Below, one piece after another: positions 1 to 64,000 of a stretch of 64,000 bases of DNA. Where the stretch lies: contig CAZUVH010000001.1 in the NCBI GenBank assembly GCA_964623775.1, positions 155,745 to 219,744 of the forward strand. Direction: 5' to 3'. The notes beneath the pieces were generated by a model, which worked only from the letters and a program-made list of their open reading frames with translations, was not told the origin of the DNA and did no database searches. Position numbers and translations under genes: made by a program. The stretch's first letter is position 1. Each line of letters opens with the position of its first letter. The stretch comes from an uncultured Candidatus Saccharibacteria bacterium (lineage in GTDB: Bacteria > Patescibacteriota > Minisyncoccia > Phycocordibacterales > UBA2100).

Positions 1-1008
1 AGGCTGCAATCGCGGGTAGGTGTCGTTTCAAAAAAGGAAGTAGCGACTCGTCTCTATACGCACAATGAGAATGTCGATCGTATCAATACCGAGTCACTCG
101 AGAAAATCGGCGGATCGAAACGTGTGTACCACATGACATCACGCGGTCCGGCGGCACTCGTAGAGGCGCTCAAGAAAAATTGCCTTTCTCCCGAGACGCT
201 CGAACTCAAAATCGGTGCGGCGGTCATGTTTACCCGCAATAATTTCGAAGCAGGATACGTCAACGGCACACTGGGTACCGTTATCGACTTTTCTCCACTT
301 GGCGCACCCGTCGTGAAGACGAAAAATGGCACAGTCACGGCGACAGAAGAAATGTGGGAAGTGATGGATGGAAATAAAATTCTCGCCAAGATCACGCAGA
401 TACCGCTCCGCCTCGCGTGGGCGATCACCGTGCACAAAAGCCAGGGTATGTCGCTTGATGCGGCGATCATCGACCTTTCGCAGGCGTTTGAATACGGCCA
501 AGGGTATGTGGCAATCTCGCGCGTGCGCACACTCGAGGGGCTTTTCCTCGAAGGCTTCAACGAACGCGCGCTGGAGCTGCACCCCAAGGTCGCGGCAGCC
601 GACCGGCACTTCCGTGCGTATTCTGATGCAGCGCGCAAGAAATTTGCCGTATTTCCGACGAGCGAGAAGGTGAATCTCGAGAAGAATTTCCTCCGCGCGA
701 TTGGCGCGGATGACCCTGAAGCCGTCGCGATCAAAAAACAGATCAGCAGGATGCACATCGAAGGCGGGGGAAAGCTCTCTGCGCTTCGCGAGAAGCACTC
801 GAATGCATACAAAAAATGGACTGAAGACGAAGATGCGGGTTTGGAAAAAATGTTTCGCGAGAAAAAAGAGCAAAAAGAAATGGCGGAGGTACTAAGGCGG
901 CAGCCATCGGCAATAAATGGCCGCCTCATGCACCTCGGTCTCATTCCAAACCCCTGGGCCGAAAGGAATAAAGCGCGCGCAGACAAAAAAAGGAGGAAGA
1001 AGAAATAG
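1..1008 (+). CDS. C-terminal part of an ATP-dependent DNA helicase, PIF1/RecD-like (5' end lies outside the window)
   Basis: Frame 1 is open from position 1. The helicase C-terminal motif ITVHKSQG with AISRVR lies inside it. A Lys/Arg-rich tail ends at TAG 1006-1008. Confidence 0.6.
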   Translation, partial: RLQSRVGVVSKKEVATRLYTHNENVDRINTESLEKIGGSKRVYHMTSRGPAALVEALKKNCLSPETLELKIGAAVMFTRNNFEAGYVNGTLGTVIDFSPLGAPVVKTKNGTVTATEEMWEVMDGNKILAKITQIPLRLAWAITVHKSQGMSLDAAIIDLSQAFEYGQGYVAISRVRTLEGLFLEGFNERALELHPKVAAADRHFRAYSDAARKKFAVFPTSEKVNLEKNFLRAIGADDPEAVAIKKQISRMHIEGGGKLSALREKHSNAYKKWTEDEDAGLEKMFREKKEQKEMAEVLRRQPSAINGRLMHLGLIPNPWAERNKARADKKRRKKK

Positions 1009-1064
1009 TGGCGTGTTCAGGAGGCTGGTGGTATGGTAGCGGCTGGAAAGAGAAGGAGAGCGCG

Positions 1065-1421
1065 ATGTACGATATCGCAGCAGGAAGTTTCGATGATGGG
1101 GTCGAAATCTTTGATGAGTTCGAAAGGACCATCCGAAGGAACCAGCGATTCTTGAGTGATGCAAAGAACTTTGCATGCAAGATCGCCCCAAAAAATCTCA
1201 AGGTTTCCGCCGTTCCAAAAATGCTTCCTCGTACCGCATTGCCCACGGATCGCGGTATACGACTGCAATTCAATGACGGACGGTGGGTCGACCTCGTTGC
1301 AGAAGAGGAGCGATTCTCAGTCCAGCGTAGTTGCGGCTTCCACCTCATGCAGCCGTGGAATGAAGATTCGATCGAGCATGTAAGGATCGCAATCAAAGGT
1401 TTTTTCCTTCAACACAGATAG
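1065..1421 (+). CDS. hypothetical protein
   Basis: ATG at 1065 is preceded by AAGGAG 6 nt upstream. An alternative GTG at 1008 overlaps the helicase stop. An intrinsic terminator follows directly. Confidence 0.4.
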   Translation: MYDIAAGSFDDGVEIFDEFERTIRRNQRFLSDAKNFACKIAPKNLKVSAVPKMLPRTALPTDRGIRLQFNDGRWVDLVAEEERFSVQRSCGFHLMQPWNEDSIEHVRIAIKGFFLQHR

Positions 1422-1426
1422 CCACT

Positions 1427-1457
1427 AAGCCCGACCTCGTCGTCGGGCTTCTCTTTT
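1427..1457 (+). terminator. rho-independent terminator
   Basis: Hairpin aagcccgacctcgtcgtcgggctt followed by ctctttt. Confidence 0.6.
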
Positions 1458-1606
1458 ACGACCCCGCCCGAAGAGGGCGCCCCGAGTATACGGGGGCAAA
1501 TGCACTTGATGCATTTGCGGGGAGTGCCGAAACGAGCTCGTTTCGGCGAGGTACCGGCCATTTGCGCGGGTCGCCGGGTACGGGAAGTTTTGCTACGATA
1601 CGTCTA

Positions 1607-4546
1607 ATGGCTGAAAACCAAGAAAAAATAACAAAATCAGAGGTCGCACTCCGGGAAGAGGAGACACTCAAATTCTGGCAGGAGAACGACATCTTCAAAA
1701 AATCTCTCGGAAAAGGTGCCACGAAGGGCGAGTTTGTTTTTTATGAGGGTCCGCCGACGGCCAATGGTCGTCCTGGCATCCATCACCTTGAAAGCCGCGC
1801 GTTCAAGGACTCGATACCGCGCTACCGCACGATGCGTGGCTATCATGTCCGTCGCAAAGCAGGGTGGGACACACACGGGCTTCCGGTCGAGCTCGGTGTA
1901 GAGAAAGAGATCGGTGCCAAGAGCAAAAAGGATATCGAAGCGTTCGGTATCGCGGAATTCAACAAAAAATGCAAAGAAAGCGTCCTCCAATACATCGATG
2001 AGTGGAAGGCATTCACGGATCGGATCGCCTTTTGGGTGGACCACGACAGCACGTATTTCACGTTCGACAATACATACATTGAGTCGGTCTGGAGTATTTT
2101 GAAGGTCGCGCACGAGAGGAAACTTCTCTACAAGGACTACAAAATTCTTCCGTGGTGCCCACGCTGCGGCACAGGACTCTCAAGTCATGAGGTCGCTCAG
2201 GGGTACAAAGATGTCAAAGATATCGCGGTGACGGTCAAATTTGAAGCTGCTGATACGCCCGGCACATATTTCCTGGCATGGACGACGACGCCGTGGACGC
2301 TCCCCGGTAATGTCGCACTCGCCGTCGGGGCCGAAATCACGTATGTGAAGGTCACGAACGAGTCGGGATCGTACATTCTCGCAAAAGAAGCGTATGAGAA
2401 AACAAAAGAGGCTTTTCACCCCACACAGGCCGTCGTCGAGATGAAAGGTCATGAGCTTGTCGGCGCCTCCTACAAGCCGCTTTTCGACTACTACGTAAAA
2501 GACGAAAAATTGAAGAACCGGGAAAATGGCTGGAAAGTGTATGCGGCCGATTTCGTGACCTCTGACAGCGGTACGGGCATCGCACACGAAGCGCCTGCGT
2601 TTGGTGCCGACGACTGGGAGTTGTCCAAAAAATTCAATCTTCCGTTTGTACAGCACGTAAATCCGGACGGTACGATGAAATCGGAAGTCACGGCATTTGC
2701 GGGTATGGATGTGAAGCCGAAATCCGACGATGACAAAACGCGTCTGGGCACTGACATTGAGGTACTGAGGTATCTCCAAGAAAATAATCTGTTTTTCTCG
2801 AAGGAAAATATCACACACTCGTACCCACACTGCTGGCGCTGCAATACGCCGCTTCTTTATTACGCTACATCCTCGTGGTACATCGCGGTGACCAAAATAA
2901 AAGACGATTTAATTCGGGAGAACGAGGAGATTTTCTGGGAACCTGAACACATCAAGAAAGGTCGTTTCGGAGAGTGGCTCCGTGAACTCAAAGATTGGGC
3001 AATCAGTAGGTCGCGCTATTGGGGGACACCGCTCCCGATCTGGGAGTGCGGGGAATGCAAACATTTTGATGTGATCGGCTCGATCGCACAGCTAAAAGAG
3101 AAGGCCGGGAGCGCTCCGAATGATCTGCACCGCCCCTATGTCGATGATCTTTCGTACCCTTGCACAAAGTGCGACAACACCATGAAACGTGTCCCGGAGG
3201 TGCTCGATGTGTGGTTTGATTCTGGTGCGATGCCGTTTGCGCAAGATCACTATCCTTTCGCTACGAAAGATGTTCTGTATCCCGCCGATTTTATCTCCGA
3301 GGCGATCGACCAGACGCGAGGGTGGTTTTATACGCTCCATGCGGTGGGCGGCATTATGGGTCGCGGCAAGGCGTATAAAAATGTCGTCTGTCTCGGACAC
3401 ATCTTGGATGCCAATGGTAAGAAAATGTCGAAATCGGTCGGCAATATTGTCGAGCCAAACAGTATGATCAATAAGTACGGCGTCGATGCGCTTCGGTACT
3501 TCATGTTTACCGTCAGTGCACCTGGAGATTCAAAGAATTTTGACGAACGGATCGTTGACGAGATCGTTAAGAAGAATTTTGGTCGCCTCGGCAACGTGCT
3601 CGCTTTCTGGAAGCTCTACGACGACGGTACGCCGCGCGACTGGAAGAGTGCCAATGTGCTCGATCGTTGGATACTCGCGCGACTCGATCAATTGATCGTC
3701 GAAGTAACCGCGGGATTTGAGAAGTACCAGCTCGACAGCGCGACACGCCCGATCGCGGGATTTATCGACGATCTCTCGGTGTGGTACCTCCGCAGAAGTC
3801 GTGATCGATTCTCCGCCAAAGGCGGATCCGCCTCGGGCGGAAAGGACACGGAAGCTCTCCTCAAAGATAAACATAATGCACTTGCGACCATGCGCTACGT
3901 ATTGCACCGTCTCGCGCTCGTGATGGCGCCGACGATGCCTTTCTTTGCCGAGTATCTTTTTCAGGCGGTCCGTGAGGGTGAAGATGAGGAGAGCGTGCAT
4001 CTCGCGCAGTGGCCCGATGCGAGCGCGACACCCAATTTTATAGAGCGCATGCTTGGGCGGGGTAGTGAGAACGAAAAACTTATCGCCGCAATGAAAGTGG
4101 CGCGCGATATCGTCACGCAGGCGCTTGAGGCGCGCGAAAAGGCCGGTATTAAAGTGCGCCAGCCGCTCTCTACTCTCACTATTAATGTCGAAGTACCCCA
4201 AGAGCTTCGTCCGGTCATTGCCGACGAGGTCAATGTAAAATCGATCGTCATCGGTACCACGGTCGCACTCGACACGACGATAACGGAAGAATTAAAAGAA
4301 GAAGGCTTTGTCCGCGAACTGATCCGCGAGATCCAATCTGCGCGAAAGGAGACAGGACTTCACCCGCAGGATTTGGCTGTCGTCACGCTCGGCGGCGACA
4401 CCGAGGCGCGGCGCCTTATAGAAAAATATGATTCGAAAATCCGTTTAACCGTCAATGCAAAAGATATTGTCCTCGAGGGAGCGGGTGAGGGCGGCAAATC
4501 GGTCGCCGGATTCCGAATCTCGATTTCTCTGACGACTGTGTATTGA
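1607..4546 (+). CDS. ileS: isoleucyl-tRNA synthetase
   Basis: Class I aaRS with PPTANGRPGIHH (HIGH region), WDTHGLPVE and KMSKSVGN. About 980 aa is typical of IleRS. Alternative upstream start at 1562. Confidence 0.88.
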   Translation: MAENQEKITKSEVALREEETLKFWQENDIFKKSLGKGATKGEFVFYEGPPTANGRPGIHHLESRAFKDSIPRYRTMRGYHVRRKAGWDTHGLPVELGVEKEIGAKSKKDIEAFGIAEFNKKCKESVLQYIDEWKAFTDRIAFWVDHDSTYFTFDNTYIESVWSILKVAHERKLLYKDYKILPWCPRCGTGLSSHEVAQGYKDVKDIAVTVKFEAADTPGTYFLAWTTTPWTLPGNVALAVGAEITYVKVTNESGSYILAKEAYEKTKEAFHPTQAVVEMKGHELVGASYKPLFDYYVKDEKLKNRENGWKVYAADFVTSDSGTGIAHEAPAFGADDWELSKKFNLPFVQHVNPDGTMKSEVTAFAGMDVKPKSDDDKTRLGTDIEVLRYLQENNLFFSKENITHSYPHCWRCNTPLLYYATSSWYIAVTKIKDDLIRENEEIFWEPEHIKKGRFGEWLRELKDWAISRSRYWGTPLPIWECGECKHFDVIGSIAQLKEKAGSAPNDLHRPYVDDLSYPCTKCDNTMKRVPEVLDVWFDSGAMPFAQDHYPFATKDVLYPADFISEAIDQTRGWFYTLHAVGGIMGRGKAYKNVVCLGHILDANGKKMSKSVGNIVEPNSMINKYGVDALRYFMFTVSAPGDSKNFDERIVDEIVKKNFGRLGNVLAFWKLYDDGTPRDWKSANVLDRWILARLDQLIVEVTAGFEKYQLDSATRPIAGFIDDLSVWYLRRSRDRFSAKGGSASGGKDTEALLKDKHNALATMRYVLHRLALVMAPTMPFFAEYLFQAVREGEDEESVHLAQWPDASATPNFIERMLGRGSENEKLIAAMKVARDIVTQALEAREKAGIKVRQPLSTLTINVEVPQELRPVIADEVNVKSIVIGTTVALDTTITEELKEEGFVRELIREIQSARKETGLHPQDLAVVTLGGDTEARRLIEKYDSKIRLTVNAKDIVLEGAGEGGKSVAGFRISISLTTVY

Positions 4547-4552
4547 GTAGGT

Positions 4553-5128
4553 ATGTATCAGAAATACCAGACAGATGCGCTCGTGCTCAGCTCTCGCGAG
4601 AGCGGAGAGCTGGACAAAGTGTACGCGCTCTACACCAGGGATTTTGGACTCGTGCGCGCGAGAGCGACGGCGGTGCGCAGTGAGAAGTCCAAAATGCGCT
4701 ATGCGCTGCAGAATTATTCGCGAGCATCGCTCTCGCTCGTACGCGGCAAGCGCGGATGGCGAGCAGCGGGCGCGATAGCACTCACTACGCCGATCGATAA
4801 GGATATGGCTGCCATAGCCGCTTTTGCCCGAATCTCGGAGCTTGTGACGCGTCTTGTGCATGGCGAAGAGAAAAATGAGTATCTCTTTGCCGCGCTCGTG
4901 GAGGCGCACGACGCTTTCATGAAAGAAAAATGCGAGGCGGTAGGCATGATCGAGATCGTCTGCGTCGCACGCATTCTCTACGCACTCGGATACATTTCTA
5001 CGGAAGCGCTCTCGACCGCATTGTTTAGCCACACTGCGTACACGGGGGAGTCTCTGCTCGAGGCCGAGACCATGAAAGACACCCTGCTCTCGTCAATCAA
5101 TCGCGCGATTTCAGAAACTCACCTCTAG
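4553..5128 (+). CDS. recO: DNA repair protein RecO-like (short form)
   Basis: N-terminus ALVLSSRESGELDKVYALYTRDFGLVRARA resembles the RecO OB-fold N-terminus. It sits 7 nt after the ileS stop. Confidence 0.5.
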   Translation: MYQKYQTDALVLSSRESGELDKVYALYTRDFGLVRARATAVRSEKSKMRYALQNYSRASLSLVRGKRGWRAAGAIALTTPIDKDMAAIAAFARISELVTRLVHGEEKNEYLFAALVEAHDAFMKEKCEAVGMIEIVCVARILYALGYISTEALSTALFSHTAYTGESLLEAETMKDTLLSSINRAISETHL

Positions 5129-5197
5129 AACTCAGTAGAGCAGGGGCGTGCCTCCCGTGTCGCAGATGTGGCTCTAAGGGGATGATATTATTTCAAG

Positions 5198-7261
5198 ATG
5201 GACTTTAAGAAGCCTCCGCGTCCGGAAAATCTCCAAAAACCGCCGGAGCCCGAGCGTCAGCCCGAGCTGCCACCAAATAGACCCGGCCCTTCGTCGGAGG
5301 TAGAGCGAATCGATCGCCTTCGCCGTGCGATGTACTCGCGGTCACTTTCAAAAAACCTCAAGGAGCGTGAGCGTAGGGAAATGGAGCCCACGAGGCCGAT
5401 TGTCGGCGAAGATTTCAAGGTGGGAGAGCTGGGAGTGCCCCAGGTGTCGGTCGCGCCAGGCGGCATTCTCTTTATGCGTAATATTTTGTGGTGGGTGCTC
5501 GGCGCTTCGATCCTCTTTTTCACCGGTACGATGATGTTTTTCGGGTACTATTTCTTTTTTGGTCAGGGAAGCATTGGTGCAGCTCCAGGCAATATTGATA
5601 TTGCGATCGCGGGTCCAGCGCAGGTTGCTGGCGGACAAGCATCTGCATTACAGATTGTTGTGACCAATCGCAACAACGTAGCGCTCAATCTCGCCGATCT
5701 CGTCGTGCACTTCCCAAAAGGTACACGCTCACCGACCGATTTCGTGACAGATGAGCCAGTGCTTCGCCAATCGCTCGGCACGATAGAGCCAGGTGGGCAG
5801 CGCCAAGGCACGGTAAAGGCCGTCTTTTCGGGCAAGGAAGGGGAAAAGGCGACCGTAAAGGTGGAGCTTGAATACCGGCTCGAGGGATCGGGCACTATTT
5901 ATGCGGCGGTGTCGGATTACACCCTGCAGTTTTCCTCGGCACCGATCGTCGTCTCCGTAGAAGGCAATTCTGAGACGATTTCCGATCAGCCAGTGCAATT
6001 TACGGTCACCGTCCAATCAAACACGAGTGCGCCCGTGCGCGACGTCGTGCTCAAAGCTGCATATCCGTTCGGCTTCAAGTTCTCGTCGTCCAATCCGGCT
6101 CCAAAGAGCGACGGATTCTGGGAACTCGGCGACCTTGCACCCGGAGGGAAACGCACCATCGTGATCCAGGGCAAGCTCTCGGGCGAAGCGTCGGATGAAC
6201 GCGTATTCAATTTTGTAGCCGGCACACGCAAAACCGCTGATGCGCAGCGCGTCGATACGCCTTTCCACGACACACCGTTCCATATGTCGATTTCGCAGCC
6301 GTTCCTCGGGCTCGTGATCGCGGTCAACAAAGCCACGGGGCAAAATATAATTGTTGGACCTGGCGACAATGTAAACATTTCTCTCAATTGGCAGAATAAT
6401 TTGAGTACGGCAGTCACTGACGCGGTTGTTGTCGCAAGACTCTCGGGTATACAGATCGACGGCTCAGGGGTGCGCACGACCGACGGATTCTATCGTTCTA
6501 CCGACTCGACGTTGATCTGGGACAAGACGACGACTGGTGGCGAGCTTGCCAGCCTCGCTCCGGGCGCACACGGCACGGTCGGATTCTCTTTCCAGATGCC
6601 GACAAGCGATGTTATCAACACGCTCCAAAATCCGTACCTCGAAATCACGGTCAACGCCTCAGGCAAGCGTGTTTCGGAAAGCGGCGTACCCGAAAACTTG
6701 CAGTCGACCTCGCGTCAGAAGATTGCGCTCGCGAGTGATCTGCAGTTTGTCGCACAGGGCCTGTACTACCAGAGTCCATTCGGATCCACCGGGCCGATAC
6801 CTCCCAAGGCGGGCACGGAGACGACATATGCAATGGTCTTTACAGTCAACAATACGACCAACAAGATCAACAGTGCCATCGTTACCGCGAAACTGCCGCC
6901 GTATGTGCGCTACGCCGGCCATTTCTCTCCAAATACCGAAGACGTTAAGTTCAACCAGAGCGACAATACGATGACCTGGAATCTCAATACGATCGAGCCG
7001 GGAGCGGGCCTAAACGGCGCACCGCCACGGCAAATGGCGATCGAGATCGGCTTTACGCCGTCGACGAGCCAAATCGGACAAGAGCCGCAACTCCTTCAGG
7101 ATATTATCCTGACGGGCATCGACGATTCGACTAAGGGTAAGATCACGCGCAGGGTCCCGCCGGTCACAACTAATCTCGCACTCACCTCAAAATCTTCTTC
7201 TGACATCGTGGTCGGTACGGACAAAGGTTTCAACTCCGCAAATGCGGCTGTAGTGAAATAA
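5198..7261 (+). CDS. hypothetical membrane-anchored exported protein with beta-rich repeat domains
   Basis: Pro-rich N-terminal tail of about 75 aa, one TM helix (ILFMRNILWWVLGASILFF) and about 560 aa rich in T/S/V/G predicted beta-strands. Confidence 0.55.
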   Translation: MDFKKPPRPENLQKPPEPERQPELPPNRPGPSSEVERIDRLRRAMYSRSLSKNLKERERREMEPTRPIVGEDFKVGELGVPQVSVAPGGILFMRNILWWVLGASILFFTGTMMFFGYYFFFGQGSIGAAPGNIDIAIAGPAQVAGGQASALQIVVTNRNNVALNLADLVVHFPKGTRSPTDFVTDEPVLRQSLGTIEPGGQRQGTVKAVFSGKEGEKATVKVELEYRLEGSGTIYAAVSDYTLQFSSAPIVVSVEGNSETISDQPVQFTVTVQSNTSAPVRDVVLKAAYPFGFKFSSSNPAPKSDGFWELGDLAPGGKRTIVIQGKLSGEASDERVFNFVAGTRKTADAQRVDTPFHDTPFHMSISQPFLGLVIAVNKATGQNIIVGPGDNVNISLNWQNNLSTAVTDAVVVARLSGIQIDGSGVRTTDGFYRSTDSTLIWDKTTTGGELASLAPGAHGTVGFSFQMPTSDVINTLQNPYLEITVNASGKRVSESGVPENLQSTSRQKIALASDLQFVAQGLYYQSPFGSTGPIPPKAGTETTYAMVFTVNNTTNKINSAIVTAKLPPYVRYAGHFSPNTEDVKFNQSDNTMTWNLNTIEPGAGLNGAPPRQMAIEIGFTPSTSQIGQEPQLLQDIILTGIDDSTKGKITRRVPPVTTNLALTSKSSSDIVVGTDKGFNSANAAVVK

Positions 7262-7286
7262 CGCTACGGTTTGCTATAGTCCTCAC

Positions 7287-8600
7287 ATGACTGAAGTGAC
7301 AATGGAAAAAATAGTTTCGCTCTGCAAACGCCGCGGATTTATATTTCCGGGATCTGAAATCTACGGAGGACTCTCCGGTACGTGGGACTACGGCCCGTTT
7401 GGCGTGGAGCTCAAGAATAATATAAAAAATCTCTGGTGGCGGATGTTTGTGCAGGATCGCGAAGACATGGTCGGCGTCGATGCGGCGATCATCATGAATC
7501 CCCGAGTGTGGGAAGCGAGCGGTCACGTGAGCGGCTTTTCTGACCCGCTCGTCGAGTGTAAAAATTGTAAAAATCGCTTTCGCGCTGATCATGTAGAGGA
7601 CCCGAATACCTGCCCCTCATGCGGCAAGAAGGGGACGCTCGGCGAGGCGCGTCAATTCAATATGATGTTCAAGACGCAAGTCGGTGCATCAGAAGATGCG
7701 TCGGCCGTCTCATACTTGCGTCCTGAAACTGCTGGCGGAATTTTCGTAAATTTCAAAAACGTGATCGATTCGCTCCATCCCAAATTACCATTCGGCATGG
7801 CACAGATAGGGAAGGCTTTTCGCAATGAGATCGCGCCACGCGACTTTATCTTTCGTTCCCGCGAATTCGAGCAAATGGAGATCGAATATTTCGTGCGTCC
7901 TGCGGAATGGGAAGAGTCGTTTGAGGAGTGGCGCAAGAATGTCCACGCATTCAATGAGGCAGCGGGAATCCCGCGTGACATGGTCCACGAGCTCGAAGTG
8001 GCCGATGGTGACCGCGCACACTACTCCAAGCGGACAATCGACTTTGAGTTTGATTTCCCATTCGGTCGCAAGGAATTGTATGGTCTCGCGTATCGCACCG
8101 ATTTCGACCTCTCCGCGCATGCCAAAGGTTCCAGCCAGAATCTGGGCATGCAAGATGAGGACGGACAGGCGATTCTGCCGCACGTCATCGAGCCGTCATT
8201 TGGCGTCGATCGCACGATTCTCGCACTCCTCGCTGCCGCATATACGGAAGACGAGTTAGGCGGCGAGCCGCGCACGTATCTCAAATTCAACAAAACTGTC
8301 GCACCGATCAAGGCTGCCGTCTTTCCGCTCCTCAAAAACAAGCCCGAGCTCGTCGCGAAGGCCCGTGAAGTGTATGCGGTGCTCAAAAAACAGGTGCCGC
8401 AGATCATGTGGGACGACAACGGCAATATCGGTAAGCGCTATCGTCGTCAGGATGAGATCGGTACGCCTGTGTGCATCACGATCGATTTCGATACGTTGGG
8501 TGAAAAGCCCGAGCTCAAAGACACGGTCACCGTGCGCGACCGCGACACTGGGGAGCAGGAGCGCGTCCATATCGGAGAGCTTGCGTCGCGTATACAATAG
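7287..8600 (+). CDS. glyQS: glycyl-tRNA synthetase (alpha2 type)
   Basis: IYGGLSGTWDYGPFGVELKNN and class II motifs. Size is 437 aa. Confidence 0.88.
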   Translation: MTEVTMEKIVSLCKRRGFIFPGSEIYGGLSGTWDYGPFGVELKNNIKNLWWRMFVQDREDMVGVDAAIIMNPRVWEASGHVSGFSDPLVECKNCKNRFRADHVEDPNTCPSCGKKGTLGEARQFNMMFKTQVGASEDASAVSYLRPETAGGIFVNFKNVIDSLHPKLPFGMAQIGKAFRNEIAPRDFIFRSREFEQMEIEYFVRPAEWEESFEEWRKNVHAFNEAAGIPRDMVHELEVADGDRAHYSKRTIDFEFDFPFGRKELYGLAYRTDFDLSAHAKGSSQNLGMQDEDGQAILPHVIEPSFGVDRTILALLAAAYTEDELGGEPRTYLKFNKTVAPIKAAVFPLLKNKPELVAKAREVYAVLKKQVPQIMWDDNGNIGKRYRRQDEIGTPVCITIDFDTLGEKPELKDTVTVRDRDTGEQERVHIGELASRIQ

Positions 8601-8626
8601 GAGTAGAACCCTTAGAGGAGGGTCAC

Positions 8627-9022
8627 ATGATCAAGCTTGCGCTCATGAGCGCAGGTAGCGCGCTCATTTTTTTTGTTACACACTGGCTTCATCCGGAGTT
8701 CGCAGTATTTGCGCTTGCCATGCTGCCGGTGGTTTTGATGGGGATCAACATGATTTTGTTACTCGTGTTTCTTTCCCGGTGTGAAATGGACGACTCGATC
8801 TCGCTTCTCCATACACTTGAAGTGAGTGTGTACACCCTCATGCTCACCACCTGCGGCTCTATGTTCAGCGGACAGGCACTTCTTTTGCAGGCGTCGGAAA
8901 ACGTCACGATACCATTTGTGGTGTTTATCACGGTGGCAGCATTTCTCGTCGGCCTCATCATAGGGATATGCATCTTGGTTTCGGACGTGAATCTGTGGGG
9001 CGAATCATCTTCGCCGGACTGA
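8627..9022 (+). CDS. hypothetical membrane protein
   Basis: Four predicted TM helices. A strong terminator follows. Confidence 0.45.
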   Translation: MIKLALMSAGSALIFFVTHWLHPEFAVFALAMLPVVLMGINMILLLVFLSRCEMDDSISLLHTLEVSVYTLMLTTCGSMFSGQALLLQASENVTIPFVVFITVAAFLVGLIIGICILVSDVNLWGESSSPD

Positions 9023-9060
9023 TGCCTCCGTGCTGTTTACGGCACGGAGGCATTCTTTTT
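9022..9060 (+). terminator. rho-independent terminator
   Basis: atgcctccgtgc-tgtttac-ggcacggaggcat followed by tcttttt. Confidence 0.65.
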
Positions 9061-9083
9061 AGCCAATATGCTAGGATTGTTGC

Positions 9084-10157
9084 ATGGAAGATCGCCATCT
9101 CAGTATCACGATAACGACAGGCACTATCCTCAAGGTAATTCTTGTGCTCGTCGGAGCATGGTTTCTGTACGTACTGCGCGACATTGTCCTGGTAGTCGTG
9201 ACCGCAATCGTGATCGCGTCGGCCATGGAGCCGGGTGTGCGTGGCCTCATGAGAAGGAAGATTCCTCGCGTACTTGCGGTAATTGTTGTATACGCTCTCG
9301 TCTTTGCGGTGTTTGCGGGCGTATTCTACCTTTTCCTACCACTCGTCCTCGAAGAGTTCGCCGGATTTATCGCGACACTGCCCGTGTATCTCGACTCATT
9401 TAGCCGGAGCGATCTTTTTGCGCAATACACCAATTTGCTCGGCCTACCGGCTTCCTCGGGCATTTCTCCCAACGATCTCATAGCAGCGGTGCGCGACGCT
9501 CTCAATCTGGGTGTATTTGATAACGCCTTCACCGCAGCAACGAGTATTTTCGGCGGATTCTTTTCATTCGTTTTGATTGTCGTGTTCTCATTTTATTTTG
9601 CTGTCGTAGAGACGGGTGTAGATGATTTCCTCAGAATCGTCTCTCCCAAAAAACATCAGGCGTACATCCTCGGTTTGTGGAAGCGTTCGCAGACCAAGAT
9701 CGGGCTTTGGATGCAGGGCCAGCTTATCCTTGCCCTCCTTATGGGAGTGCTTATCTTCCTCGCACTCACCATCTTTCGGGTCCCTCACGCGCTCATCCTT
9801 GCCGTTATCGCGGCTGTTTTTGAGATTATTCCAGTCTTCGGGCCGATCCTCGCCGCTATCCCAGGTGTGATTATTGCCTTTGCCGCAGGCGGCACGGGGC
9901 TCGGGCTCGTCGCAGTCGTTATCTACTTGCTCGCACAACAATTCGAAAATCACCTCATCTATCCACAGGTCGTCACACGCGTTGTGGGTGTGCCGCCGCT
10001 TCTTGTCGTACTCGCTCTTATTGTCGGCGCAGAGCTCGGAGGTTTCCTCGGGATCATCCTCTCGGTGCCCGCAGCGGCCGTCTTACAGGAGCTCGTGAGG
10101 GATATAGAGACAGGTCGTTGGAGGCAGCACGCAGAAGTGGCAGAATCGTCGGCATGA
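9084..10157 (+). CDS. AI-2E family transporter (PerM/UPF0118-like)
   Basis: Eight TM helices with topology and composition typical of the AI-2E family. Size is 357 aa. Confidence 0.65.
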   Translation: MEDRHLSITITTGTILKVILVLVGAWFLYVLRDIVLVVVTAIVIASAMEPGVRGLMRRKIPRVLAVIVVYALVFAVFAGVFYLFLPLVLEEFAGFIATLPVYLDSFSRSDLFAQYTNLLGLPASSGISPNDLIAAVRDALNLGVFDNAFTAATSIFGGFFSFVLIVVFSFYFAVVETGVDDFLRIVSPKKHQAYILGLWKRSQTKIGLWMQGQLILALLMGVLIFLALTIFRVPHALILAVIAAVFEIIPVFGPILAAIPGVIIAFAAGGTGLGLVAVVIYLLAQQFENHLIYPQVVTRVVGVPPLLVVLALIVGAELGGFLGIILSVPAAAVLQELVRDIETGRWRQHAEVAESSA

Positions 10158-11611
10158 AGAAGGCTCTATATCTCACAACGACGCTCCCGTACGTAAATGC
10201 CGACCCTCATATCGGATTTGCGCTCGAGATCATGCAAGCTGATATCATCGCACGTTATCGCAAGCTCGCTGGCGATCAGGTGTTTTTCAATACCGGCACG
10301 GACGAACATGGGCAAAAAATCTACGAGGCGGCCCAAAAGGCGGGAAAGGCGACACAAGAATATGTAGACGAGTACGCGGCGAAGTTCCGACTACTCAAAG
10401 AAAGGCTCAATCTTGATCCTGCACTGCATTTCATCCGCACCACTGATCCGCACCACATGAGCGCGGCGCAGGAGATCTGGCGAAGGTGTTTTGCAAAAGG
10501 TGATATCGAAAAACGCACATACAAAGGCCTGTACTGCGTCGGAGACGAAGCGTTTATGAAAGAGTCCGATCTTGTCGACGGCCGTTGCCCGAATCATCCC
10601 AATATGGCACTCGTCGAACTCGAGGAAGAAAATTATTTCTTCCTGCTCAGCAAGTATCAAAAACCGCTGCTTGAGTATCTCTCCCGCGACGGTGTGATCG
10701 TCCCTGAATGGCGCCGCCAGGAAGCAATCAATTTTGTCCAAAAGGGCCTTGAAGACTTCTCGATCTCACGCGTGAAAGAGAAGATGCCCTGGGGTATTCC
10801 CGTGCCGGGAGATGACTCACAGGTGATGTACGTGTGGTTTGATGCGCTCACCAACTACATTTCCACGCTCGGCTGGCCGGAGGAGTCAGAGGGGGGCACC
10901 TTTGATACCTTCTGGACGAAGGGCGAGGTGATGCAGGTGGCGGGCAAGGATCAGGTGCGCTTTCAGTCGATCATGTGGCAGGCGATGCTCATGTCGGCGG
11001 GCGTAAAAAATACAGACAAGATTCTCTACCATGGCTTTATCACGAGCGGGGGGCAGAAGATGAGTAAGTCGCTCGGCAATGTGATCGATCCTATGACTAT
11101 TGTCGATGAGTACGGCATCGACGCGCTACGTTACTTCCTCGCGCTTCACATCCACCCGTTTGAAGACTCTGATTTCACCATGGAGCGTTTCAAAGAAGCA
11201 CACAATGCTGATCTTACGAATGGACTAGGTAATCTGGTGGCGAGAATTATGCGACTTGCAGAAACCCACCTTGATGGCGGCTTAAATAGCGATCAAATCT
11301 CAGAATCCCAATGGAAAGATATTCTACCTGAACACTACACCCAGGCTCTAGAGAGTTTTGATCTCAGTAAAGCCATGCGTGACTTACAGTTGAACATGAA
11401 GACATTAGACGAGTTTATCAACGATACGGAACCATTTAAGCAAGTTAAGACGAACCCTGATGCAGGCAAGGCAAACATTAAGTTGCTCCGAGAAGGCTTG
11501 TTCAGCATTGCTTACAGGCTGAAACCCTTTGTACCAAAGACGTCAGAAGTTATTCTCGAGGCCATTAACGCGAACAAAAAGCCGGAGAATCTTTTTCCTC
11601 GCAAAACATAA
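10154..11611 (+). CDS. metG: methionyl-tRNA synthetase
   Basis: LPYVNADPHIGFA (HIGH region) and KMSKSLGN. ATGA overlap with the upstream gene. The 3' third is markedly AT-richer. Confidence 0.85.
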   Translation: MKKALYLTTTLPYVNADPHIGFALEIMQADIIARYRKLAGDQVFFNTGTDEHGQKIYEAAQKAGKATQEYVDEYAAKFRLLKERLNLDPALHFIRTTDPHHMSAAQEIWRRCFAKGDIEKRTYKGLYCVGDEAFMKESDLVDGRCPNHPNMALVELEEENYFFLLSKYQKPLLEYLSRDGVIVPEWRRQEAINFVQKGLEDFSISRVKEKMPWGIPVPGDDSQVMYVWFDALTNYISTLGWPEESEGGTFDTFWTKGEVMQVAGKDQVRFQSIMWQAMLMSAGVKNTDKILYHGFITSGGQKMSKSLGNVIDPMTIVDEYGIDALRYFLALHIHPFEDSDFTMERFKEAHNADLTNGLGNLVARIMRLAETHLDGGLNSDQISESQWKDILPEHYTQALESFDLSKAMRDLQLNMKTLDEFINDTEPFKQVKTNPDAGKANIKLLREGLFSIAYRLKPFVPKTSEVILEAINANKKPENLFPRKT

Positions 11612-11612
11612 T

Positions 11613-12236
11613 ATGAAAGGCATGGAGAGTGTAAGCGCACCCGAGAAAACAAAAGAAATCGGCGTAATTTCACCAGAGAAACCAGTCGAGTATCTCAAGG
11701 ACTTGTTTAATAAAACCCCTAACTTTTTATACACTGCAGCGGACATTCCTTCCGAAGAGGAGCGTGTGGCAAAGCAGGCGGAAGTACAAAAACATCGAGA
11801 GAGACTTGAAGCAGCATTACCGCATCTTCCAGAAATTGGTCGCGATTATGCGAATTTACTCCGTGCATTCTGCGATAAGTTGCAATTAAATCCGGGGAAG
11901 ATCAAAGTATATCTTGTCGGTGGTCGCGTGTATGGAAAATCTCTTGTCGAGACGAGCGACTTCGACCTCGTATTAACCGTTGAAAATCCCAGCCAAGGCT
12001 TACAGGCGACCCCCGCAGACTCTTCGACAGTCGCCTCGGCGAAGAGGGCACAGTACAAAGACTGGTCGAAGGGGTCCTTGGACATCGGCCGTAAATATAA
12101 ACTCAACGATGATGTAGATGGTCGTGAATCAAGTCTTCTTGAGCCCAAAGGGTTGGGATTGCAGACAGATAAGGAGTTTACAGCTGCAAATGCAGACACT
12201 CATGAACGTAAAGCCGTTTTAATTTACTCAGAGTAG
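11613..12236 (+). CDS. Pol-beta-superfamily nucleotidyltransferase-like protein
   Basis: GG(R)-x12-DFDL fits the hG[GS]..DxD minimal nucleotidyltransferase signature. Low-GC segment. Confidence 0.45.
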   Translation: MKGMESVSAPEKTKEIGVISPEKPVEYLKDLFNKTPNFLYTAADIPSEEERVAKQAEVQKHRERLEAALPHLPEIGRDYANLLRAFCDKLQLNPGKIKVYLVGGRVYGKSLVETSDFDLVLTVENPSQGLQATPADSSTVASAKRAQYKDWSKGSLDIGRKYKLNDDVDGRESSLLEPKGLGLQTDKEFTAANADTHERKAVLIYSE

Positions 12237-12328
12237 CGCCGAGAAACGTGCCTTCAGGCAAGGAGAAGTTTGCAAATCTACTCATAATGTGGAGAATGGC
12301 TGAGGAAAAGATCTAGAGGAGTGCTGAA

Positions 12329-12670
12329 ATGCCGGAAAATGTAGAGCCTTTCCGTTTTTCGATCTTGCCTCGCATGTTGCCGAGCGAGCATGACAAACTC
12401 AGGGCGTATTTGAGGACAGGCCCCGCTGCTGCGCAGAAAGTCGCCGCCACAATCGGCGCTTTCCTGCAGTCATACACTCATACAAATACTGCAGAGGAAG
12501 GTCTCGTTTTCTGTCTCGCTGTTCGTCTGGATATGTGCGATCTCTGGGAATACATAACCCCCCAGGACCTGCTCTCAGGGCTCGATCCGCAGCCTCTTCC
12601 AGGGATACGCGATGCATTCCTGGGTACGGGAGCATGGGCGAAGGGGCGCCCGAGTAACGTTTGTGCATAA
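12329..12670 (+). CDS. hypothetical protein
   Basis: GAGGAG sits 8 nt upstream of the ATG. A GC-rich hairpin follows the stop. Confidence 0.35.
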   Translation: MPENVEPFRFSILPRMLPSEHDKLRAYLRTGPAAAQKVAATIGAFLQSYTHTNTAEEGLVFCLAVRLDMCDLWEYITPQDLLSGLDPQPLPGIRDAFLGTGAWAKGRPSNVCA

Positions 12671-12734
12671 CATAAGGGCGCGGCCGGCAGGTTGCGCCCT
12701 CTGCTATAGTTAAGTTCCAAAAGCACGCGTTTGT

Positions 12735-13328
12735 ATGAAAAACGTAATCGGGAAACTTGAGAAGAATGTGCAGGGCATCCTTGCTCGTGAATCGACCGGG
12801 CACGACTGGTATCACATCGATCAAGTGCGCAAAATGGCACTGCGGATCGCTGAAAAAGAAGGCGGCGATGCGCTTGTTGTCGAGATAGCCGCACTCGCAC
12901 ACGATGTTGGCGATCACAAGCTACACGGCTCAAAAGAAGTGGGACGGAAAATAACGTGCCGCGTGCTTGAAGTGGCTGGTCTGGAGAGGAAGATGTTTGA
13001 TGATGTTATGCATATCATCGACACGATGTCGTTCTCGGGCGGCAAAGTACCAGACTCGCTTGAAGGGAAGATCGTCCAGGACGCAGATCGCTTGTACGCG
13101 CTTGGCGCGATCGGCATTGCGCGAGCGTTTGCATACGGTGGTCACAAGGGGCGCCCAATCCATGATCCTAAGGGGAAGGGAGCGACGATCGACCATTTCT
13201 ATGAGAAGCTCCTCCTTCTGCAAGACAAAATGAATACAAAGACGGGCCGAAAGATTGCCCGAAGCAGACATGATTATATGGAAAAATTCTTGAAGCGGTT
13301 TTATGCCGAGTGGAACGCAGAAGATTGA
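12735..13328 (+). CDS. HD-domain phosphohydrolase
   Basis: H..H, HD and D metal ligands in the spacing of the HD superfamily (HDWYH ... AALAHDVGD ... QDADRL). Confidence 0.7.
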   Translation: MKNVIGKLEKNVQGILARESTGHDWYHIDQVRKMALRIAEKEGGDALVVEIAALAHDVGDHKLHGSKEVGRKITCRVLEVAGLERKMFDDVMHIIDTMSFSGGKVPDSLEGKIVQDADRLYALGAIGIARAFAYGGHKGRPIHDPKGKGATIDHFYEKLLLLQDKMNTKTGRKIARSRHDYMEKFLKRFYAEWNAED

Positions 13329-13386
13329 TTTTTCTCGCAAGGAGTAATGTCGCATGCTATTCTCCTCAAAGATTTAGGAGGCGAAA

Positions 13387-13674
13387 ATGGGTCACTTTTG
13401 GCTTGGCGACGATGTGCTTGATCGATATGTCCTTTTCGTGCTCCGCGGAATAAATGACGGCACCTGCGTGCAGGTGACTCGGCGCGTGAGACGCATACTC
13501 ACGGCGCCCGACATGAATGGACGTGCCCTGGTTTTGTCGAACCAGATTAAGCCGGATAATGAAGATGTGTGGTGCTCGCTCCAGCGAGCTGTGGTGCGCA
13601 AGTGTGCAGAAAAGTTCTTTTGTTCGATAAGACAAGATATTAGATACAAAGCTCTGCCGCTCACGCGGCAGTAA
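13387..13674 (+). CDS. hypothetical small protein
   Basis: AGGAGG sits 6 nt upstream of the ATG. Confidence 0.3.
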   Translation: MGHFWLGDDVLDRYVLFVLRGINDGTCVQVTRRVRRILTAPDMNGRALVLSNQIKPDNEDVWCSLQRAVVRKCAEKFFCSIRQDIRYKALPLTRQ

Positions 13675-13730
13675 AAGGCAGGATGATCTCCTGCTTTTTC
13701 TATTGGCGGTGTTTGATAGGATGTACCTAC

Positions 13731-14540
13731 ATGAAATATTTTGACGCCCATACACACGTGAATTTCGTCGCATACAAAGACGATTGCGAGGCGACGATAC
13801 GGCGCGCCAAGGATGCCGAAGTGGGAATGAATGTGGTCGGTACGCAGTTTGATACATCAAAGGATGCGGTGGCGCTTGCCGAGAAATACGACAACGTGTA
13901 CGCGACGATCGGTCTCCATCCGATACATACATCGAAGTCGTATCATGATCAAAAAGAGCTCGGCGAGGGCGGCAAAGAATTCACGTCGCGCGGAGAAGAT
14001 TTCGACATGTCCGCATATAGAGAGTTGGGACAAAGCCCGCGCGTCATCGCAGTAGGGGAATGCGGCCTCGATTATTATCGCGTCGACAAAAGCACGAAAG
14101 ACATTCAGGTGGAAGCGTTCGTAGAGCAGATTGAGCTCGCTAACGAATTAGGGAAGCCATTGATGCTTCACATCCGCAATGCATACGACGACGCGCTCGA
14201 GGTCATCAAGGCACATGCCAAGGTGCGCGGCGATGTGCATTTCTTTGCCGGCGACTGGAATACAGCCAAGAAATTCCTTGATATCGGCTTCACACTCTCA
14301 TTTACGGGCGTCATCACCTTTACGCACGATTACGACGACGTGATCAAAAACGCCCCGCTCGGCATGCTCCTTTCCGAGACCGATGCGCCCTATGTGACTC
14401 CCGTGCCGTACCGTGGCAAGCGCAATGAACCGGCCTATGTGACACAGGTCGTGCGCCAGGTAGCCCTGATCCGGGGAGAGGATGAAGAGACAGTGCGATC
14501 CCAGATCATCAAGAACGCAAACCGGGTCTTTGGAGTGTAG
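13731..14540 (+). CDS. tatD: TatD-family metal-dependent deoxyribonuclease
   Basis: FDAHTHVNF, GLHP, VGECGLDYYR, ETDAPY. Confidence 0.8.
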   Translation: MKYFDAHTHVNFVAYKDDCEATIRRAKDAEVGMNVVGTQFDTSKDAVALAEKYDNVYATIGLHPIHTSKSYHDQKELGEGGKEFTSRGEDFDMSAYRELGQSPRVIAVGECGLDYYRVDKSTKDIQVEAFVEQIELANELGKPLMLHIRNAYDDALEVIKAHAKVRGDVHFFAGDWNTAKKFLDIGFTLSFTGVITFTHDYDDVIKNAPLGMLLSETDAPYVTPVPYRGKRNEPAYVTQVVRQVALIRGEDEETVRSQIIKNANRVFGV

Positions 14541-14602
14541 GGGATTTGAGGCCTCATATTTTGTTGCGATAGCCCCGGGGCTATGTTAAAGTGCCCCCAC
14601 AT

Positions 14603-15115
14603 ATGGCAGAGCATGCAGTTTTAGAAACAACCGAAAACGAAGCCGCTGAGGCGGTTATTCGCATTTACGAGGTCGGCTACCATCTGGCGCCGACGATCAA
14701 GGAGGAGGATGTTGAGGGTGTCGTAGGGGGTATTCGCTCCGTTATCGAAAAGGCGGGCGGTTCCTTTATTGCCGAGGGCGCCCCTACACTTACGCGTCTC
14801 GCATTCACAATTTCAAAACAGGAGAAAGGTAAGCGCGTAGATTACGATCGAGGCTATTTCGGCTGGATCAAATTCGAAGCTTCGATCGATACCGTCGACA
14901 AACTTGAGGCAGCATTGAAGCGCAGTGCCGATCTTGTACGCTTTATCGTCTTCCAGACCGTCCGCGAAGATACGCGCGCCAAGATCAAGGCTCCGACACT
15001 TCGCGATGTGAAGCGCACCGATGTCATCAAGTCTGCTACTCGTGCCGAGGAAACCTCTGCACCTGTATCTGAAGAAGACCTCGACAAGGCTCTCAAGGAT
15101 CTCACCGAAGAATAA
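14603..15115 (+). CDS. rpsF: 30S ribosomal protein S6
   Basis: The S6 fold signature YEVGYHL..P....E.. together with rpsF-ssb-rpsR synteny. Confidence 0.8.
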   Translation: MAEHAVLETTENEAAEAVIRIYEVGYHLAPTIKEEDVEGVVGGIRSVIEKAGGSFIAEGAPTLTRLAFTISKQEKGKRVDYDRGYFGWIKFEASIDTVDKLEAALKRSADLVRFIVFQTVREDTRAKIKAPTLRDVKRTDVIKSATRAEETSAPVSEEDLDKALKDLTEE

Positions 15116-15120
15116 GACGT

Positions 15121-15570
15121 ATGTATCTCAACAAGGCAATGATTTTCGGCAACATCACGCGCGATCCCGAGCTTCGCGCATTGCCTTCAGGTATGAATGT
15201 CTGCAGCTTCTCTGTCGCGACCAATCGCGTCTACAAAGATCGTGACGGCAAGAAGCAGGAGCAGACCGATTTTCATAACATTGTTGTCTTTGGCCGTCAG
15301 GCAGACACCGTAAATCAGTACCTCAAGAAGGGTAGCTCAGTCTTCGTAGAAGGCCGCATCCAGACCCGCAGTTGGGAGGGAAAAGACGGCGAGAAGAAAT
15401 ACCGCACCGAGATCGTCGCTGACCGTGTCCAATTCGGACCTCGTAGTGGCGGTGGGGGAGGTGGCGGAGGGAAACGCGCAGATGAGCCCGATCATCACGA
15501 GGAGTCATCCCCAAGCTCGGGCATCGATTATCCGAAAGATGACATTAATCCAGACGACATTCCGTTCTAA
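15121..15570 (+). CDS. ssb: single-stranded DNA-binding protein
   Basis: OB fold, Gly-rich linker and acidic C-terminal tail DDIPF. Confidence 0.88.
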   Translation: MYLNKAMIFGNITRDPELRALPSGMNVCSFSVATNRVYKDRDGKKQEQTDFHNIVVFGRQADTVNQYLKKGSSVFVEGRIQTRSWEGKDGEKKYRTEIVADRVQFGPRSGGGGGGGGKRADEPDHHEESSPSSGIDYPKDDINPDDIPF

Positions 15571-15594
15571 AGACTAAAGAAAAAAATAAAAAAT

Positions 15595-15792
15595 ATGTCC
15601 AACATTCTCACACAAAATGATATCCGACACGTCGATTACAAAGACGTAGATCTCTTGAAGCAATTCATCAATCCGCACGGCCGCATCGTATCGCGCCGCC
15701 GCTCCGGCCTCACGGCCAAGCAGCAGCGAGCGGTAGAAGCTGCCATCAAACGCGCGCGCTTCATGGCCCTCCTGCCTTTCATCCAGAAGTAA
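15595..15792 (+). CDS. rpsR: 30S ribosomal protein S18
   Basis: 65 aa with S18 signature [21 protein letters not shown]. Confidence 0.85.
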
Positions 15793-15806
15793 AAAGAAAC
15801 GCGAAG

Positions 15807-15834
15807 AAGCCCGGGACCTCCCGGGCTTTTTTGT
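15807..15834 (+). terminator. rho-independent terminator
   Basis: aagcccgggacctcccgggctt followed by tttttg. Confidence 0.7.
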
Positions 15835-15862
15835 TGAAACGCACGTTATAATTATTGAGCGT

Positions 15863-16435
15863 ATGTCCGTCCATCGTCACTATCCGCGCAATCGTATCCC
15901 CGTGCTTGAAACACTTGAGGCGTGGATCATCCTTGGTGGAGCGGTTTTAGCCATATGGCTCGCTTTCAATGAGCCGTTCGTGCACGATCTCGTCTCGCAG
16001 ACGGTAAAGCTCGGTTTTTTTGCGAGCTTTGTCATGGGTTTTTTCTTTACGTCTACACTCACGACAGTGCCGGCAATTGTCGCCATTATGGAAAGCGCAT
16101 CCCACATACCGGCATGGGAGCTTGCGATCGTCGGAGGGTTGGGCGCCGTCTGCGGGGATCTGTTGCTCTTTCGTTTTGTGCGCAGCCGTGTCGCCGAGCA
16201 CATATTGAGAGCGTGTACGAGCCCCGCACTCATGCGCCTTGGTCGGGCGGTCAGCAGGGGACCGCTCTGGTGGATCGTACCCGCCCTTGGTGCCATAGTC
16301 GTTGCGTCGCCGCTACCCGATGAACTAGGGATCATGATGATGGGCGTTTCGCACCTGCGACTCTATCAATTCATCCCGATTGTATTTTTTGCCAATGCAA
16401 GCGGTATTTTCCTCATCGCTCTCGCTGCGATGTAG
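15863..16435 (+). CDS. hypothetical membrane protein
   Basis: Four or five predicted TM helices. Confidence 0.45.
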   Translation: MSVHRHYPRNRIPVLETLEAWIILGGAVLAIWLAFNEPFVHDLVSQTVKLGFFASFVMGFFFTSTLTTVPAIVAIMESASHIPAWELAIVGGLGAVCGDLLLFRFVRSRVAEHILRACTSPALMRLGRAVSRGPLWWIVPALGAIVVASPLPDELGIMMMGVSHLRLYQFIPIVFFANASGIFLIALAAM

Positions 16436-16504
16436 GTATGTTGCATTGACCCGTCTATCACCCTAATGTAGCTTGTTGCAAGGGATCACAACAAGGAGGT
16501 CACG

Positions 16505-16864
16505 ATGTCAGCTGATCAAAGGTCGTTTCAAATGGAATTGGGCCGTTTGGTCGTGCTGGCCTTACGTACCAATCTCGACTTACTTTCCGCTCGGATCTAT
16601 CTGCAGCAAATTCCTGCGACGACGTGGGACTATTTGTTCGGCACCAGCGACATGTCGCCCGAATTTGAGAAGTCCGTCGAAAATCTCGGGAAGTCTTCAA
16701 AGCTTCTCGAAACAGAGTCGAAGAAATTCCTTTCAGAGATCGAGCAGAGCAAAATAGTATTGAACAGTGATTCCCGGACGCTGCTTCAAGAATTCGTGAA
16801 AATTCTAGTACAACTTCAAAAAGGTCTAGAAAATCTAGCGGCTGAGCATAAGGCCCTGCGCTGA
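16505..16864 (+). CDS. hypothetical protein (helical, coiled-coil-like)
   Basis: AAGGAGG sits 6 nt upstream. A TTGCAT-17-TAATGT promoter lies at about 16442. A terminator follows at 16873-16901. Confidence 0.5.
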   Translation: MSADQRSFQMELGRLVVLALRTNLDLLSARIYLQQIPATTWDYLFGTSDMSPEFEKSVENLGKSSKLLETESKKFLSEIEQSKIVLNSDSRTLLQEFVKILVQLQKGLENLAAEHKALR

Positions 16865-17160
16865 ATATTCAAGAGCCCCGAGTAATTCGGGGCTCTTTTA
16901 AGTACCAGAGAACCCCGCACGGGGTTCTTCAGCTTTGAGCAGCGATAGAGTGCGGGGGTGAATGGAACCGCTACGAACACACGACCGCAGGTCGTGGTTC
17001 GCCGGTCCCATGAGAACCCGACACCCCAAACAGCGAATGAACATTTGTCCGGATACACTAACTTTACGCACATGCGGAAAGATAATGTGGGTTCTCATGA
17101 GACCAAAGGAAACCCCGCAGGAACTGCGGGGAGGAGGTCATTGTTTTTTTGTAGGTATCT

Positions 17161-17727
17161 TTAAACGCGCTCGACGTATTCACCAGTCTCAGTATTGATT
17201 CGGATGACGTCACCCTGCTTTACAAACATCGGCACGTTGAGTGTCGCTCCGGTCTCGAGTTCAACGATCTTCGATCCGCCTTGCGCTGTGTTGCCGCGCA
17301 CATCCGGTGGAGCTTCCGTGACTTTGAGCTCGATCTTGATCGGAAGTTTTACACCGAAGATTTTTTCGTCAAAAGAGAGCGTCTCGACCTCGGTATTTGC
17401 TTTGAGGAATTTGCCTGACTCGCCGACCATTTCGTCGGCGATTGTGAAGCGTTTGGATTTGTCCTTCTGGTCATGGAAGACCCATTCATTCTTGCGCTCA
17501 TCATGGAATATAAAAACCGCCGGCTTTTTCACGATTTCAGCCTCAGTGAGCTTGTCGTTTTGCTGGAATGAGTGCTCGATGGAATTGCCTTTGATGAGAT
17601 GGCGCATCTTGGTCTGATTGACCGGACGGCGCTGTTGCTTCTGCATGATGTTATTCCATGTGCAGACATATGGTTCACCCTCGATAATGACCGCCACCCC
17701 TGGCTTTACCTCGTTGTAGTTCAACAT
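17161..17727 (-). CDS. efp: elongation factor P (non-canonical modification loop)
   Basis: 188 aa aligns with EF-P over three domains. The KPGKG loop is replaced by QKQQRRP. Confidence 0.72.
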   Translation of the reverse strand: MLNYNEVKPGVAVIIEGEPYVCTWNNIMQKQQRRPVNQTKMRHLIKGNSIEHSFQQNDKLTEAEIVKKPAVFIFHDERKNEWVFHDQKDKSKRFTIADEMVGESGKFLKANTEVETLSFDEKIFGVKLPIKIELKVTEAPPDVRGNTAQGGSKIVELETGATLNVPMFVKQGDVIRINTETGEYVERV

Positions 17728-17817
17728 AGTGAGCCGATTTTATGGGAAAAAACCACTTTTGTCCACCAGGTAAAAAAAGGTAGAGCCGGGCATATTACAT
17801 GCCCGGCCCAGATCTAC

Positions 17818-18255
17818 TCATTCAACTTCGAAGCAATAATCTCTCAATTTTGCGCGAGTAAATGCGTTCAGCGTTTTCTTGTTCGGTTCGTTTGTCCACT
17901 CGCAGCGCAAGCCATTTGGCAAATTGCCAGCGACTGGTTTCGAGTCGGTCATGAACAGGTGATACTCGGTCTCCTCACCACGATGGGAGAGGGACCGCTT
18001 CGACTTTTCACTGACCACATCGATTTCTTCAATGTTGTCGAGGTTGCCCACGATCCGATGAATTGCGTCCAGTGGTGTCTCAGTCGGCTTTCCGTCGGGG
18101 CCGACACGGATCACTTCCTGAGGGAAGTGCCAATGTCTTCCATCTTTTGTCGCGAGGAGCACCTCGCCCGGCTTCGTCGCAAAGAGGCAAGCGACTTCTC
18201 GCACTGCCTGCTTTTTTCCGAACAACCACTGTAGGATGAATTCTATTATCCGCAT
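17818..18255 (-). CDS. hypothetical protein
   Basis: AAGGAGG sits 9 nt upstream of ATG at 18255. The longer ORF up to 18399 lacks an RBS. Confidence 0.4.
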   Translation of the reverse strand: MRIIEFILQWLFGKKQAVREVACLFATKPGEVLLATKDGRHWHFPQEVIRVGPDGKPTETPLDAIHRIVGNLDNIEEIDVVSEKSKRSLSHRGEETEYHLFMTDSKPVAGNLPNGLRCEWTNEPNKKTLNAFTRAKLRDYCFEVE

Positions 18256-18376
18256 TCTTTCGGACCTCCTTTTCCCAGGTATAATTATAGCATACTTACA
18301 TACTAAGTCAAATATGCGTATTGTTGTCTGATGGAAATAGTGCTTAGATACGACCAGAAACCCGTGAGGAAACAAG

Positions 18377-18655
18377 ATGACCAAGGTCACCGATTTCAAG
18401 ACCTACCGAGACAAAAAATTGCGTGAAAAGCATGTGCCGCGACACTTCGGTCATCCGCCGCAGGCATCTCCGCAGAAGAGTAAAAAGGTGCTTATGCTTG
18501 CTGCGGCCGCTATGGTCGGTGTCGTAGCGTACCAGCTACACTTCGTAATCCTGCCGTATGTGTGTGCAATCGCATGCGTCGTTATTGTGGCCCGTTTGGC
18601 ACGTCCAACGGCCCACACAGCGGATAAGCCCGAACAGCCAGGGGGAGCTGCATGA
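18377..18655 (+). CDS. hypothetical small membrane protein
   Basis: GAGGAAA upstream. One TM helix. Confidence 0.3.
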   Translation: MTKVTDFKTYRDKKLREKHVPRHFGHPPQASPQKSKKVLMLAAAAMVGVVAYQLHFVILPYVCAIACVVIVARLARPTAHTADKPEQPGGAA

Positions 18656-18702
18656 GGCGATCGGCCCCTTAAAAGCCCCGCTTTCGCGAGGCTTTTTCTT
18701 TA

Positions 18703-19050
18703 TTATCCTATTTTATCGGCAACAACAAATAACCCAGAAGTAACCACCATGACAGACGCCACAATATATATTGTGATGAATATAAGAAGTATCCTGATAA
18801 ATCGGCTCGATGGTAGTACTGCACGCGCGGGAAACATGGGAGGCTGCTGTCCTCGCTCGATCTCTTCTAAGTCTACGGAGAAGTAATATTGCATAGCCCC
18901 AAGTACACCAAAAAAAGCACCAAACAACATCATTATTGCCAGTACGTACGGGTCGCGTACGCCGTAGTAGAAAAACACCTGCGTCAGGGATAGAAGACTG
19001 AACACAAGTATGAAAGCGCCAAGGCCAAGAAGTCGATGATATTTTTTCAT
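18703..19050 (-). CDS. hypothetical small membrane protein (AT-rich gene)
   Basis: Three TM helices. Low GC. Confidence 0.4.
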   Translation of the reverse strand: MKKYHRLLGLGAFILVFSLLSLTQVFFYYGVRDPYVLAIMMLFGAFFGVLGAMQYYFSVDLEEIERGQQPPMFPARAVLPSSRFIRILLIFITIYIVASVMVVTSGLFVVADKIG

Positions 19051-19115
19051 TAGGATAGGGGCACAATTTGCCGCTACCTCATTTTATCACTGCGTTCGGC
19101 GAGCTCTCTTCTCAC

Positions 19116-20180
19116 TTATTCGTCAGCGGTTGCGGCGGTCTTAGCCAGGGGACCACCTTCGGCGAGCGCTTTTTTGATATCTTTGATGAGTTGGTTGATG
19201 ACGGGCTTGTTCTCGCGCAAGAATGTGCGCGCCGCATCGTAGCCGCGACCCATCTTGATCTCACCAATCGAATAGGCACCACCAGAAGATTTCTGTACGA
19301 GGCCAAGCTTCTCGCCGAGTGCGAGTGATTCACCCTCGCGCGAGATACCTTCACCGTACATCATGTCGAATTCAGTCTGACGGAAAGGTGCAGCGACTTT
19401 GTTTTTTACAATCTTTACGCGGTGGCGGCCACCCATCACCTCATCGCCCTTCTTGATCTGCGCAATGCGACGGATGTCGACGCGGACCGATGTGTAGAAT
19501 TTGAGCGCCTTGCCTCCCGGAGTCGTCTCGGGATTGCCAAACATGACGCCGATCTGCATGCGGATTTGATTGATGAAAATAATGACCGTCTTTGTCTTGG
19601 AGACGATCGCGGTGAGCTTGCGGAGCGCCTGACTCATGAGGCGAGCTTGCTTGCCCACGTGCTGCGCACCCATATCGCCCTCGATCTCGTCTTTGGGGGT
19701 GAGTGCTGCGACGGAGTCGATCACGATGACATCGATCTTGCCTGATCGCACGAGCGACTCGGTGATCTCGAGCGCCTGCTCACCGGTGTCCGGCTGCGAT
19801 ACGAGCAACTCCTCGATCTTCACGCCGAGTTTCTTGGCATACTCCGGATCAAGCGCGTGCTCGGCATCAATGAATGCGCATACGCCGCCCTTTTTTTGCG
19901 CTTCGGCGATCACGTGGAGGGAGAGGGTGGTCTTACCTGAAGACTCAGGTCCAAAAATTTCAATGATGCGTCCTCGCGGCATGCCGCCGATACCGAGCGC
20001 CCAGTCGACACCGATTGAGCCCGTAGAAATCGCGTTTACATCCACTTTCGGCTGCGCGCCGAGCATCATGATCGATTCATCACCGAATTTTGTCTTGATC
20101 GAGGCGAGCGCGCGCTCAATGTCGGCATCTGATCCGGTGCCGGTAACTTTGGGAGGAGCCTTTACTTTTTTCTTTGGCAT
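19116..20180 (-). CDS. recA: recombinase RecA
   Basis: [10 protein letters not shown] Walker A and full-length RecA similarity. Confidence 0.95.
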
Positions 20181-20474
20181 AAAAAGTGCATGAGATTCTT
20201 ATTAAATTAAGTAGGGGAAGTATACCGCGCTTTCTGTGACGGCAATCTTGCCAGTTCATCAAAAATGACGGGAAATGCGGCTATTTTGGGACACAATGTT
20301 TCGACACAAAGATCGGTTGCGCAGGGGAGCAAATAGCGGGAAAATGGCACGACAATCAAATATGTCGCGGCGCGCAATAGGGGTAGGCCTCATTTCTATA
20401 ATTGTGTGCTTTTTAGCTACGACCTACCCGGTGCATGCCGACACTTTCATTTTTGAATCTGTTACAATATCGAA

Positions 20475-21182
20475 ATGAAAAATTTTGTTGCGCTGGGATT
20501 AGCGATCGTGATTACGATGGTGGGGGCGTACTATTTGGGCGGCTCGAGTGGTTCAATTGCGATAGAGGCCGAGGCTGCGAGACAAGCGGCCGATGCATTT
20601 TCTACCGCCCAATCAAGTGATGCCCCGGCCGCAGCGGCCTCAGCACCTGTCGTGGCAGAGCCGACTGCCGCAGCGCCCGCGCAGTCCGGCGAGCAGAAAA
20701 AAATCACGAAAGCGACCCTCCACACCAATAAAGGGGATATCTCGATCGAGTTTTTCGTCCCTGATGCACCCAATACGGTCGCCAATTTCGTCGAGCTTTC
20801 AAAGGCGGGTTTTTATAACGGCACCAAATTCCATCGTGTCATCAAAGGGTTCATGATCCAGGGCGGTGATCCCTTGAGCAAGGATGATACTCGCCCGGAG
20901 ATGTGGGGAAGAGGAGGTCCTGGGTACACCTTTGCCGACGAGATTCACGCCAACAATCACAATATGGTCGGCACGATCGCAATGGCGAATTCTGGACCCA
21001 ATACCAACGGCAGCCAGTTCTTCATCAATGTCACCAACAATAATTACCTCGACGGCAAACACACGGTCTTTGGCAGGGTAGTTGCGGGAGCCGATGTCGT
21101 GCAGGCGATCGAGAACACAGCGACAGGCGAAGCGGATCGACCGCTCGAGCCCATGGTAATCAAGAGCATTTCTTTGCAGTAA
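20475..21182 (+). CDS. peptidyl-prolyl cis-trans isomerase, cyclophilin type, membrane-anchored/secreted
   Basis: FHRVIKGFMIQGGDP and GRGGPGYTFADE, plus an N-terminal TM/signal segment. Confidence 0.85.
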   Translation: MKNFVALGLAIVITMVGAYYLGGSSGSIAIEAEAARQAADAFSTAQSSDAPAAAASAPVVAEPTAAAPAQSGEQKKITKATLHTNKGDISIEFFVPDAPNTVANFVELSKAGFYNGTKFHRVIKGFMIQGGDPLSKDDTRPEMWGRGGPGYTFADEIHANNHNMVGTIAMANSGPNTNGSQFFINVTNNNYLDGKHTVFGRVVAGADVVQAIENTATGEADRPLEPMVIKSISLQ

Positions 21183-21248
21183 TTTAGCAATAAATCCTTG
21201 TTAATTACTCATCATTGCGTGACCTGACAATAAGGGTTATCAATAGGG

Positions 21249-22436
21249 ATGCTTGAGTGGATGGGCTCTCTATTAAGTAAGATAATAGCAGTACTCGTTG
21301 GCGGTTTTGCGGTTTTCAACGCTACGTCCACGCCAATCCTCCCGGTTTCTCCAACTCCAACTCCAACTTCCACTGAACCACAGATGGTAACTTCGTCCGA
21401 AATCGAAGACTTAAGGCAGCTTCTTGAACAAGAGAAAATCGCGCGGTTAAAATTGGAAGCTCAACTTTCTTCAGGGGCCAAGAAGCCTATTATCCAACCC
21501 CCGGCAACTGCCCCCGCAGCACAGAGTTCAGCCAAACAAATAAAAACATTCACCATGCCGAGCGGGGCCGTGATTGATGAAAATGGCAACGTAATATCGT
21601 CCCCGGTAGCTCAGGGGTCGACTGATTCGGGATTATCAACAGCGCAGATTTCTGGAACCTTAACGCCATCAGTTGTACTCCTGGGTCCAATGGACTCAGC
21701 CGGGCATATAACCGGTACCGGGAGTGGCGTGGCTATTAATGACGGCCGATTTATTCTTACAAATGCGCATGTTGTTGGTAATTCCTCGTTTATTGCAATA
21801 AAGACTGATGACGGAGATGTTTTCACTGGAACAGTGAAAGGCTCCAATCATTTTGCTGATCTGGCCATAGTCTACACAGGTGGAAAAAAGATACCGCCTG
21901 CAAAATTTGGTAAATCAGACGCTATATCTTTGCCGATAGGAAGCGAAGTCTACGCATTTGGATACCCGCTTACGTTACTTGGGAACGTAACCGTAACAAG
22001 GGGTATTATTTCCGCGCGTCAAAAATTTGACGGCATCACACATTTACAAACGGACGCGAATATCCACCATGGAAACAGCGGCGGACCCTTAGTAAATAAA
22101 TACGGTGAAATTATTGGTATCAATAGCTCAGTGTTGAAGGATCAAAATTACAATACCCAGGCGGCAGGTATTGGTTTTGCCATCCCAATAGATTATGCGC
22201 AGACTCTTATTCCAGGACTTATAGAGGGGTCGCCGAGTGTATACGGTAGCCAAGTAACGCAGACCGCAACGCAGAACGGCTCACTTACAATTCCGAGAAG
22301 CATCATTACGAGTATTGAATATAATCCCGATCTGCAGTGTTCCCAGTTCGGTCTTACTGTTGCCGATGCGGCGATCTGCGATAAATACAAAAATCAGCGC
22401 AATAGTTACAGCTGGACAATAGATGAGTCACGCTGA
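21249..22436 (+). CDS. trypsin-like serine protease (S1C/HtrA-like catalytic domain, no obvious PDZ), membrane-anchored
   Basis: TNAHVV, DLA and GNSGGPL catalytic triad context. AT-rich gene. Confidence 0.65.
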   Translation: MLEWMGSLLSKIIAVLVGGFAVFNATSTPILPVSPTPTPTSTEPQMVTSSEIEDLRQLLEQEKIARLKLEAQLSSGAKKPIIQPPATAPAAQSSAKQIKTFTMPSGAVIDENGNVISSPVAQGSTDSGLSTAQISGTLTPSVVLLGPMDSAGHITGTGSGVAINDGRFILTNAHVVGNSSFIAIKTDDGDVFTGTVKGSNHFADLAIVYTGGKKIPPAKFGKSDAISLPIGSEVYAFGYPLTLLGNVTVTRGIISARQKFDGITHLQTDANIHHGNSGGPLVNKYGEIIGINSSVLKDQNYNTQAAGIGFAIPIDYAQTLIPGLIEGSPSVYGSQVTQTATQNGSLTIPRSIITSIEYNPDLQCSQFGLTVADAAICDKYKNQRNSYSWTIDESR

Positions 22437-22491
22437 CCGCCACTTCCGATGAGGAGACAGGGGGAGAAGCATTTTGAGCCGTAAGCTTCCT

Positions 22492-22893
22492 CTAATCCGT
22501 TTTCTCTAGAGTTGAAGTGCCTGTGGGTGTTGTGGGGGTCTGATTTATAACGGGGGCGTAGACGATCTCGATGACTTTCCGGCGGGTGCGGCCGTATTTG
22601 TCGATTGCGTCGAGTGTGATGTGATTATTGCCTGGTGCGAGTATGAACGGTTCGTTGAATATCCCGTCCTCGGTCACGGAAATTTGTTTTCCGTTCATCG
22701 ATAGCGCAGTGATGCGCTCGGCCTTTCCGCGTATGGTCACCGCAGGCTCATATACCATAGTGACACCCGATGTGATGGTGATTACCGGTCCAAAGAGTAG
22801 CCCGCGTGCCTCGTAATATCCGTAGCCGATGATAAGTATGAAGAAAACAATGAGTGCGATCTTTGTCACGCGACTATCGCGATGGGGAAGCAT
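22492..22893 (-). CDS. hypothetical membrane-anchored protein
   Basis: Sits 24 bp downstream of ftsK on the same strand. One TM helix. Confidence 0.35.
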   Translation of the reverse strand: MLPHRDSRVTKIALIVFFILIIGYGYYEARGLLFGPVITITSGVTMVYEPAVTIRGKAERITALSMNGKQISVTEDGIFNEPFILAPGNNHITLDAIDKYGRTRRKVIEIVYAPVINQTPTTPTGTSTLEKTD

Positions 22894-22916
22894 GCGTTTA
22901 TTCTACTCTATATTAA

Positions 22917-25184
22917 CTACGCCCTCTCCTCGTCTGTTTCCGCAGTTTCGTCCATGGGTTCTGCGGCGAGCTCATCCGCGTTGCCTGCACCGATCACTTC
23001 ACGTGGCTTTGCGCCATCTGCAGGCCCTACGACGCCACGATCTTCGAGCATATCGATCAATTTTGCGGCACGTGCGTACCCGACACCGAGCTTACGCTGA
23101 AGGTATGAGGTAGAAGCCTTACCAGCTTCGATCACCGTTTGTTTCGCTTGGCTATAGAGCTCGTCTTCCTCGCCGTCGTCAGACATTGAATTGAATATCG
23201 CATCAGGGCCACCAGCCTGGCCACGCTCAGTAAAATCAATTTCGCTCGTGAGCGTAGTTTCGTTGTTGCTGATGATATGTTTTACGACCTGCTTTACCTC
23301 CGCCTCAGAAATGTACGGAGCTTGGATACGGTTGGGCTTCGACATTTCGCCCGAGAGGAAGAGCATGTCGCCGGCACCGAGCAATTTTTCGGCACCGCTG
23401 CCATCGAGAATGGTGCGTGAGTCGATCTGCGATGCCACCTGGAGTGCCAATCGAGCCGGGATGTTCGCCTTGATGAGGCCCGTGATGACTTTTACTGACG
23501 GGCGTTGTGTCGAGAGAATGAGGTGAATACCGACAGCGCGGCTCATCTGCGCAAGTCGGACGATACTGCCCTCCAATTCACGCGGGTAGGTGGACATGAT
23601 GTCGGCGAGCTCGTCGACGATAACGACGATGTAGGGCATTGCCTCTGGCATGGGCTGACTCTCGTCCATGGCTTCGAGCGCAGGTGCCACGATGTTTTTA
23701 TGATAGGAAGCGATGTCGCGCACGCGCTCTTGTTCCAAGATGCCGTACCTGCGTTCCATTTCTTTGGTGAGCCACTTCATCGCGAGGATCGTCTTCTTTG
23801 GATCGGTGATGACGGGAGTCAAAAGGTGGGGGATCGAGTTGTACCCGGTCAATTCCACGCGCTTTGGATCGACAAGAATGAAACGAAGACGCTCCGGGCC
23901 GCATCTATAAAGGAGCGAGACAATGAAATTGTGGATCGTTACCGATTTGCCGGCACCGGTCGTGCCCGCGACGAGCATGTGTGGCATTTTTGCGAGATCC
24001 GCGTATTGCGCCTGGCCTGTGATGGTACGGCCGAGCGCCATCATGAGTGGCTTCTCAGATGATACAAATTGCTCCTCTGTCATGAGGGGCGCGAGACCGA
24101 GCGTGGTGCGCGAGATGTTCGGCACTTCGATGCCGACGAGCGATTTGCCGGGGATCGGAGCCTCGATGCGGATAGGGGAGGCGGCGAGGGCGAGCTCGAG
24201 ATTGCTTTGCAGTGCGATGATCTTGGAGAGTCGGACGCCTTCGGCAGGTTTCATCGCGTAGCGAGTGACTGTCGGGCCGATCGATGCTTCGTCCATCTCC
24301 ACCTGTATGCCGAAATTCTGGAGCGTACGCTTGATGATGTTCATGTTGGCCTTTACGTCGCCCACCTCCGGCTTGCCTTTATTTTTTGCCAATATCGAAA
24401 CGGGCGGGGGATTGTAGGTGCTGCCGGTCGCGGCGATGATAGGGAAGCCCTCGACCGAACTACCGTTGCCGAATGTGCTTATCTGCGCTTCTTTCTCGGG
24501 CTTTTTCGCAAGAGGTGCCGGAGCGGGAATCTCGTCTTCCTCGTCTATCTCTTCTTCCGCTTCGTCCTCTTCAGAATCTTCTTCCGGCAGCCCGCTTACG
24601 GTTGCCTCATCGACGTCATCTTCTTCCTCGGCGTCCTCATCCTTCGCAGCAAACCATGCGCGGATTTTTACGATGAGTTCACGCAAATCCGCATCGAATG
24701 CGATGACAAGAGATATGAGTATGAAAGCTACAAGGAAAATGACCGTCGCAACGGTGTCGACTGCGGCAACGAGTGGGGAAGAGATGGCCGCCCCAATGAC
24801 GCCGCCTCTGCTCGGGAAGGCGAGATTGATCATGCCTAATCCGGAGAGTAAGAAAATGCCTATACAAATGAATTGGATCCAGCCAAAGTGTTTTTCGAAT
24901 GAACGAAAAATAAGCATCGCGAGCATGATGAGCGATATAGGAAAAAGTAAATAGCCGACACCCAAAAGCCACGTGAGCGATGCAAACACGACTTTGCCAA
25001 AATCCCCTCCCCCGCCGAAATATGCAAGCGTAAGGAATCCGGCGAGAGCCATAAAAAGAATCGCAAAAACGCCGCGCATCGCGGCTCCGCTCACACCCCT
25101 TTCACTCGATGAGTCGTCGTCATCTTCGCGTGCTCTGCTGCGCGAATTTTTGGCGCGCTTCTTGGATGCCATGGCGACAATCAT
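22917..25184 (-). CDS. ftsK: DNA translocase FtsK/SpoIIIE
   Basis: N-terminal TM helices, Glu/Asp-rich linker, GTTGAGKS Walker A and a gamma-domain winged helix at the C-terminus. Confidence 0.9.
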   Translation of the reverse strand: MIVAMASKKRAKNSRSRAREDDDDSSSERGVSGAAMRGVFAILFMALAGFLTLAYFGGGGDFGKVVFASLTWLLGVGYLLFPISLIMLAMLIFRSFEKHFGWIQFICIGIFLLSGLGMINLAFPSRGGVIGAAISSPLVAAVDTVATVIFLVAFILISLVIAFDADLRELIVKIRAWFAAKDEDAEEEDDVDEATVSGLPEEDSEEDEAEEEIDEEDEIPAPAPLAKKPEKEAQISTFGNGSSVEGFPIIAATGSTYNPPPVSILAKNKGKPEVGDVKANMNIIKRTLQNFGIQVEMDEASIGPTVTRYAMKPAEGVRLSKIIALQSNLELALAASPIRIEAPIPGKSLVGIEVPNISRTTLGLAPLMTEEQFVSSEKPLMMALGRTITGQAQYADLAKMPHMLVAGTTGAGKSVTIHNFIVSLLYRCGPERLRFILVDPKRVELTGYNSIPHLLTPVITDPKKTILAMKWLTKEMERRYGILEQERVRDIASYHKNIVAPALEAMDESQPMPEAMPYIVVIVDELADIMSTYPRELEGSIVRLAQMSRAVGIHLILSTQRPSVKVITGLIKANIPARLALQVASQIDSRTILDGSGAEKLLGAGDMLFLSGEMSKPNRIQAPYISEAEVKQVVKHIISNNETTLTSEIDFTERGQAGGPDAIFNSMSDDGEEDELYSQAKQTVIEAGKASTSYLQRKLGVGYARAAKLIDMLEDRGVVGPADGAKPREVIGAGNADELAAEPMDETAETDEERA

Positions 25185-25328
25185 AGCACGCTGTGGATAA
25201 CACCTTTTCGCACGGCGAAGATCGCAGTGGTGGGATCGCGTCCGGTTCCTTGCGAGCGTCCTTTTGCAGCTGTATATTTCTCTGACCAATAGACATGAGA
25301 CACACAAAAGACATATAATGAACAGATC

Positions 25329-26081
25329 ATGGACTATCTAAAAGACGGACAAAAAGCTGACTCCATCGCTCGATTCGTGGATAATCAGGAGGTCAAGACC
25401 AGTCCCTTCGGCGACAACCGCATTGGCGAGCGCGCGTACAAACGAGCCGAGCGCATTGTTGCGGCTCTCCACCTCCTCACCAATCACGTCGCAGCCGATG
25501 AGCCCGCGCGCGAAATGATCCGTCGCAAGGGTCTCGAACTCCTCTCGGAGGTACTAGAACTCCGCGACAAAATGCGCGCCTCAGCATCTGCCGATTTCAC
25601 GGCCGTTCAGGCATCGATCCGGAATCTTATATCACTGCTCCGCATGCTCGCGGTCGGGGGCTCCATTTCCATACAAAACGGCGAAATCGTCATAGATGCA
25701 CTCGACGAACTGGGAAATTTCCTCGTAACATCGGTGCGCTCGTCGTTCACTGAGAGTATACGATTGTCTCGTGAGGATCTTTTAGATGTACGAGAGTCGA
25801 CAGTGAAATATATAAAGGACAAGGACATAAAGGACAATAGGACAAAGGACGGGCCTGTGCATGGGGCACATGGATCCGATAGCAATGGTCACACCTCTCT
25901 CAGAGCAGAGCGGATTGTTGCCGTGCTTCGCCAAGGGGGCGAATTCGGCATTAGAGACATCGTTTCACACCTGCCCGAATATAGTGAAAAGATGATCCAG
26001 AGGGAGCTGGCTCAGCTCGTGCAGGCCGGTAAGGCAAAAAAAGCAGGTCTCAAGCGCTGGAGTAAGTATTCTATTGTATAA
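25329..26081 (+). CDS. hypothetical protein with C-terminal winged-helix-like segment
   Basis: 250 aa. Internal repeat RAERIVAxL near both ends. Confidence 0.45.
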   Translation: MDYLKDGQKADSIARFVDNQEVKTSPFGDNRIGERAYKRAERIVAALHLLTNHVAADEPAREMIRRKGLELLSEVLELRDKMRASASADFTAVQASIRNLISLLRMLAVGGSISIQNGEIVIDALDELGNFLVTSVRSSFTESIRLSREDLLDVRESTVKYIKDKDIKDNRTKDGPVHGAHGSDSNGHTSLRAERIVAVLRQGGEFGIRDIVSHLPEYSEKMIQRELAQLVQAGKAKKAGLKRWSKYSIV

Positions 26082-26822
26082 ATCAGTCCCTTTTACTCCT
26101 TTATCGACCTTTTTGCCTCTTCATGATGAATGAAAGAAGTATGAAAGAGATGGCTCTACAGAGCGTCTCTATTATTGACTCCGCTAGGGTACTGCTGTAA
26201 TGTGCGGGCATAACTTTTGCGCCTAAGGGTCACCCAATGAGTAGTCCGAAAAGGGCGTTTGTTGAGCGATTTTTTACGCACAAGTTATCCACAAAGCGGA
26301 GTGATACGCCTCACCCATAGGCACACGTTCTGATATATAATTGTGCTGCGACATCTCTTATTGGAGATGTCACTGCGCATATGGCCGTGCTTCTGGCGTT
26401 GCGTATCCGATTTTGATCTTTGACATTTTCATAAGGAAACGACAGTGGATGAAAAGTCCACACTGTTTGATTAGGCGTGCGCGTCATCGCTTCTGGTGTG
26501 AAGCGTGCGCAAAATACTGACTCTCAGAAAATGTCCCGAGGATTCCGAAAATATTCCGAACGACACATTCCCTTCTTGATGCTAACCTCGCACATCACTT
26601 CTTTTAATTAAGAAAGATTGCGGGCTAGCAAAATACGTACTGCCGAAAAATAAAATTAAAAAATTATTTTTCGCAGTGCTCGGACGAAAGTCCAAATTAT
26701 CAGTTGTCTTCAGTTACTAGTAATTATTAATTGAGACACACTACGCATTCATTTTCTCTGTCGAAAGAAAAATGTATGCGGTTCTGATTTTTAAAATCAG
26801 AATCAAAGGTCAAAACATAAAT

Positions 26823-29800
26823 ATGAGTAAAGCATTAGCAACAAAAAATGTTGCGGCTATCGTTTTGGCTTTCGCTATGATCGTCGGCTTCGCGTTTTCT
26901 TTTGCCACACCGGCAAAGGCAGACATGATGTCTGATCTTCAGGCGCAAGTTCAAGCATTGCTCGCACAGATCTCAGCACTTCAGGGCGGCTCGAGCGCAC
27001 CGGTTTCGGGCGCAGGCTGCTACACCTTCACGCAGAGCCTCAAAAAGGGTTCTACGGGCGGTGAAGTGATGTGGGTCCAAAAATTCCTTAACAGTCATGG
27101 AGCACAGGTAGCTGCTAGCGGCGCCGGCTCTCCGGGTAACGAGACGAGCACCTTCGGTCCTGCGACCGCAGCTGCAGTCAAGAAGTTCCAGGAGTTGCAC
27201 GCTGCTGACGTCCTCACTCCGGTCGGCCTCACGGCTGGTACCGGCAACTGGGGTCCTTCGACTCGCGCAAAGGCAAACGCTCTCTGCGCAGGTTCGACAG
27301 GCGGCACGACAGGCGGCGGCACAACCGTCCCGATGACTGGAAACGTGATGGTTAGCGGCGGTGTACAGCCGGCCAATTCATTGGCTCCGGCAAGCTCTGT
27401 TCGCGTTCCGTTCACGACCTTCACAATCACCAACGGTTCTGGCGCAGCTGTCACCATCAATGGTGTCAAAGTACAGCGCACAGGCCTCGCTCAGGATGTC
27501 AACTTCACTGGCGTAGTCCTCGTTGATTCGAATGGTCTTCAGGTTGGCAACAGCCAGACCCTCAACTCGGATCACATGGCGACGATCGGCGGTACGTGGA
27601 CAATCCCAGCAGGTGCTTCCCAGACCTTCACGGTCGCGGGCAACATCGCTGCGGCTGCTACAGCCAAGTCGGGTGAAGTCGCAAGCCTCTCTGTTGTCGG
27701 TGTAGACACCGCAGCTACGGTTGGCGGTTCTCTCCCGATCACGGGTGCAAGCCACACGATCAACACGACTCTTGCTATCGGTACGCTCACGATCGGCACC
27801 TCACCTGAGGATCCGAGTTCGGCTACCAACAAGAACATCGGCGACACGGGCATCAAGTTCTCAGCCGTCCGCTTCACTGCGGGCTCGGGTGAGGATCTCA
27901 AGCTCTTCTCTGTTCGATGGCGCTTGAACGGCTCCGCTTCGTCTGCCGATATCGGCAACGTAGTGACGGTCGTCAATGGTACGACTTATCCGACGGTTCT
28001 CTCGTCTGATGGTCGTTACTACACCTCGACGTTCCCGGGCGGCATCATGGTCGCCAAGGGTATGTCGGTTGATGTCTTGGTCAAGGGCGATGTCGTCGGC
28101 AACAATGCTGCGGCTCGCACTGTCATCTTCGACATCGACAGAACTTCGGATGTCTACTTTGTAGGTCAGACGTATGGTTATGGTATCGCGTTGCCGACTT
28201 CCTCAACGGGAGGTACGTATGACTCGACCAACCACTCGACTTCTGGCTTCAACACAGCTAGTCAGCCTTGGTTCACGGGCGCGAAGGTCACTGTTCAGGC
28301 TGGTACAGTAACGACCATCCAAAATGCGTCGTCTGTCGCTGCCCAGAACATCCCGACCAACGTTCCGAACACGGTACTCGGCGGATTCATCACGAATTTC
28401 GCGGGTGAAGCAGTCACTGTCTCTGGCATGACCTTCTACCTCACGACGGCCGGCACCGGTGGTATCACCAACGTTTCCCTCGTTGATCAGAACGGCGCTG
28501 TCGTTGCTGGTCCGGTGGATGCATCGTTCTCTGGTACCAACGGCGTTGTCACGTTCACTTCGAACGTAACGTTCCCGGTTGGTTCACGCACCTACACGAT
28601 CAAAGGTAAGCTTGGTAACTCAGGCTTCACGAATGGTCAGACGGTTCAGGCCTCGACGACTCCGTCGGCATGGTCGAGCCCAGTAGGTCAGACCTCGGGT
28701 AACACGATCACGATCTCGACAGGCAACTTCACGATGGCTGTCATGACGGTCCGCACAGGATCGCTCGCTATCACTGCGGCCTCGTCGCCGGCTTCGGCCA
28801 GTGTCGTACGCCCAGCTACGAACGTCCGTCTCGCGAACATCCAGCTCGATGCCTCGCAGTCGGGTGAAGACATGCGCATCTCGAACCTTATTCTCAAGAG
28901 CACGGGTACAGCTCAGGAGGCCAGCCTTAGTGGCTGCCAGCTCTGGGATGGCACGACTGCGCTCAATACTGGTTCGAACGCGGTCAACACTGTCTCGACG
29001 ACAACCACGGTCACCTTCGATAACTCACTTACGATTACGAAGGGTACTGTGAAGACACTCGGATGGTCCTGCAACATTGCTGGCACAGCCAACAGTGGCA
29101 GCACGTACATCTGGGGCGTCAACTCGGGCAACACGATCACCGCAACGGGCGTCCAGTCTGGTAGCTCGTTCACGATCACTCCGACGACAGGTGCAAGTGG
29201 CACGATGACGCTCTCGACGGGCGCTTCAGTCACGATCACTGTTGACTCCTCGTCTCCGTCATACGCCGTACAGGCGGGTGGCGCGACAGGCGTCACGCTC
29301 GGTGTATTCAAGATCCGATCTGCAAATGAGGCTCTTAACCTCACGAAGATTGGTCTCCAGCTCGGTAGTGGTGCAGCAGCTGACCTTGGAACTGTAAGCC
29401 TCTACAACGGCTCCACACTCCTCGGTACTGCGACCTTCACCGGCAGCAATACGAACGCAACCTCGACACTCTCGAGTCCGTTCACAGTTGCTCAGGACAC
29501 CGATGTCTTGATCACGGTCAAGGGCGACCTTGCCATGATCGGCACTGGCCAGCCTGGTACCCAGGGTCAGCTTGTCAAAGTTGAACCTACCAACCAGTGG
29601 GAGGGCACGGGCGTAAGCTCGGGTTCAGTTGTGAATGCAAGCGGCAGCGCCGGAGTAGCTGGTGTCCGCACATTCAAGTCATTCCCGACGGTCGCTCTCG
29701 ACACCTTGTCTTCGACAGGCGTCGCTGACGGTCGCTTGATCCGATTCAAGGTCACGGCTGACAGCCATGGCCCAGTCGGTATCTGGGAGTTCCCGTTCAA

Positions 29801-30221
29801 CGTCGCTACAACGACATTGAGCGTCACGAACTTCGCGCTCTACGGCTACACTGATTCCTCGTACTCTCAGGCCATCTCTGGTCAGGATTCGGGTGGTCAG
29901 ATCGGCGCCACAATCAGCGCGACATCTACGAGCTTCATCGTCTTGCCGACAACCAACCCGGTACAAGTACCGGCTGGCAGCACCTACTACTTCGAGCTTC
30001 GCGGCTCTGTATCGGGTGTGACCTCTGGCGCGTCTGCAGTGACTAAGCTCTTGGGTGACACCACATACAATGGTCTCGCTCAGGCTGCTCAGGTAGCGGG
30101 CAACTTCGTCTGGTCTGCAAATGCAACCACGACGTCGTCAACCTCACACGCTGACTGGTCCAACGGCGCAAGTATTCCTGGCTTGTCGTCGAGCGGCATC
30201 ATCCAGACTCGTTCCAACTAA
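26823..30221 (+). CDS. giant cell-surface (S-layer-like) protein with signal peptide, coiled coil, peptidoglycan-binding domain and T/S/G/V-rich beta repeats
   Basis: Signal peptide (AFSFATPAKA), a PG_binding_1-like segment (GSTGGEVMWVQKFLNSHG ... AVKKFQELH) and about 950 aa of low-complexity beta-rich sequence. A terminator follows. Confidence 0.7.
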   Translation: MSKALATKNVAAIVLAFAMIVGFAFSFATPAKADMMSDLQAQVQALLAQISALQGGSSAPVSGAGCYTFTQSLKKGSTGGEVMWVQKFLNSHGAQVAASGAGSPGNETSTFGPATAAAVKKFQELHAADVLTPVGLTAGTGNWGPSTRAKANALCAGSTGGTTGGGTTVPMTGNVMVSGGVQPANSLAPASSVRVPFTTFTITNGSGAAVTINGVKVQRTGLAQDVNFTGVVLVDSNGLQVGNSQTLNSDHMATIGGTWTIPAGASQTFTVAGNIAAAATAKSGEVASLSVVGVDTAATVGGSLPITGASHTINTTLAIGTLTIGTSPEDPSSATNKNIGDTGIKFSAVRFTAGSGEDLKLFSVRWRLNGSASSADIGNVVTVVNGTTYPTVLSSDGRYYTSTFPGGIMVAKGMSVDVLVKGDVVGNNAAARTVIFDIDRTSDVYFVGQTYGYGIALPTSSTGGTYDSTNHSTSGFNTASQPWFTGAKVTVQAGTVTTIQNASSVAAQNIPTNVPNTVLGGFITNFAGEAVTVSGMTFYLTTAGTGGITNVSLVDQNGAVVAGPVDASFSGTNGVVTFTSNVTFPVGSRTYTIKGKLGNSGFTNGQTVQASTTPSAWSSPVGQTSGNTITISTGNFTMAVMTVRTGSLAITAASSPASASVVRPATNVRLANIQLDASQSGEDMRISNLILKSTGTAQEASLSGCQLWDGTTALNTGSNAVNTVSTTTTVTFDNSLTITKGTVKTLGWSCNIAGTANSGSTYIWGVNSGNTITATGVQSGSSFTITPTTGASGTMTLSTGASVTITVDSSSPSYAVQAGGATGVTLGVFKIRSANEALNLTKIGLQLGSGAAADLGTVSLYNGSTLLGTATFTGSNTNATSTLSSPFTVAQDTDVLITVKGDLAMIGTGQPGTQGQLVKVEPTNQWEGTGVSSGSVVNASGSAGVAGVRTFKSFPTVALDTLSSTGVADGRLIRFKVTADSHGPVGIWEFPFNVATTTLSVTNFALYGYTDSSYSQAISGQDSGGQIGATISATSTSFIVLPTTNPVQVPAGSTYYFELRGSVSGVTSGASAVTKLLGDTTYNGLAQAAQVAGNFVWSANATTTSSTSHADWSNGASIPGLSSSGIIQTRSN

Positions 30222-30265
30222 TCTAGTTGCAACTAGTCACGTTCGTGGCGACAACGCGAACAGCA

Positions 30266-30296
30266 AAACCCCTCTCCGAAAGGAGAGGGGTTTTTG
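30266..30296 (+). terminator. rho-independent terminator
   Basis: aaacccctctccgaaaggagaggggttttt. Confidence 0.75.
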
Positions 30297-30341
30297 CGTT
30301 GCGACTCGGCGACCTTTATTCCCACTCAATCCCTTTGTATA

Positions 30342-31034
30342 ATGCTGAGCATGCAAACACGTCTCATTCTCGGCGCATTATTGGCAGTCCTGCTCGTTAC
30401 GGGCTCGTACCTCGTATTGAGTAAGAGCGGTTCAAGCCCAGAACAAACGATGGATGTCGCAACTACGACTACGCAGGGCAGTGTTCTGGGAGGAATAAAC
30501 ATGGCTGGCAACGGCAAAATAGAGCTTGTGAGCGAATCAAACGGCCCCACTGGTGACGACATGAACCGACTGATCCAAAAGGGAACCGACTACAAAAAGG
30601 CTGGCGACTACGCGAATGCCGCAAAGACCTGGGAGTCTGTATCGAGTATGTGGCCGCAAAATATTATTTCCTTCAACAATCTCGGCGATCTCTACATGAA
30701 TTATCTGAAGGATTATCCAAAAGCAGAGAAAAATTATTTACAGCACATCACGAATAGATCCGATGATCCCAATGCATACCGCACGCTTTTTGAGCTCTAC
30801 ACGACCACGTCCTACAAGCCGAGTAGTACAGCGGCCGAAGACATTTTGAAAAAGGGAATTGCAAACAACACACAAGCGTACGATCTCAATATTCTCTTGG
30901 CGCGTTACTACAAGGCGGCAGGCCGCACAGCAGAGGCAAAGGCGCAGTACGATCTCGCAATAGGAATCGTTACGAGGCAGGGCAACGCCAGTTTGGCTGC
31001 GCAGATCGACGAGGAGGCCAAGAGCGCACAGTAG
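30342..31034 (+). CDS. TPR-repeat protein, membrane-anchored
   Basis: TM anchor and TPR-like repeats (AGDYANAAKTWE, LGDLYMNY, ARYYKAAGRTAEA). Confidence 0.5.
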   Translation: MLSMQTRLILGALLAVLLVTGSYLVLSKSGSSPEQTMDVATTTTQGSVLGGINMAGNGKIELVSESNGPTGDDMNRLIQKGTDYKKAGDYANAAKTWESVSSMWPQNIISFNNLGDLYMNYLKDYPKAEKNYLQHITNRSDDPNAYRTLFELYTTTSYKPSSTAAEDILKKGIANNTQAYDLNILLARYYKAAGRTAEAKAQYDLAIGIVTRQGNASLAAQIDEEAKSAQ

Positions 31035-31360
31035 AAGATTTGCTGCTTTTTCGACGAGTTACAATAGATTGATGGATTCGCCAGTCAATTCATTTCTCCG
31101 ATTTTTCGCTGGTTTTGTGCTTTTCATTTCTTTAAGCTTCGGGATTACTTTTACGGTCAATTCCTACACGACGAAGCAGGACGTGCAGCACGCAGCGGCG
31201 GCCGCGCGGACGCTCATGCTTGAGCAACAAAAGTGAAAGGTAAACCTTTACTTGCTGTGTCGCTCGGAAATGTGAGCGCGCGTGCTCACATTTCACTCGC
31301 TATTCTCGCAAGACAAGTGCCAGGGAGACCCTGGCACAGGTTGAATGTTCAATCTTGGAC

Positions 31361-31633
31361 TCAATCTTGCAGACGCTGACCCTGCTTCTTGGGCATGAGA
31401 TCAAGCTCACCAAGCCTACGCCGCATATCCACTGCCGCCCGAAGGTCGAGCTTACGGATACACTTATCGCCGTTGATCACGTCGCCCGCCAAAAGGTAGT
31501 TGAGCGCCTCATGAGCAGAGGCACGCATCTCCGCTGCGTTTCGGATTGTATTTGCACCATCCGGGAAGCGCGCGTCGATAAACGTGCGCATCCTCAATAT
31601 TCTCTCACTGACGCGCTTGTCGGCTTCTGTCAT
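31361..31633 (-). CDS. hypothetical small protein
   Basis: AGGAG sits 7 nt upstream of ATG at 31633. The + strand ORF 31355-31690 lacks an RBS. Confidence 0.3.
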   Translation of the reverse strand: MTEADKRVSERILRMRTFIDARFPDGANTIRNAAEMRASAHEALNYLLAGDVINGDKCIRKLDLRAAVDMRRRLGELDLMPKKQGQRLQD

Positions 31634-31859
31634 GCACCGCTCCTGCCCAAGTTGCTTTCTGCAAGGGTGATTCCTTGCCGGTCGCATTAAACACCACTCA
31701 GGTGAATGGGGAGTGAACCGGGAGTTGACTCTGTGCAAAAGGTGCGTAGAATGCACCGCAACAGGCTAGAGACAGCGAGCAGGAGTAGGGAAACCTACCC
31801 GTCAGACTTGCCGAGGTCGTACTCCGAGCCCTGTTAGAAAAAGTAAACGTATTTTTGGC

Positions 31860-32351
31860 ATGGCAAAAACATTAGATCAGAAGAAGGAGATTGTGGCGAA
31901 GATCGAGGGCGCACTCAAAGGTGCTGCTTCTGCGGTTTTCGTACACTTCTCCAAGATCACGGTCGCCGAAGAGTCCCAGATGCGTCGCGCTCTGCGCGCC
32001 GAATCGGTAGGCTACACGGTGGCAAAAAAGACGCTTATCCGTCGCGCGCTCTCGGGCTTGGGACACAAGCACGATGACATCCAGATGGATGGGGAAGTCG
32101 CTGTCGCATACGGCGGCAACGACGAAACCGCCGTTGCACGCTTGGTCCACGAGTTCGGAAAGAAATTTACCGACAAACTTACAATCCTCGGGGGTATCTT
32201 CGAGGGTAAGATCGTAGGAAAAGAGGCGATGGTACAGATCGCGACGATCCCGCCGATGCAGACGCTTCGCGCTATGTTTGCGCAGGTGATCAATTCGCCG
32301 CGTCAGCGTTTTGCAATGGTCTTGAGTGAGGTAGCGAAGAAAAAAAATTAA
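31860..32351 (+). CDS. rplJ: 50S ribosomal protein L10
   Basis: L10 family, 163 aa. Directly precedes rplL. Confidence 0.9.
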
Positions 32352-32373
32352 TAGCAAAAATTATTACAACGAT

Positions 32374-32736
32374 ATGACACAGGATCAAATCATCGAAGCA
32401 GTAGAGAAGATGACAGTCGTCGAACTCAACACGCTCGTGAAAGCAATTGAAGAGAAGTGGGGAGTCTCGGCAGCGGCTGTAGCCGTCGCCGGCCCTGCAG
32501 CAGGAGGCGCCGCAGCGGAAGAGAAGTCTGAGTTCGATGCAGAGCTCGCATCTTTTGGTGAACAAAAGATCGCCGTTATCAAGGTGGTAAAGGAAGCGCT
32601 CGCTCTCGGTCTCGCGGAAGCGAAGACCATGGTAGAGGGTGCTCCGGTCATGCTCAAGACGGGCATGAAGAAGGAAGATGCTGAGGCTTTGAAAAAGAAA
32701 ATCGAGGAAGCAGGCGGAAAAGTAACCTTGAAGTAA
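32374..32736 (+). CDS. rplL: 50S ribosomal protein L7/L12
   Basis: Ala-rich hinge and C-terminal domain [15 protein letters not shown] ... GGKVTLK. Confidence 0.92.
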
Positions 32737-32980
32737 AACTTCAAGATCACTTTTCGCCTGCGTGAGTGGGGTCGGGAGAACATTTGTTCTCCCGCGCAGG
32801 AAAGCAGAAAAGAATCCGCTTCGGCGGATTCTTTTCGTTGAAAACCGTCGGTTTTCAAGGAGTCGCGAATCATTTCGCGACGACGGCTGGTGGGAAGGTA
32901 ACTCACAAATAATCCTCATAACTAAAGTTATCAACAAAACGACCCCTCACGGGGTCGTTTTGGTACGTTAGAATTCAAGT

Positions 32981-33556
32981 ATGGCCAGTGATTTTTTGGG
33001 TGAATTTATCGGCAATCAGAATCGTGCAAAGCTCCTCCGTGTCTTTGCAATCAATCAGCCCCAATCATTTACGATCTTGCAGGCAGCAAAGCGCAGCGGT
33101 CTTTCCACCAAAACGGCTCTTGAAGAGATCCGCGATCTCGAAAAGACCGGTCTCGTACGGAAGGGGAAGCAGAAGGAGCTCGCCTGGACCTTTAACGTAA
33201 ATTTCAAATACGCTGCCGCTATCTCCAAATTCGTTCATGAGGTGACGCCGATGCGTTATGACAACGTGATTCTGGCCATTCGCCGCTCGGGAAGACCGAC
33301 TGCCGTGATCCTCTCTGGCTGTTTCGTAGGCGACCCGACGAGGCCGACCGATATCATCATTGCAGCCGACGGTCTCAATCAGGACAAGCTTGAGAAGGTT
33401 GTGAGCGGCCTCGAATCTGTCTATGGACGAGAGCTTCGCTACGCTGCGTTCTCCACACCTGAGTTCCGCTATCGACTCACAGTAGAGGATCGTCTCATCC
33501 GAGATACGCTAGACTACCCGCACCTTGTTCTTCTCGACAAGACTCGAATGCTCTAG
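32981..33556 (+). CDS. hypothetical protein with N-terminal winged-HTH
   Basis: RAKLLRVFAINQPQSFTILQAAKRSGLSTKTALEEIRDLEKTGLV resembles a wHTH. Confidence 0.45.
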   Translation: MASDFLGEFIGNQNRAKLLRVFAINQPQSFTILQAAKRSGLSTKTALEEIRDLEKTGLVRKGKQKELAWTFNVNFKYAAAISKFVHEVTPMRYDNVILAIRRSGRPTAVILSGCFVGDPTRPTDIIIAADGLNQDKLEKVVSGLESVYGRELRYAAFSTPEFRYRLTVEDRLIRDTLDYPHLVLLDKTRML

Positions 33557-33710
33557 ATAGAAAACGGCTTATTAGAGCCGTTTTTTTGTGCTTTTTCTAT
33601 CCACATAAAGGCTTTTTTAGCGCCATTTTGAAGGTGAGCGGTGCTATCATTTATTACATAAGGGGTCGAACCCGTTATCAGCCTTATTAGTCAACATTTA
33701 ATAAAATCAT

Positions 33711-34403
33711 ATGATAGTTACGCAATCAGCAAACGTAATCCAGACGTCCTTTACGGACCTATGGTTCACGGTAATCCAGTATTTGCCTGCGATTTTGGCC
33801 GCAGTCATCGTTTTCGTAATCGGCTGGATCGTCGGCACAATCCTCTACCGCGTGGTTGTTGAAGTCGTGAAGGTCCTCCGCATTGATGACGCACTTAAGG
33901 CCGCTGGCCTTAATGATGCAGCCAAGAGCGCAGGCTTTACGCTCGACATCGGACGATTCCTCGGAACCCTCGTAATGTGGTTCGTGATGATCGTCTTCTT
34001 GGTAGCGGCGCTCGACATCCTCGGCCTCAGCAGGGTGACCATTTTCCTGCAGCAGGTTGTCCTCTTGTACTTGCCGCAAGTCATCGTCGCAGTCCTCATC
34101 TTGATCCTCGCGGCAGTCGTCGCAGAGGTCGTGAAGGGACTCGTGACCGGCTCGGCACGCGCATTTGGCGCACACACCGGCAATTTGGCCGGCTCTGTCG
34201 CCAAGTGGGCCATCTGGCTTTTCGCCGTCATCGCAGCTCTCACACAGCTCGGTATCGCGACGGAAATGCTCCAGACGCTTTTCACCGGCATCGTTATCGC
34301 ACTTGCGCTCGCCTTTGGCCTCGCCTTTGGCCTAGGCGGCAAGGAAGCAGCTGCCAGCACGATCTCAAAGCTCCGCTCGGAGATCGCCCATCATCACGAC
34401 TAA
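33711..34403 (+). CDS. membrane protein with conserved TM-helix repeats (MscS-N-terminal-like)
   Basis: Repeated TM helix-loop units. Confidence 0.5.
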   Translation: MIVTQSANVIQTSFTDLWFTVIQYLPAILAAVIVFVIGWIVGTILYRVVVEVVKVLRIDDALKAAGLNDAAKSAGFTLDIGRFLGTLVMWFVMIVFLVAALDILGLSRVTIFLQQVVLLYLPQVIVAVLILILAAVVAEVVKGLVTGSARAFGAHTGNLAGSVAKWAIWLFAVIAALTQLGIATEMLQTLFTGIVIALALAFGLAFGLGGKEAAASTISKLRSEIAHHHD

Positions 34404-34504
34404 TTTTCACAGCGTGTTGAAAACGAAGCCGCCCCAAAAGGGCGGCTTCGTCGTTTATGTGATTTTTTCAAATTAAAAAGAAGCCAATTTGATACAATAG
34501 CCGT

Positions 34505-35206
34505 ATGCAAGCAGTAATCATGGCCGCAGGGCGGGGGACACGGATGCGTGAACTCACGGATCACACACCGAAGCCGCTTCTCATGGTGGCGGGTAAGACA
34601 CTACTCGAGCACCAGCTCGATATCATGCCGCAGGAGGTAGACGAGGTGATCATTGTCATCGGATACCTTGGCGACATGATCAAGCAAAAATTCGGCGATG
34701 AGTACGACGGCATTCGCCTCAAGTACGTGGAACAAAAGACGCTCGATGGCACCGGTGGCGCGCTCGCTCTTGCAAAGCCGTTCCTCAAAGATTCTTTTAT
34801 CGTCACGTCGGCCGACAATATCTTTGACGCTGAAGACGTGAAGGAGGCATCGTGCTACCCATGGGCGATCGTTGGGTTTGAAGTCGACGATCTCGGCAAC
34901 GCCGCAAAGATGGTCGTCGATTCATCGGATCGTGTCGTCGACATTCTCGAAGTGGGGCACAACGACCGCAGCCCAGGATTTTTGAACACCGGATTGTACT
35001 GCCTCGACATGCGCTACTTCGATTATCCACCTGTACCGAAAGCACCGGGAAGCAGCGAGTACGGCCTACCCCAAACCATCGTCGCGTCTGGCGTAGACCT
35101 CCACCTCGTAAAGGCAAAATTCTGGATTGAGATTACCGCCCCCGAAGACCTCAAAAAAGCCGAAGAAATTTTGAAAGAAAGGGCAGGCGCTGTAATGACA
35201 AAATAA
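34505..35206 (+). CDS. sugar-1-phosphate nucleotidyltransferase
   Basis: IMAAGRGTRMRELTDHTPKPLL N-terminal signature. Confidence 0.75.
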   Translation: MQAVIMAAGRGTRMRELTDHTPKPLLMVAGKTLLEHQLDIMPQEVDEVIIVIGYLGDMIKQKFGDEYDGIRLKYVEQKTLDGTGGALALAKPFLKDSFIVTSADNIFDAEDVKEASCYPWAIVGFEVDDLGNAAKMVVDSSDRVVDILEVGHNDRSPGFLNTGLYCLDMRYFDYPPVPKAPGSSEYGLPQTIVASGVDLHLVKAKFWIEITAPEDLKKAEEILKERAGAVMTK

Positions 35207-35292
35207 GCCCTGATTTCTGGGCGGAGTCACCCCCTCGGGAAGCCCTAAAAAGACGAGGTTTTGAGGGCTGAAAGGGGAGATGGGGTGAAGAT

Positions 35293-35321
35293 TTGACAAT
35301 CTATATATAGAAGACTATACT
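35293..35321 (+). promoter_or_regulatory. sigma70-type promoter TTGACA-17-TATACT
   Basis: Exact -35 and a near-consensus -10 with a 17-nt spacer. Confidence 0.6.
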
Positions 35322-35855
35322 CCCCCCTACATATGGTAATTACGTCTAGTCGAAAGAAGCGGCAAAAGTAGCCTGTCTCACGACTCGCTGCCCAAGGCCG
35401 CTACTAAGCGGCTTTTTTCGTGAAAACCATATTGTTGCTCGTTGAAAACTGAAGAGCGAAAAACAAAAATAAACTTCGATCCGAAAGGGTCGAAGACAAT
35501 CAACAATGTTCCATCAGGTTCTCCATGCGAACAGCATGAAGGTCTTTCCTGGTGGAGCACAGGAAATTGTATCGTTGCATTGCAACGATGCGTTTGGTTC
35601 GCTCGGTCGACATGAAAGTAAAACTTTCCTGCGACCTCGCTGCCAAACGTAAAATAACCAAAGCAAAGTAGGTTCGCCGCACCTATTCAAAAAAGTGGAA
35701 GTCTTGCCGTTAGACAGCGGTGAGCACAAAAGGTTTTTCTGCACCTTTTTCCGCCCAAGGCGGATCCGCCTATGGCGGACAAAAAAGCGGGAGAAAACAA
35801 AGTCTCGTCACCTAGACAGTGACGAGCAATACGCGGTTCTTAGAATTCCTAGAGG

Positions 35856-38815
<2,960 letters not shown>

Positions 38816-38921
38816 AAAGGAATTTTGGGAGTCGCGTAATTGTTTTCAAAAATTATTTTTGTGTTTCGCCTTCAGTTTTCAGCGAACAAATCGCTGATCT
38901 TTGGATATTCGAATGTTTTGT

Positions 38922-39027
38922 GTTGGTGGTTTGGCGGAGATGTTACACCCGTTCTCATTCCGAACACGGCAGTTAAGCTCTCCTGCGCCGATGGTAGTCG
39001 TAAGGCAAGAGTAGGTCGCCGCCAACA
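38922..39027 (+). rRNA. rrf: 5S ribosomal RNA
   Basis: ...ccgaacacggcagttaagc ... gccgatggtagt ... gagtaggtcgccgcc. Confidence 0.85.
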
Positions 39028-39043
39028 CAAAGTATTTGAATGA

Positions 39044-39072
39044 AACAGCCCCGCCTTTGGCGGGGCTGTTTC
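39044..39072 (+). terminator. terminator after 5S
   Basis: aacagccccgcctttggcggggctgtt. Confidence 0.6.
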
Positions 39073-39124
39073 GCGCTATACTTTTTCTATGGGCATCGAA
39101 GGTCAAAAGAGAAAGGGGGCAGAG

Positions 39125-39331
39125 ATGGCCGCGCGAGCAGCGCTTCAGGCGGCAGTTCTCGCAGCGACGATGCTTTCAGGTCCAGGGGACACCATGGCAG
39201 GGAAGAGAGAGGCTACCATAAAGTCATTTGAATCGAAAAATTCCAAGGCGATCAGGCCTGGAGCCGTGGCGGAGGATGTGCCAAAAGATGATCCGAAAGA
39301 ACCAAATGTGAAGTTCAGGATTCGCGAGTAA
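39125..39331 (+). CDS. hypothetical small exported protein (doubtful)
   Basis: GGGGG sits 5 nt upstream. Signal-like N-terminus. Confidence 0.2.
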   Translation: MAARAALQAAVLAATMLSGPGDTMAGKREATIKSFESKNSKAIRPGAVAEDVPKDDPKEPNVKFRIRE

Positions 39332-39356
39332 CGGTTCTACCTATATAATCTAAAGC

Positions 39357-40139
39357 ATGTCATGGGCAATGCGGCGTCGAGTTTTGTATACGATCGGCGT
39401 ACTCATTTTTTTAGGAGTTGTCACGAGCATACCGCTCGCCATCATTCTGCATGAGGAGCCCACGTGTTTTGATGGCATCCTGAATCAGGGGGAGACATCA
39501 CCCGATCATGGTGGGCCATGCATCTTACTCGATGAAAATTCAATAACACCGATCGCTAATATCTTTGCGCGCGCGTTTCACGTAAAAGACGGGACGTATG
39601 CCGCAGTCGCATATATAGAAAATCCGAACTCCGGCGCTGGGGTGGAAAAAGTGAAGTATCGAATGGCGCTCTACGACAGCGAGAATGTGCTTGTGGCTGA
39701 GCGTGTCAATACGACACCTATCATGCCTGGAGGCATCACGCCGGTCTTTGAAGGCGGCATCGACACGGGAAACAGATTTGCTGCCCGTACCATTTTTCAA
39801 TTCGTAGAACAGCCGGTATGGATGCGCATGAAAAATGTGGCGAGCGTCGTCACTGTCACCCGCGATCCGGTCGTTGACCAGAACACGACGCCACGCCTCA
39901 ATGCGAAGGTAGAAAATACGTCCGTAGCCGATATCCAAGATCTCACCTTTGTAGCGGTCATATTCGATCCCGCAGGCAATGCATTTGCCGCATCACAGAC
40001 AGCGCTCGATCGTCTCAATACGAAGGAGAAAAAAGACATTGTCTTTACATGGCCCAGTCCGTTCGAGACTGTTGTTGGTCGCATCGACATCTTCCCGGTC
40101 CATACACCCGTGATTGCGCCTCTCAAGACTGCTCAGTAA
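39357..40139 (+). CDS. hypothetical membrane-anchored extracytoplasmic protein
   Basis: N-terminal TM helix. 260 aa. Confidence 0.5.
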   Translation: MSWAMRRRVLYTIGVLIFLGVVTSIPLAIILHEEPTCFDGILNQGETSPDHGGPCILLDENSITPIANIFARAFHVKDGTYAAVAYIENPNSGAGVEKVKYRMALYDSENVLVAERVNTTPIMPGGITPVFEGGIDTGNRFAARTIFQFVEQPVWMRMKNVASVVTVTRDPVVDQNTTPRLNAKVENTSVADIQDLTFVAVIFDPAGNAFAASQTALDRLNTKEKKDIVFTWPSPFETVVGRIDIFPVHTPVIAPLKTAQ

Positions 40140-40144
40140 AGGTT

Positions 40145-41293
40145 ATGCCCACGATGATGGCCAGGTACAGTGGGTTTCGGTTGTTCTCGCACATCGATTG
40201 GTTCATTTTTCTCCCCGCCCTCACCATTTCGCTCCTGGGGCTCGTCACGATGTACTCGTTCTCGCAGGCCAATGCATTTTTCGACAAGCAGATGATATGG
40301 ATCTGTATCGCGATCGGGGTATTTTTCATCACGAGCATGCCGGAATACACCTTTTTGCGCCGCACGTCGATCATTGTCGCTCTGTATGTCGTTACCCTGA
40401 CGCTACTGGCACTGATTTTTTTCTTCGCATCCATCGTCAAGGGCGCGCAGAACAGATTTAGTCTGGGATTATTCGCGGTGCAACCATCAGACCCGACCAA
40501 GCTTATCCTCGTGATGTTGCTCTCGAAATATTTTGCCCGCCGCCATATCGAAATCGCGCACATACGGCACATACTTCTCTCTGGTGCGTATACTTTCGTC
40601 GCGTTCGTACTCGTGTTCTTGCAGCCCGACTTCGGATCATCCATCATTATTTTCTGGATCTGGTTTGGGCTTGTACTCGTCTCCGGCATTTCGTGGAAGC
40701 ATCTTGCGACACTTCTCATTACCATCGTCGTCGTGTTCGGAGCCCTCTGGCAATGGGGATTTCATCAATACCAAAAACAGCGCATTTTGACGTTTATCCA
40801 TCCACTCACCGATATACATGGCACAGGGTACAACGCGTATCAGGCGACGGTCGCCGTCGGCTCAGGCGAGACGCTTGGCAAGGGGATCGGGTATGGCACA
40901 CAAAGCAAACTGCAATTTCTGCCGGAGTATCAGACAGATTTTATTTTTGCCGCATACGCCGAAGAATGGGGGTTTTTTGGCGTCGTTCTGCTCTTCGGAC
41001 TCTTCTCTCTTCTCATTGTGAGGATACTCATGACCGCCTCCCAAGCAGGGGATAATTTCAGTCTATTCATTTCGACCGGGGTTGCTATTTATTTCGTCGC
41101 GCAATTTACCGTGCATGTAGGCATGAATATGGGACTACTGCCCATCACGGGCACCACGCTTCCATTCATGAGTTACGGAGGGTCGCACCTCGTTACCGAA
41201 TTCGCTGCGCTCGGTGTCCTTATGGGTCTTAGGCGTCATGCAAGACCTGCAATCGATGCTCGTGACGAGACATCACTTATAGGGGTATCATAA
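40145..41293 (+). CDS. SEDS-family peptidoglycan glycosyltransferase (FtsW/RodA)
   Basis: Ten TM helices, a large extracytoplasmic loop and a PFMSYGGS-type C-terminal motif. Confidence 0.8.
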   Translation: MPTMMARYSGFRLFSHIDWFIFLPALTISLLGLVTMYSFSQANAFFDKQMIWICIAIGVFFITSMPEYTFLRRTSIIVALYVVTLTLLALIFFFASIVKGAQNRFSLGLFAVQPSDPTKLILVMLLSKYFARRHIEIAHIRHILLSGAYTFVAFVLVFLQPDFGSSIIIFWIWFGLVLVSGISWKHLATLLITIVVVFGALWQWGFHQYQKQRILTFIHPLTDIHGTGYNAYQATVAVGSGETLGKGIGYGTQSKLQFLPEYQTDFIFAAYAEEWGFFGVVLLFGLFSLLIVRILMTASQAGDNFSLFISTGVAIYFVAQFTVHVGMNMGLLPITGTTLPFMSYGGSHLVTEFAALGVLMGLRRHARPAIDARDETSLIGVS

Positions 41294-41302
41294 AAGACAT
41301 TA

Positions 41303-42457
41303 TTATTTCCGCGCGTACAACTCAAGTGTTTGTTGCACCATTGTGCCGAGAGGGAAGCGCGGCGCGTTTCTGAGTGGGGCAGCGGAGTCGTGTTTGCCAT
41401 CTCGTACTTTTCGGAGGCCATCGGCAATTGCAAACCCGTTGCCAGGGCGTACGAGCCGTACGTTTTCGTAGCGCTCCTTTATTTCCGGATTCACGACATC
41501 GGTCGCGACGATAGGAATACCGCTTTCTCCTGCCTCAAGAAGGACGTATGGCATACCCTCCTTGATCGACGGTAGCAAAAAAGCATCGAAGGCGCGTAGA
41601 TACAGGCATGCATTTTCCACGAAGCCAACGAAGAAAACCTTATCATCGAGCCGGTGGATCTTAACGAAGGACTCCAGAGATTTGCGCTCCTCTCCTTCGC
41701 CCATCACGATATATACAAAGTTGTCGGACGTATCTCTACGCAAATGGATCATGGCATCGAGCCCATACTGCACGCCCTTGTTTGCCGTAAGCTCGGCAAT
41801 AGTAACGATCCGTATGGACTCAGGTGTGCATCTTTCGGGGGGAACCATCTTCTGCAATTCTTGTAGCGCTTGTTCCTTTGAAAGATACTCGGGCGTACCG
41901 ATACCGATGGGGATATAGTGAATCTTTTCCGCGATTCCCGGCATTTTTCGCCCCATCTCCTCGTCTATCTTGGAAACAACAATGACCGCATCAGAAAGAT
42001 ACGCAGTAAGCCAGCTGAAAGCGTAAAAAATATTGCGCGAGATGAAACCGCGCTTTTCCTTGAAGGGCCAGCCGTGCACCGTAAAGATGATGCGAGGGAC
42101 ACGGGCGAGTCGTGCTGCAAGAACGCCGAGTACGCCAGCCTTTGAACTATTGAGATGTACCACCTCCGGCTTTTCTGACCGAATGCACTCAAGCATCTCA
42201 AAGAATCCCAAGAAATCGGCTATCGGGATTACGTCGCGCACGAGTGCCCCGAGCGAATGCGTTTTAATCTGCAGTTTTTCAAGCTCTTGCGAAAGCCGCC
42301 CGGAATCGCCAAAGGCGACGACGGGCTCGTATTCAGTGTTCGCGAGCGAGCGAGCGAGGTCAAAAACGTACCTTTGGGCGCCCCCCCAGGTGCCTTTTGT
42401 GACTACAAATAAGACCTTTCGCTTTTGTTGGCCGTTTTGCTCCATAGGTTGATTCAT
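41303..42457 (-). CDS. GT4-family glycosyltransferase (GT-B)
   Basis: EGMPYVLLEAGESGIPIVATD fits the E-x7-E region of GT4. Confidence 0.72.
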   Translation of the reverse strand: MNQPMEQNGQQKRKVLFVVTKGTWGGAQRYVFDLARSLANTEYEPVVAFGDSGRLSQELEKLQIKTHSLGALVRDVIPIADFLGFFEMLECIRSEKPEVVHLNSSKAGVLGVLAARLARVPRIIFTVHGWPFKEKRGFISRNIFYAFSWLTAYLSDAVIVVSKIDEEMGRKMPGIAEKIHYIPIGIGTPEYLSKEQALQELQKMVPPERCTPESIRIVTIAELTANKGVQYGLDAMIHLRRDTSDNFVYIVMGEGEERKSLESFVKIHRLDDKVFFVGFVENACLYLRAFDAFLLPSIKEGMPYVLLEAGESGIPIVATDVVNPEIKERYENVRLVRPGNGFAIADGLRKVRDGKHDSAAPLRNAPRFPLGTMVQQTLELYARK

Positions 42458-42472
42458 ATCCTCGCGTCTGAC

Positions 42473-43840
42473 ATGATACCTAATAATATGACACTTGTGC
42501 CAAAGCGTGAGTACCTCCTCCTTCTCCTGGGGGATATTGCCGTATTTGCGATAGCGTTGTGGTTTACGCTCGTGCTTCGCCTCCTCACCTTTCCACCATT
42601 TGATTTCTTCTGGATGCACCTGGTGCCGTTCTCGCTGCTCTTTATATCGTGGGTTGTCGTATTCTTTCTTGCCGGACTCTATGGCAGACATACGCGTCTC
42701 TTCAAAAGCAGACTTTTACCGACAATTCTCTATGCACAGATCATAAACGTCGTAATTGCGGCACTCTTTTTCTTCTTCGTTCCTGCCTTCGGCATCGCGC
42801 CAAAGACCATACTCTTCTTGTATTTGTGGATCTCGTTTCCTCTCATTGTCGTGTGGCGTGTCGCCCTTTTTCCTCATTTGCGCACCTCGCGCAAACTCAA
42901 AGGCGTACTTCTTGCTTCAGGGCCCGACGCGAAGGCGCTCGCAGAAGAGGTCGCGGAAGGTCGGTATACATTTTCGTTCCACTACATCATCGACACAGCA
43001 TCAGCTCCTACGCACCAGATCATTCAGCAGGTCCTGCGTGTAGCAGAAGAAGACGACATCACGTTCCTTGTGGTCGATTTTTCAGACAAATCGGTTTCTG
43101 CAGCGTTGCCCATCATGTATGATGCAGCGTTCCACAAGCACCGCTTTGCACTCCTCGATGTCATTGAGCTCTACCAGGAGCTTTTTGATCGCGAACCTCT
43201 CTCACTCATCAACTACGAGTGGGTGCTCGGCAATATCAGCGCATCTCGTATATATGACACGGTGAAGCGTGCGATCGACATCGCAGGGGCGATCGTCCTC
43301 GGTATTCTCTCGCTCGTTTTTTACCCCTTTGTCATGCTCGCCATTTGGCTCGACGACGGCGGCGATTACTTCATCACGCAGGTTCGTGTCGGAAGGTTCC
43401 AGCAGCCGATCAAGATCATCAAATTCAGGAGCATGAGCGGCAATGACGAGGGTGCATACGATCAGAGTGGCAAAACCAAACTTAAAGTCACGCGGGTGGG
43501 GAGGTGGTTGCGCGTCTTGCGCATCGATGAGTTGCCGCAGCTGTGGAATGTTCTCATGGGTGAACTCTCGCTCGTCGGCCCTCGTCCCGAGTTGCCCGCG
43601 CTCGTGAATCAATACAATGCGCGCATTCCGTACTACAGCGCGAGGTACCTCGTCGCACCGGGACTGATGGGGTGGGCGCAGCTCAAGCATGACCGGCACC
43701 CACACCACGGTACAGATATCATCGAGACGAAAGAAAAACTGTCCTACGACCTCTATTATCTCAAGCACCGATCGCTCCTCCTCGATATTTTCATCATTTT
43801 CCAGACTGTCCGAGTTATTTTTACAGCCCGTGGCTCGTAA
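42473..43840 (+). CDS. polyprenyl-phosphate sugar phosphotransferase (bacterial sugar transferase, WbaP/CpsE-like)
   Basis: C-terminal domain with ELPQLWNVLMGELSLVGPRPE. N-terminal TM helices. Confidence 0.8.
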   Translation: MIPNNMTLVPKREYLLLLLGDIAVFAIALWFTLVLRLLTFPPFDFFWMHLVPFSLLFISWVVVFFLAGLYGRHTRLFKSRLLPTILYAQIINVVIAALFFFFVPAFGIAPKTILFLYLWISFPLIVVWRVALFPHLRTSRKLKGVLLASGPDAKALAEEVAEGRYTFSFHYIIDTASAPTHQIIQQVLRVAEEDDITFLVVDFSDKSVSAALPIMYDAAFHKHRFALLDVIELYQELFDREPLSLINYEWVLGNISASRIYDTVKRAIDIAGAIVLGILSLVFYPFVMLAIWLDDGGDYFITQVRVGRFQQPIKIIKFRSMSGNDEGAYDQSGKTKLKVTRVGRWLRVLRIDELPQLWNVLMGELSLVGPRPELPALVNQYNARIPYYSARYLVAPGLMGWAQLKHDRHPHHGTDIIETKEKLSYDLYYLKHRSLLLDIFIIFQTVRVIFTARGS

Positions 43841-43865
43841 ATCAGGAAAGCGGTACAATAGAACA

Positions 43866-44888
43866 ATGCAAATCGGTACATTAAGGCAATGGATCGGGTA
43901 TTCCGTCGTGCTTGTAGTGGTTCTCCTCGTCGTCCCACCCTTTCTCACAAAAGCTGAGGGCACCGACGCAGACAAGATGTGCAATCCGTTTATTAAGCAA
44001 TGCGGATGTGGCGAGAAACCTAATCCCAAAACAGGAAAGTGTGAAAAAAAGGGTGGACCGGAGGTCAATACGAAGGATTGTCCGATGTACTGCAAGGACA
44101 ATACAAATGGTCATACGACCGTCGGACATTGCGTAGAGCAGAATAAATGCAAGGGCGATCTCTGCGATGGAAAACCATGCGAACAAAACAAAGGAGAAGG
44201 GGGCAAGCCGCCTGAGATGCCAAAACCACCGGAATCAAAAGACAGTCCTTCTTCAGGTGGGAGTCCGTGCGGAGCTGATGGCGCATCTACAGGTCTTCGA
44301 GATAGTATCGGAGCGATTCCGGGCGCTTCATCTACCCGGAGCGCCTCCTCGACGCCTTGCGGCTTGAGTGCAGAACAAGACAAATTCGTCGAATTCATGT
44401 CTGGCGCATCAACATCCGGATCGCAAGCGTCTGATTGGTACGGACAGAATCCATCGCAAGTTGCAAACGGCGAGGCAAGACCAACCCTTGAGAGTTATAT
44501 ACAACAGCTGCGCGGATATTTTGGCGGGATTCCATCTACGGCACAAATTCGCGCGGGAGATTCGGTGCAATCGGCGGCAGAGGCAGCGAGGTCCACGCTT
44601 GATGCGCGAGGATTCAATCTCAGTCTTGCTGACATCCAGCAATTGTCACTCTTGCCAGCATTTTTACGCGAAAATTCCGATGCGCTTCGTGTCAGTGCGG
44701 GCTCGGGCGTGAACGAAAATAGCAGCGGTCAGTCAGGAGGTCAAAATCAAGCACAGGGCGTGCCAGACAGTATTGCGCCATTTCGCGAGAGTCCTGCTAC
44801 GGGATTCTTGCCGCCAACACCCGGACAATCTTCACCTGGTTTCTTTGAAAGCAGATGGAGTGCCGTTAGAGCTTTTCTCGGACTTTAG
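43866..44888 (+). CDS. secreted cysteine-rich protein, hypothetical
   Basis: Signal peptide, then 14 Cys in about 90 aa, then S/G/Q-rich low-complexity sequence. Confidence 0.45.
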   Translation: MQIGTLRQWIGYSVVLVVVLLVVPPFLTKAEGTDADKMCNPFIKQCGCGEKPNPKTGKCEKKGGPEVNTKDCPMYCKDNTNGHTTVGHCVEQNKCKGDLCDGKPCEQNKGEGGKPPEMPKPPESKDSPSSGGSPCGADGASTGLRDSIGAIPGASSTRSASSTPCGLSAEQDKFVEFMSGASTSGSQASDWYGQNPSQVANGEARPTLESYIQQLRGYFGGIPSTAQIRAGDSVQSAAEAARSTLDARGFNLSLADIQQLSLLPAFLRENSDALRVSAGSGVNENSSGQSGGQNQAQGVPDSIAPFRESPATGFLPPTPGQSSPGFFESRWSAVRAFLGL

Positions 44889-44976
44889 GCACACTGACGC
44901 AAGTGTCTTTACGATGAAAGTCCGCTACTGTACTCTTGCGTCAGGATTCTCGCGTCAACACTGAAGAGGCGGTAAG

Positions 44977-45894
44977 ATGGAACACATGGTAAAAGCTGTA
45001 GTCACGGGAGGCTCGGGATTCATCGGCTCGCATATCGTCGACGCTCTCGTGGAGCGCGGCGATGACGTCCACGTCATTGATAACTACGCGGGGGGAAAAT
45101 ACGAAGACCGTCTTAATAAGAAGGCGACGTACCATGACGTCGATGTCAGGGCGACCGTCGAGGTGCAGAAAATCATGGAGGGGACTGATGTCGTGTTTCA
45201 CTTGGCGGCCCTCCCACGCGTGCCGTTTTCAATTGCGAATCCGATAGAGTCGAGCGACACCAATATTATGGGCACGGTCTCGGTCCTCACTGCCGCAAAA
45301 GAGGCGAAGGTGCGACGGGTTGTATATTCTGCATCAGGTTCAGCATATGGTGAACAAAAGACGATGCCGCTTATGGAATCGATGCCTGCAAATCCCGTCA
45401 ATCCATACGGTTTGCAAAAACACGTCGGAGAGCTCTTTATGAAGGTGTGGTCGCATACGTACGGCATTGAGACAGTGAGTCTGCGCTATTTCAACATTTA
45501 TGGCTCGCGCATTGATCCGAAAGGTCCCTACGCGCTTGCTGTCGGTGCCTTTTTGCTCGCGCGAAAAGAGGGAAGGCCGCTCACGATTTTCGGCGATGGT
45601 ACGATTACGCGCGATTACACGCATGTACGCGATGCCGTGCGCGCTAATTTTCTTGCGGCCGATAGTCCGAAAGTCGGAAAAGGGGAGGTAATCAATATCG
45701 GTGCGGGCCGTAATGTGACTATCCAGTCGCTTGCAGAAATGATCGGTGGCGAAATCACGTACGGGCCGCCCCGTATCGAGGCGCATGATTCAAAAGCTGA
45801 TAACCGGCTCGCGAAGGAATTGCTCGGGTGGGAACCGACGATCATGCTCGAAGAGGGGATTGCTGAATTGAAAAAAGAATACGGTATTTCCTAA
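44977..45894 (+). CDS. NAD-dependent epimerase/dehydratase (SDR family, UDP-sugar 4-epimerase-like)
   Basis: VTGGSGFIGSH and YxxxK (PYGLQK). Confidence 0.85.
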   Translation: MEHMVKAVVTGGSGFIGSHIVDALVERGDDVHVIDNYAGGKYEDRLNKKATYHDVDVRATVEVQKIMEGTDVVFHLAALPRVPFSIANPIESSDTNIMGTVSVLTAAKEAKVRRVVYSASGSAYGEQKTMPLMESMPANPVNPYGLQKHVGELFMKVWSHTYGIETVSLRYFNIYGSRIDPKGPYALAVGAFLLARKEGRPLTIFGDGTITRDYTHVRDAVRANFLAADSPKVGKGEVINIGAGRNVTIQSLAEMIGGEITYGPPRIEAHDSKADNRLAKELLGWEPTIMLEEGIAELKKEYGIS

Positions 45895-45973
45895 TTGTGA
45901 CTTTGTTTTTTAATGGACGCCTGTATGAGGCGTCCATTTTATTTAGGTGCGCAACCGGTGGTAGTATGGGTCA

Positions 45974-46786
45974 ATGATTATCGATGGGCGCGCTATTGCG
46001 GAGAGATTATATGCGAGTCTTTTTGAGCGTCGTTCTCGCATGCGGGGTTCCGTCAGGCTCGGTGTTCTTGTCGGCGGGTCGGACCCGGTAACGGAATCAT
46101 TCATCCGGATCAAGGCGCGTGCCGCCGCTCGATTGCATGTAGAGATAATCCGTCGTGATTTGCAAAAAACGCCTCAGACAGAAGATGCGGTGGCAATCGT
46201 CGAAGAGCTCTCGGGCATGAGTGACGGTGTCATTGTGCAATTGCCACTTCCATCTGAAGTGAGTGTAGAGAAGGTGCTCTCTTCGATACCTCCGTCGCAT
46301 GACGTCGACGGGATTAATCCGCTCACGCTCGACGCAAATAGAATCGCGCACGCCCCCGTCGCGGAAGCGGTGGTAGAAATACTATCGCGATCCAATATCG
46401 ACCCCATGGGTACGCATGTCGTAGTCGTTGGCCAAGGCCGTCTGGTCGGCGCACCAGCAGCCGCGCTGCTGCAGCGGCTCGGAGCGAATGTGGCTATTGT
46501 GACGGACGCTGAGGGCTCGGTAAACGAGCTTCTGAGTGCCGACATCATGATTCTCGGCGCGGGCAATCCGGGCTTCATCAAGCCACAACATCTTAAAAAA
46601 GGGGTTGTATTGATTGACGCGGGTACCTCAGAATCCGGCGGCAAGGTCGTGGGCGATGCCGATCCTGCGTGTGCCGACGTGGCCTCGATTTTCACACCTG
46701 TCCCTGGCGGAGTCGGACCTATAGCGGTCGCGATGATTTTTAAGAATCTTTTCGATCTCGTCGACGCCGCATCAACCCGAGGCTGA
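45974..46786 (+). CDS. folD: bifunctional methylenetetrahydrofolate dehydrogenase/cyclohydrolase
   Basis: MIIDGRAIAE, DVDG and PVPGGVGP. Confidence 0.85.
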   Translation: MIIDGRAIAERLYASLFERRSRMRGSVRLGVLVGGSDPVTESFIRIKARAAARLHVEIIRRDLQKTPQTEDAVAIVEELSGMSDGVIVQLPLPSEVSVEKVLSSIPPSHDVDGINPLTLDANRIAHAPVAEAVVEILSRSNIDPMGTHVVVVGQGRLVGAPAAALLQRLGANVAIVTDAEGSVNELLSADIMILGAGNPGFIKPQHLKKGVVLIDAGTSESGGKVVGDADPACADVASIFTPVPGGVGPIAVAMIFKNLFDLVDAASTRG

Positions 46787-46840
46787 TCGGCCTTGGGCCG
46801 AAAAAAGTAACTCCCCGATCGATTGATCGGGGAGCTGTGA

Positions 46841-47446
46841 CTAGTAGTTCCAGTTATCTTGCTCCATTCTTTTGAATGCACTTTTGACCGTGTCCTCGAG
46901 AGAGTCGTAAACCTCGAAGTGCCGCAAACGCTTCTTGTAATTTGCAATGATCGCCTTACGTCCCGGAAATTCCGGCTCAATCCCAAGAACGTATCGGATT
47001 TTGTTTCGGTCGTACATCATTCGGCCGAGCAAAAGTCCGACTTCAGTTCGTGAGTTCATTGCGTATGGGTTGCCATCCGATCGTGGTTCCGTCGCACTTT
47101 CAACGGGCAACCAATAAACCGCGCACCCTTGCGGCAGATGAATGGCAGCCATATCTGCAACGTATTCGATCCAGTCGAGGCGAGTATATCGCCTCAAAGG
47201 CGGTTGCTGTTCCGTTTCCCCGCGCTCAGCAGGGGGACGTGGCATTCGAAGCTTTGCGAATGGATGACTCTCCTCATACTGACAAGGCATCGCAGCGCAG
47301 AACTCATCGCCGAATTTCTCGGCGAAAAGTTCGTAGGCCCTTTTGCGCCAGTCGCCGCCCCCTTTGTCGGGGCCGCCGAAGAATATGAGCGGCTCCCTGA
47401 TGTCTTTTCTGAGGTCGGGAATTTTCACGGGGTAGATTACCGACAT
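46841..47446 (-). CDS. nucleoside 2-deoxyribosyltransferase-like (NDT/MilB-fold) protein
   Basis: LIFFGGP near the N-terminus. NSRTEVGLLLG resembles the DxGTxFExG catalytic-Glu motif. AAGGAG RBS. Confidence 0.45.
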   Translation of the reverse strand: MSVIYPVKIPDLRKDIREPLIFFGGPDKGGGDWRKRAYELFAEKFGDEFCAAMPCQYEESHPFAKLRMPRPPAERGETEQQPPLRRYTRLDWIEYVADMAAIHLPQGCAVYWLPVESATEPRSDGNPYAMNSRTEVGLLLGRMMYDRNKIRYVLGIEPEFPGRKAIIANYKKRLRHFEVYDSLEDTVKSAFKRMEQDNWNY

Positions 47447-47545
47447 GAAGCAACTCCTTACATTGAATTTTGACTGACGTCACTCTATACCTCGTTCCAA
47501 GAATTGCAAAGAAATAGACCCCGACGTATGTCGGGGTCTTGAGTG

Positions 47546-48370
47546 TCAGATTGAGAACGAGCGCTCGTATGCTTTCAGCTCCGCGTCGCGCTCAAGGAGC
47601 CATGCGGCTTCGTTTGCATCCGAAACAGGGTGCGCAAACGAGATGTGGGAGTACCGGTCGACGTCCTCGAGCCGGTCGTACTTGACGCCGTGCAAGGTAC
47701 CTCTGCCGAGCTTGCCGTGCGAGATGGCACCAAACTTCCGGCCAGGGAAGAGGCCCACCTTGCTGCAGGTCGTCTCGTCGATACGTTTCCACTCGTCAAA
47801 CGGCGTATGCACCATGAGGCCTGTTTGCGAGGCTCCCCAGTGATTGGTGATGCCACCGCGATCGAGATGTGGAAAAGCGTCGGATTTGCCCGGGTACGCG
47901 CGCAGGTAGCGCAGGTCGCGAGAAATGATGCGTCCGCGGCTGAATCGCTCGACCATCGATCCGTTGTATGCACCAAGTTTGGCGTTGAGAATATCGACGC
48001 TCGCTGCGATGGCAAGAACGTTCTCGCGTGCCCGCGCATCGAGTTCGCGGTGCGCATCAAAAAATTCTCTAAGTCCGACATCGCGGCGGACTTCAGGCAT
48101 GTCCTCGAAATGTGCATCGATCGCGTAGTGGAAAATCCACTTGTGCTCGTCGTCGGTGCGTAGCACGAGGCCGACCTCTTGCGCATATGCTTTGCCGTAG
48201 TGGTCCTCTTCGAGGACTCGCCACGGAAAAAGCTTTGCGAGGCCCGGATCCTCGGTGATACGTTCCATACCGCTTCGGATGATCTCCAGCCGTGGGCGCA
48301 GGAACCGCTCCTCGATCGGGAACTCGACGTAGCCCTGATGCAATATCGTCTCTCCAACGGTGGGGAACAT
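47546..48370 (-). CDS. 2OG-Fe(II)-oxygenase-like protein (tentative)
   Basis: Spacing of HLD (HxD), a downstream H and RYS (RxS). GAGAAAGG RBS. Confidence 0.4.
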   Translation of the reverse strand: MFPTVGETILHQGYVEFPIEERFLRPRLEIIRSGMERITEDPGLAKLFPWRVLEEDHYGKAYAQEVGLVLRTDDEHKWIFHYAIDAHFEDMPEVRRDVGLREFFDAHRELDARARENVLAIAASVDILNAKLGAYNGSMVERFSRGRIISRDLRYLRAYPGKSDAFPHLDRGGITNHWGASQTGLMVHTPFDEWKRIDETTCSKVGLFPGRKFGAISHGKLGRGTLHGVKYDRLEDVDRYSHISFAHPVSDANEAAWLLERDAELKAYERSFSI

Positions 48371-48618
48371 GGTAATGCCTTTCTCAACTTGGAGGAGTGA
48401 AGGACCAACCAAACTACTGGCTAATTCCTGCGCCAACCGTAGCACGCGTGTTTTTTTGAGTTATCCACACGCTGTCCACAATCCACAACTGTACGAAGGG
48501 GTATACCACCACACCAATAGCGGCTGATTCCAAGTTCATCTCAGCGATTTTTTGTGTGGAAAAAGTATGACTCCGGTGCGCCGTTTACAGCTATTGGTGT
48601 GGTGGTATACTGCCGCCC

Positions 48619-49932
48619 ATGGTTAGAAGGCGAATGACAGCGCTCCTCATCCTCGTTCTTGGGGCGGCTTTAGGCTACTTCGTCTACTGGTCGCAGCTGA
48701 ATCAGTGGCGACCATTCAAACTCGGCCTCGATCTCTCCGGCGGTACGCAGCTCGTCTACAATGCCGACACGAGCAAAGTGGAGGGCGATATCGCGGAATC
48801 TCTCGCGGCATTGCAGGCAGTCATCGAGCGCCGCATCAACGCCTTTGGCGTCGGCGAGCCTCTCGTCCAGACAGAACAAGCGGGTGCGTTGGGCAGGGGA
48901 AGTTATCGCCTCATTGTCGAATTGCCGGGCGTGACAGATGTGAATGCGGCGGTCAAATCAATCGGCCAGACACCTCTTCTTGAATTCAGGCTCGTGAAGC
49001 CCGGAATGGAGGCGTCGATGGCGAAAGAAGATGGCACACTCAATCCTGACGCGTTTGCCGATACGGGCCTTACGGGCAAGTACTTGAAAAATGCACAGCT
49101 TCAGTTTGGCAACGGTTCCGGCATCACCTCTGAGCCTGTTGTTGTCATTAATTTCGATTCCGCAGGCGGCAAACTCTTCGGCGAGATCACAACGGCAAAC
49201 GTCGGCAAACAAATCGCAATTTTTCTCGACGGGGCACTTCTTTCGGCGCCCGTCGTCAACGAACCGATTCGTGACGGCACTGCGGTGATCTCGGGCAATT
49301 TCTCTCCGGATGCGGCTAAAGAAATGGTGCGCAATCTAAACCTTGGTGCGCTGCCCGTACCGATCACCCTTGCCTCTACACAGACTATTGGTGCGACGCT
49401 CGGCGACAAATCCGTGCAGGCGGGCGTACTTGCTGGTGTCATCGGCTTCCTCGCGCTCTCTATTTTCATGATCCTCTGGTACAGATTGCCGGGCATTATC
49501 GCGGTTGTCTCACTTGTTATCTACACTGCGATCATGCTCTCACTCTTCCAACTGATCCCAGTCGTGCTCACTGCTGCCGGTATTGCCGCCTTCATACTCT
49601 CGGTCGGACTTGCCGTCGATGCGAATATTCTTATCGCGGAGCGCATGAAAGAAGAGCTCGCTGCGGGTAAAAAGACGGAAGAGGCGATTCGTGAGGGATT
49701 TTCGCGTGCGTGGCTCGCAATCCGCGACTCAAATGTCGCGCACATCATCGCGAGCATCATTCTTTTCTGGCTTGGTACCTCGATCATCAAAGGATTTGCG
49801 CTCGTTTTCGGACTCGGCGTAATCGTCTCGATGTTCTCGGCGATAACGATTTCTCGGTCATTCCTCCGCGCAATTGGCATTCAGGCAGAAGGGGGTTTTG
49901 GACGCTTCCTGATGCGATCAGGCATTAAATAA
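48619..49932 (+). CDS. secD: protein translocase subunit SecD
   Basis: N-terminal TM helix, periplasmic domain and six C-terminal TM helices. Confidence 0.9.
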   Translation: MVRRRMTALLILVLGAALGYFVYWSQLNQWRPFKLGLDLSGGTQLVYNADTSKVEGDIAESLAALQAVIERRINAFGVGEPLVQTEQAGALGRGSYRLIVELPGVTDVNAAVKSIGQTPLLEFRLVKPGMEASMAKEDGTLNPDAFADTGLTGKYLKNAQLQFGNGSGITSEPVVVINFDSAGGKLFGEITTANVGKQIAIFLDGALLSAPVVNEPIRDGTAVISGNFSPDAAKEMVRNLNLGALPVPITLASTQTIGATLGDKSVQAGVLAGVIGFLALSIFMILWYRLPGIIAVVSLVIYTAIMLSLFQLIPVVLTAAGIAAFILSVGLAVDANILIAERMKEELAAGKKTEEAIREGFSRAWLAIRDSNVAHIIASIILFWLGTSIIKGFALVFGLGVIVSMFSAITISRSFLRAIGIQAEGGFGRFLMRSGIK

Positions 49933-49993
49933 TTTTCAATCAATTTCCAATGTCTCAATTTGAAAATTGAAAATTGCAAATTAAAAATTCACC

Positions 49994-50887
49994 ATGAACA
50001 TTGCAAATCACAAATTCCTCATACTTCCTACAGTTGTATCACTCATTGCAATCGGCGCACTTGTTGCATGGGGACTGAAGCCCGGCATTGATCTCACAGG
50101 TGGTTCGCTGATGCAGATCTCGTATCCTACCGATCGGCCCGCTGTCGAATTAGTGCATGAGACGGTGCGCCCTCTCAATCTCGGCGAAGTGCGCGTGCAG
50201 CCGACGGGTGACAATGGGTACATCCTTCGTGCGCGCGACCTCACCAATGACGAGAAAAATGCACTTACTGTCGCACTCTCCACACTTGGTCAGGTGCATG
50301 AAGATCAGTTCAATTCCGTCGGGCCTTCACTCGGAGCCGAGATGCTCAGCAAGGGGTTGATAGCACTCGCCTTGGTAGGAGCCTCTATCATTCTCTTCAT
50401 TGCGCTTGCCTTTCGTAAGGTGTCGAAACCAGTCGCATCGTGGAAGTATGGCATTGTGGCGATCGTCACTCTGATCCACGATATTCTTATTCCCGTAGGC
50501 CTTTTTGCGATCCTCGGACACATAAAGGGGAGCGAAGTGGACACGCTCTTCATCGTCGCACTCCTCACACTTCTCGGTGTATCGATCAACAATACGATCG
50601 TCGTCTTCGATCGCATACGAGAAAATCTCAGACGTAATGAGGAGTATCGAAGGAAGGAGGCTTTCGGCGAGGTAGTAGGCAAAAGTATTATGCAGACCCT
50701 TGCTCGCTCCATGAACACCACGATCACTGTGATTATCGTCCTCATCGCACTCTACGTGCTTGGACCTGTCGCAACGCGCGACTTCGCGCTCACGCTCATT
50801 GTCGGCATGATTGCCGGAGCCTATTCGTCGATTTTCCTCGCTTCGCCGCTCTTGGTGATGTGGGAAAGACTCCAGAAAAAAGCGTAG
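49994..50887 (+). CDS. secF: protein translocase subunit SecF
   Basis: SecF topology. GIDLTGG motif. Confidence 0.9.
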   Translation: MNIANHKFLILPTVVSLIAIGALVAWGLKPGIDLTGGSLMQISYPTDRPAVELVHETVRPLNLGEVRVQPTGDNGYILRARDLTNDEKNALTVALSTLGQVHEDQFNSVGPSLGAEMLSKGLIALALVGASIILFIALAFRKVSKPVASWKYGIVAIVTLIHDILIPVGLFAILGHIKGSEVDTLFIVALLTLLGVSINNTIVVFDRIRENLRRNEEYRRKEAFGEVVGKSIMQTLARSMNTTITVIIVLIALYVLGPVATRDFALTLIVGMIAGAYSSIFLASPLLVMWERLQKKA

Positions 50888-50990
50888 ATCAAAGCAGCCT
50901 TCGCCTCCGTGCCTATAGACACTCTCCACACACCCACGTTGATACGTGGGTTTTTCGAGGTCTAATTACATAAGATCAAAGGAGTAACCG

Positions 50991-51629
50991 ATGCGTTCGG
51001 TAGCGATGGTTTTTGGCCTCATCCTAGCTTTCTTTTACTTCGATTCTGCGCATGCAGAAGATTTTTTTACCGCGAAGCGGATCCTTCTTCGTGAAGGGGC
51101 GGTGGCATTAAAGTGGCAAGCTCTTTTGAGGCGTCACGCAATCGAAAGTACCGAACTTGATGCATGTAGGAGTGATCCAAGTACATGTACTGCGAGTCAA
51201 AAAAACTACTTGGCGCTCCTTGAAATCGCACGCGGTAAAAAACCGGGCATACTGAATCGTGCGATCAATTACTCGATCCGGTACACTGGCGATTTTTCGC
51301 AGCATGGGCACGTGGATGTATGGAGTACTCCGCTCGAGACGCTTGCGACCGGAAGGGGAGACTGCGAAGACTACGCCATCTTAAAGTTTCTGCTTTTCAA
51401 AGATGCAGGCGTCCCGGCGGAAGACCGGCGACTGATCATCACGCGTGAAAAGAATCTCCATGACGGAAAAGATAGAGATCACATGCTGCTGGCTCTCAAG
51501 GTGGAAGGGACCTGGCTCCTCCTGGACAGTCGCCACCTTAGCTTGCTCGGAGTACGGGAGATGACGGCAGAGATTCTCTTCGTGCTCGACGAAAGTGACG
51601 TGCATCTGACACTACGTAAAGGTAAATAA
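50991..51629 (+). CDS. bacterial transglutaminase-like cysteine proteinase (BTLCP/LapG-like), exported
   Basis: Signal peptide and the GDCEDYA signature of DUF920/Peptidase C93. Confidence 0.6.
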   Translation: MRSVAMVFGLILAFFYFDSAHAEDFFTAKRILLREGAVALKWQALLRRHAIESTELDACRSDPSTCTASQKNYLALLEIARGKKPGILNRAINYSIRYTGDFSQHGHVDVWSTPLETLATGRGDCEDYAILKFLLFKDAGVPAEDRRLIITREKNLHDGKDRDHMLLALKVEGTWLLLDSRHLSLLGVREMTAEILFVLDESDVHLTLRKGK

Positions 51630-51663
51630 AAAAGGCGGCAGATATTCTGCCGCCTTTGTTTCA
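51626..51663. terminator. bidirectional terminator
   Basis: aaaaaggcggcagatattctgccgcctttgttt. Confidence 0.65.
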
Positions 51664-52137
51664 TGCCGCTTCTCGAATCGTACCGACGAAATTGCGAATG
51701 ATATCTGCCGCGGAGGGTGCGATTCCATTTTCGATCACATCTTCCATAACAAGCGAGTCTGTACACTCGCATGGGATCCTTGCGTGGTCCAAGTACGAGG
51801 TGACTGCCGCGAAATCGGCGCGTTTCTCTTTGAGAAGCCACGCGTGCTGATCCAGTGCTTCGCTGTTCAGAAAGACGAGGCCGATCCGGATGCTCGTGGC
51901 GCGCGCCTGCGCCTGAAGCACGAGATCGCTGTAATCGTCCGTCCCTTTCACTATCAGAATGAAATGACTGTTTCCTCGCAGATTGTGAGAGAATTTCCCC
52001 CAGCTGAATACTGTACCCGGTGCGTTGGTTCGCTTGTACGCGACCGAGCCGACACCTGCTCGCATGCAAGCTATTCCGATAGCGTGCCTGTCGTCTGCGG
52101 AGAGATGCTGCGATCCTGCGATAATGACATTCGTCAT
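51661..52137 (-). CDS. hypothetical protein (Rossmann-like?)
   Basis: Ends at the bidirectional terminator. Composition is more protein-like than the overlapping ORFs. Confidence 0.35.
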   Translation of the reverse strand: MTNVIIAGSQHLSADDRHAIGIACMRAGVGSVAYKRTNAPGTVFSWGKFSHNLRGNSHFILIVKGTDDYSDLVLQAQARATSIRIGLVFLNSEALDQHAWLLKEKRADFAAVTSYLDHARIPCECTDSLVMEDVIENGIAPSAADIIRNFVGTIREAA

Positions 52138-52251
52138 CACTTCTTCCTTCTCAAAAGAACTATCGAATGTTTGTAGCTTTTTCCGTGCGCGTTGTCAACG
52201 ATTTCTCACTCATGTACTATCGGCGCAGTCGAGAGATATAAGGAGAAGAAA

Positions 52252-52512
52252 ATGGCAGTGACGTGGGTCCTCGTCATTCGACCAGACAAACGAGATCGCA
52301 GGGATGCGAAGAATAGGCTGATGCTTTTTACGAAAATCAGAGAAGCCGGATACCAGCCGTATGAGATTGGCCGAGCGAATCGACGCGAACTCGAAAAAGA
52401 TAATATCCGTCGAAAGTTCGCTGATTTCGTCGCTTTTACAGACGAGAGCGCGCCGGAATTGAAAGAGCTTGTGTATCTGGCACGCTTTCGCCGCTTCACG
52501 CCGAAGAAATGA
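52252..52512 (+). CDS. hypothetical small protein
   Basis: AAGGAG sits 7 nt upstream. Confidence 0.35.
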   Translation: MAVTWVLVIRPDKRDRRDAKNRLMLFTKIREAGYQPYEIGRANRRELEKDNIRRKFADFVAFTDESAPELKELVYLARFRRFTPKK

Positions 52513-52576
52513 TCGCCATTGTCAGCTTGTTTCTCATCTGGTAGTATCGCGACCGGAACAACAGAAGGAGATTGTT

Positions 52577-52738
52577 ATGTGCACATACCGCCGTTCGCCC
52601 GGCCCCAACGACCATGTGGAGCTCGATCAGGATGAGGTGAAACGCGTCGCTGAACGCCAACCGCCCCCTCCTTCGGATGTGCCACTCGGCACCCCGTTCG
52701 ATAACCTCTGGCAGCGGGCACCCTCAGGTCGCAAGTAA
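52577..52738 (+). CDS. hypothetical small protein
   Basis: AAGGAG sits 6 nt upstream. Confidence 0.3.
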   Translation: MCTYRRSPGPNDHVELDQDEVKRVAERQPPPPSDVPLGTPFDNLWQRAPSGRK

Positions 52739-52751
52739 AGGTATCGCGGTG

Positions 52752-53027
52752 ATGACTTCAGTAGCGGATCTGATTGAGAAGCTCACTGTTGCGATCGCGA
52801 AATGCGAAAAAGATCCGAGCGGTTTCTTCGCTGATCTCGAATTCATCGGCGCCGCGTTGCAGGACGCAGCGGCAAAGGCTGCGCTCGACAAGGTGATCGA
52901 AGAGCTGCGCGTAAAAGAGCGCCTCCAGGAATTAACGATCGAGGTCGCAATGATGGCACTCGGCTTTCTCATGAACCACCTCATGGCGTCACAAGGAGCC
53001 GATGTTATTGCAGCCGTGTTCTTTTGA
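52752..53027 (+). CDS. hypothetical small protein
   Basis: AAAGG upstream. A terminator follows at 53034-53060. Confidence 0.35.
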   Translation: MTSVADLIEKLTVAIAKCEKDPSGFFADLEFIGAALQDAAAKAALDKVIEELRVKERLQELTIEVAMMALGFLMNHLMASQGADVIAAVFF

Positions 53028-53069
53028 TACTCTAAAAGCCCCGCTCTGCGGGGCTTTTTACTGCCTCGC

Positions 53070-53098
53070 TTGACTCGATATGGGGCCTTGTATATACT
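53070..53098 (+). promoter_or_regulatory. sigma70-type promoter TTGACT-17-TATACT (16S promoter)
   Basis: Same architecture as the promoter at 35293. Confidence 0.6.
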
Positions 53099-53570
53099 CC
53101 TTTGACCATCGCTCCTGATGGCTTGTCTGCGGGTCACTCGACCTACTACATACTGAACCCCCAAAAGGGAGGAGCATGGTGCCGATGTATGCTTACGCAA
53201 AACTCGGATAGAACCTTGAAAACTGAATATCAATTCGTATCAAATTCTGTAGCGGAATTTGGTATGAAAAGCAATGCAAAATTAGATGGAATTAATTCCA
53301 TCTGGTAAGCATCACACAAGCAACCAAGTAATAAAGTAATTAAGAAATTGAATTTCTAAAGAAATTCAATGCTGTCAGCGCTCGCTCGGTAATGAAAGTA
53401 AACTTTCATTCCGCTCGCTCGCTAGACAGACAAACAGTACTGCGTTCAATAATCCGTTGAACGTAGAGGAAAAAAGACCGATGAAAATCGGACATTCTTT
53501 TGTTCCGTCCAATCCTAAGATAAGAGCTCAAAACTCATGTATCGGGTGATCCCCTAAAAAGGTAATCACT

Positions 53571-55027
53571 TTTACTGAGAGTTTGATCCTAGCTCAGGGT
53601 GAATGCTGGCGGTATGGATAAGGCATGCAAGTCGAATGGGTTTAGACCCATGGCAGACGAGGTAGTAACACGTAGGAACGTACCCGGAAGTCGGGCATAA
53701 CCAGCCGAAAGGTTGGATAATTCCCGATGGTCTCGCAAGAGTAAAGATTTATCGCTTCCGGAGCGGCCTGCGTTGTATCACGCTAGTTGGTGAGGTAATG
53801 GCTCACCAAGGCTATGACGCATAGGGGACCTGAGAGGGTGACCCCCACCGATGAAACTGAGACACGGTTCATACCCCTACGGGGGGCTGCAGCCGAGAAT
53901 ATTCGACAATGGGCGAAAGCCTGATCGAGCGATACCGCGTGGTGGATGAAGTGCTTCGGCACGTAAACACCTTTTATGGAGGAGGAAGTCATTGACGTTA
54001 CTCCATGAATAAGGGGCTCCTAACTCTGTGCCAGCAGGAGCGGTAATACAGAGGCCCCAAGCATTACCCGGAATTACTGGGCGTAAAGAGTGCGTAGGTG
54101 GTCGTGTTAGTCGTTTGTTAAAAACCCGGGCCTAACCCGGGGAGTGCGAGCGAAACGGCACGACTAGAGGGAGTGAGAGGTGAATGGAACTCATGGTGTA
54201 GGGGTGAAATCCGTTGATATCATGGGGAACACCGAAAGCGAAGGCAATTCACTGGCACTTTCCTGACACTCAAGCACGAAAGCGTGGGTAGCGAACGGGA
54301 TTAGATACCCCGGTAGTCCACGCCCTAAACTATGTCAACTGGCTTTCCGGAGTATCGACCCTCTGGGAGGCGAAGCTAACGCGTTAAGTTGACCGCCTGG
54401 GTAGTACGGTCGCAAGACTAAAACTCAAAGGAATAGACGGGGGCTTGCACAAGTGGTGGAGCGTGTGGCTCAATTCGTCGCTAAGCGAAGAACCTTACCC
54501 AGACTAGAAATCCTACTGCACGTCTAGCGAAAGCTAGAAAGCCTTCGAGGGTGTAGGACAGGTGATGCATGGCTGTCGTCAGTTCGTGGTTTGAATCGTT
54601 CCCTTCAGTGGGGTAACGAACGCAACCCTCGTTGCCTGTTATATTTGTCAGGCGAGACTGCCCCCTCACGGGGGAGGAAGGTGAGGATGACGCCAAGTCA
54701 GCATGTCCCTCTGATGTCTGGGGCTGCACACGCGCTACAATCGCCGTTACAAAGGGGCGCAATACCGTAAGGTGGAGCAAATCCTTAAAAGCGGCGCCAG
54801 TTCGGATTGAGGGCTGCAACTCGCCCTCATGAAGCCGGAATCACTAGTAATCGTGGGTCAGCCACACCACGGTGAATACGTTCTCAAGCCTTGTACTCAC
54901 CGCCCGTCAAGTCAGGGAAGTTGGGAGTGCCCAAAGCCGACTCTTGTAGTCGTCCAAGGCAAACTCAATGACAAAGACTAAGTCGTAACAAGGCACGGGT
55001 AGCGGAAGCTGCTCGTGGAATCATTTC
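53571..55027 (+). rRNA. rrs: 16S ribosomal RNA (divergent: 530-loop variant; 3' end without CCUCC)
   Basis: 5' gagtttgatcctagctcag ... attagataccc ... ccgcccgtca ... aagtcgtaacaagg. Confidence 0.88.
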
Positions 55028-55224
55028 AAACGAAAGGTTTCGCGATTCGTCGTCGAAATCGTTTGTCGATTCGAATGGCTCAATTGACCATTCGACGAGT
55101 AATCACATTCAACTCAGAATGATGTGTGACACATGGGAAAGACCATGGGAAATGGACGGAACAAAAGAGTGTTAAAAAACTGTTAGCTGTGTGAAAGTAC
55201 AATCGATATTCAGAATTCAAAAGC

Positions 55225-55257
55225 AAAGGCCGCCCGAGAGGGCGGTCTTTGCATTTT
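55225..55257 (+). terminator. terminator after 16S
   Basis: aaaggccgcccgagagggcggtcttt followed by gcatttt. Confidence 0.65.
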
Positions 55258-55304
55258 CCGCAAATGATTGTATAGTGTCACCGGAAACTGAAAAGGGAAA
55301 ACAG

Positions 55305-55532
55305 ATGCCAGAAGCAAACCAGGAAAAAATACGCCTCGTAAATGAGCTCGTAGCACTTATGGGAGTTGCGCCAGGTCGGCAAGCCCTCGCATTCGCAAAC
55401 CTCTGGAGGCTGCCTGACGAGGAAATCACGTCCATGCGTGACCAGCTAGTGAAGGATCACGAAGAAATTCGCAAGGCGCTCAAGGAATGGCTGAAGCCCG
55501 GAGTGTACGAAGAGCTCTACGGCTCAGAATAA
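55305..55532 (+). CDS. hypothetical small protein
   Basis: A terminator follows at 55537-55575. Confidence 0.3.
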   Translation: MPEANQEKIRLVNELVALMGVAPGRQALAFANLWRLPDEEITSMRDQLVKDHEEIRKALKEWLKPGVYEELYGSE

Positions 55533-55628
55533 GAAATCAGCCGCCAGATCAATAGAATCTGGCGGTTTTTGTTTTGATACAGGGGCGTGTATAGTGACTG
55601 CGGAAAAGAGAGATAGCAGGAGATTCTT

Positions 55629-56369
55629 ATGACCGCGATGCCGATCTGGGCTTGGCCAATATTGGTAGCGATCGATTTGTGGCAAAAGTGGGTGCCACGC
55701 CGGTATGCGATACCGGGCAAGACTCGGGTCCGATACAATTTCAGTGGCGATGCCAACAGATCTGTGGGTGAGCAATATACGACGCATAAGCGTCCCGAAG
55801 AAGGTCTGGTTGTCGGATACCAATACGAATACGTCGGCCCCTGGAACAACAACCGTCGTTCCATCGGTACGTATGCCGATCACAAAAAGTTCCCCCAAGG
55901 ACTTATTGTGAAGCCTGATTCGGGAGGCGCACTCCGGTGCGTGCCGCTCGAAAATGCAAAGCTGATATCGGGATATGGACACACCATACCCGGGTTCGGA
56001 TACAAGCGGCACCGTGACTCATTTCGCCTCGGTCCTTTACCAAAGCCGCTTCAATTTTATCCGCGCGACACAGTCTTTCTCGTTTCGGATATCACGAAGA
56101 CCCCGAGAAAAATAGGGCGCATATTCTTTACGCCACTTGGTGAGCCCGAATATGAAGTACTTATGACTGATGATGAGATCCGACGTGAAAACGACCGTCG
56201 CAAGGAAGAAGCGCGGCTTGAAAACGAGAATCGCGCACCCGACGACGATTGGGAAAGGGGACACGTGATCTGCGAAGGCGGCACGTATTCGTGGGCACGT
56301 GATGGTGATCTCGTACTTGTGTCGCGAGCGAAAGTAGCGAGTCTTGGCGGCGCATACAAAGGTCTCTGA
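55629..56369 (+). CDS. hypothetical protein
   Basis: AGGAG sits 7 nt upstream. A terminator follows at 56378-56402. Confidence 0.45.
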   Translation: MTAMPIWAWPILVAIDLWQKWVPRRYAIPGKTRVRYNFSGDANRSVGEQYTTHKRPEEGLVVGYQYEYVGPWNNNRRSIGTYADHKKFPQGLIVKPDSGGALRCVPLENAKLISGYGHTIPGFGYKRHRDSFRLGPLPKPLQFYPRDTVFLVSDITKTPRKIGRIFFTPLGEPEYEVLMTDDEIRRENDRRKEEARLENENRAPDDDWERGHVICEGGTYSWARDGDLVLVSRAKVASLGGAYKGL

Positions 56370-56452
56370 AATAATTAAGCCCCGACTCGTCGGGGCTTTT
56401 TTGCGCTCGAGCGCACCATGGAGTAGTCTCTTGGTAGGAACAGGAGATAATC

Positions 56453-56692
56453 ATGCGTTATGTGGGCGGATTTATTTTTGCGACATTTCTCGCGTGCACC
56501 GCAGTGCCCCTGTACGTGCTCAGTGCAGTTGCGGTCATGCAGGTGGCCGTGTGCCCATTGACCTATATGGGTCGCGAAAAGCCACCGACAAATCCTGAGG
56601 CTCTGGAGAAGTGGAATCCTCCCGGTTTTACTGATTGCATCGCGTCGAGCTTTGGTTCGGTTGCAGGTCGGATCCAAAGAATATGGAAATGA
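56453..56692 (+). CDS. hypothetical small membrane protein
   Basis: AGGAG upstream. A bidirectional terminator follows at 56691-56727. Confidence 0.35.
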   Translation: MRYVGGFIFATFLACTAVPLYVLSAVAVMQVAVCPLTYMGREKPPTNPEALEKWNPPGFTDCIASSFGSVAGRIQRIWK

Positions 56693-56729
56693 AAAACCCC
56701 GGCACATTTGTGCCGGGGGCGTCTTTTGA

Positions 56730-57407
56730 TCACTTACGTTTGCAACCTTCTGATTTTCTTTCTTCGTGTGAGATCGGTTTTCTTCGCGCGCCCCTCCAAC
56801 GAAAGTAATCTTCCCCAGAGGGGAGGAGGACAGCTAATGTACCGTCTCCCTGAGTAGTCATTTCGCCCAGCAGAATCTCATACATAAGATTGAGAGACGC
56901 ATTTTTGCGCTCCGGGCTCCACGGAGATACGAATTCAATCGTCATCTCTGAACACGCGGAGATCTTGAAACCGAATGAGCCCTCAATCCAGGTATAGGGT
57001 GAATGCGTGAAATTCCATTCGCCAAAGAGAATTTCTACGTCCTTACTCCAATCGTTTCCGATTTTCATGCGGTATACATAGGCTGTCGACAGATTGAGAT
57101 CTTTTCCCCACTGCTTTCTTTGTTCGATCAGTAGTTCACTAAGTACGTTTGTGCCCGGGTCTTCCTCGGCGAGGTATGCGCGGCATTCAAAAGAAATAGT
57201 GAGACGTCTCGTGAGGACGAGTTTTGCCGCAGTATCGTCTTCGGAGCCGCCGTTTCTTTCTGTGTAGGTGCTGCGCACAGGCACTTCGCAAAGAGACGGA
57301 TCACCGTTACCTCTCGCATCGGCGTGGCGGATGGTCGAAAGGACGAACATGATACTCAGAAAAGCCAGCAGTAGTGCCGCACAAATCCATAAAAGAAACG
57401 TTCGCAT
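56730..57407 (-). CDS. hypothetical exported protein
   Basis: GAGGAG sits 6 nt upstream of ATG at 57407. Signal/TM N-terminus. Confidence 0.45.
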   Translation of the reverse strand: MRTFLLWICAALLLAFLSIMFVLSTIRHADARGNGDPSLCEVPVRSTYTERNGGSEDDTAAKLVLTRRLTISFECRAYLAEEDPGTNVLSELLIEQRKQWGKDLNLSTAYVYRMKIGNDWSKDVEILFGEWNFTHSPYTWIEGSFGFKISACSEMTIEFVSPWSPERKNASLNLMYEILLGEMTTQGDGTLAVLLPSGEDYFRWRGARRKPISHEERKSEGCKRK

Positions 57408-57547
57408 AGAACTCTCCTCGGATTTTTTCTGCACACCTCAAGGTGCAATTCTTGGGACACTATATGTGTCGTTACTTTATTGTGCAAACTATCCTGGATG
57501 GGTATAGTCGCGACGGTATAATAAAAACAGCAGTTCAAGGGAGAAAC

Positions 57548-57760
57548 GCCGTGCTTGCATTTATGGGTCCACCGCCCGCATACAGTCCGCCGAGGCCGGA
57601 AGAGCCGAAGAAGCCGAAAATCCCTCGGATGTCGCCGCTGCCGTTGCAGAAGGGTACTGTCGGTGAGCGGACATGGTTTGCAACCATCATCTTGCTCGTT
57701 CTCGTCACAAGTCCACTCTGGATCCCCCTGCTTATCATCTGTAGAGTTATCAAACTCTGA
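57548..57760 (+). CDS. hypothetical Pro-rich tail-anchored small protein (GTG start, doubtful)
   Basis: AGGGAG sits 6 nt upstream of a GTG. Confidence 0.2.
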   Translation, partial: AVLAFMGPPPAYSPPRPEEPKKPKIPRMSPLPLQKGTVGERTWFATIILLVLVTSPLWIPLLIICRVIKL

Positions 57761-57837
57761 CGCACTCCATCTCGTTGCAGATGGAGTGTTTCCTTATTAA
57801 AGTGCTTCCAGTCCACTCTGGTTTAGAGGAGATTCCA

Positions 57838-58428
57838 ATGCCGAAATATATGGTTACGGGCACCATTCCGTACGAGGCGGATGGTGGCCCCAGTTGGGGC
57901 AGTATCCACACCGCGTACCGCAACGGCGAAATTCACTTTGAGGCAAAAAACCTCAGAGCGGCTCAGGGATTTGTCGTCGATGCACTGTCCGGACGCAAGC
58001 TTGGGGAAGTTCACGCACTTTATTCGCTCGAAGGGGCCAGTCCCAAACTTGTCCCTTTTATAACTCCAAACGCGCGCTTGTCGATGATTGAGGTCTTGTT
58101 GTCACTCGGCCCCACCGACGAAAAAGTAATGGAGTATTCGAACTTTTCTGATGCAGAGTTACAGAAACTGTTCCGACAAGTTCAGAGCGAGGTGAAGAAG
58201 TTAACCCATCCGTTTTTGAAGCATCATGAGAAAGTCGAACGGGTCCTGAATCTGCTCAAGCGGCCAGATAATCGTCGCGAAATCGCACGGGCGTATCTCA
58301 TGGAGATACCCGACGAGTATCTCGATCGGATCGAGAACGATCTGAAGAACGAGAGAGAAGTATTCGTGTCAGCCGCGATGTCTGATTGGCTTCGGCCCGA
58401 CGCAGCCAGAGAGCTCTTTGGTAAGTGA
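57838..58428 (+). CDS. hypothetical protein
   Basis: AGAGGAG sits 6 nt upstream. A bidirectional terminator follows at 58431-58466. Confidence 0.45.
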   Translation: MPKYMVTGTIPYEADGGPSWGSIHTAYRNGEIHFEAKNLRAAQGFVVDALSGRKLGEVHALYSLEGASPKLVPFITPNARLSMIEVLLSLGPTDEKVMEYSNFSDAELQKLFRQVQSEVKKLTHPFLKHHEKVERVLNLLKRPDNRREIARAYLMEIPDEYLDRIENDLKNEREVFVSAAMSDWLRPDAARELFGK

Positions 58429-58469
58429 TCAAAAAGCCCCGGAGAAGTCCGGGGCCTTTCTTTTTAACG

Positions 58470-59693
58470 TTAGATGCAATACGTGGCGAGTGGCGCGAAG
58501 CCGTTGAAGCCGACGGATGAGTAGCTCGAAGTGTATGCGCCCGCTGCATGGATGCGAATCTTGTCACCCACTTGGAGAGAAAGAGGCAACTGGTACTGGA
58601 ATTTTTCATAGAGGATGTCGACGGAGTCGCAGCTTGGTCCCGCGAGTACCACGGGGCCTGTCGCACCCTTGCGGCCGATCACCTCGATACGGTACTTGAT
58701 CGCCTCATCATGCGTCTCAGCGAGGCCTCCGAATTTGCCGATATCGAGATAGACCCAGCGCACATCATCTCCGTACGATTTTTTAGAGATGAGTACGACT
58801 TCAGCTTCGATCACGCCTGCGTCGCCCACGAGTGAGCGACCCGGCTCAGTGATGATTTGGGGAAGATTTTCACCGAAATGCCGGCGCATCGCATCCATAA
58901 TAGCCGAGGCATACGAGGAGACTGGTGCGACCTTGTCCTGATAGTGTGCAGGCAATCCACCACCGATGTTGATCATGGTGAGCTCTATTCCGAGTTCCTT
59001 GAGTGAAGAAAATATAGCTGCAGCATCTTTGAGTGCCCCATCCCACTGGTCGAGGCGAGTTTGCTGGGAGCCGACGTGGAAGGAGATCCCGACTGGCTCC
59101 AGGCCAAGCTTTTTCGCTTTTATGAGTAGGTCACGCGCCATATCGATATCGCATCCGAATTTTCGTGAAAGCGGCCAATCAGCTCCCTCGCCGGTCGTGA
59201 GGAGTCGGCAGAAGACGCGGGATCCTGGAGCGGATCGCGCGAGCTTCTGGAGTTCGATTTCTGAATCAAATGCAAAAAGCCGCACGTGGCGCTCGTACGC
59301 GAAGGCGATGTCGCGCTCTTTCTTGATTGTATTGCCAAACGAAACTTTCTCGGGCGCAGCACCCGCGTTCAATACAAGATCAATCTCTGCGGGGGAGGCG
59401 ACATCAAACGATGATCCTAATTCGACGAGTCGTCTCACTACTTCGGGGGCAGGATTTGCTTTTACTGCGTAAAATATTTCGGCGGCCGGCATCGCTTTTT
59501 GGAGCGAATAATAATTTCCGGCGACAATATCTAGATTGACGACGAGAAAAGGCGTCTGCAATTGACGCTCTGCGATAAATTGCGCGATTTTAGCCGGCTG
59601 CCTTGGCAGCTGAATTTTGCGCGCACGATTTTTAAGGGAACTACGTAAACCAGGCTCCTCAAGAGTCGGCAATGTCCCAAGCTGTTTTTCCAT
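58470..59693 (-). CDS. fold-type III PLP-dependent decarboxylase, ornithine/lysine decarboxylase-like
   Basis: FYAVKAN Lys-PLP motif and C-terminal GAYTSSYSSVGFNGF. Confidence 0.75.
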   Translation of the reverse strand: MEKQLGTLPTLEEPGLRSSLKNRARKIQLPRQPAKIAQFIAERQLQTPFLVVNLDIVAGNYYSLQKAMPAAEIFYAVKANPAPEVVRRLVELGSSFDVASPAEIDLVLNAGAAPEKVSFGNTIKKERDIAFAYERHVRLFAFDSEIELQKLARSAPGSRVFCRLLTTGEGADWPLSRKFGCDIDMARDLLIKAKKLGLEPVGISFHVGSQQTRLDQWDGALKDAAAIFSSLKELGIELTMINIGGGLPAHYQDKVAPVSSYASAIMDAMRRHFGENLPQIITEPGRSLVGDAGVIEAEVVLISKKSYGDDVRWVYLDIGKFGGLAETHDEAIKYRIEVIGRKGATGPVVLAGPSCDSVDILYEKFQYQLPLSLQVGDKIRIHAAGAYTSSYSSVGFNGFAPLATYCI

Positions 59694-59944
59694 TTCTGAT
59701 GTGCATAATTATTATTCTGACAATACCGCTATAATACATCCATTTTCGGCAATGTATATAGTCTGGAGTCAAAGTGTGCATAACTGCCACTTTTTTGATA
59801 GTATCCGTTCGTTCGTAAGAAGTGCCAAAGTAGTGTAATCTTTGTGAAATAAAGGAGATGCGCCAGTGGCTCCGGTGGATGATACGAGGGTTCGAGCGCG
59901 CAGAGTTGTTTTGAGTTCTTTGGTTAAGGAGGGTTTAAATATAA

Positions 59945-60019
59945 GCGCCAGTAGTTCAGTGGTAGAACGCTGTCCTGATAAGACAGAGGTCGAAGGTCCG
60001 ATTCCTTCCTGGCGCACCA
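59945..60019 (+). tRNA. tRNA-Ile (anticodon GAT), CCA encoded
   Basis: Cloverleaf with 7-bp acceptor stem gcgccag/ctggcgc, anticodon loop cuGAUaa and T-loop tccgatt. Confidence 0.85.
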
Positions 60020-60039
60020 AGTAAATCCATAGCTACCCA

Positions 60040-60085
60040 CCAAGACAGAGGTGATGTAGTCCGATTCCTTCCTGGTGCACTACAA
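60040..60085 (+). pseudogene. decayed partial copy of the tRNA-Ile 3' half
   Basis: aagacagaggt...tccgattccttcctgg is shared with the tRNA. The T-stem is broken. Confidence 0.4.
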
Positions 60086-60118
60086 AGAAGAAACCCCGCA
60101 TTTCGCGGGGTTTCGAAG

Positions 60119-60628
60119 CTATTGCATGCACGTTTTATAAAGTTCGGTCGCTTGGCCGACGGGGCCGCTCCAGTATGTATCTTTTGTCGAAGTCAGCCAC
60201 TCTTTCATCAAGAGTCGCGACTCTTCGCGCATCAGTCCGCCGACGATCTTGGGCAATCTGCCTTGGTGGCGGGGCGGTACCCATTTCTCGAGTCGACTAC
60301 AGGCTCCGCCGTGTGGGTCTTCGAGCGCGTACACGACCCGCGATACGGGGAAGTGCAGGATAGCCCCCATGCACATCACACATGGTTCCATCGTCGTGTA
60401 GACCGTAATTTTTGAGTCCCGACTCGGCCGCCCCTCGAGGAAGTTGAGCGCGACCATTTCAGCGTGGCCGAAATATTTACTCGTGAAGGGGTTTGGCAAA
60501 TTACTGAGGCCGAGCACTTTTCCTTCTGCCGCGACGATCGCACCGACAGGCATCTTATCCTGTCTCAGAAATCCAGCAGCTATATTGATCGCAAGTTCCA
60601 TCAGTCGCTTGTCGTGCGCGGTATCCAT
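60119..60628 (-). CDS. tadA: tRNA-specific adenosine deaminase
   Basis: HAEMVAL and PCVMC zinc-binding CDA motifs. Confidence 0.8.
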   Translation of the reverse strand: MDTAHDKRLMELAINIAAGFLRQDKMPVGAIVAAEGKVLGLSNLPNPFTSKYFGHAEMVALNFLEGRPSRDSKITVYTTMEPCVMCMGAILHFPVSRVVYALEDPHGGACSRLEKWVPPRHQGRLPKIVGGLMREESRLLMKEWLTSTKDTYWSGPVGQATELYKTCMQ

Positions 60629-60706
60629 TGTGCAACTCCTTTATCTCGGAACAGACTACATCAAAATCGAATAAAAAACACCCCTCCTTGGGAGGGGTGC
60701 TCAAGA

Positions 60707-61402
60707 TCACTTTTTCTGATCGGGATAGAAGTTGTCCGGCAAAGGCATTTTCGCGAGATGCGCCGTCTCGTATGGTCGCATTGGCATCACATTGTAGACG
60801 TTCCATGTGCGGAGTCTGGTCTCGAGGTGCGGGATCACAAGCTTTTCCCACGGCATCTTCTCTCGATTCGGGTCCGCCTCATTGGCGATCTGTTTCATGT
60901 CGAATGCGAGGATCATATCGATCTCCTCACTTTTTATCGGCCGGACCTTGAAGCCGCCGAAGTCGTAATACTCCTTGAAGCTTCTAAGCCAATCTGCCGT
61001 TGGCTTTCCAAGCGAGCGGATCATGAAACCCGGTTTACCAGCTTTCAGCATATTCTTCGCTTCACCAGCGACACCGAGGCCGATACGGCCGTCGAGGTAA
61101 CCCATACATACGCACGCGTCACACTTTTCGATGAAATTGTAGAAGTAGCCCATGCCGCCGTGCTTCGTGTCGGCGAGGCTTGTGCGATTAGCCGCAGCTT
61201 TTTTGTAACCCTCCTGATGTTCGGGCTCGTTGGGATTCTCCACGCCGGCGCCGACGCGCTCATCGAACATTCTTGGGATTCCGAAATAATCGGCGATCAG
61301 CGAGACCGCTGATTTCTCGAGCGTCGGAATGGCGCTCGCCTTGACTCCCTCAGTGTCGTACATATTGACCTGATGTGCGAAATACGGACGTACCACGGTC
61401 AT
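60707..61402 (-). CDS. hypothetical protein
   Basis: AAGGAG sits 6 nt upstream of ATG at 61402. Contains a CDACVC motif. Confidence 0.45.
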   Translation of the reverse strand: MTVVRPYFAHQVNMYDTEGVKASAIPTLEKSAVSLIADYFGIPRMFDERVGAGVENPNEPEHQEGYKKAAANRTSLADTKHGGMGYFYNFIEKCDACVCMGYLDGRIGLGVAGEAKNMLKAGKPGFMIRSLGKPTADWLRSFKEYYDFGGFKVRPIKSEEIDMILAFDMKQIANEADPNREKMPWEKLVIPHLETRLRTWNVYNVMPMRPYETAHLAKMPLPDNFYPDQKK

Positions 61403-61514
61403 TTTCCACTCCTTCTTGTTTGGCTGCGCACATGGTACAGCCGTCCCCGTCATTGCCAATATTGACACGTCCGGGTTTCGTATGTACGTTCATCCCGGAC
61501 AAGAGGAGCTTGAA

Positions 61515-62156
61515 ATGAGATCGCACCCATTAGCATTTACCGACATTGAGACGACCGGTCACGATCCCGTGCGCATGGTCGATGGGATTCTTGTGCCGTG
61601 GCACGAAATCATCGATATAGGCTGTGTGCTCGTCGAACCGCGGACACATGAAGTGCTTGGTGAATTTGAGTGCAAGGTCAAGCCGCAGCATCTGGAGCGC
61701 TGCATCCCGAAGATCATCAACAACTACCCGGCGCGAGCTGCGGCAGGTGAGTGGAACGATGCGCTCGATCTGAAAGACGGGATCAATGGACTTTTTAATT
61801 TTCTTGAATCGCTCGCGGGCACCGCCTACTTTGCCGTTCCCGGCGGACAGAACTTCTTCTTCGACTGGTCGTTTTTCACTGTTGCATTTGCGCTTACGGG
61901 GCACAGTCAGGATGAAGTCAGTCGCAACTATCTGCATTACAGTCGATTCGACACACGTTCGATGGCGATCCAGGAATTGCGGGAACCGGGCACGCCGTTT
62001 GATCCCAATGATTACAGTGTACGCAGTGAGTCATTGGCGCGTCGACTCGGGATCAACCCAGAGCCGGAAGTGCACACGGCAATTAATGGCGCGCGCAAGT
62101 CTTTCGAGGTGTGGAAGAAGTTGGAGGAATTGAAGCAGAACAGATTCGTAAAATAA
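61515..62156 (+). CDS. 3'-5' exonuclease, DEDD (DnaQ-like) family
   Basis: Exo I motif FTDIETTG. GAGGAG RBS. Confidence 0.65.
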   Translation: MRSHPLAFTDIETTGHDPVRMVDGILVPWHEIIDIGCVLVEPRTHEVLGEFECKVKPQHLERCIPKIINNYPARAAAGEWNDALDLKDGINGLFNFLESLAGTAYFAVPGGQNFFFDWSFFTVAFALTGHSQDEVSRNYLHYSRFDTRSMAIQELREPGTPFDPNDYSVRSESLARRLGINPEPEVHTAINGARKSFEVWKKLEELKQNRFVK

Positions 62157-62196
62157 AAAATGCCCCGGACAAATTGTCCGGGGCCTACTTTTTTAC
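62155..62196. terminator. bidirectional terminator
   Basis: aaaaaatgccccggacaaattgtccggggcctactttttt. Confidence 0.7.
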
Positions 62197-62384
62197 TGGT
62201 CTTCTCCGCGTTCCCAAATCTCTTTGAGTTCGCCGGTGGATTTCTTCTGCAGCTTTTCCCGCAAGAGTTTGCGAGCCTGCAGATCGCTGTGGTCGTGTTC
62301 GCGGTCGACGATTTTCTCGACCAGGCTTGAAAACTCGGATCTCTCCTGCATGACGTCCTCCATCAACTGCCGAGACTCTATCAA
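62193..62384 (-). CDS. hypothetical small acidic protein (doubtful)
   Basis: Flanked by terminators on both sides. No clear RBS. Confidence 0.2.
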   Translation of the reverse strand: MIESRQLMEDVMQERSEFSSLVEKIVDREHDHSDLQARKLLREKLQKKSTGELKEIWERGEDQ

Positions 62385-62425
62385 AAAAGAAGAACCCCTG
62401 CCAATGGCAGGGGTTCAAGGAACAA

Positions 62426-64000
62426 TTACGCACGATTCGGCAGGAAATCTTCCCACGGGAACGGATTCCCAGAGGTCAGAAAATCCTGCATCGTTTTCGG
62501 CGTAAGGTGCTTCACCACGATCGGCGCTCGATCCTGGCCATCCACCGGATAGCCGATGAAGGTCAGGCCGCTGTTGTTCTCGGGGAGACCACCAGCGATG
62601 TCGGCAAAGGCGTCAGTGTGGGTCGCAGAGGAGCCCATCACAAACGTGTCATTGCCGGCATGTGCCATGCCGAAGAAGTGCTTGTCGCCAGTTTTGTGGA
62701 CGATCGGGATCTTACGGAAGATCGTCGAAACGTCACCACGCTGACGATTCACCTGGACCCAGCCGTGGAGGAGGTCATACCAGCTATCGCGTTTGGGCGG
62801 CGTGCCAGCGATGTGGAGGCCCCACTTGGGACCACTCTCACCGATCTGGAGCGTGCCAAAACCGATCGACTGGTCCTGGAACATCGGACCACAGATCATC
62901 TTGTTGAGATCGAGCCCCTTCAGGTCAGGGTCATTACGGAGCGCGACACGAAGCCGGTCTGCAATGATCTCACCTTCGAAGGCGTTGCCCTCGAGCGTCT
63001 TGGTCGCGTGGTTGCCGGAGCCAATATTGATGACACCGACGTCCCGCGCATCCTTGGCATAGCCGCTGTAGTGGCTGATGCCGCGCACGATTACATCAGA
63101 ATCCTTCGCACGGAGCAGCATGCCCTTGAAGACGTGCTGATACCGGTCGAGGACAGTGTAGAGCTCCTTGAGCTGCGTGCCCCAGTGATGGGGCGGATGG
63201 AACATACCAAGCTGATACATGTATTCGCGGAGGAGTTTCTCCTTCGCGGCTTCACGATCCTTGGCGTTGCTCCCCTCAATCTTCTTCAGCTCATCCTGAG
63301 TCTGGAACAAGAGCTCAGCGCCAGTGCGCTGATTATGGTGCGGACGCAAGTGCGTACCGAAGTGGTTGCCCTGCGTGGCGTCGTCGGCGACAGTGACGCC
63401 AAAGACGTGCGCGCGGCCATTTCGATCCATACCGGACCGCGACATGAGCTCGAAACCCGCTTCGAAAATGCCGATCGGCACTCCCTCGCGGGTACGGAGC
63501 CAGTTGCGATTCGCCGCACCGAGATGCGGATCGGTCCAGAGCGCTTCGTACACATACTTGGGCGGAGTGCGGCTGACTTTGGGCTGACCGTTGTAGCGGA
63601 CAGTCTCGGTCATGAGCATCTCAGCGTTGGGCATAAAACGATTGTCGAGCGAGATCGTCGACATGCCACCCTGGAACATTTCGTCCTTCACCGCGGAGAC
63701 CACGGGCATCCTGGCATCAAAGCCTTCGAGAGCCTCGAGGATCGGGAACTGATCAACGAGGATCGGGGCTTCGAAGAAGCTGGCAGTGCCGAGCAGTTTG
63801 CCCTCGATCTTATAGTTCTCGCGCGAACCCTTACGCGGATACACCGCGCCGGGCTGCATCGAGACCGTCAGATCGGCGAGCTCATCCCTGCGCTGATCCG
63901 GTCCATAGCTTTTCAGCCGTTTGATGTGGACCGACTTTTGCGCCGAGATGAAATGCACAATGTGATGGTTGCTGCCGAAGCGCACGAATGCGCCACCGCT
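62426..64000 (-). CDS. large conserved enzyme of unknown family (N-terminus beyond right edge)
   Basis: More than 524 aa, open past 64000. His-rich motifs NHFGTHLRPHH and HPPHHWGTQ. A terminator at 62397-62421 follows its stop. Confidence 0.5.
   Translation of the reverse strand, partial: SGGAFVRFGSNHHIVHFISAQKSVHIKRLKSYGPDQRRDELADLTVSMQPGAVYPRKGSRENYKIEGKLLGTASFFEAPILVDQFPILEALEGFDARMPVVSAVKDEMFQGGMSTISLDNRFMPNAEMLMTETVRYNGQPKVSRTPPKYVYEALWTDPHLGAANRNWLRTREGVPIGIFEAGFELMSRSGMDRNGRAHVFGVTVADDATQGNHFGTHLRPHHNQRTGAELLFQTQDELKKIEGSNAKDREAAKEKLLREYMYQLGMFHPPHHWGTQLKELYTVLDRYQHVFKGMLLRAKDSDVIVRGISHYSGYAKDARDVGVINIGSGNHATKTLEGNAFEGEIIADRLRVALRNDPDLKGLDLNKMICGPMFQDQSIGFGTLQIGESGPKWGLHIAGTPPKRDSWYDLLHGWVQVNRQRGDVSTIFRKIPIVHKTGDKHFFGMAHAGNDTFVMGSSATHTDAFADIAGGLPENNSGLTFIGYPVDGQDRAPIVVKHLTPKTMQDFLTSGNPFPWEDFLPNRA

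Follow-up and report, generated by a model that had tools for sequence, protein, structure and literature searches.

Adjacent genes for a divergent NDT-like protein and a divergent predicted 2-oxoglutarate oxygenase in a Kaiserbacteria-like bacterium

Introduction

Classical nucleoside deoxyribosyltransferases (NDT) and nucleotide N-hydrolases belong to Pfam family PF05014, which comprises the Lactobacillus enzymes NDT and PDT as well as DNPH1/Rcl, MilB and BlsM. The nucleophile motif of NDT-type families reads D-x-G-T-x-x-E-x-G. A second family, PF15891 (Nuc_deoxyri_tr2), is represented by the structure 4mcj (BDI_0649 of Parabacteroides distasonis), a structural-genomics entry named "putative nucleoside deoxyribosyltransferase". 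We found no experimentally shown activity for PF15891 or 4mcj in the literature, and nothing relevant on PF15891, 4mcj or NDT in CPR bacteria or Patescibacteria.

Fe(II)/2-oxoglutarate (2OG) oxygenases of the isopenicillin-N-synthase (IPNS)/DOXC type combine the domains PF14226 (DIOX_N) and PF03171. Examples are 3on7 (SO_2589), 3oox (CC_0200), thymine-7-hydroxylase (T7H, 5c3p), pyrimidine deoxynucleoside 2'-hydroxylase (PDN2'H, 9hdl), AdaV (7fh5) and the ethylene-forming enzyme. In the fungal thymidine salvage pathway, which consists of PDN2'H, a nucleoside hydrolase, T7H and isoorotate decarboxylase, oxygenases of this structural class are combined with N-glycoside cleavage.

Here, we describe two neighbouring genes, A and B, in a 64,000-nt stretch of DNA (the window) from a Kaiserbacteria-like member of the Parcubacteria (CPR), a lineage formerly regarded as strictly anaerobic. 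Such organisms are believed to rely on building blocks of nucleic acids that they scavenge. Each of the two gene products is a divergent, previously undescribed member of a known superfamily.

Gene order, start sites and terminators

The two ORFs had been proposed from the letters of the window, and their coordinates and common strand proved exact (Table 1). Gene order at this slot is SecDF, B, A, FolD; B and A lie in the same orientation with a spacer of 99 nt, and A and FolD are convergent. The slot adjoins a set of envelope-polysaccharide genes encoding an epimerase, a Bac_transf protein and GT4 glycosyltransferases. Neither ORF is truncated or interrupted, and both possess ribosome-binding-site-like sequences and terminators. 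For B, a longer form would start with a GTG at position 48445; we preferred the ATG because four homologues start there and because GAAAGG, resembling a ribosome-binding site, precedes it.

Table 1. Features of the A and B genes, with positions in the window
Feature	Position	Strand	Description
Gene A	46841..47446	-	201 aa; NDT-like and flavodoxin-like; belongs, as a divergent member, to a family that spans CPR and DPANN and is a distant relation of PF15891
Gene B	47546..48370	-	274 aa from ATG; divergent predicted Fe(II)/2-oxoglutarate oxygenase, isopenicillin-N-synthase/DOXC type
AAGGAG ribosome-binding site of A	47454..47459	-	7 nt before the A start codon (ATG), read from the sequence
Intrinsic-terminator-like hairpin after B	47516..47539	-	7 nt past the B stop; 10-bp stem with 7 G-C pairs, then AUUUCUUU
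Terminator-like hairpin after A	46809..46836	-	Between convergent A and FolD; -22 kcal/mol, z = -7.05; counterpart in L003
Codon for E135 of A	47042..47044	-	Putative catalytic Glu, N-terminus of the helix following strand 107-113; motif in the family D-T-x-G-E-L-G
Codons for H168-L-D170 of B	47861..47869	-	HxD portion of the facial triad predicted to bind Fe(II); aligned to H-T-D of thymine dioxygenase; directly follows predicted strand 163-165
Codon for H227 of B	47690..47692	-	Predicted distal His; invariant; pairs with the His of "TVHRV" in the T7H alignment; precedes strand 229-232
Codons for R239-Y-S241 of B	47648..47656	-	Predicted RxS clamp for the 2-oxoglutarate C5-carboxylate; aligned to RYS of T7H

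The hairpin in the B-A spacer folds with -20 kcal/mol (z = -7.1), and none of 200 shuffled sequences was equally stable. In the diverged relative L003, hairpins of different stem sequence occupy the positions matching this terminator and the one after A. With a terminator between them, B and A are predicted not to be co-transcribed. The spacer hairpin had not featured in the original prediction.

All motifs quoted in that prediction were recovered, namely LIFFGGP (residues 20-26) and NSRTEVGLLLG (131-141) in A and H168-L-D170, H227 and R239-Y-S241 in B. They are more than chance resemblances, since homologues are conserved in both proteins, with H168, D170, H227 and R239 of B invariant and G25, P26, G29 and E135 of A widely kept.

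Gene A encodes a divergent NDT-like protein

Homologues of A, 42-81% identical, were found on independent metagenome contigs; those at 61-81% identity keep the length of the protein, and 58 columns are invariant. The low yield of a word-seeded search, five relatives, was caused by its word index; exhaustive profile searching with HMMER returned 449 cluster representatives, so that the family comprises 449 or more clusters at 50% identity. A scan of GTDB, using a pattern set from an 8-sequence subset of the alignment, retrieved 64 loci, of which 48 were labelled CPR and 2 DPANN and to which the window's own clade did not belong. The family is mostly confined to CPR bacteria and DPANN archaea, in both of which it is widespread as a stand-alone protein of about 190 aa; A is a divergent copy specific to its lineage. 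Among 121 immediate neighbours of the family that were scanned with Pfam, no domain family occurred in more than three loci, and in most genomes the A-family gene lies away from envelope genes.

Among 119 family members, G25, P26 and G29 are retained in 118-119. The position of E135 is occupied by Glu in 107 of them and replaced in about 10%; in alignment A4, for instance, this column is not Glu in P0005, P0011, P0019 and P0032. E116 is Glu in 103 members and Gln in 12 more. The window clade deviates from the family consensus at several conserved positions (D131N/M, E93I and W139L), and it does so only in genomes with an oxygenase gene upstream.

Searching A itself against PF05014, PF15891 and all other Pfam and NCBIfam models gave no relevant match even at E<=1. 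At E<=0.01, 21 of the 119 relatives matched PF15891 (best E 5.4e-6) and none matched PF05014. The profile comparison proposed in the original prediction thus failed for A itself and succeeded for these 21 relatives with only one of the two families; the placement of A near PF15891 is indirect, because these relatives bridge the gap. When the family profile (A3) was compared with the sequences in the PDB, the sole match was 4mcj, a weak one with an E of 0.18.

In the predicted models, which are of modest confidence for both proteins (pLDDT 67.5 and 71.6), the structural similarity of A to 4mcj exceeds the generic Rossmann/flavodoxin background. Matches to MilB and DNPH1 lie in the twilight zone only (Foldseek E 0.07-0.2), and no solved structure of NDT, DNPH1 or MilB resembled the fold of A closely; the lower fold lists contain TIR, LOG-like, YtoQ, MilB and DNPH1 folds. 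The A family shares with 4mcj the FLAG-x-x-x-G-x-x-DWQ sequence after strand 1 and the "F-x-x-Q-x-x-WE" helix. A differs in being only 14-16% identical and about 50 residues longer, and the window clade carries an extra low-confidence insertion (residues 67-88). As no shown function was found for either 4mcj or PF15891, the match informs on the fold and not on the reaction.

With the classical PF05014 enzymes, the A family has the superfamily topology in common, together with a Gly-rich loop that follows strand 1, an acidic residue ending strand 3 and a Glu starting the next helix. In the model of A, helix 128-140 follows strand 107-113 and E135 lies at its N-terminus, and the family motif D-T-x-G-E-L-G resembles the nucleophile motif of NDT-type families. 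Judging from motif and topology, we infer that E135 may be equivalent to the NDT/DNPH1 nucleophile. A lies outside the PF05014 family by every test run. Of the NDT/MilB/BlsM fold originally suggested, the NDT-like fold therefore stands by way of PF15891 and 4mcj, but A is not a classical NDT/MilB/BlsM enzyme.

Readings of A as part of a defence system or as a phage gene were rejected, because no PADLOC or PHROGs model matched the A family and scans of IMG/VR yielded no relative of A; they yielded none of B either. Around the A family, no defence-island context was seen.

Gene B encodes a divergent predicted 2-oxoglutarate oxygenase

We collected 15 relatives of B by word-seeded search among 5.8 billion clustered proteins (five in the first round). 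Its homologues at 61-69% identity reside on independent metagenome contigs and share 111 invariant columns. The residues H168, D170, H227 and R239 are invariant across all 15 relatives, down to 21-27% identity, and S241 is Ser or Thr, the latter in a subfamily that we denote B'.

The direct comparison with PF03171 that had been suggested came out empty, as B itself gave no relevant match to this or any other Pfam or NCBIfam model even at E<=1. Of the 15 family members, 10 did match PF03171 (best E 4.7e-5). Against the PDB, the B family profile matched T7H best (E 0.0013), followed by 3on7 (0.031) and 3oox (0.13), and all meaningful matches were 2OG oxygenases. In the alignment with T7H, HxD, H and RxS are all in register. 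The predicted structure contains the double-stranded beta-helix that the original prediction had led us to look for, plus an N-terminal helical/beta domain, with a pLDDT of only 50-65 in the beta-helix core. The assignment of B to the 2OG/Fe(II) oxygenases is thus supported indirectly, through the PF03171 matches of its relatives and the T7H alignment. As in the IPNS/DOXC type, the protein is a soluble single chain in the range of about 270-340 aa; in contrast to the members of that type, it is only about 8-13% identical to every solved structure.

A and B occur separately among relatives

The 11 of the 15 B relatives that had readable flanks all lie in one syntenic slot. Four different states of this slot exist among the relatives. 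Apart from the window's own sequence, three distinct relatives (JGI 3300071358, JGI 3300047160 and L003) have B and A, or B' and A, side by side in the same orientation. This arrangement is restricted to the window clade and L003, and it persists even where the oxygenase has been swapped for a 26%-identical subfamily. In four further lineages, a B-type gene lies directly beside FolD and A is missing; a B' gene abuts FolD in this way in L068-73, L074 and L075. The syntenic Kaiserbacteria genome L043 has only A, and tblastn detected no degraded B there. Within 10 kb to either side of the A-family gene, none of the 64 GTDB loci contained a B-like ORF. Scanning the GTDB genomes for matches to the B alignment returned no relative, and a metagenome scan with B' found two loci only, one of them already among the relatives.

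Discussion

We consider it most plausible, with a probability of roughly 0.6, that A and B are independent chromosomal genes of a Kaiserbacteria-like Parcubacteria bacterium that share one syntenic slot, A being NDT-like and B a 2OG oxygenase. Their adjacency would then be local synteny and not an operon, since each gene has a terminator of its own and there are related genomes with either one alone. By analogy with NDT, DNPH1, MilB and LOG, A would most likely cleave or transfer the N-glycosidic bond of a (deoxy)nucleoside or nucleotide and may serve nucleotide or base salvage. E135, at the helix start after strand 3, and the acidic E116, at the end of strand 3, are its likely catalytic residues. 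B, a predicted soluble oxygenase, probably uses O2 to hydroxylate a small molecule or to oxidise it in another way, because the metal triad (H168-x-D170...H227) and the R239-x-S clamp are intact. Three points count against independence: the retained B-A or B'-A adjacency may be due to selection for linkage, the divergence of the window-clade A would fit a neofunctionalisation alongside B, and there may be read-through of the B-A terminator.

It is possible, if unlikely, that A is not an N-glycosidase. It would then be a ligand-binding, non-catalytic flavodoxin-like or TIR-like protein or an NADase-type effector, and B an unrelated tailoring enzyme, for example of a cell-envelope or secondary metabolite. 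This would agree with the literature, in which we found no characterised PF15891 member, with the replacement of E135 in about a tenth of the family and, for B, with the epimerase, Bac_transf and GT4 glycosyltransferase genes next to the slot. However, the general active-site layout of the NDT superfamily is matched by D-T-x-G-E-L-G, by the acidic residue that closes strand 3 and by the G-P...G-x-W sequence after strand 1. Against this reading also stand the lack of matching defence or phage models and of a defence-island context, and the placement of the A-family gene away from envelope genes in most genomes.

The original prediction saw in A and B a possible two-enzyme module of nucleoside or nucleobase salvage or modification. 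In such a module, the NDT-like A would free a base, exchange it or act as a nucleotide hydrolase, and B would oxidise the base or the sugar, as in the fungal pathway (PDN2'H, N-glycoside cleavage, T7H) or in the tailoring of nucleoside antibiotics. The common strand, the short gap and the adjacency retained in the window clade and L003 speak for it, as do the thymine dioxygenase as the best PDB sequence match of B and the divergence of A where an oxygenase gene lies upstream. Yet the T7H match spans the generic HxD/H/RxS core only, and the likeness of the pair to fungal thymidine salvage is conceptual only; the annotated neighbours include no gene resembling isoorotate decarboxylase. Moreover, a terminator separates the genes and is kept in position in L003, A occurs without B and without a recurrent partner in 64 of 64 other genomes, B-type genes occupy the same slot without A in four lineages, and L043 has A only. 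On these grounds, the claim of a functional pair is not supported, and we regard a module of this kind as quite improbable.

A more speculative scenario, to which we give little credence, is that an incoming oxygenase (B or B') recruited the resident NDT-like A into an O2-dependent nucleoside or nucleobase conversion route in one Kaiserbacteria subclade. Such a route would be analogous to fungal thymidine salvage, joining N-glycoside cleavage to a T7H- or PDN2'H-like oxidation, and the accelerated divergence of the window-clade A at the family-conserved, active-site-proximal positions D131, E93 and W139 would be the trace of this recruitment. If so, an organism lacking de novo nucleotide synthesis could interconvert scavenged pyrimidines.

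Finally, the instability of the slot, with its four states, and the loss of several family-consensus residues in the window-clade A might suggest that, in a reduced genome, A and/or B are non-functional or decaying into pseudogenes, but this is highly improbable given two intact, full-length ORFs with RBS-like sequences and terminators, homologues at 61-81% identity that keep their length and 58 (A) or 111 (B) invariant columns, and the full set of predicted catalytic residues in B.

The fold assignments turn two hypothetical proteins that are blank in Pfam and NCBIfam into testable enzyme candidates. The A family is sizeable and mostly missed by current domain models. Should it consist of nucleoside or nucleotide N-glycosidases or transferases, it would represent a widespread unannotated step in the nucleotide scavenging of ultra-small symbionts.

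An O2-dependent enzyme had also been put forward as noteworthy in an anaerobic organism. This argument is weak, since O2-using enzymes are already listed in CPR MAGs (PMC12577380). The same study reports a widespread adaptation of CPR bacteria to oxic conditions, and Kaiserbacteria grew in its groundwater incubations (PMC12577380). B would be one more O2-dependent enzyme for the lineage.

Gene models and genomic setting

Both gene A, likened to nucleoside 2-deoxyribosyltransferases (NDT), and gene B, the oxygenase-like gene upstream of it, are real genes: on independent metagenome contigs their homologues keep the length at 42–81% identity and 58 invariant columns for A, and 61–69% identity and 111 invariant columns for B. 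A longer version of B could begin at a GTG at 48445; the ATG was taken as start because four homologues begin there and GAAAGG lies just 5′ of it. The neighbours are housekeeping genes (IleRS-type tRNA synthetase, FtsK, FtsW, glycosyltransferases, epimerase, FolD, SecDF), and gene order in the flanks matches that of contig LCQW01000033 from Candidatus Kaiserbacteria GW2011_GWA2_52_12 (locus L043; SecD 70%, SecF 71%, epimerase 80%, Bac_transf 77% identity). Therefore, the window represents a Kaiserbacteria-like Parcubacteria (CPR/Patescibacteria) genome. Its rRNA set is unlinked and unusual in order, 23S and 5S being separated from 16S by FtsW, glycosyltransferases, epimerase, FolD, A, B, SecDF and a BTLCP-type protease.

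Features of the window discussed in the text
Feature	Position	Strand	Remarks
687-aa protein	5198-7261	+	only domain match DUF11
tRNA-Glu (UUC) call	15926-16006		ARAGORN, 81 nt, anticodon at position 40; overlaps ORF 15863-16435
1149-aa protein	26772-30221	+	only domain match PG_binding_1
23S rRNA	35855-38815	same as 16S	rRNA search
5S rRNA	38922-39027	same as 16S	adjoins 23S
399-aa protein	43689-44888	+	Cys/Gly/Ser/Pro-rich, hydrophobic N-terminal segment, no Pfam match
Hairpin after A	46836-46809	-	-22 kcal/mol
A	46841-47446	-	ORF, 201 aa
Hairpin after B	47539-47516	-	7 nt past B stop, 10-bp, G+C-rich, then U-rich tract
B	47546-48370	-	ORF, 274 aa counted from ATG
Transglutaminase-like cysteine protease	50991-51629	+	Peptidase_C93/BTLCP, E 1e-10; directly downstream of SecF
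16S rRNA	53571-55030	same as 23S/5S	downstream of 23S/5S, ~14.5 kb further on

Gene A belongs near PF15891

The motifs LIFFGGP (residues 20–26) and NSRTEVGLLLG (131–141), from which an NDT/MilB/BlsM-type enzyme had been proposed, are present in A. Direct Pfam and NCBIfam scans gave no match; here, as for B, the fold gained its support through relatives and structure models. A word-seeded search found only five relatives, and exhaustive HMMER over 1.84 billion cluster representatives found 449 at E<=1e-3 (187 at E<=1e-10), mostly single-domain proteins of 180–200 aa. PF15891 (Nuc_deoxyri_tr2) matched 21 of 119 aligned members (best E 5.4e-6), PF05014 none of the 119; Pfam thus recognises only ~18% of the family. 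The sole match of the family profile among PDB sequences was 4mcj (E 0.18), over the strand-1 loop and the next, W-E-containing helix, and only 4mcj chains were significant in Foldseek (E 5e-5). TIR domains, YtoQ and LOG-like proteins followed further down the lists, company that is expected within the NDT/TIR/LOG superfamily, and MilB and DNPH1 reached Foldseek probabilities of only 0.54 and 0.41; such a list does not speak for A being a classical NDT. Profile and fold tests alike put A outside the classical NDT/MilB/DNPH1 family, and its matches place it, as a putative divergent branch, in the uncharacterised PF15891/4mcj group.

The family consensus reads F-F-L-A-G-P-x-x-G-G-G-D-W-Q ... W-E-R-x-Y ... 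G-C-x-I-F-W-L-P-x-E-S ... P-R-x-D-G-x-P-Y-A-x-D-T-x-G-E-L-G-E-W-R. E135, kept in 107 of 119 members, lies at the N-terminus of the helix after the central strand, topologically where we take NDT-type enzymes to carry their nucleophile or general base; 103 members retain E116 (Q in 12 more). Relative to this consensus, the window clade differs at D131 (N or M), E93, Q89, W139 and R140. Across residues 89, 93, 131 and 138–140, the window protein itself has lost several residues that the family at large conserves well (D131->N, E93->I, W139->L and Q89->R), and retains E135 and E116 as putative catalytic residues.

Among 64 A-family loci in a GTDB scan, 48 carried CPR labels (Saccharibacteria, Parcubacteria/Paceibacterota, Minisyncoccia, Kaiserbacteria, Colwellbacteria, Peribacteria, Absconditabacterales, "Patescibacteria group"), two were DPANN archaea, ten were unclassified "bacterium" and four had unverified Gammaproteobacteria or Bdellovibrionales MAG labels. 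The family, with at least 449 cluster representatives, thus occurs almost solely in CPR bacteria and DPANN archaea. The gene is typically solitary (no Pfam family in more than three loci among 121 immediate neighbours), and the family had no PADLOC or PHROG matches and no IMG/VR relatives. Taken together, this suits a gene for housekeeping or salvage in symbionts with small genomes better than one for defence or secondary metabolism.

Gene B as a predicted Fe(II)/2OG oxygenase

The predicted facial triad and RxS motif of B (H168-L-D170, H227, R239-Y-S241) are all present. Beside the A gene of a diverged relative (locus L003), and then by profile-seeded search, we found a second subfamily, B′, of ~311 aa, 21–27% identical to B and with an extra 'PRxDEIAEGR' insertion. 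H168, D170, H227 and R239 are invariant in all 15 B and B′ sequences, with S or T at position 241. PF03171 matched 10 of these 15 (best E 4.7e-5), and their profile matched thymine dioxygenase (E 0.0013), 3on7 (0.031) and 3oox (0.13) in the PDB with HxD, distal H and RxS in register. On these grounds the assignment of B as a Fe(II)/2OG oxygenase is well supported: it has the fold, predicted triad and RxS of the superfamily, although the window protein itself goes unrecognised by current Pfam and NCBIfam models.

Structural comparison scored B at 16.7 against 3on7 (iron/ascorbate oxidoreductase family), 15.7 against AdaV, 15.3 against GA2ox3, 15.2 against 3oox, 15.0 against PDN2′H, 14.8 against T7H and 13.8 against IPNS. 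These alignments span 196–227 of 274 residues and place B in the isopenicillin-N-synthase/DOXC structural class rather than in the AlkB, JmjC or prolyl-hydroxylase classes. AdaV, PDN2′H and T7H, which act on nucleosides or bases, do not outscore oxygenases of plant hormones. All B-type relatives with readable flanks (11 of 15) occupy one syntenic slot, between SecDF and FolD, in a narrow clade, the two subfamilies being ~25% identical to each other.

An O2-dependent enzyme had been flagged as notable should the organism be an anaerobic symbiont, and CPR bacteria were long viewed as anaerobic fermenters. A 2025 study, in whose groundwater incubations CPR taxa including Kaiserbacteria grew, lists a number of O2-using enzymes from CPR MAGs and concludes that CPR bacteria have widely adapted to oxic conditions (PMC12577380). 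The oxygenase is thus worth noting but no surprise. A and B each add a highly divergent new member to a known superfamily; nothing categorically new is demonstrated.

Two probably independent enzymes in a variable slot

The best reading is of two independent enzymes, a probable nucleoside/nucleotide N-glycosidase/transferase for salvage (A) and a small-molecule oxygenase (B). The nucleoside-modification pair proposed originally is not supported, on three independent lines of evidence. The hairpin between the genes (-20 kcal/mol, z = -7.1) was equalled in stability by none of 200 shuffles, and the AAGGAG ribosome-binding site belongs to A itself. In L003 this arrangement recurs with stems of other sequence, even though A is 73% and the oxygenase only 26% identical, which argues that the hairpins act as terminators and that A and B would be transcribed separately. 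No B- or B′-like ORF lay within +/-10 kb of any of the 64 A-family loci. Among relatives, every combination is found in this slot: B and A (window, JGI 3300071358, JGI 3300047160), B′ and A (L003), B′ only, abutting FolD (L068-70, L071-73, L074, L075), and A only (Kaiserbacteria L043, where tblastn and hmmsearch found no B remnant). A coupled pathway could draw on the adjacency and orientation that persist across the B/B′ replacement, and on window-type A departing from the family consensus only with an oxygenase upstream; set against the predicted intervening terminator, A without B and the mixed slot states, it is improbable.

The L003 oxygenase (2034-2969) matches B in slot, strand and arrangement of terminators. 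Its dissimilarity to B, set against the closeness of the flanking SecD (78%), A and FolD (62%), suggests that a distant paralogue replaced the gene in situ, rather than ordinary divergence. On the SecDF side of the B′-only locus L068 (1990-2223 and 4909-5577) lie a Y1 (IS200-type) transposase, a UDG gene and a 23S_rRNA_IVP-family ORF, which suggest local rearrangement near the slot.

Elsewhere in the window, the Rfam tRNA model reported no tRNA at the gathering threshold for the tRNA-Glu call, which is perhaps spurious, perhaps a tRNA of unusual or interrupted structure. The Cys/Gly/Ser/Pro-rich protein has a counterpart of similar size, also without Pfam match, at the same position in the related locus L001 and a JGI contig. 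The 1149-aa and 687-aa proteins may be cell-surface proteins.
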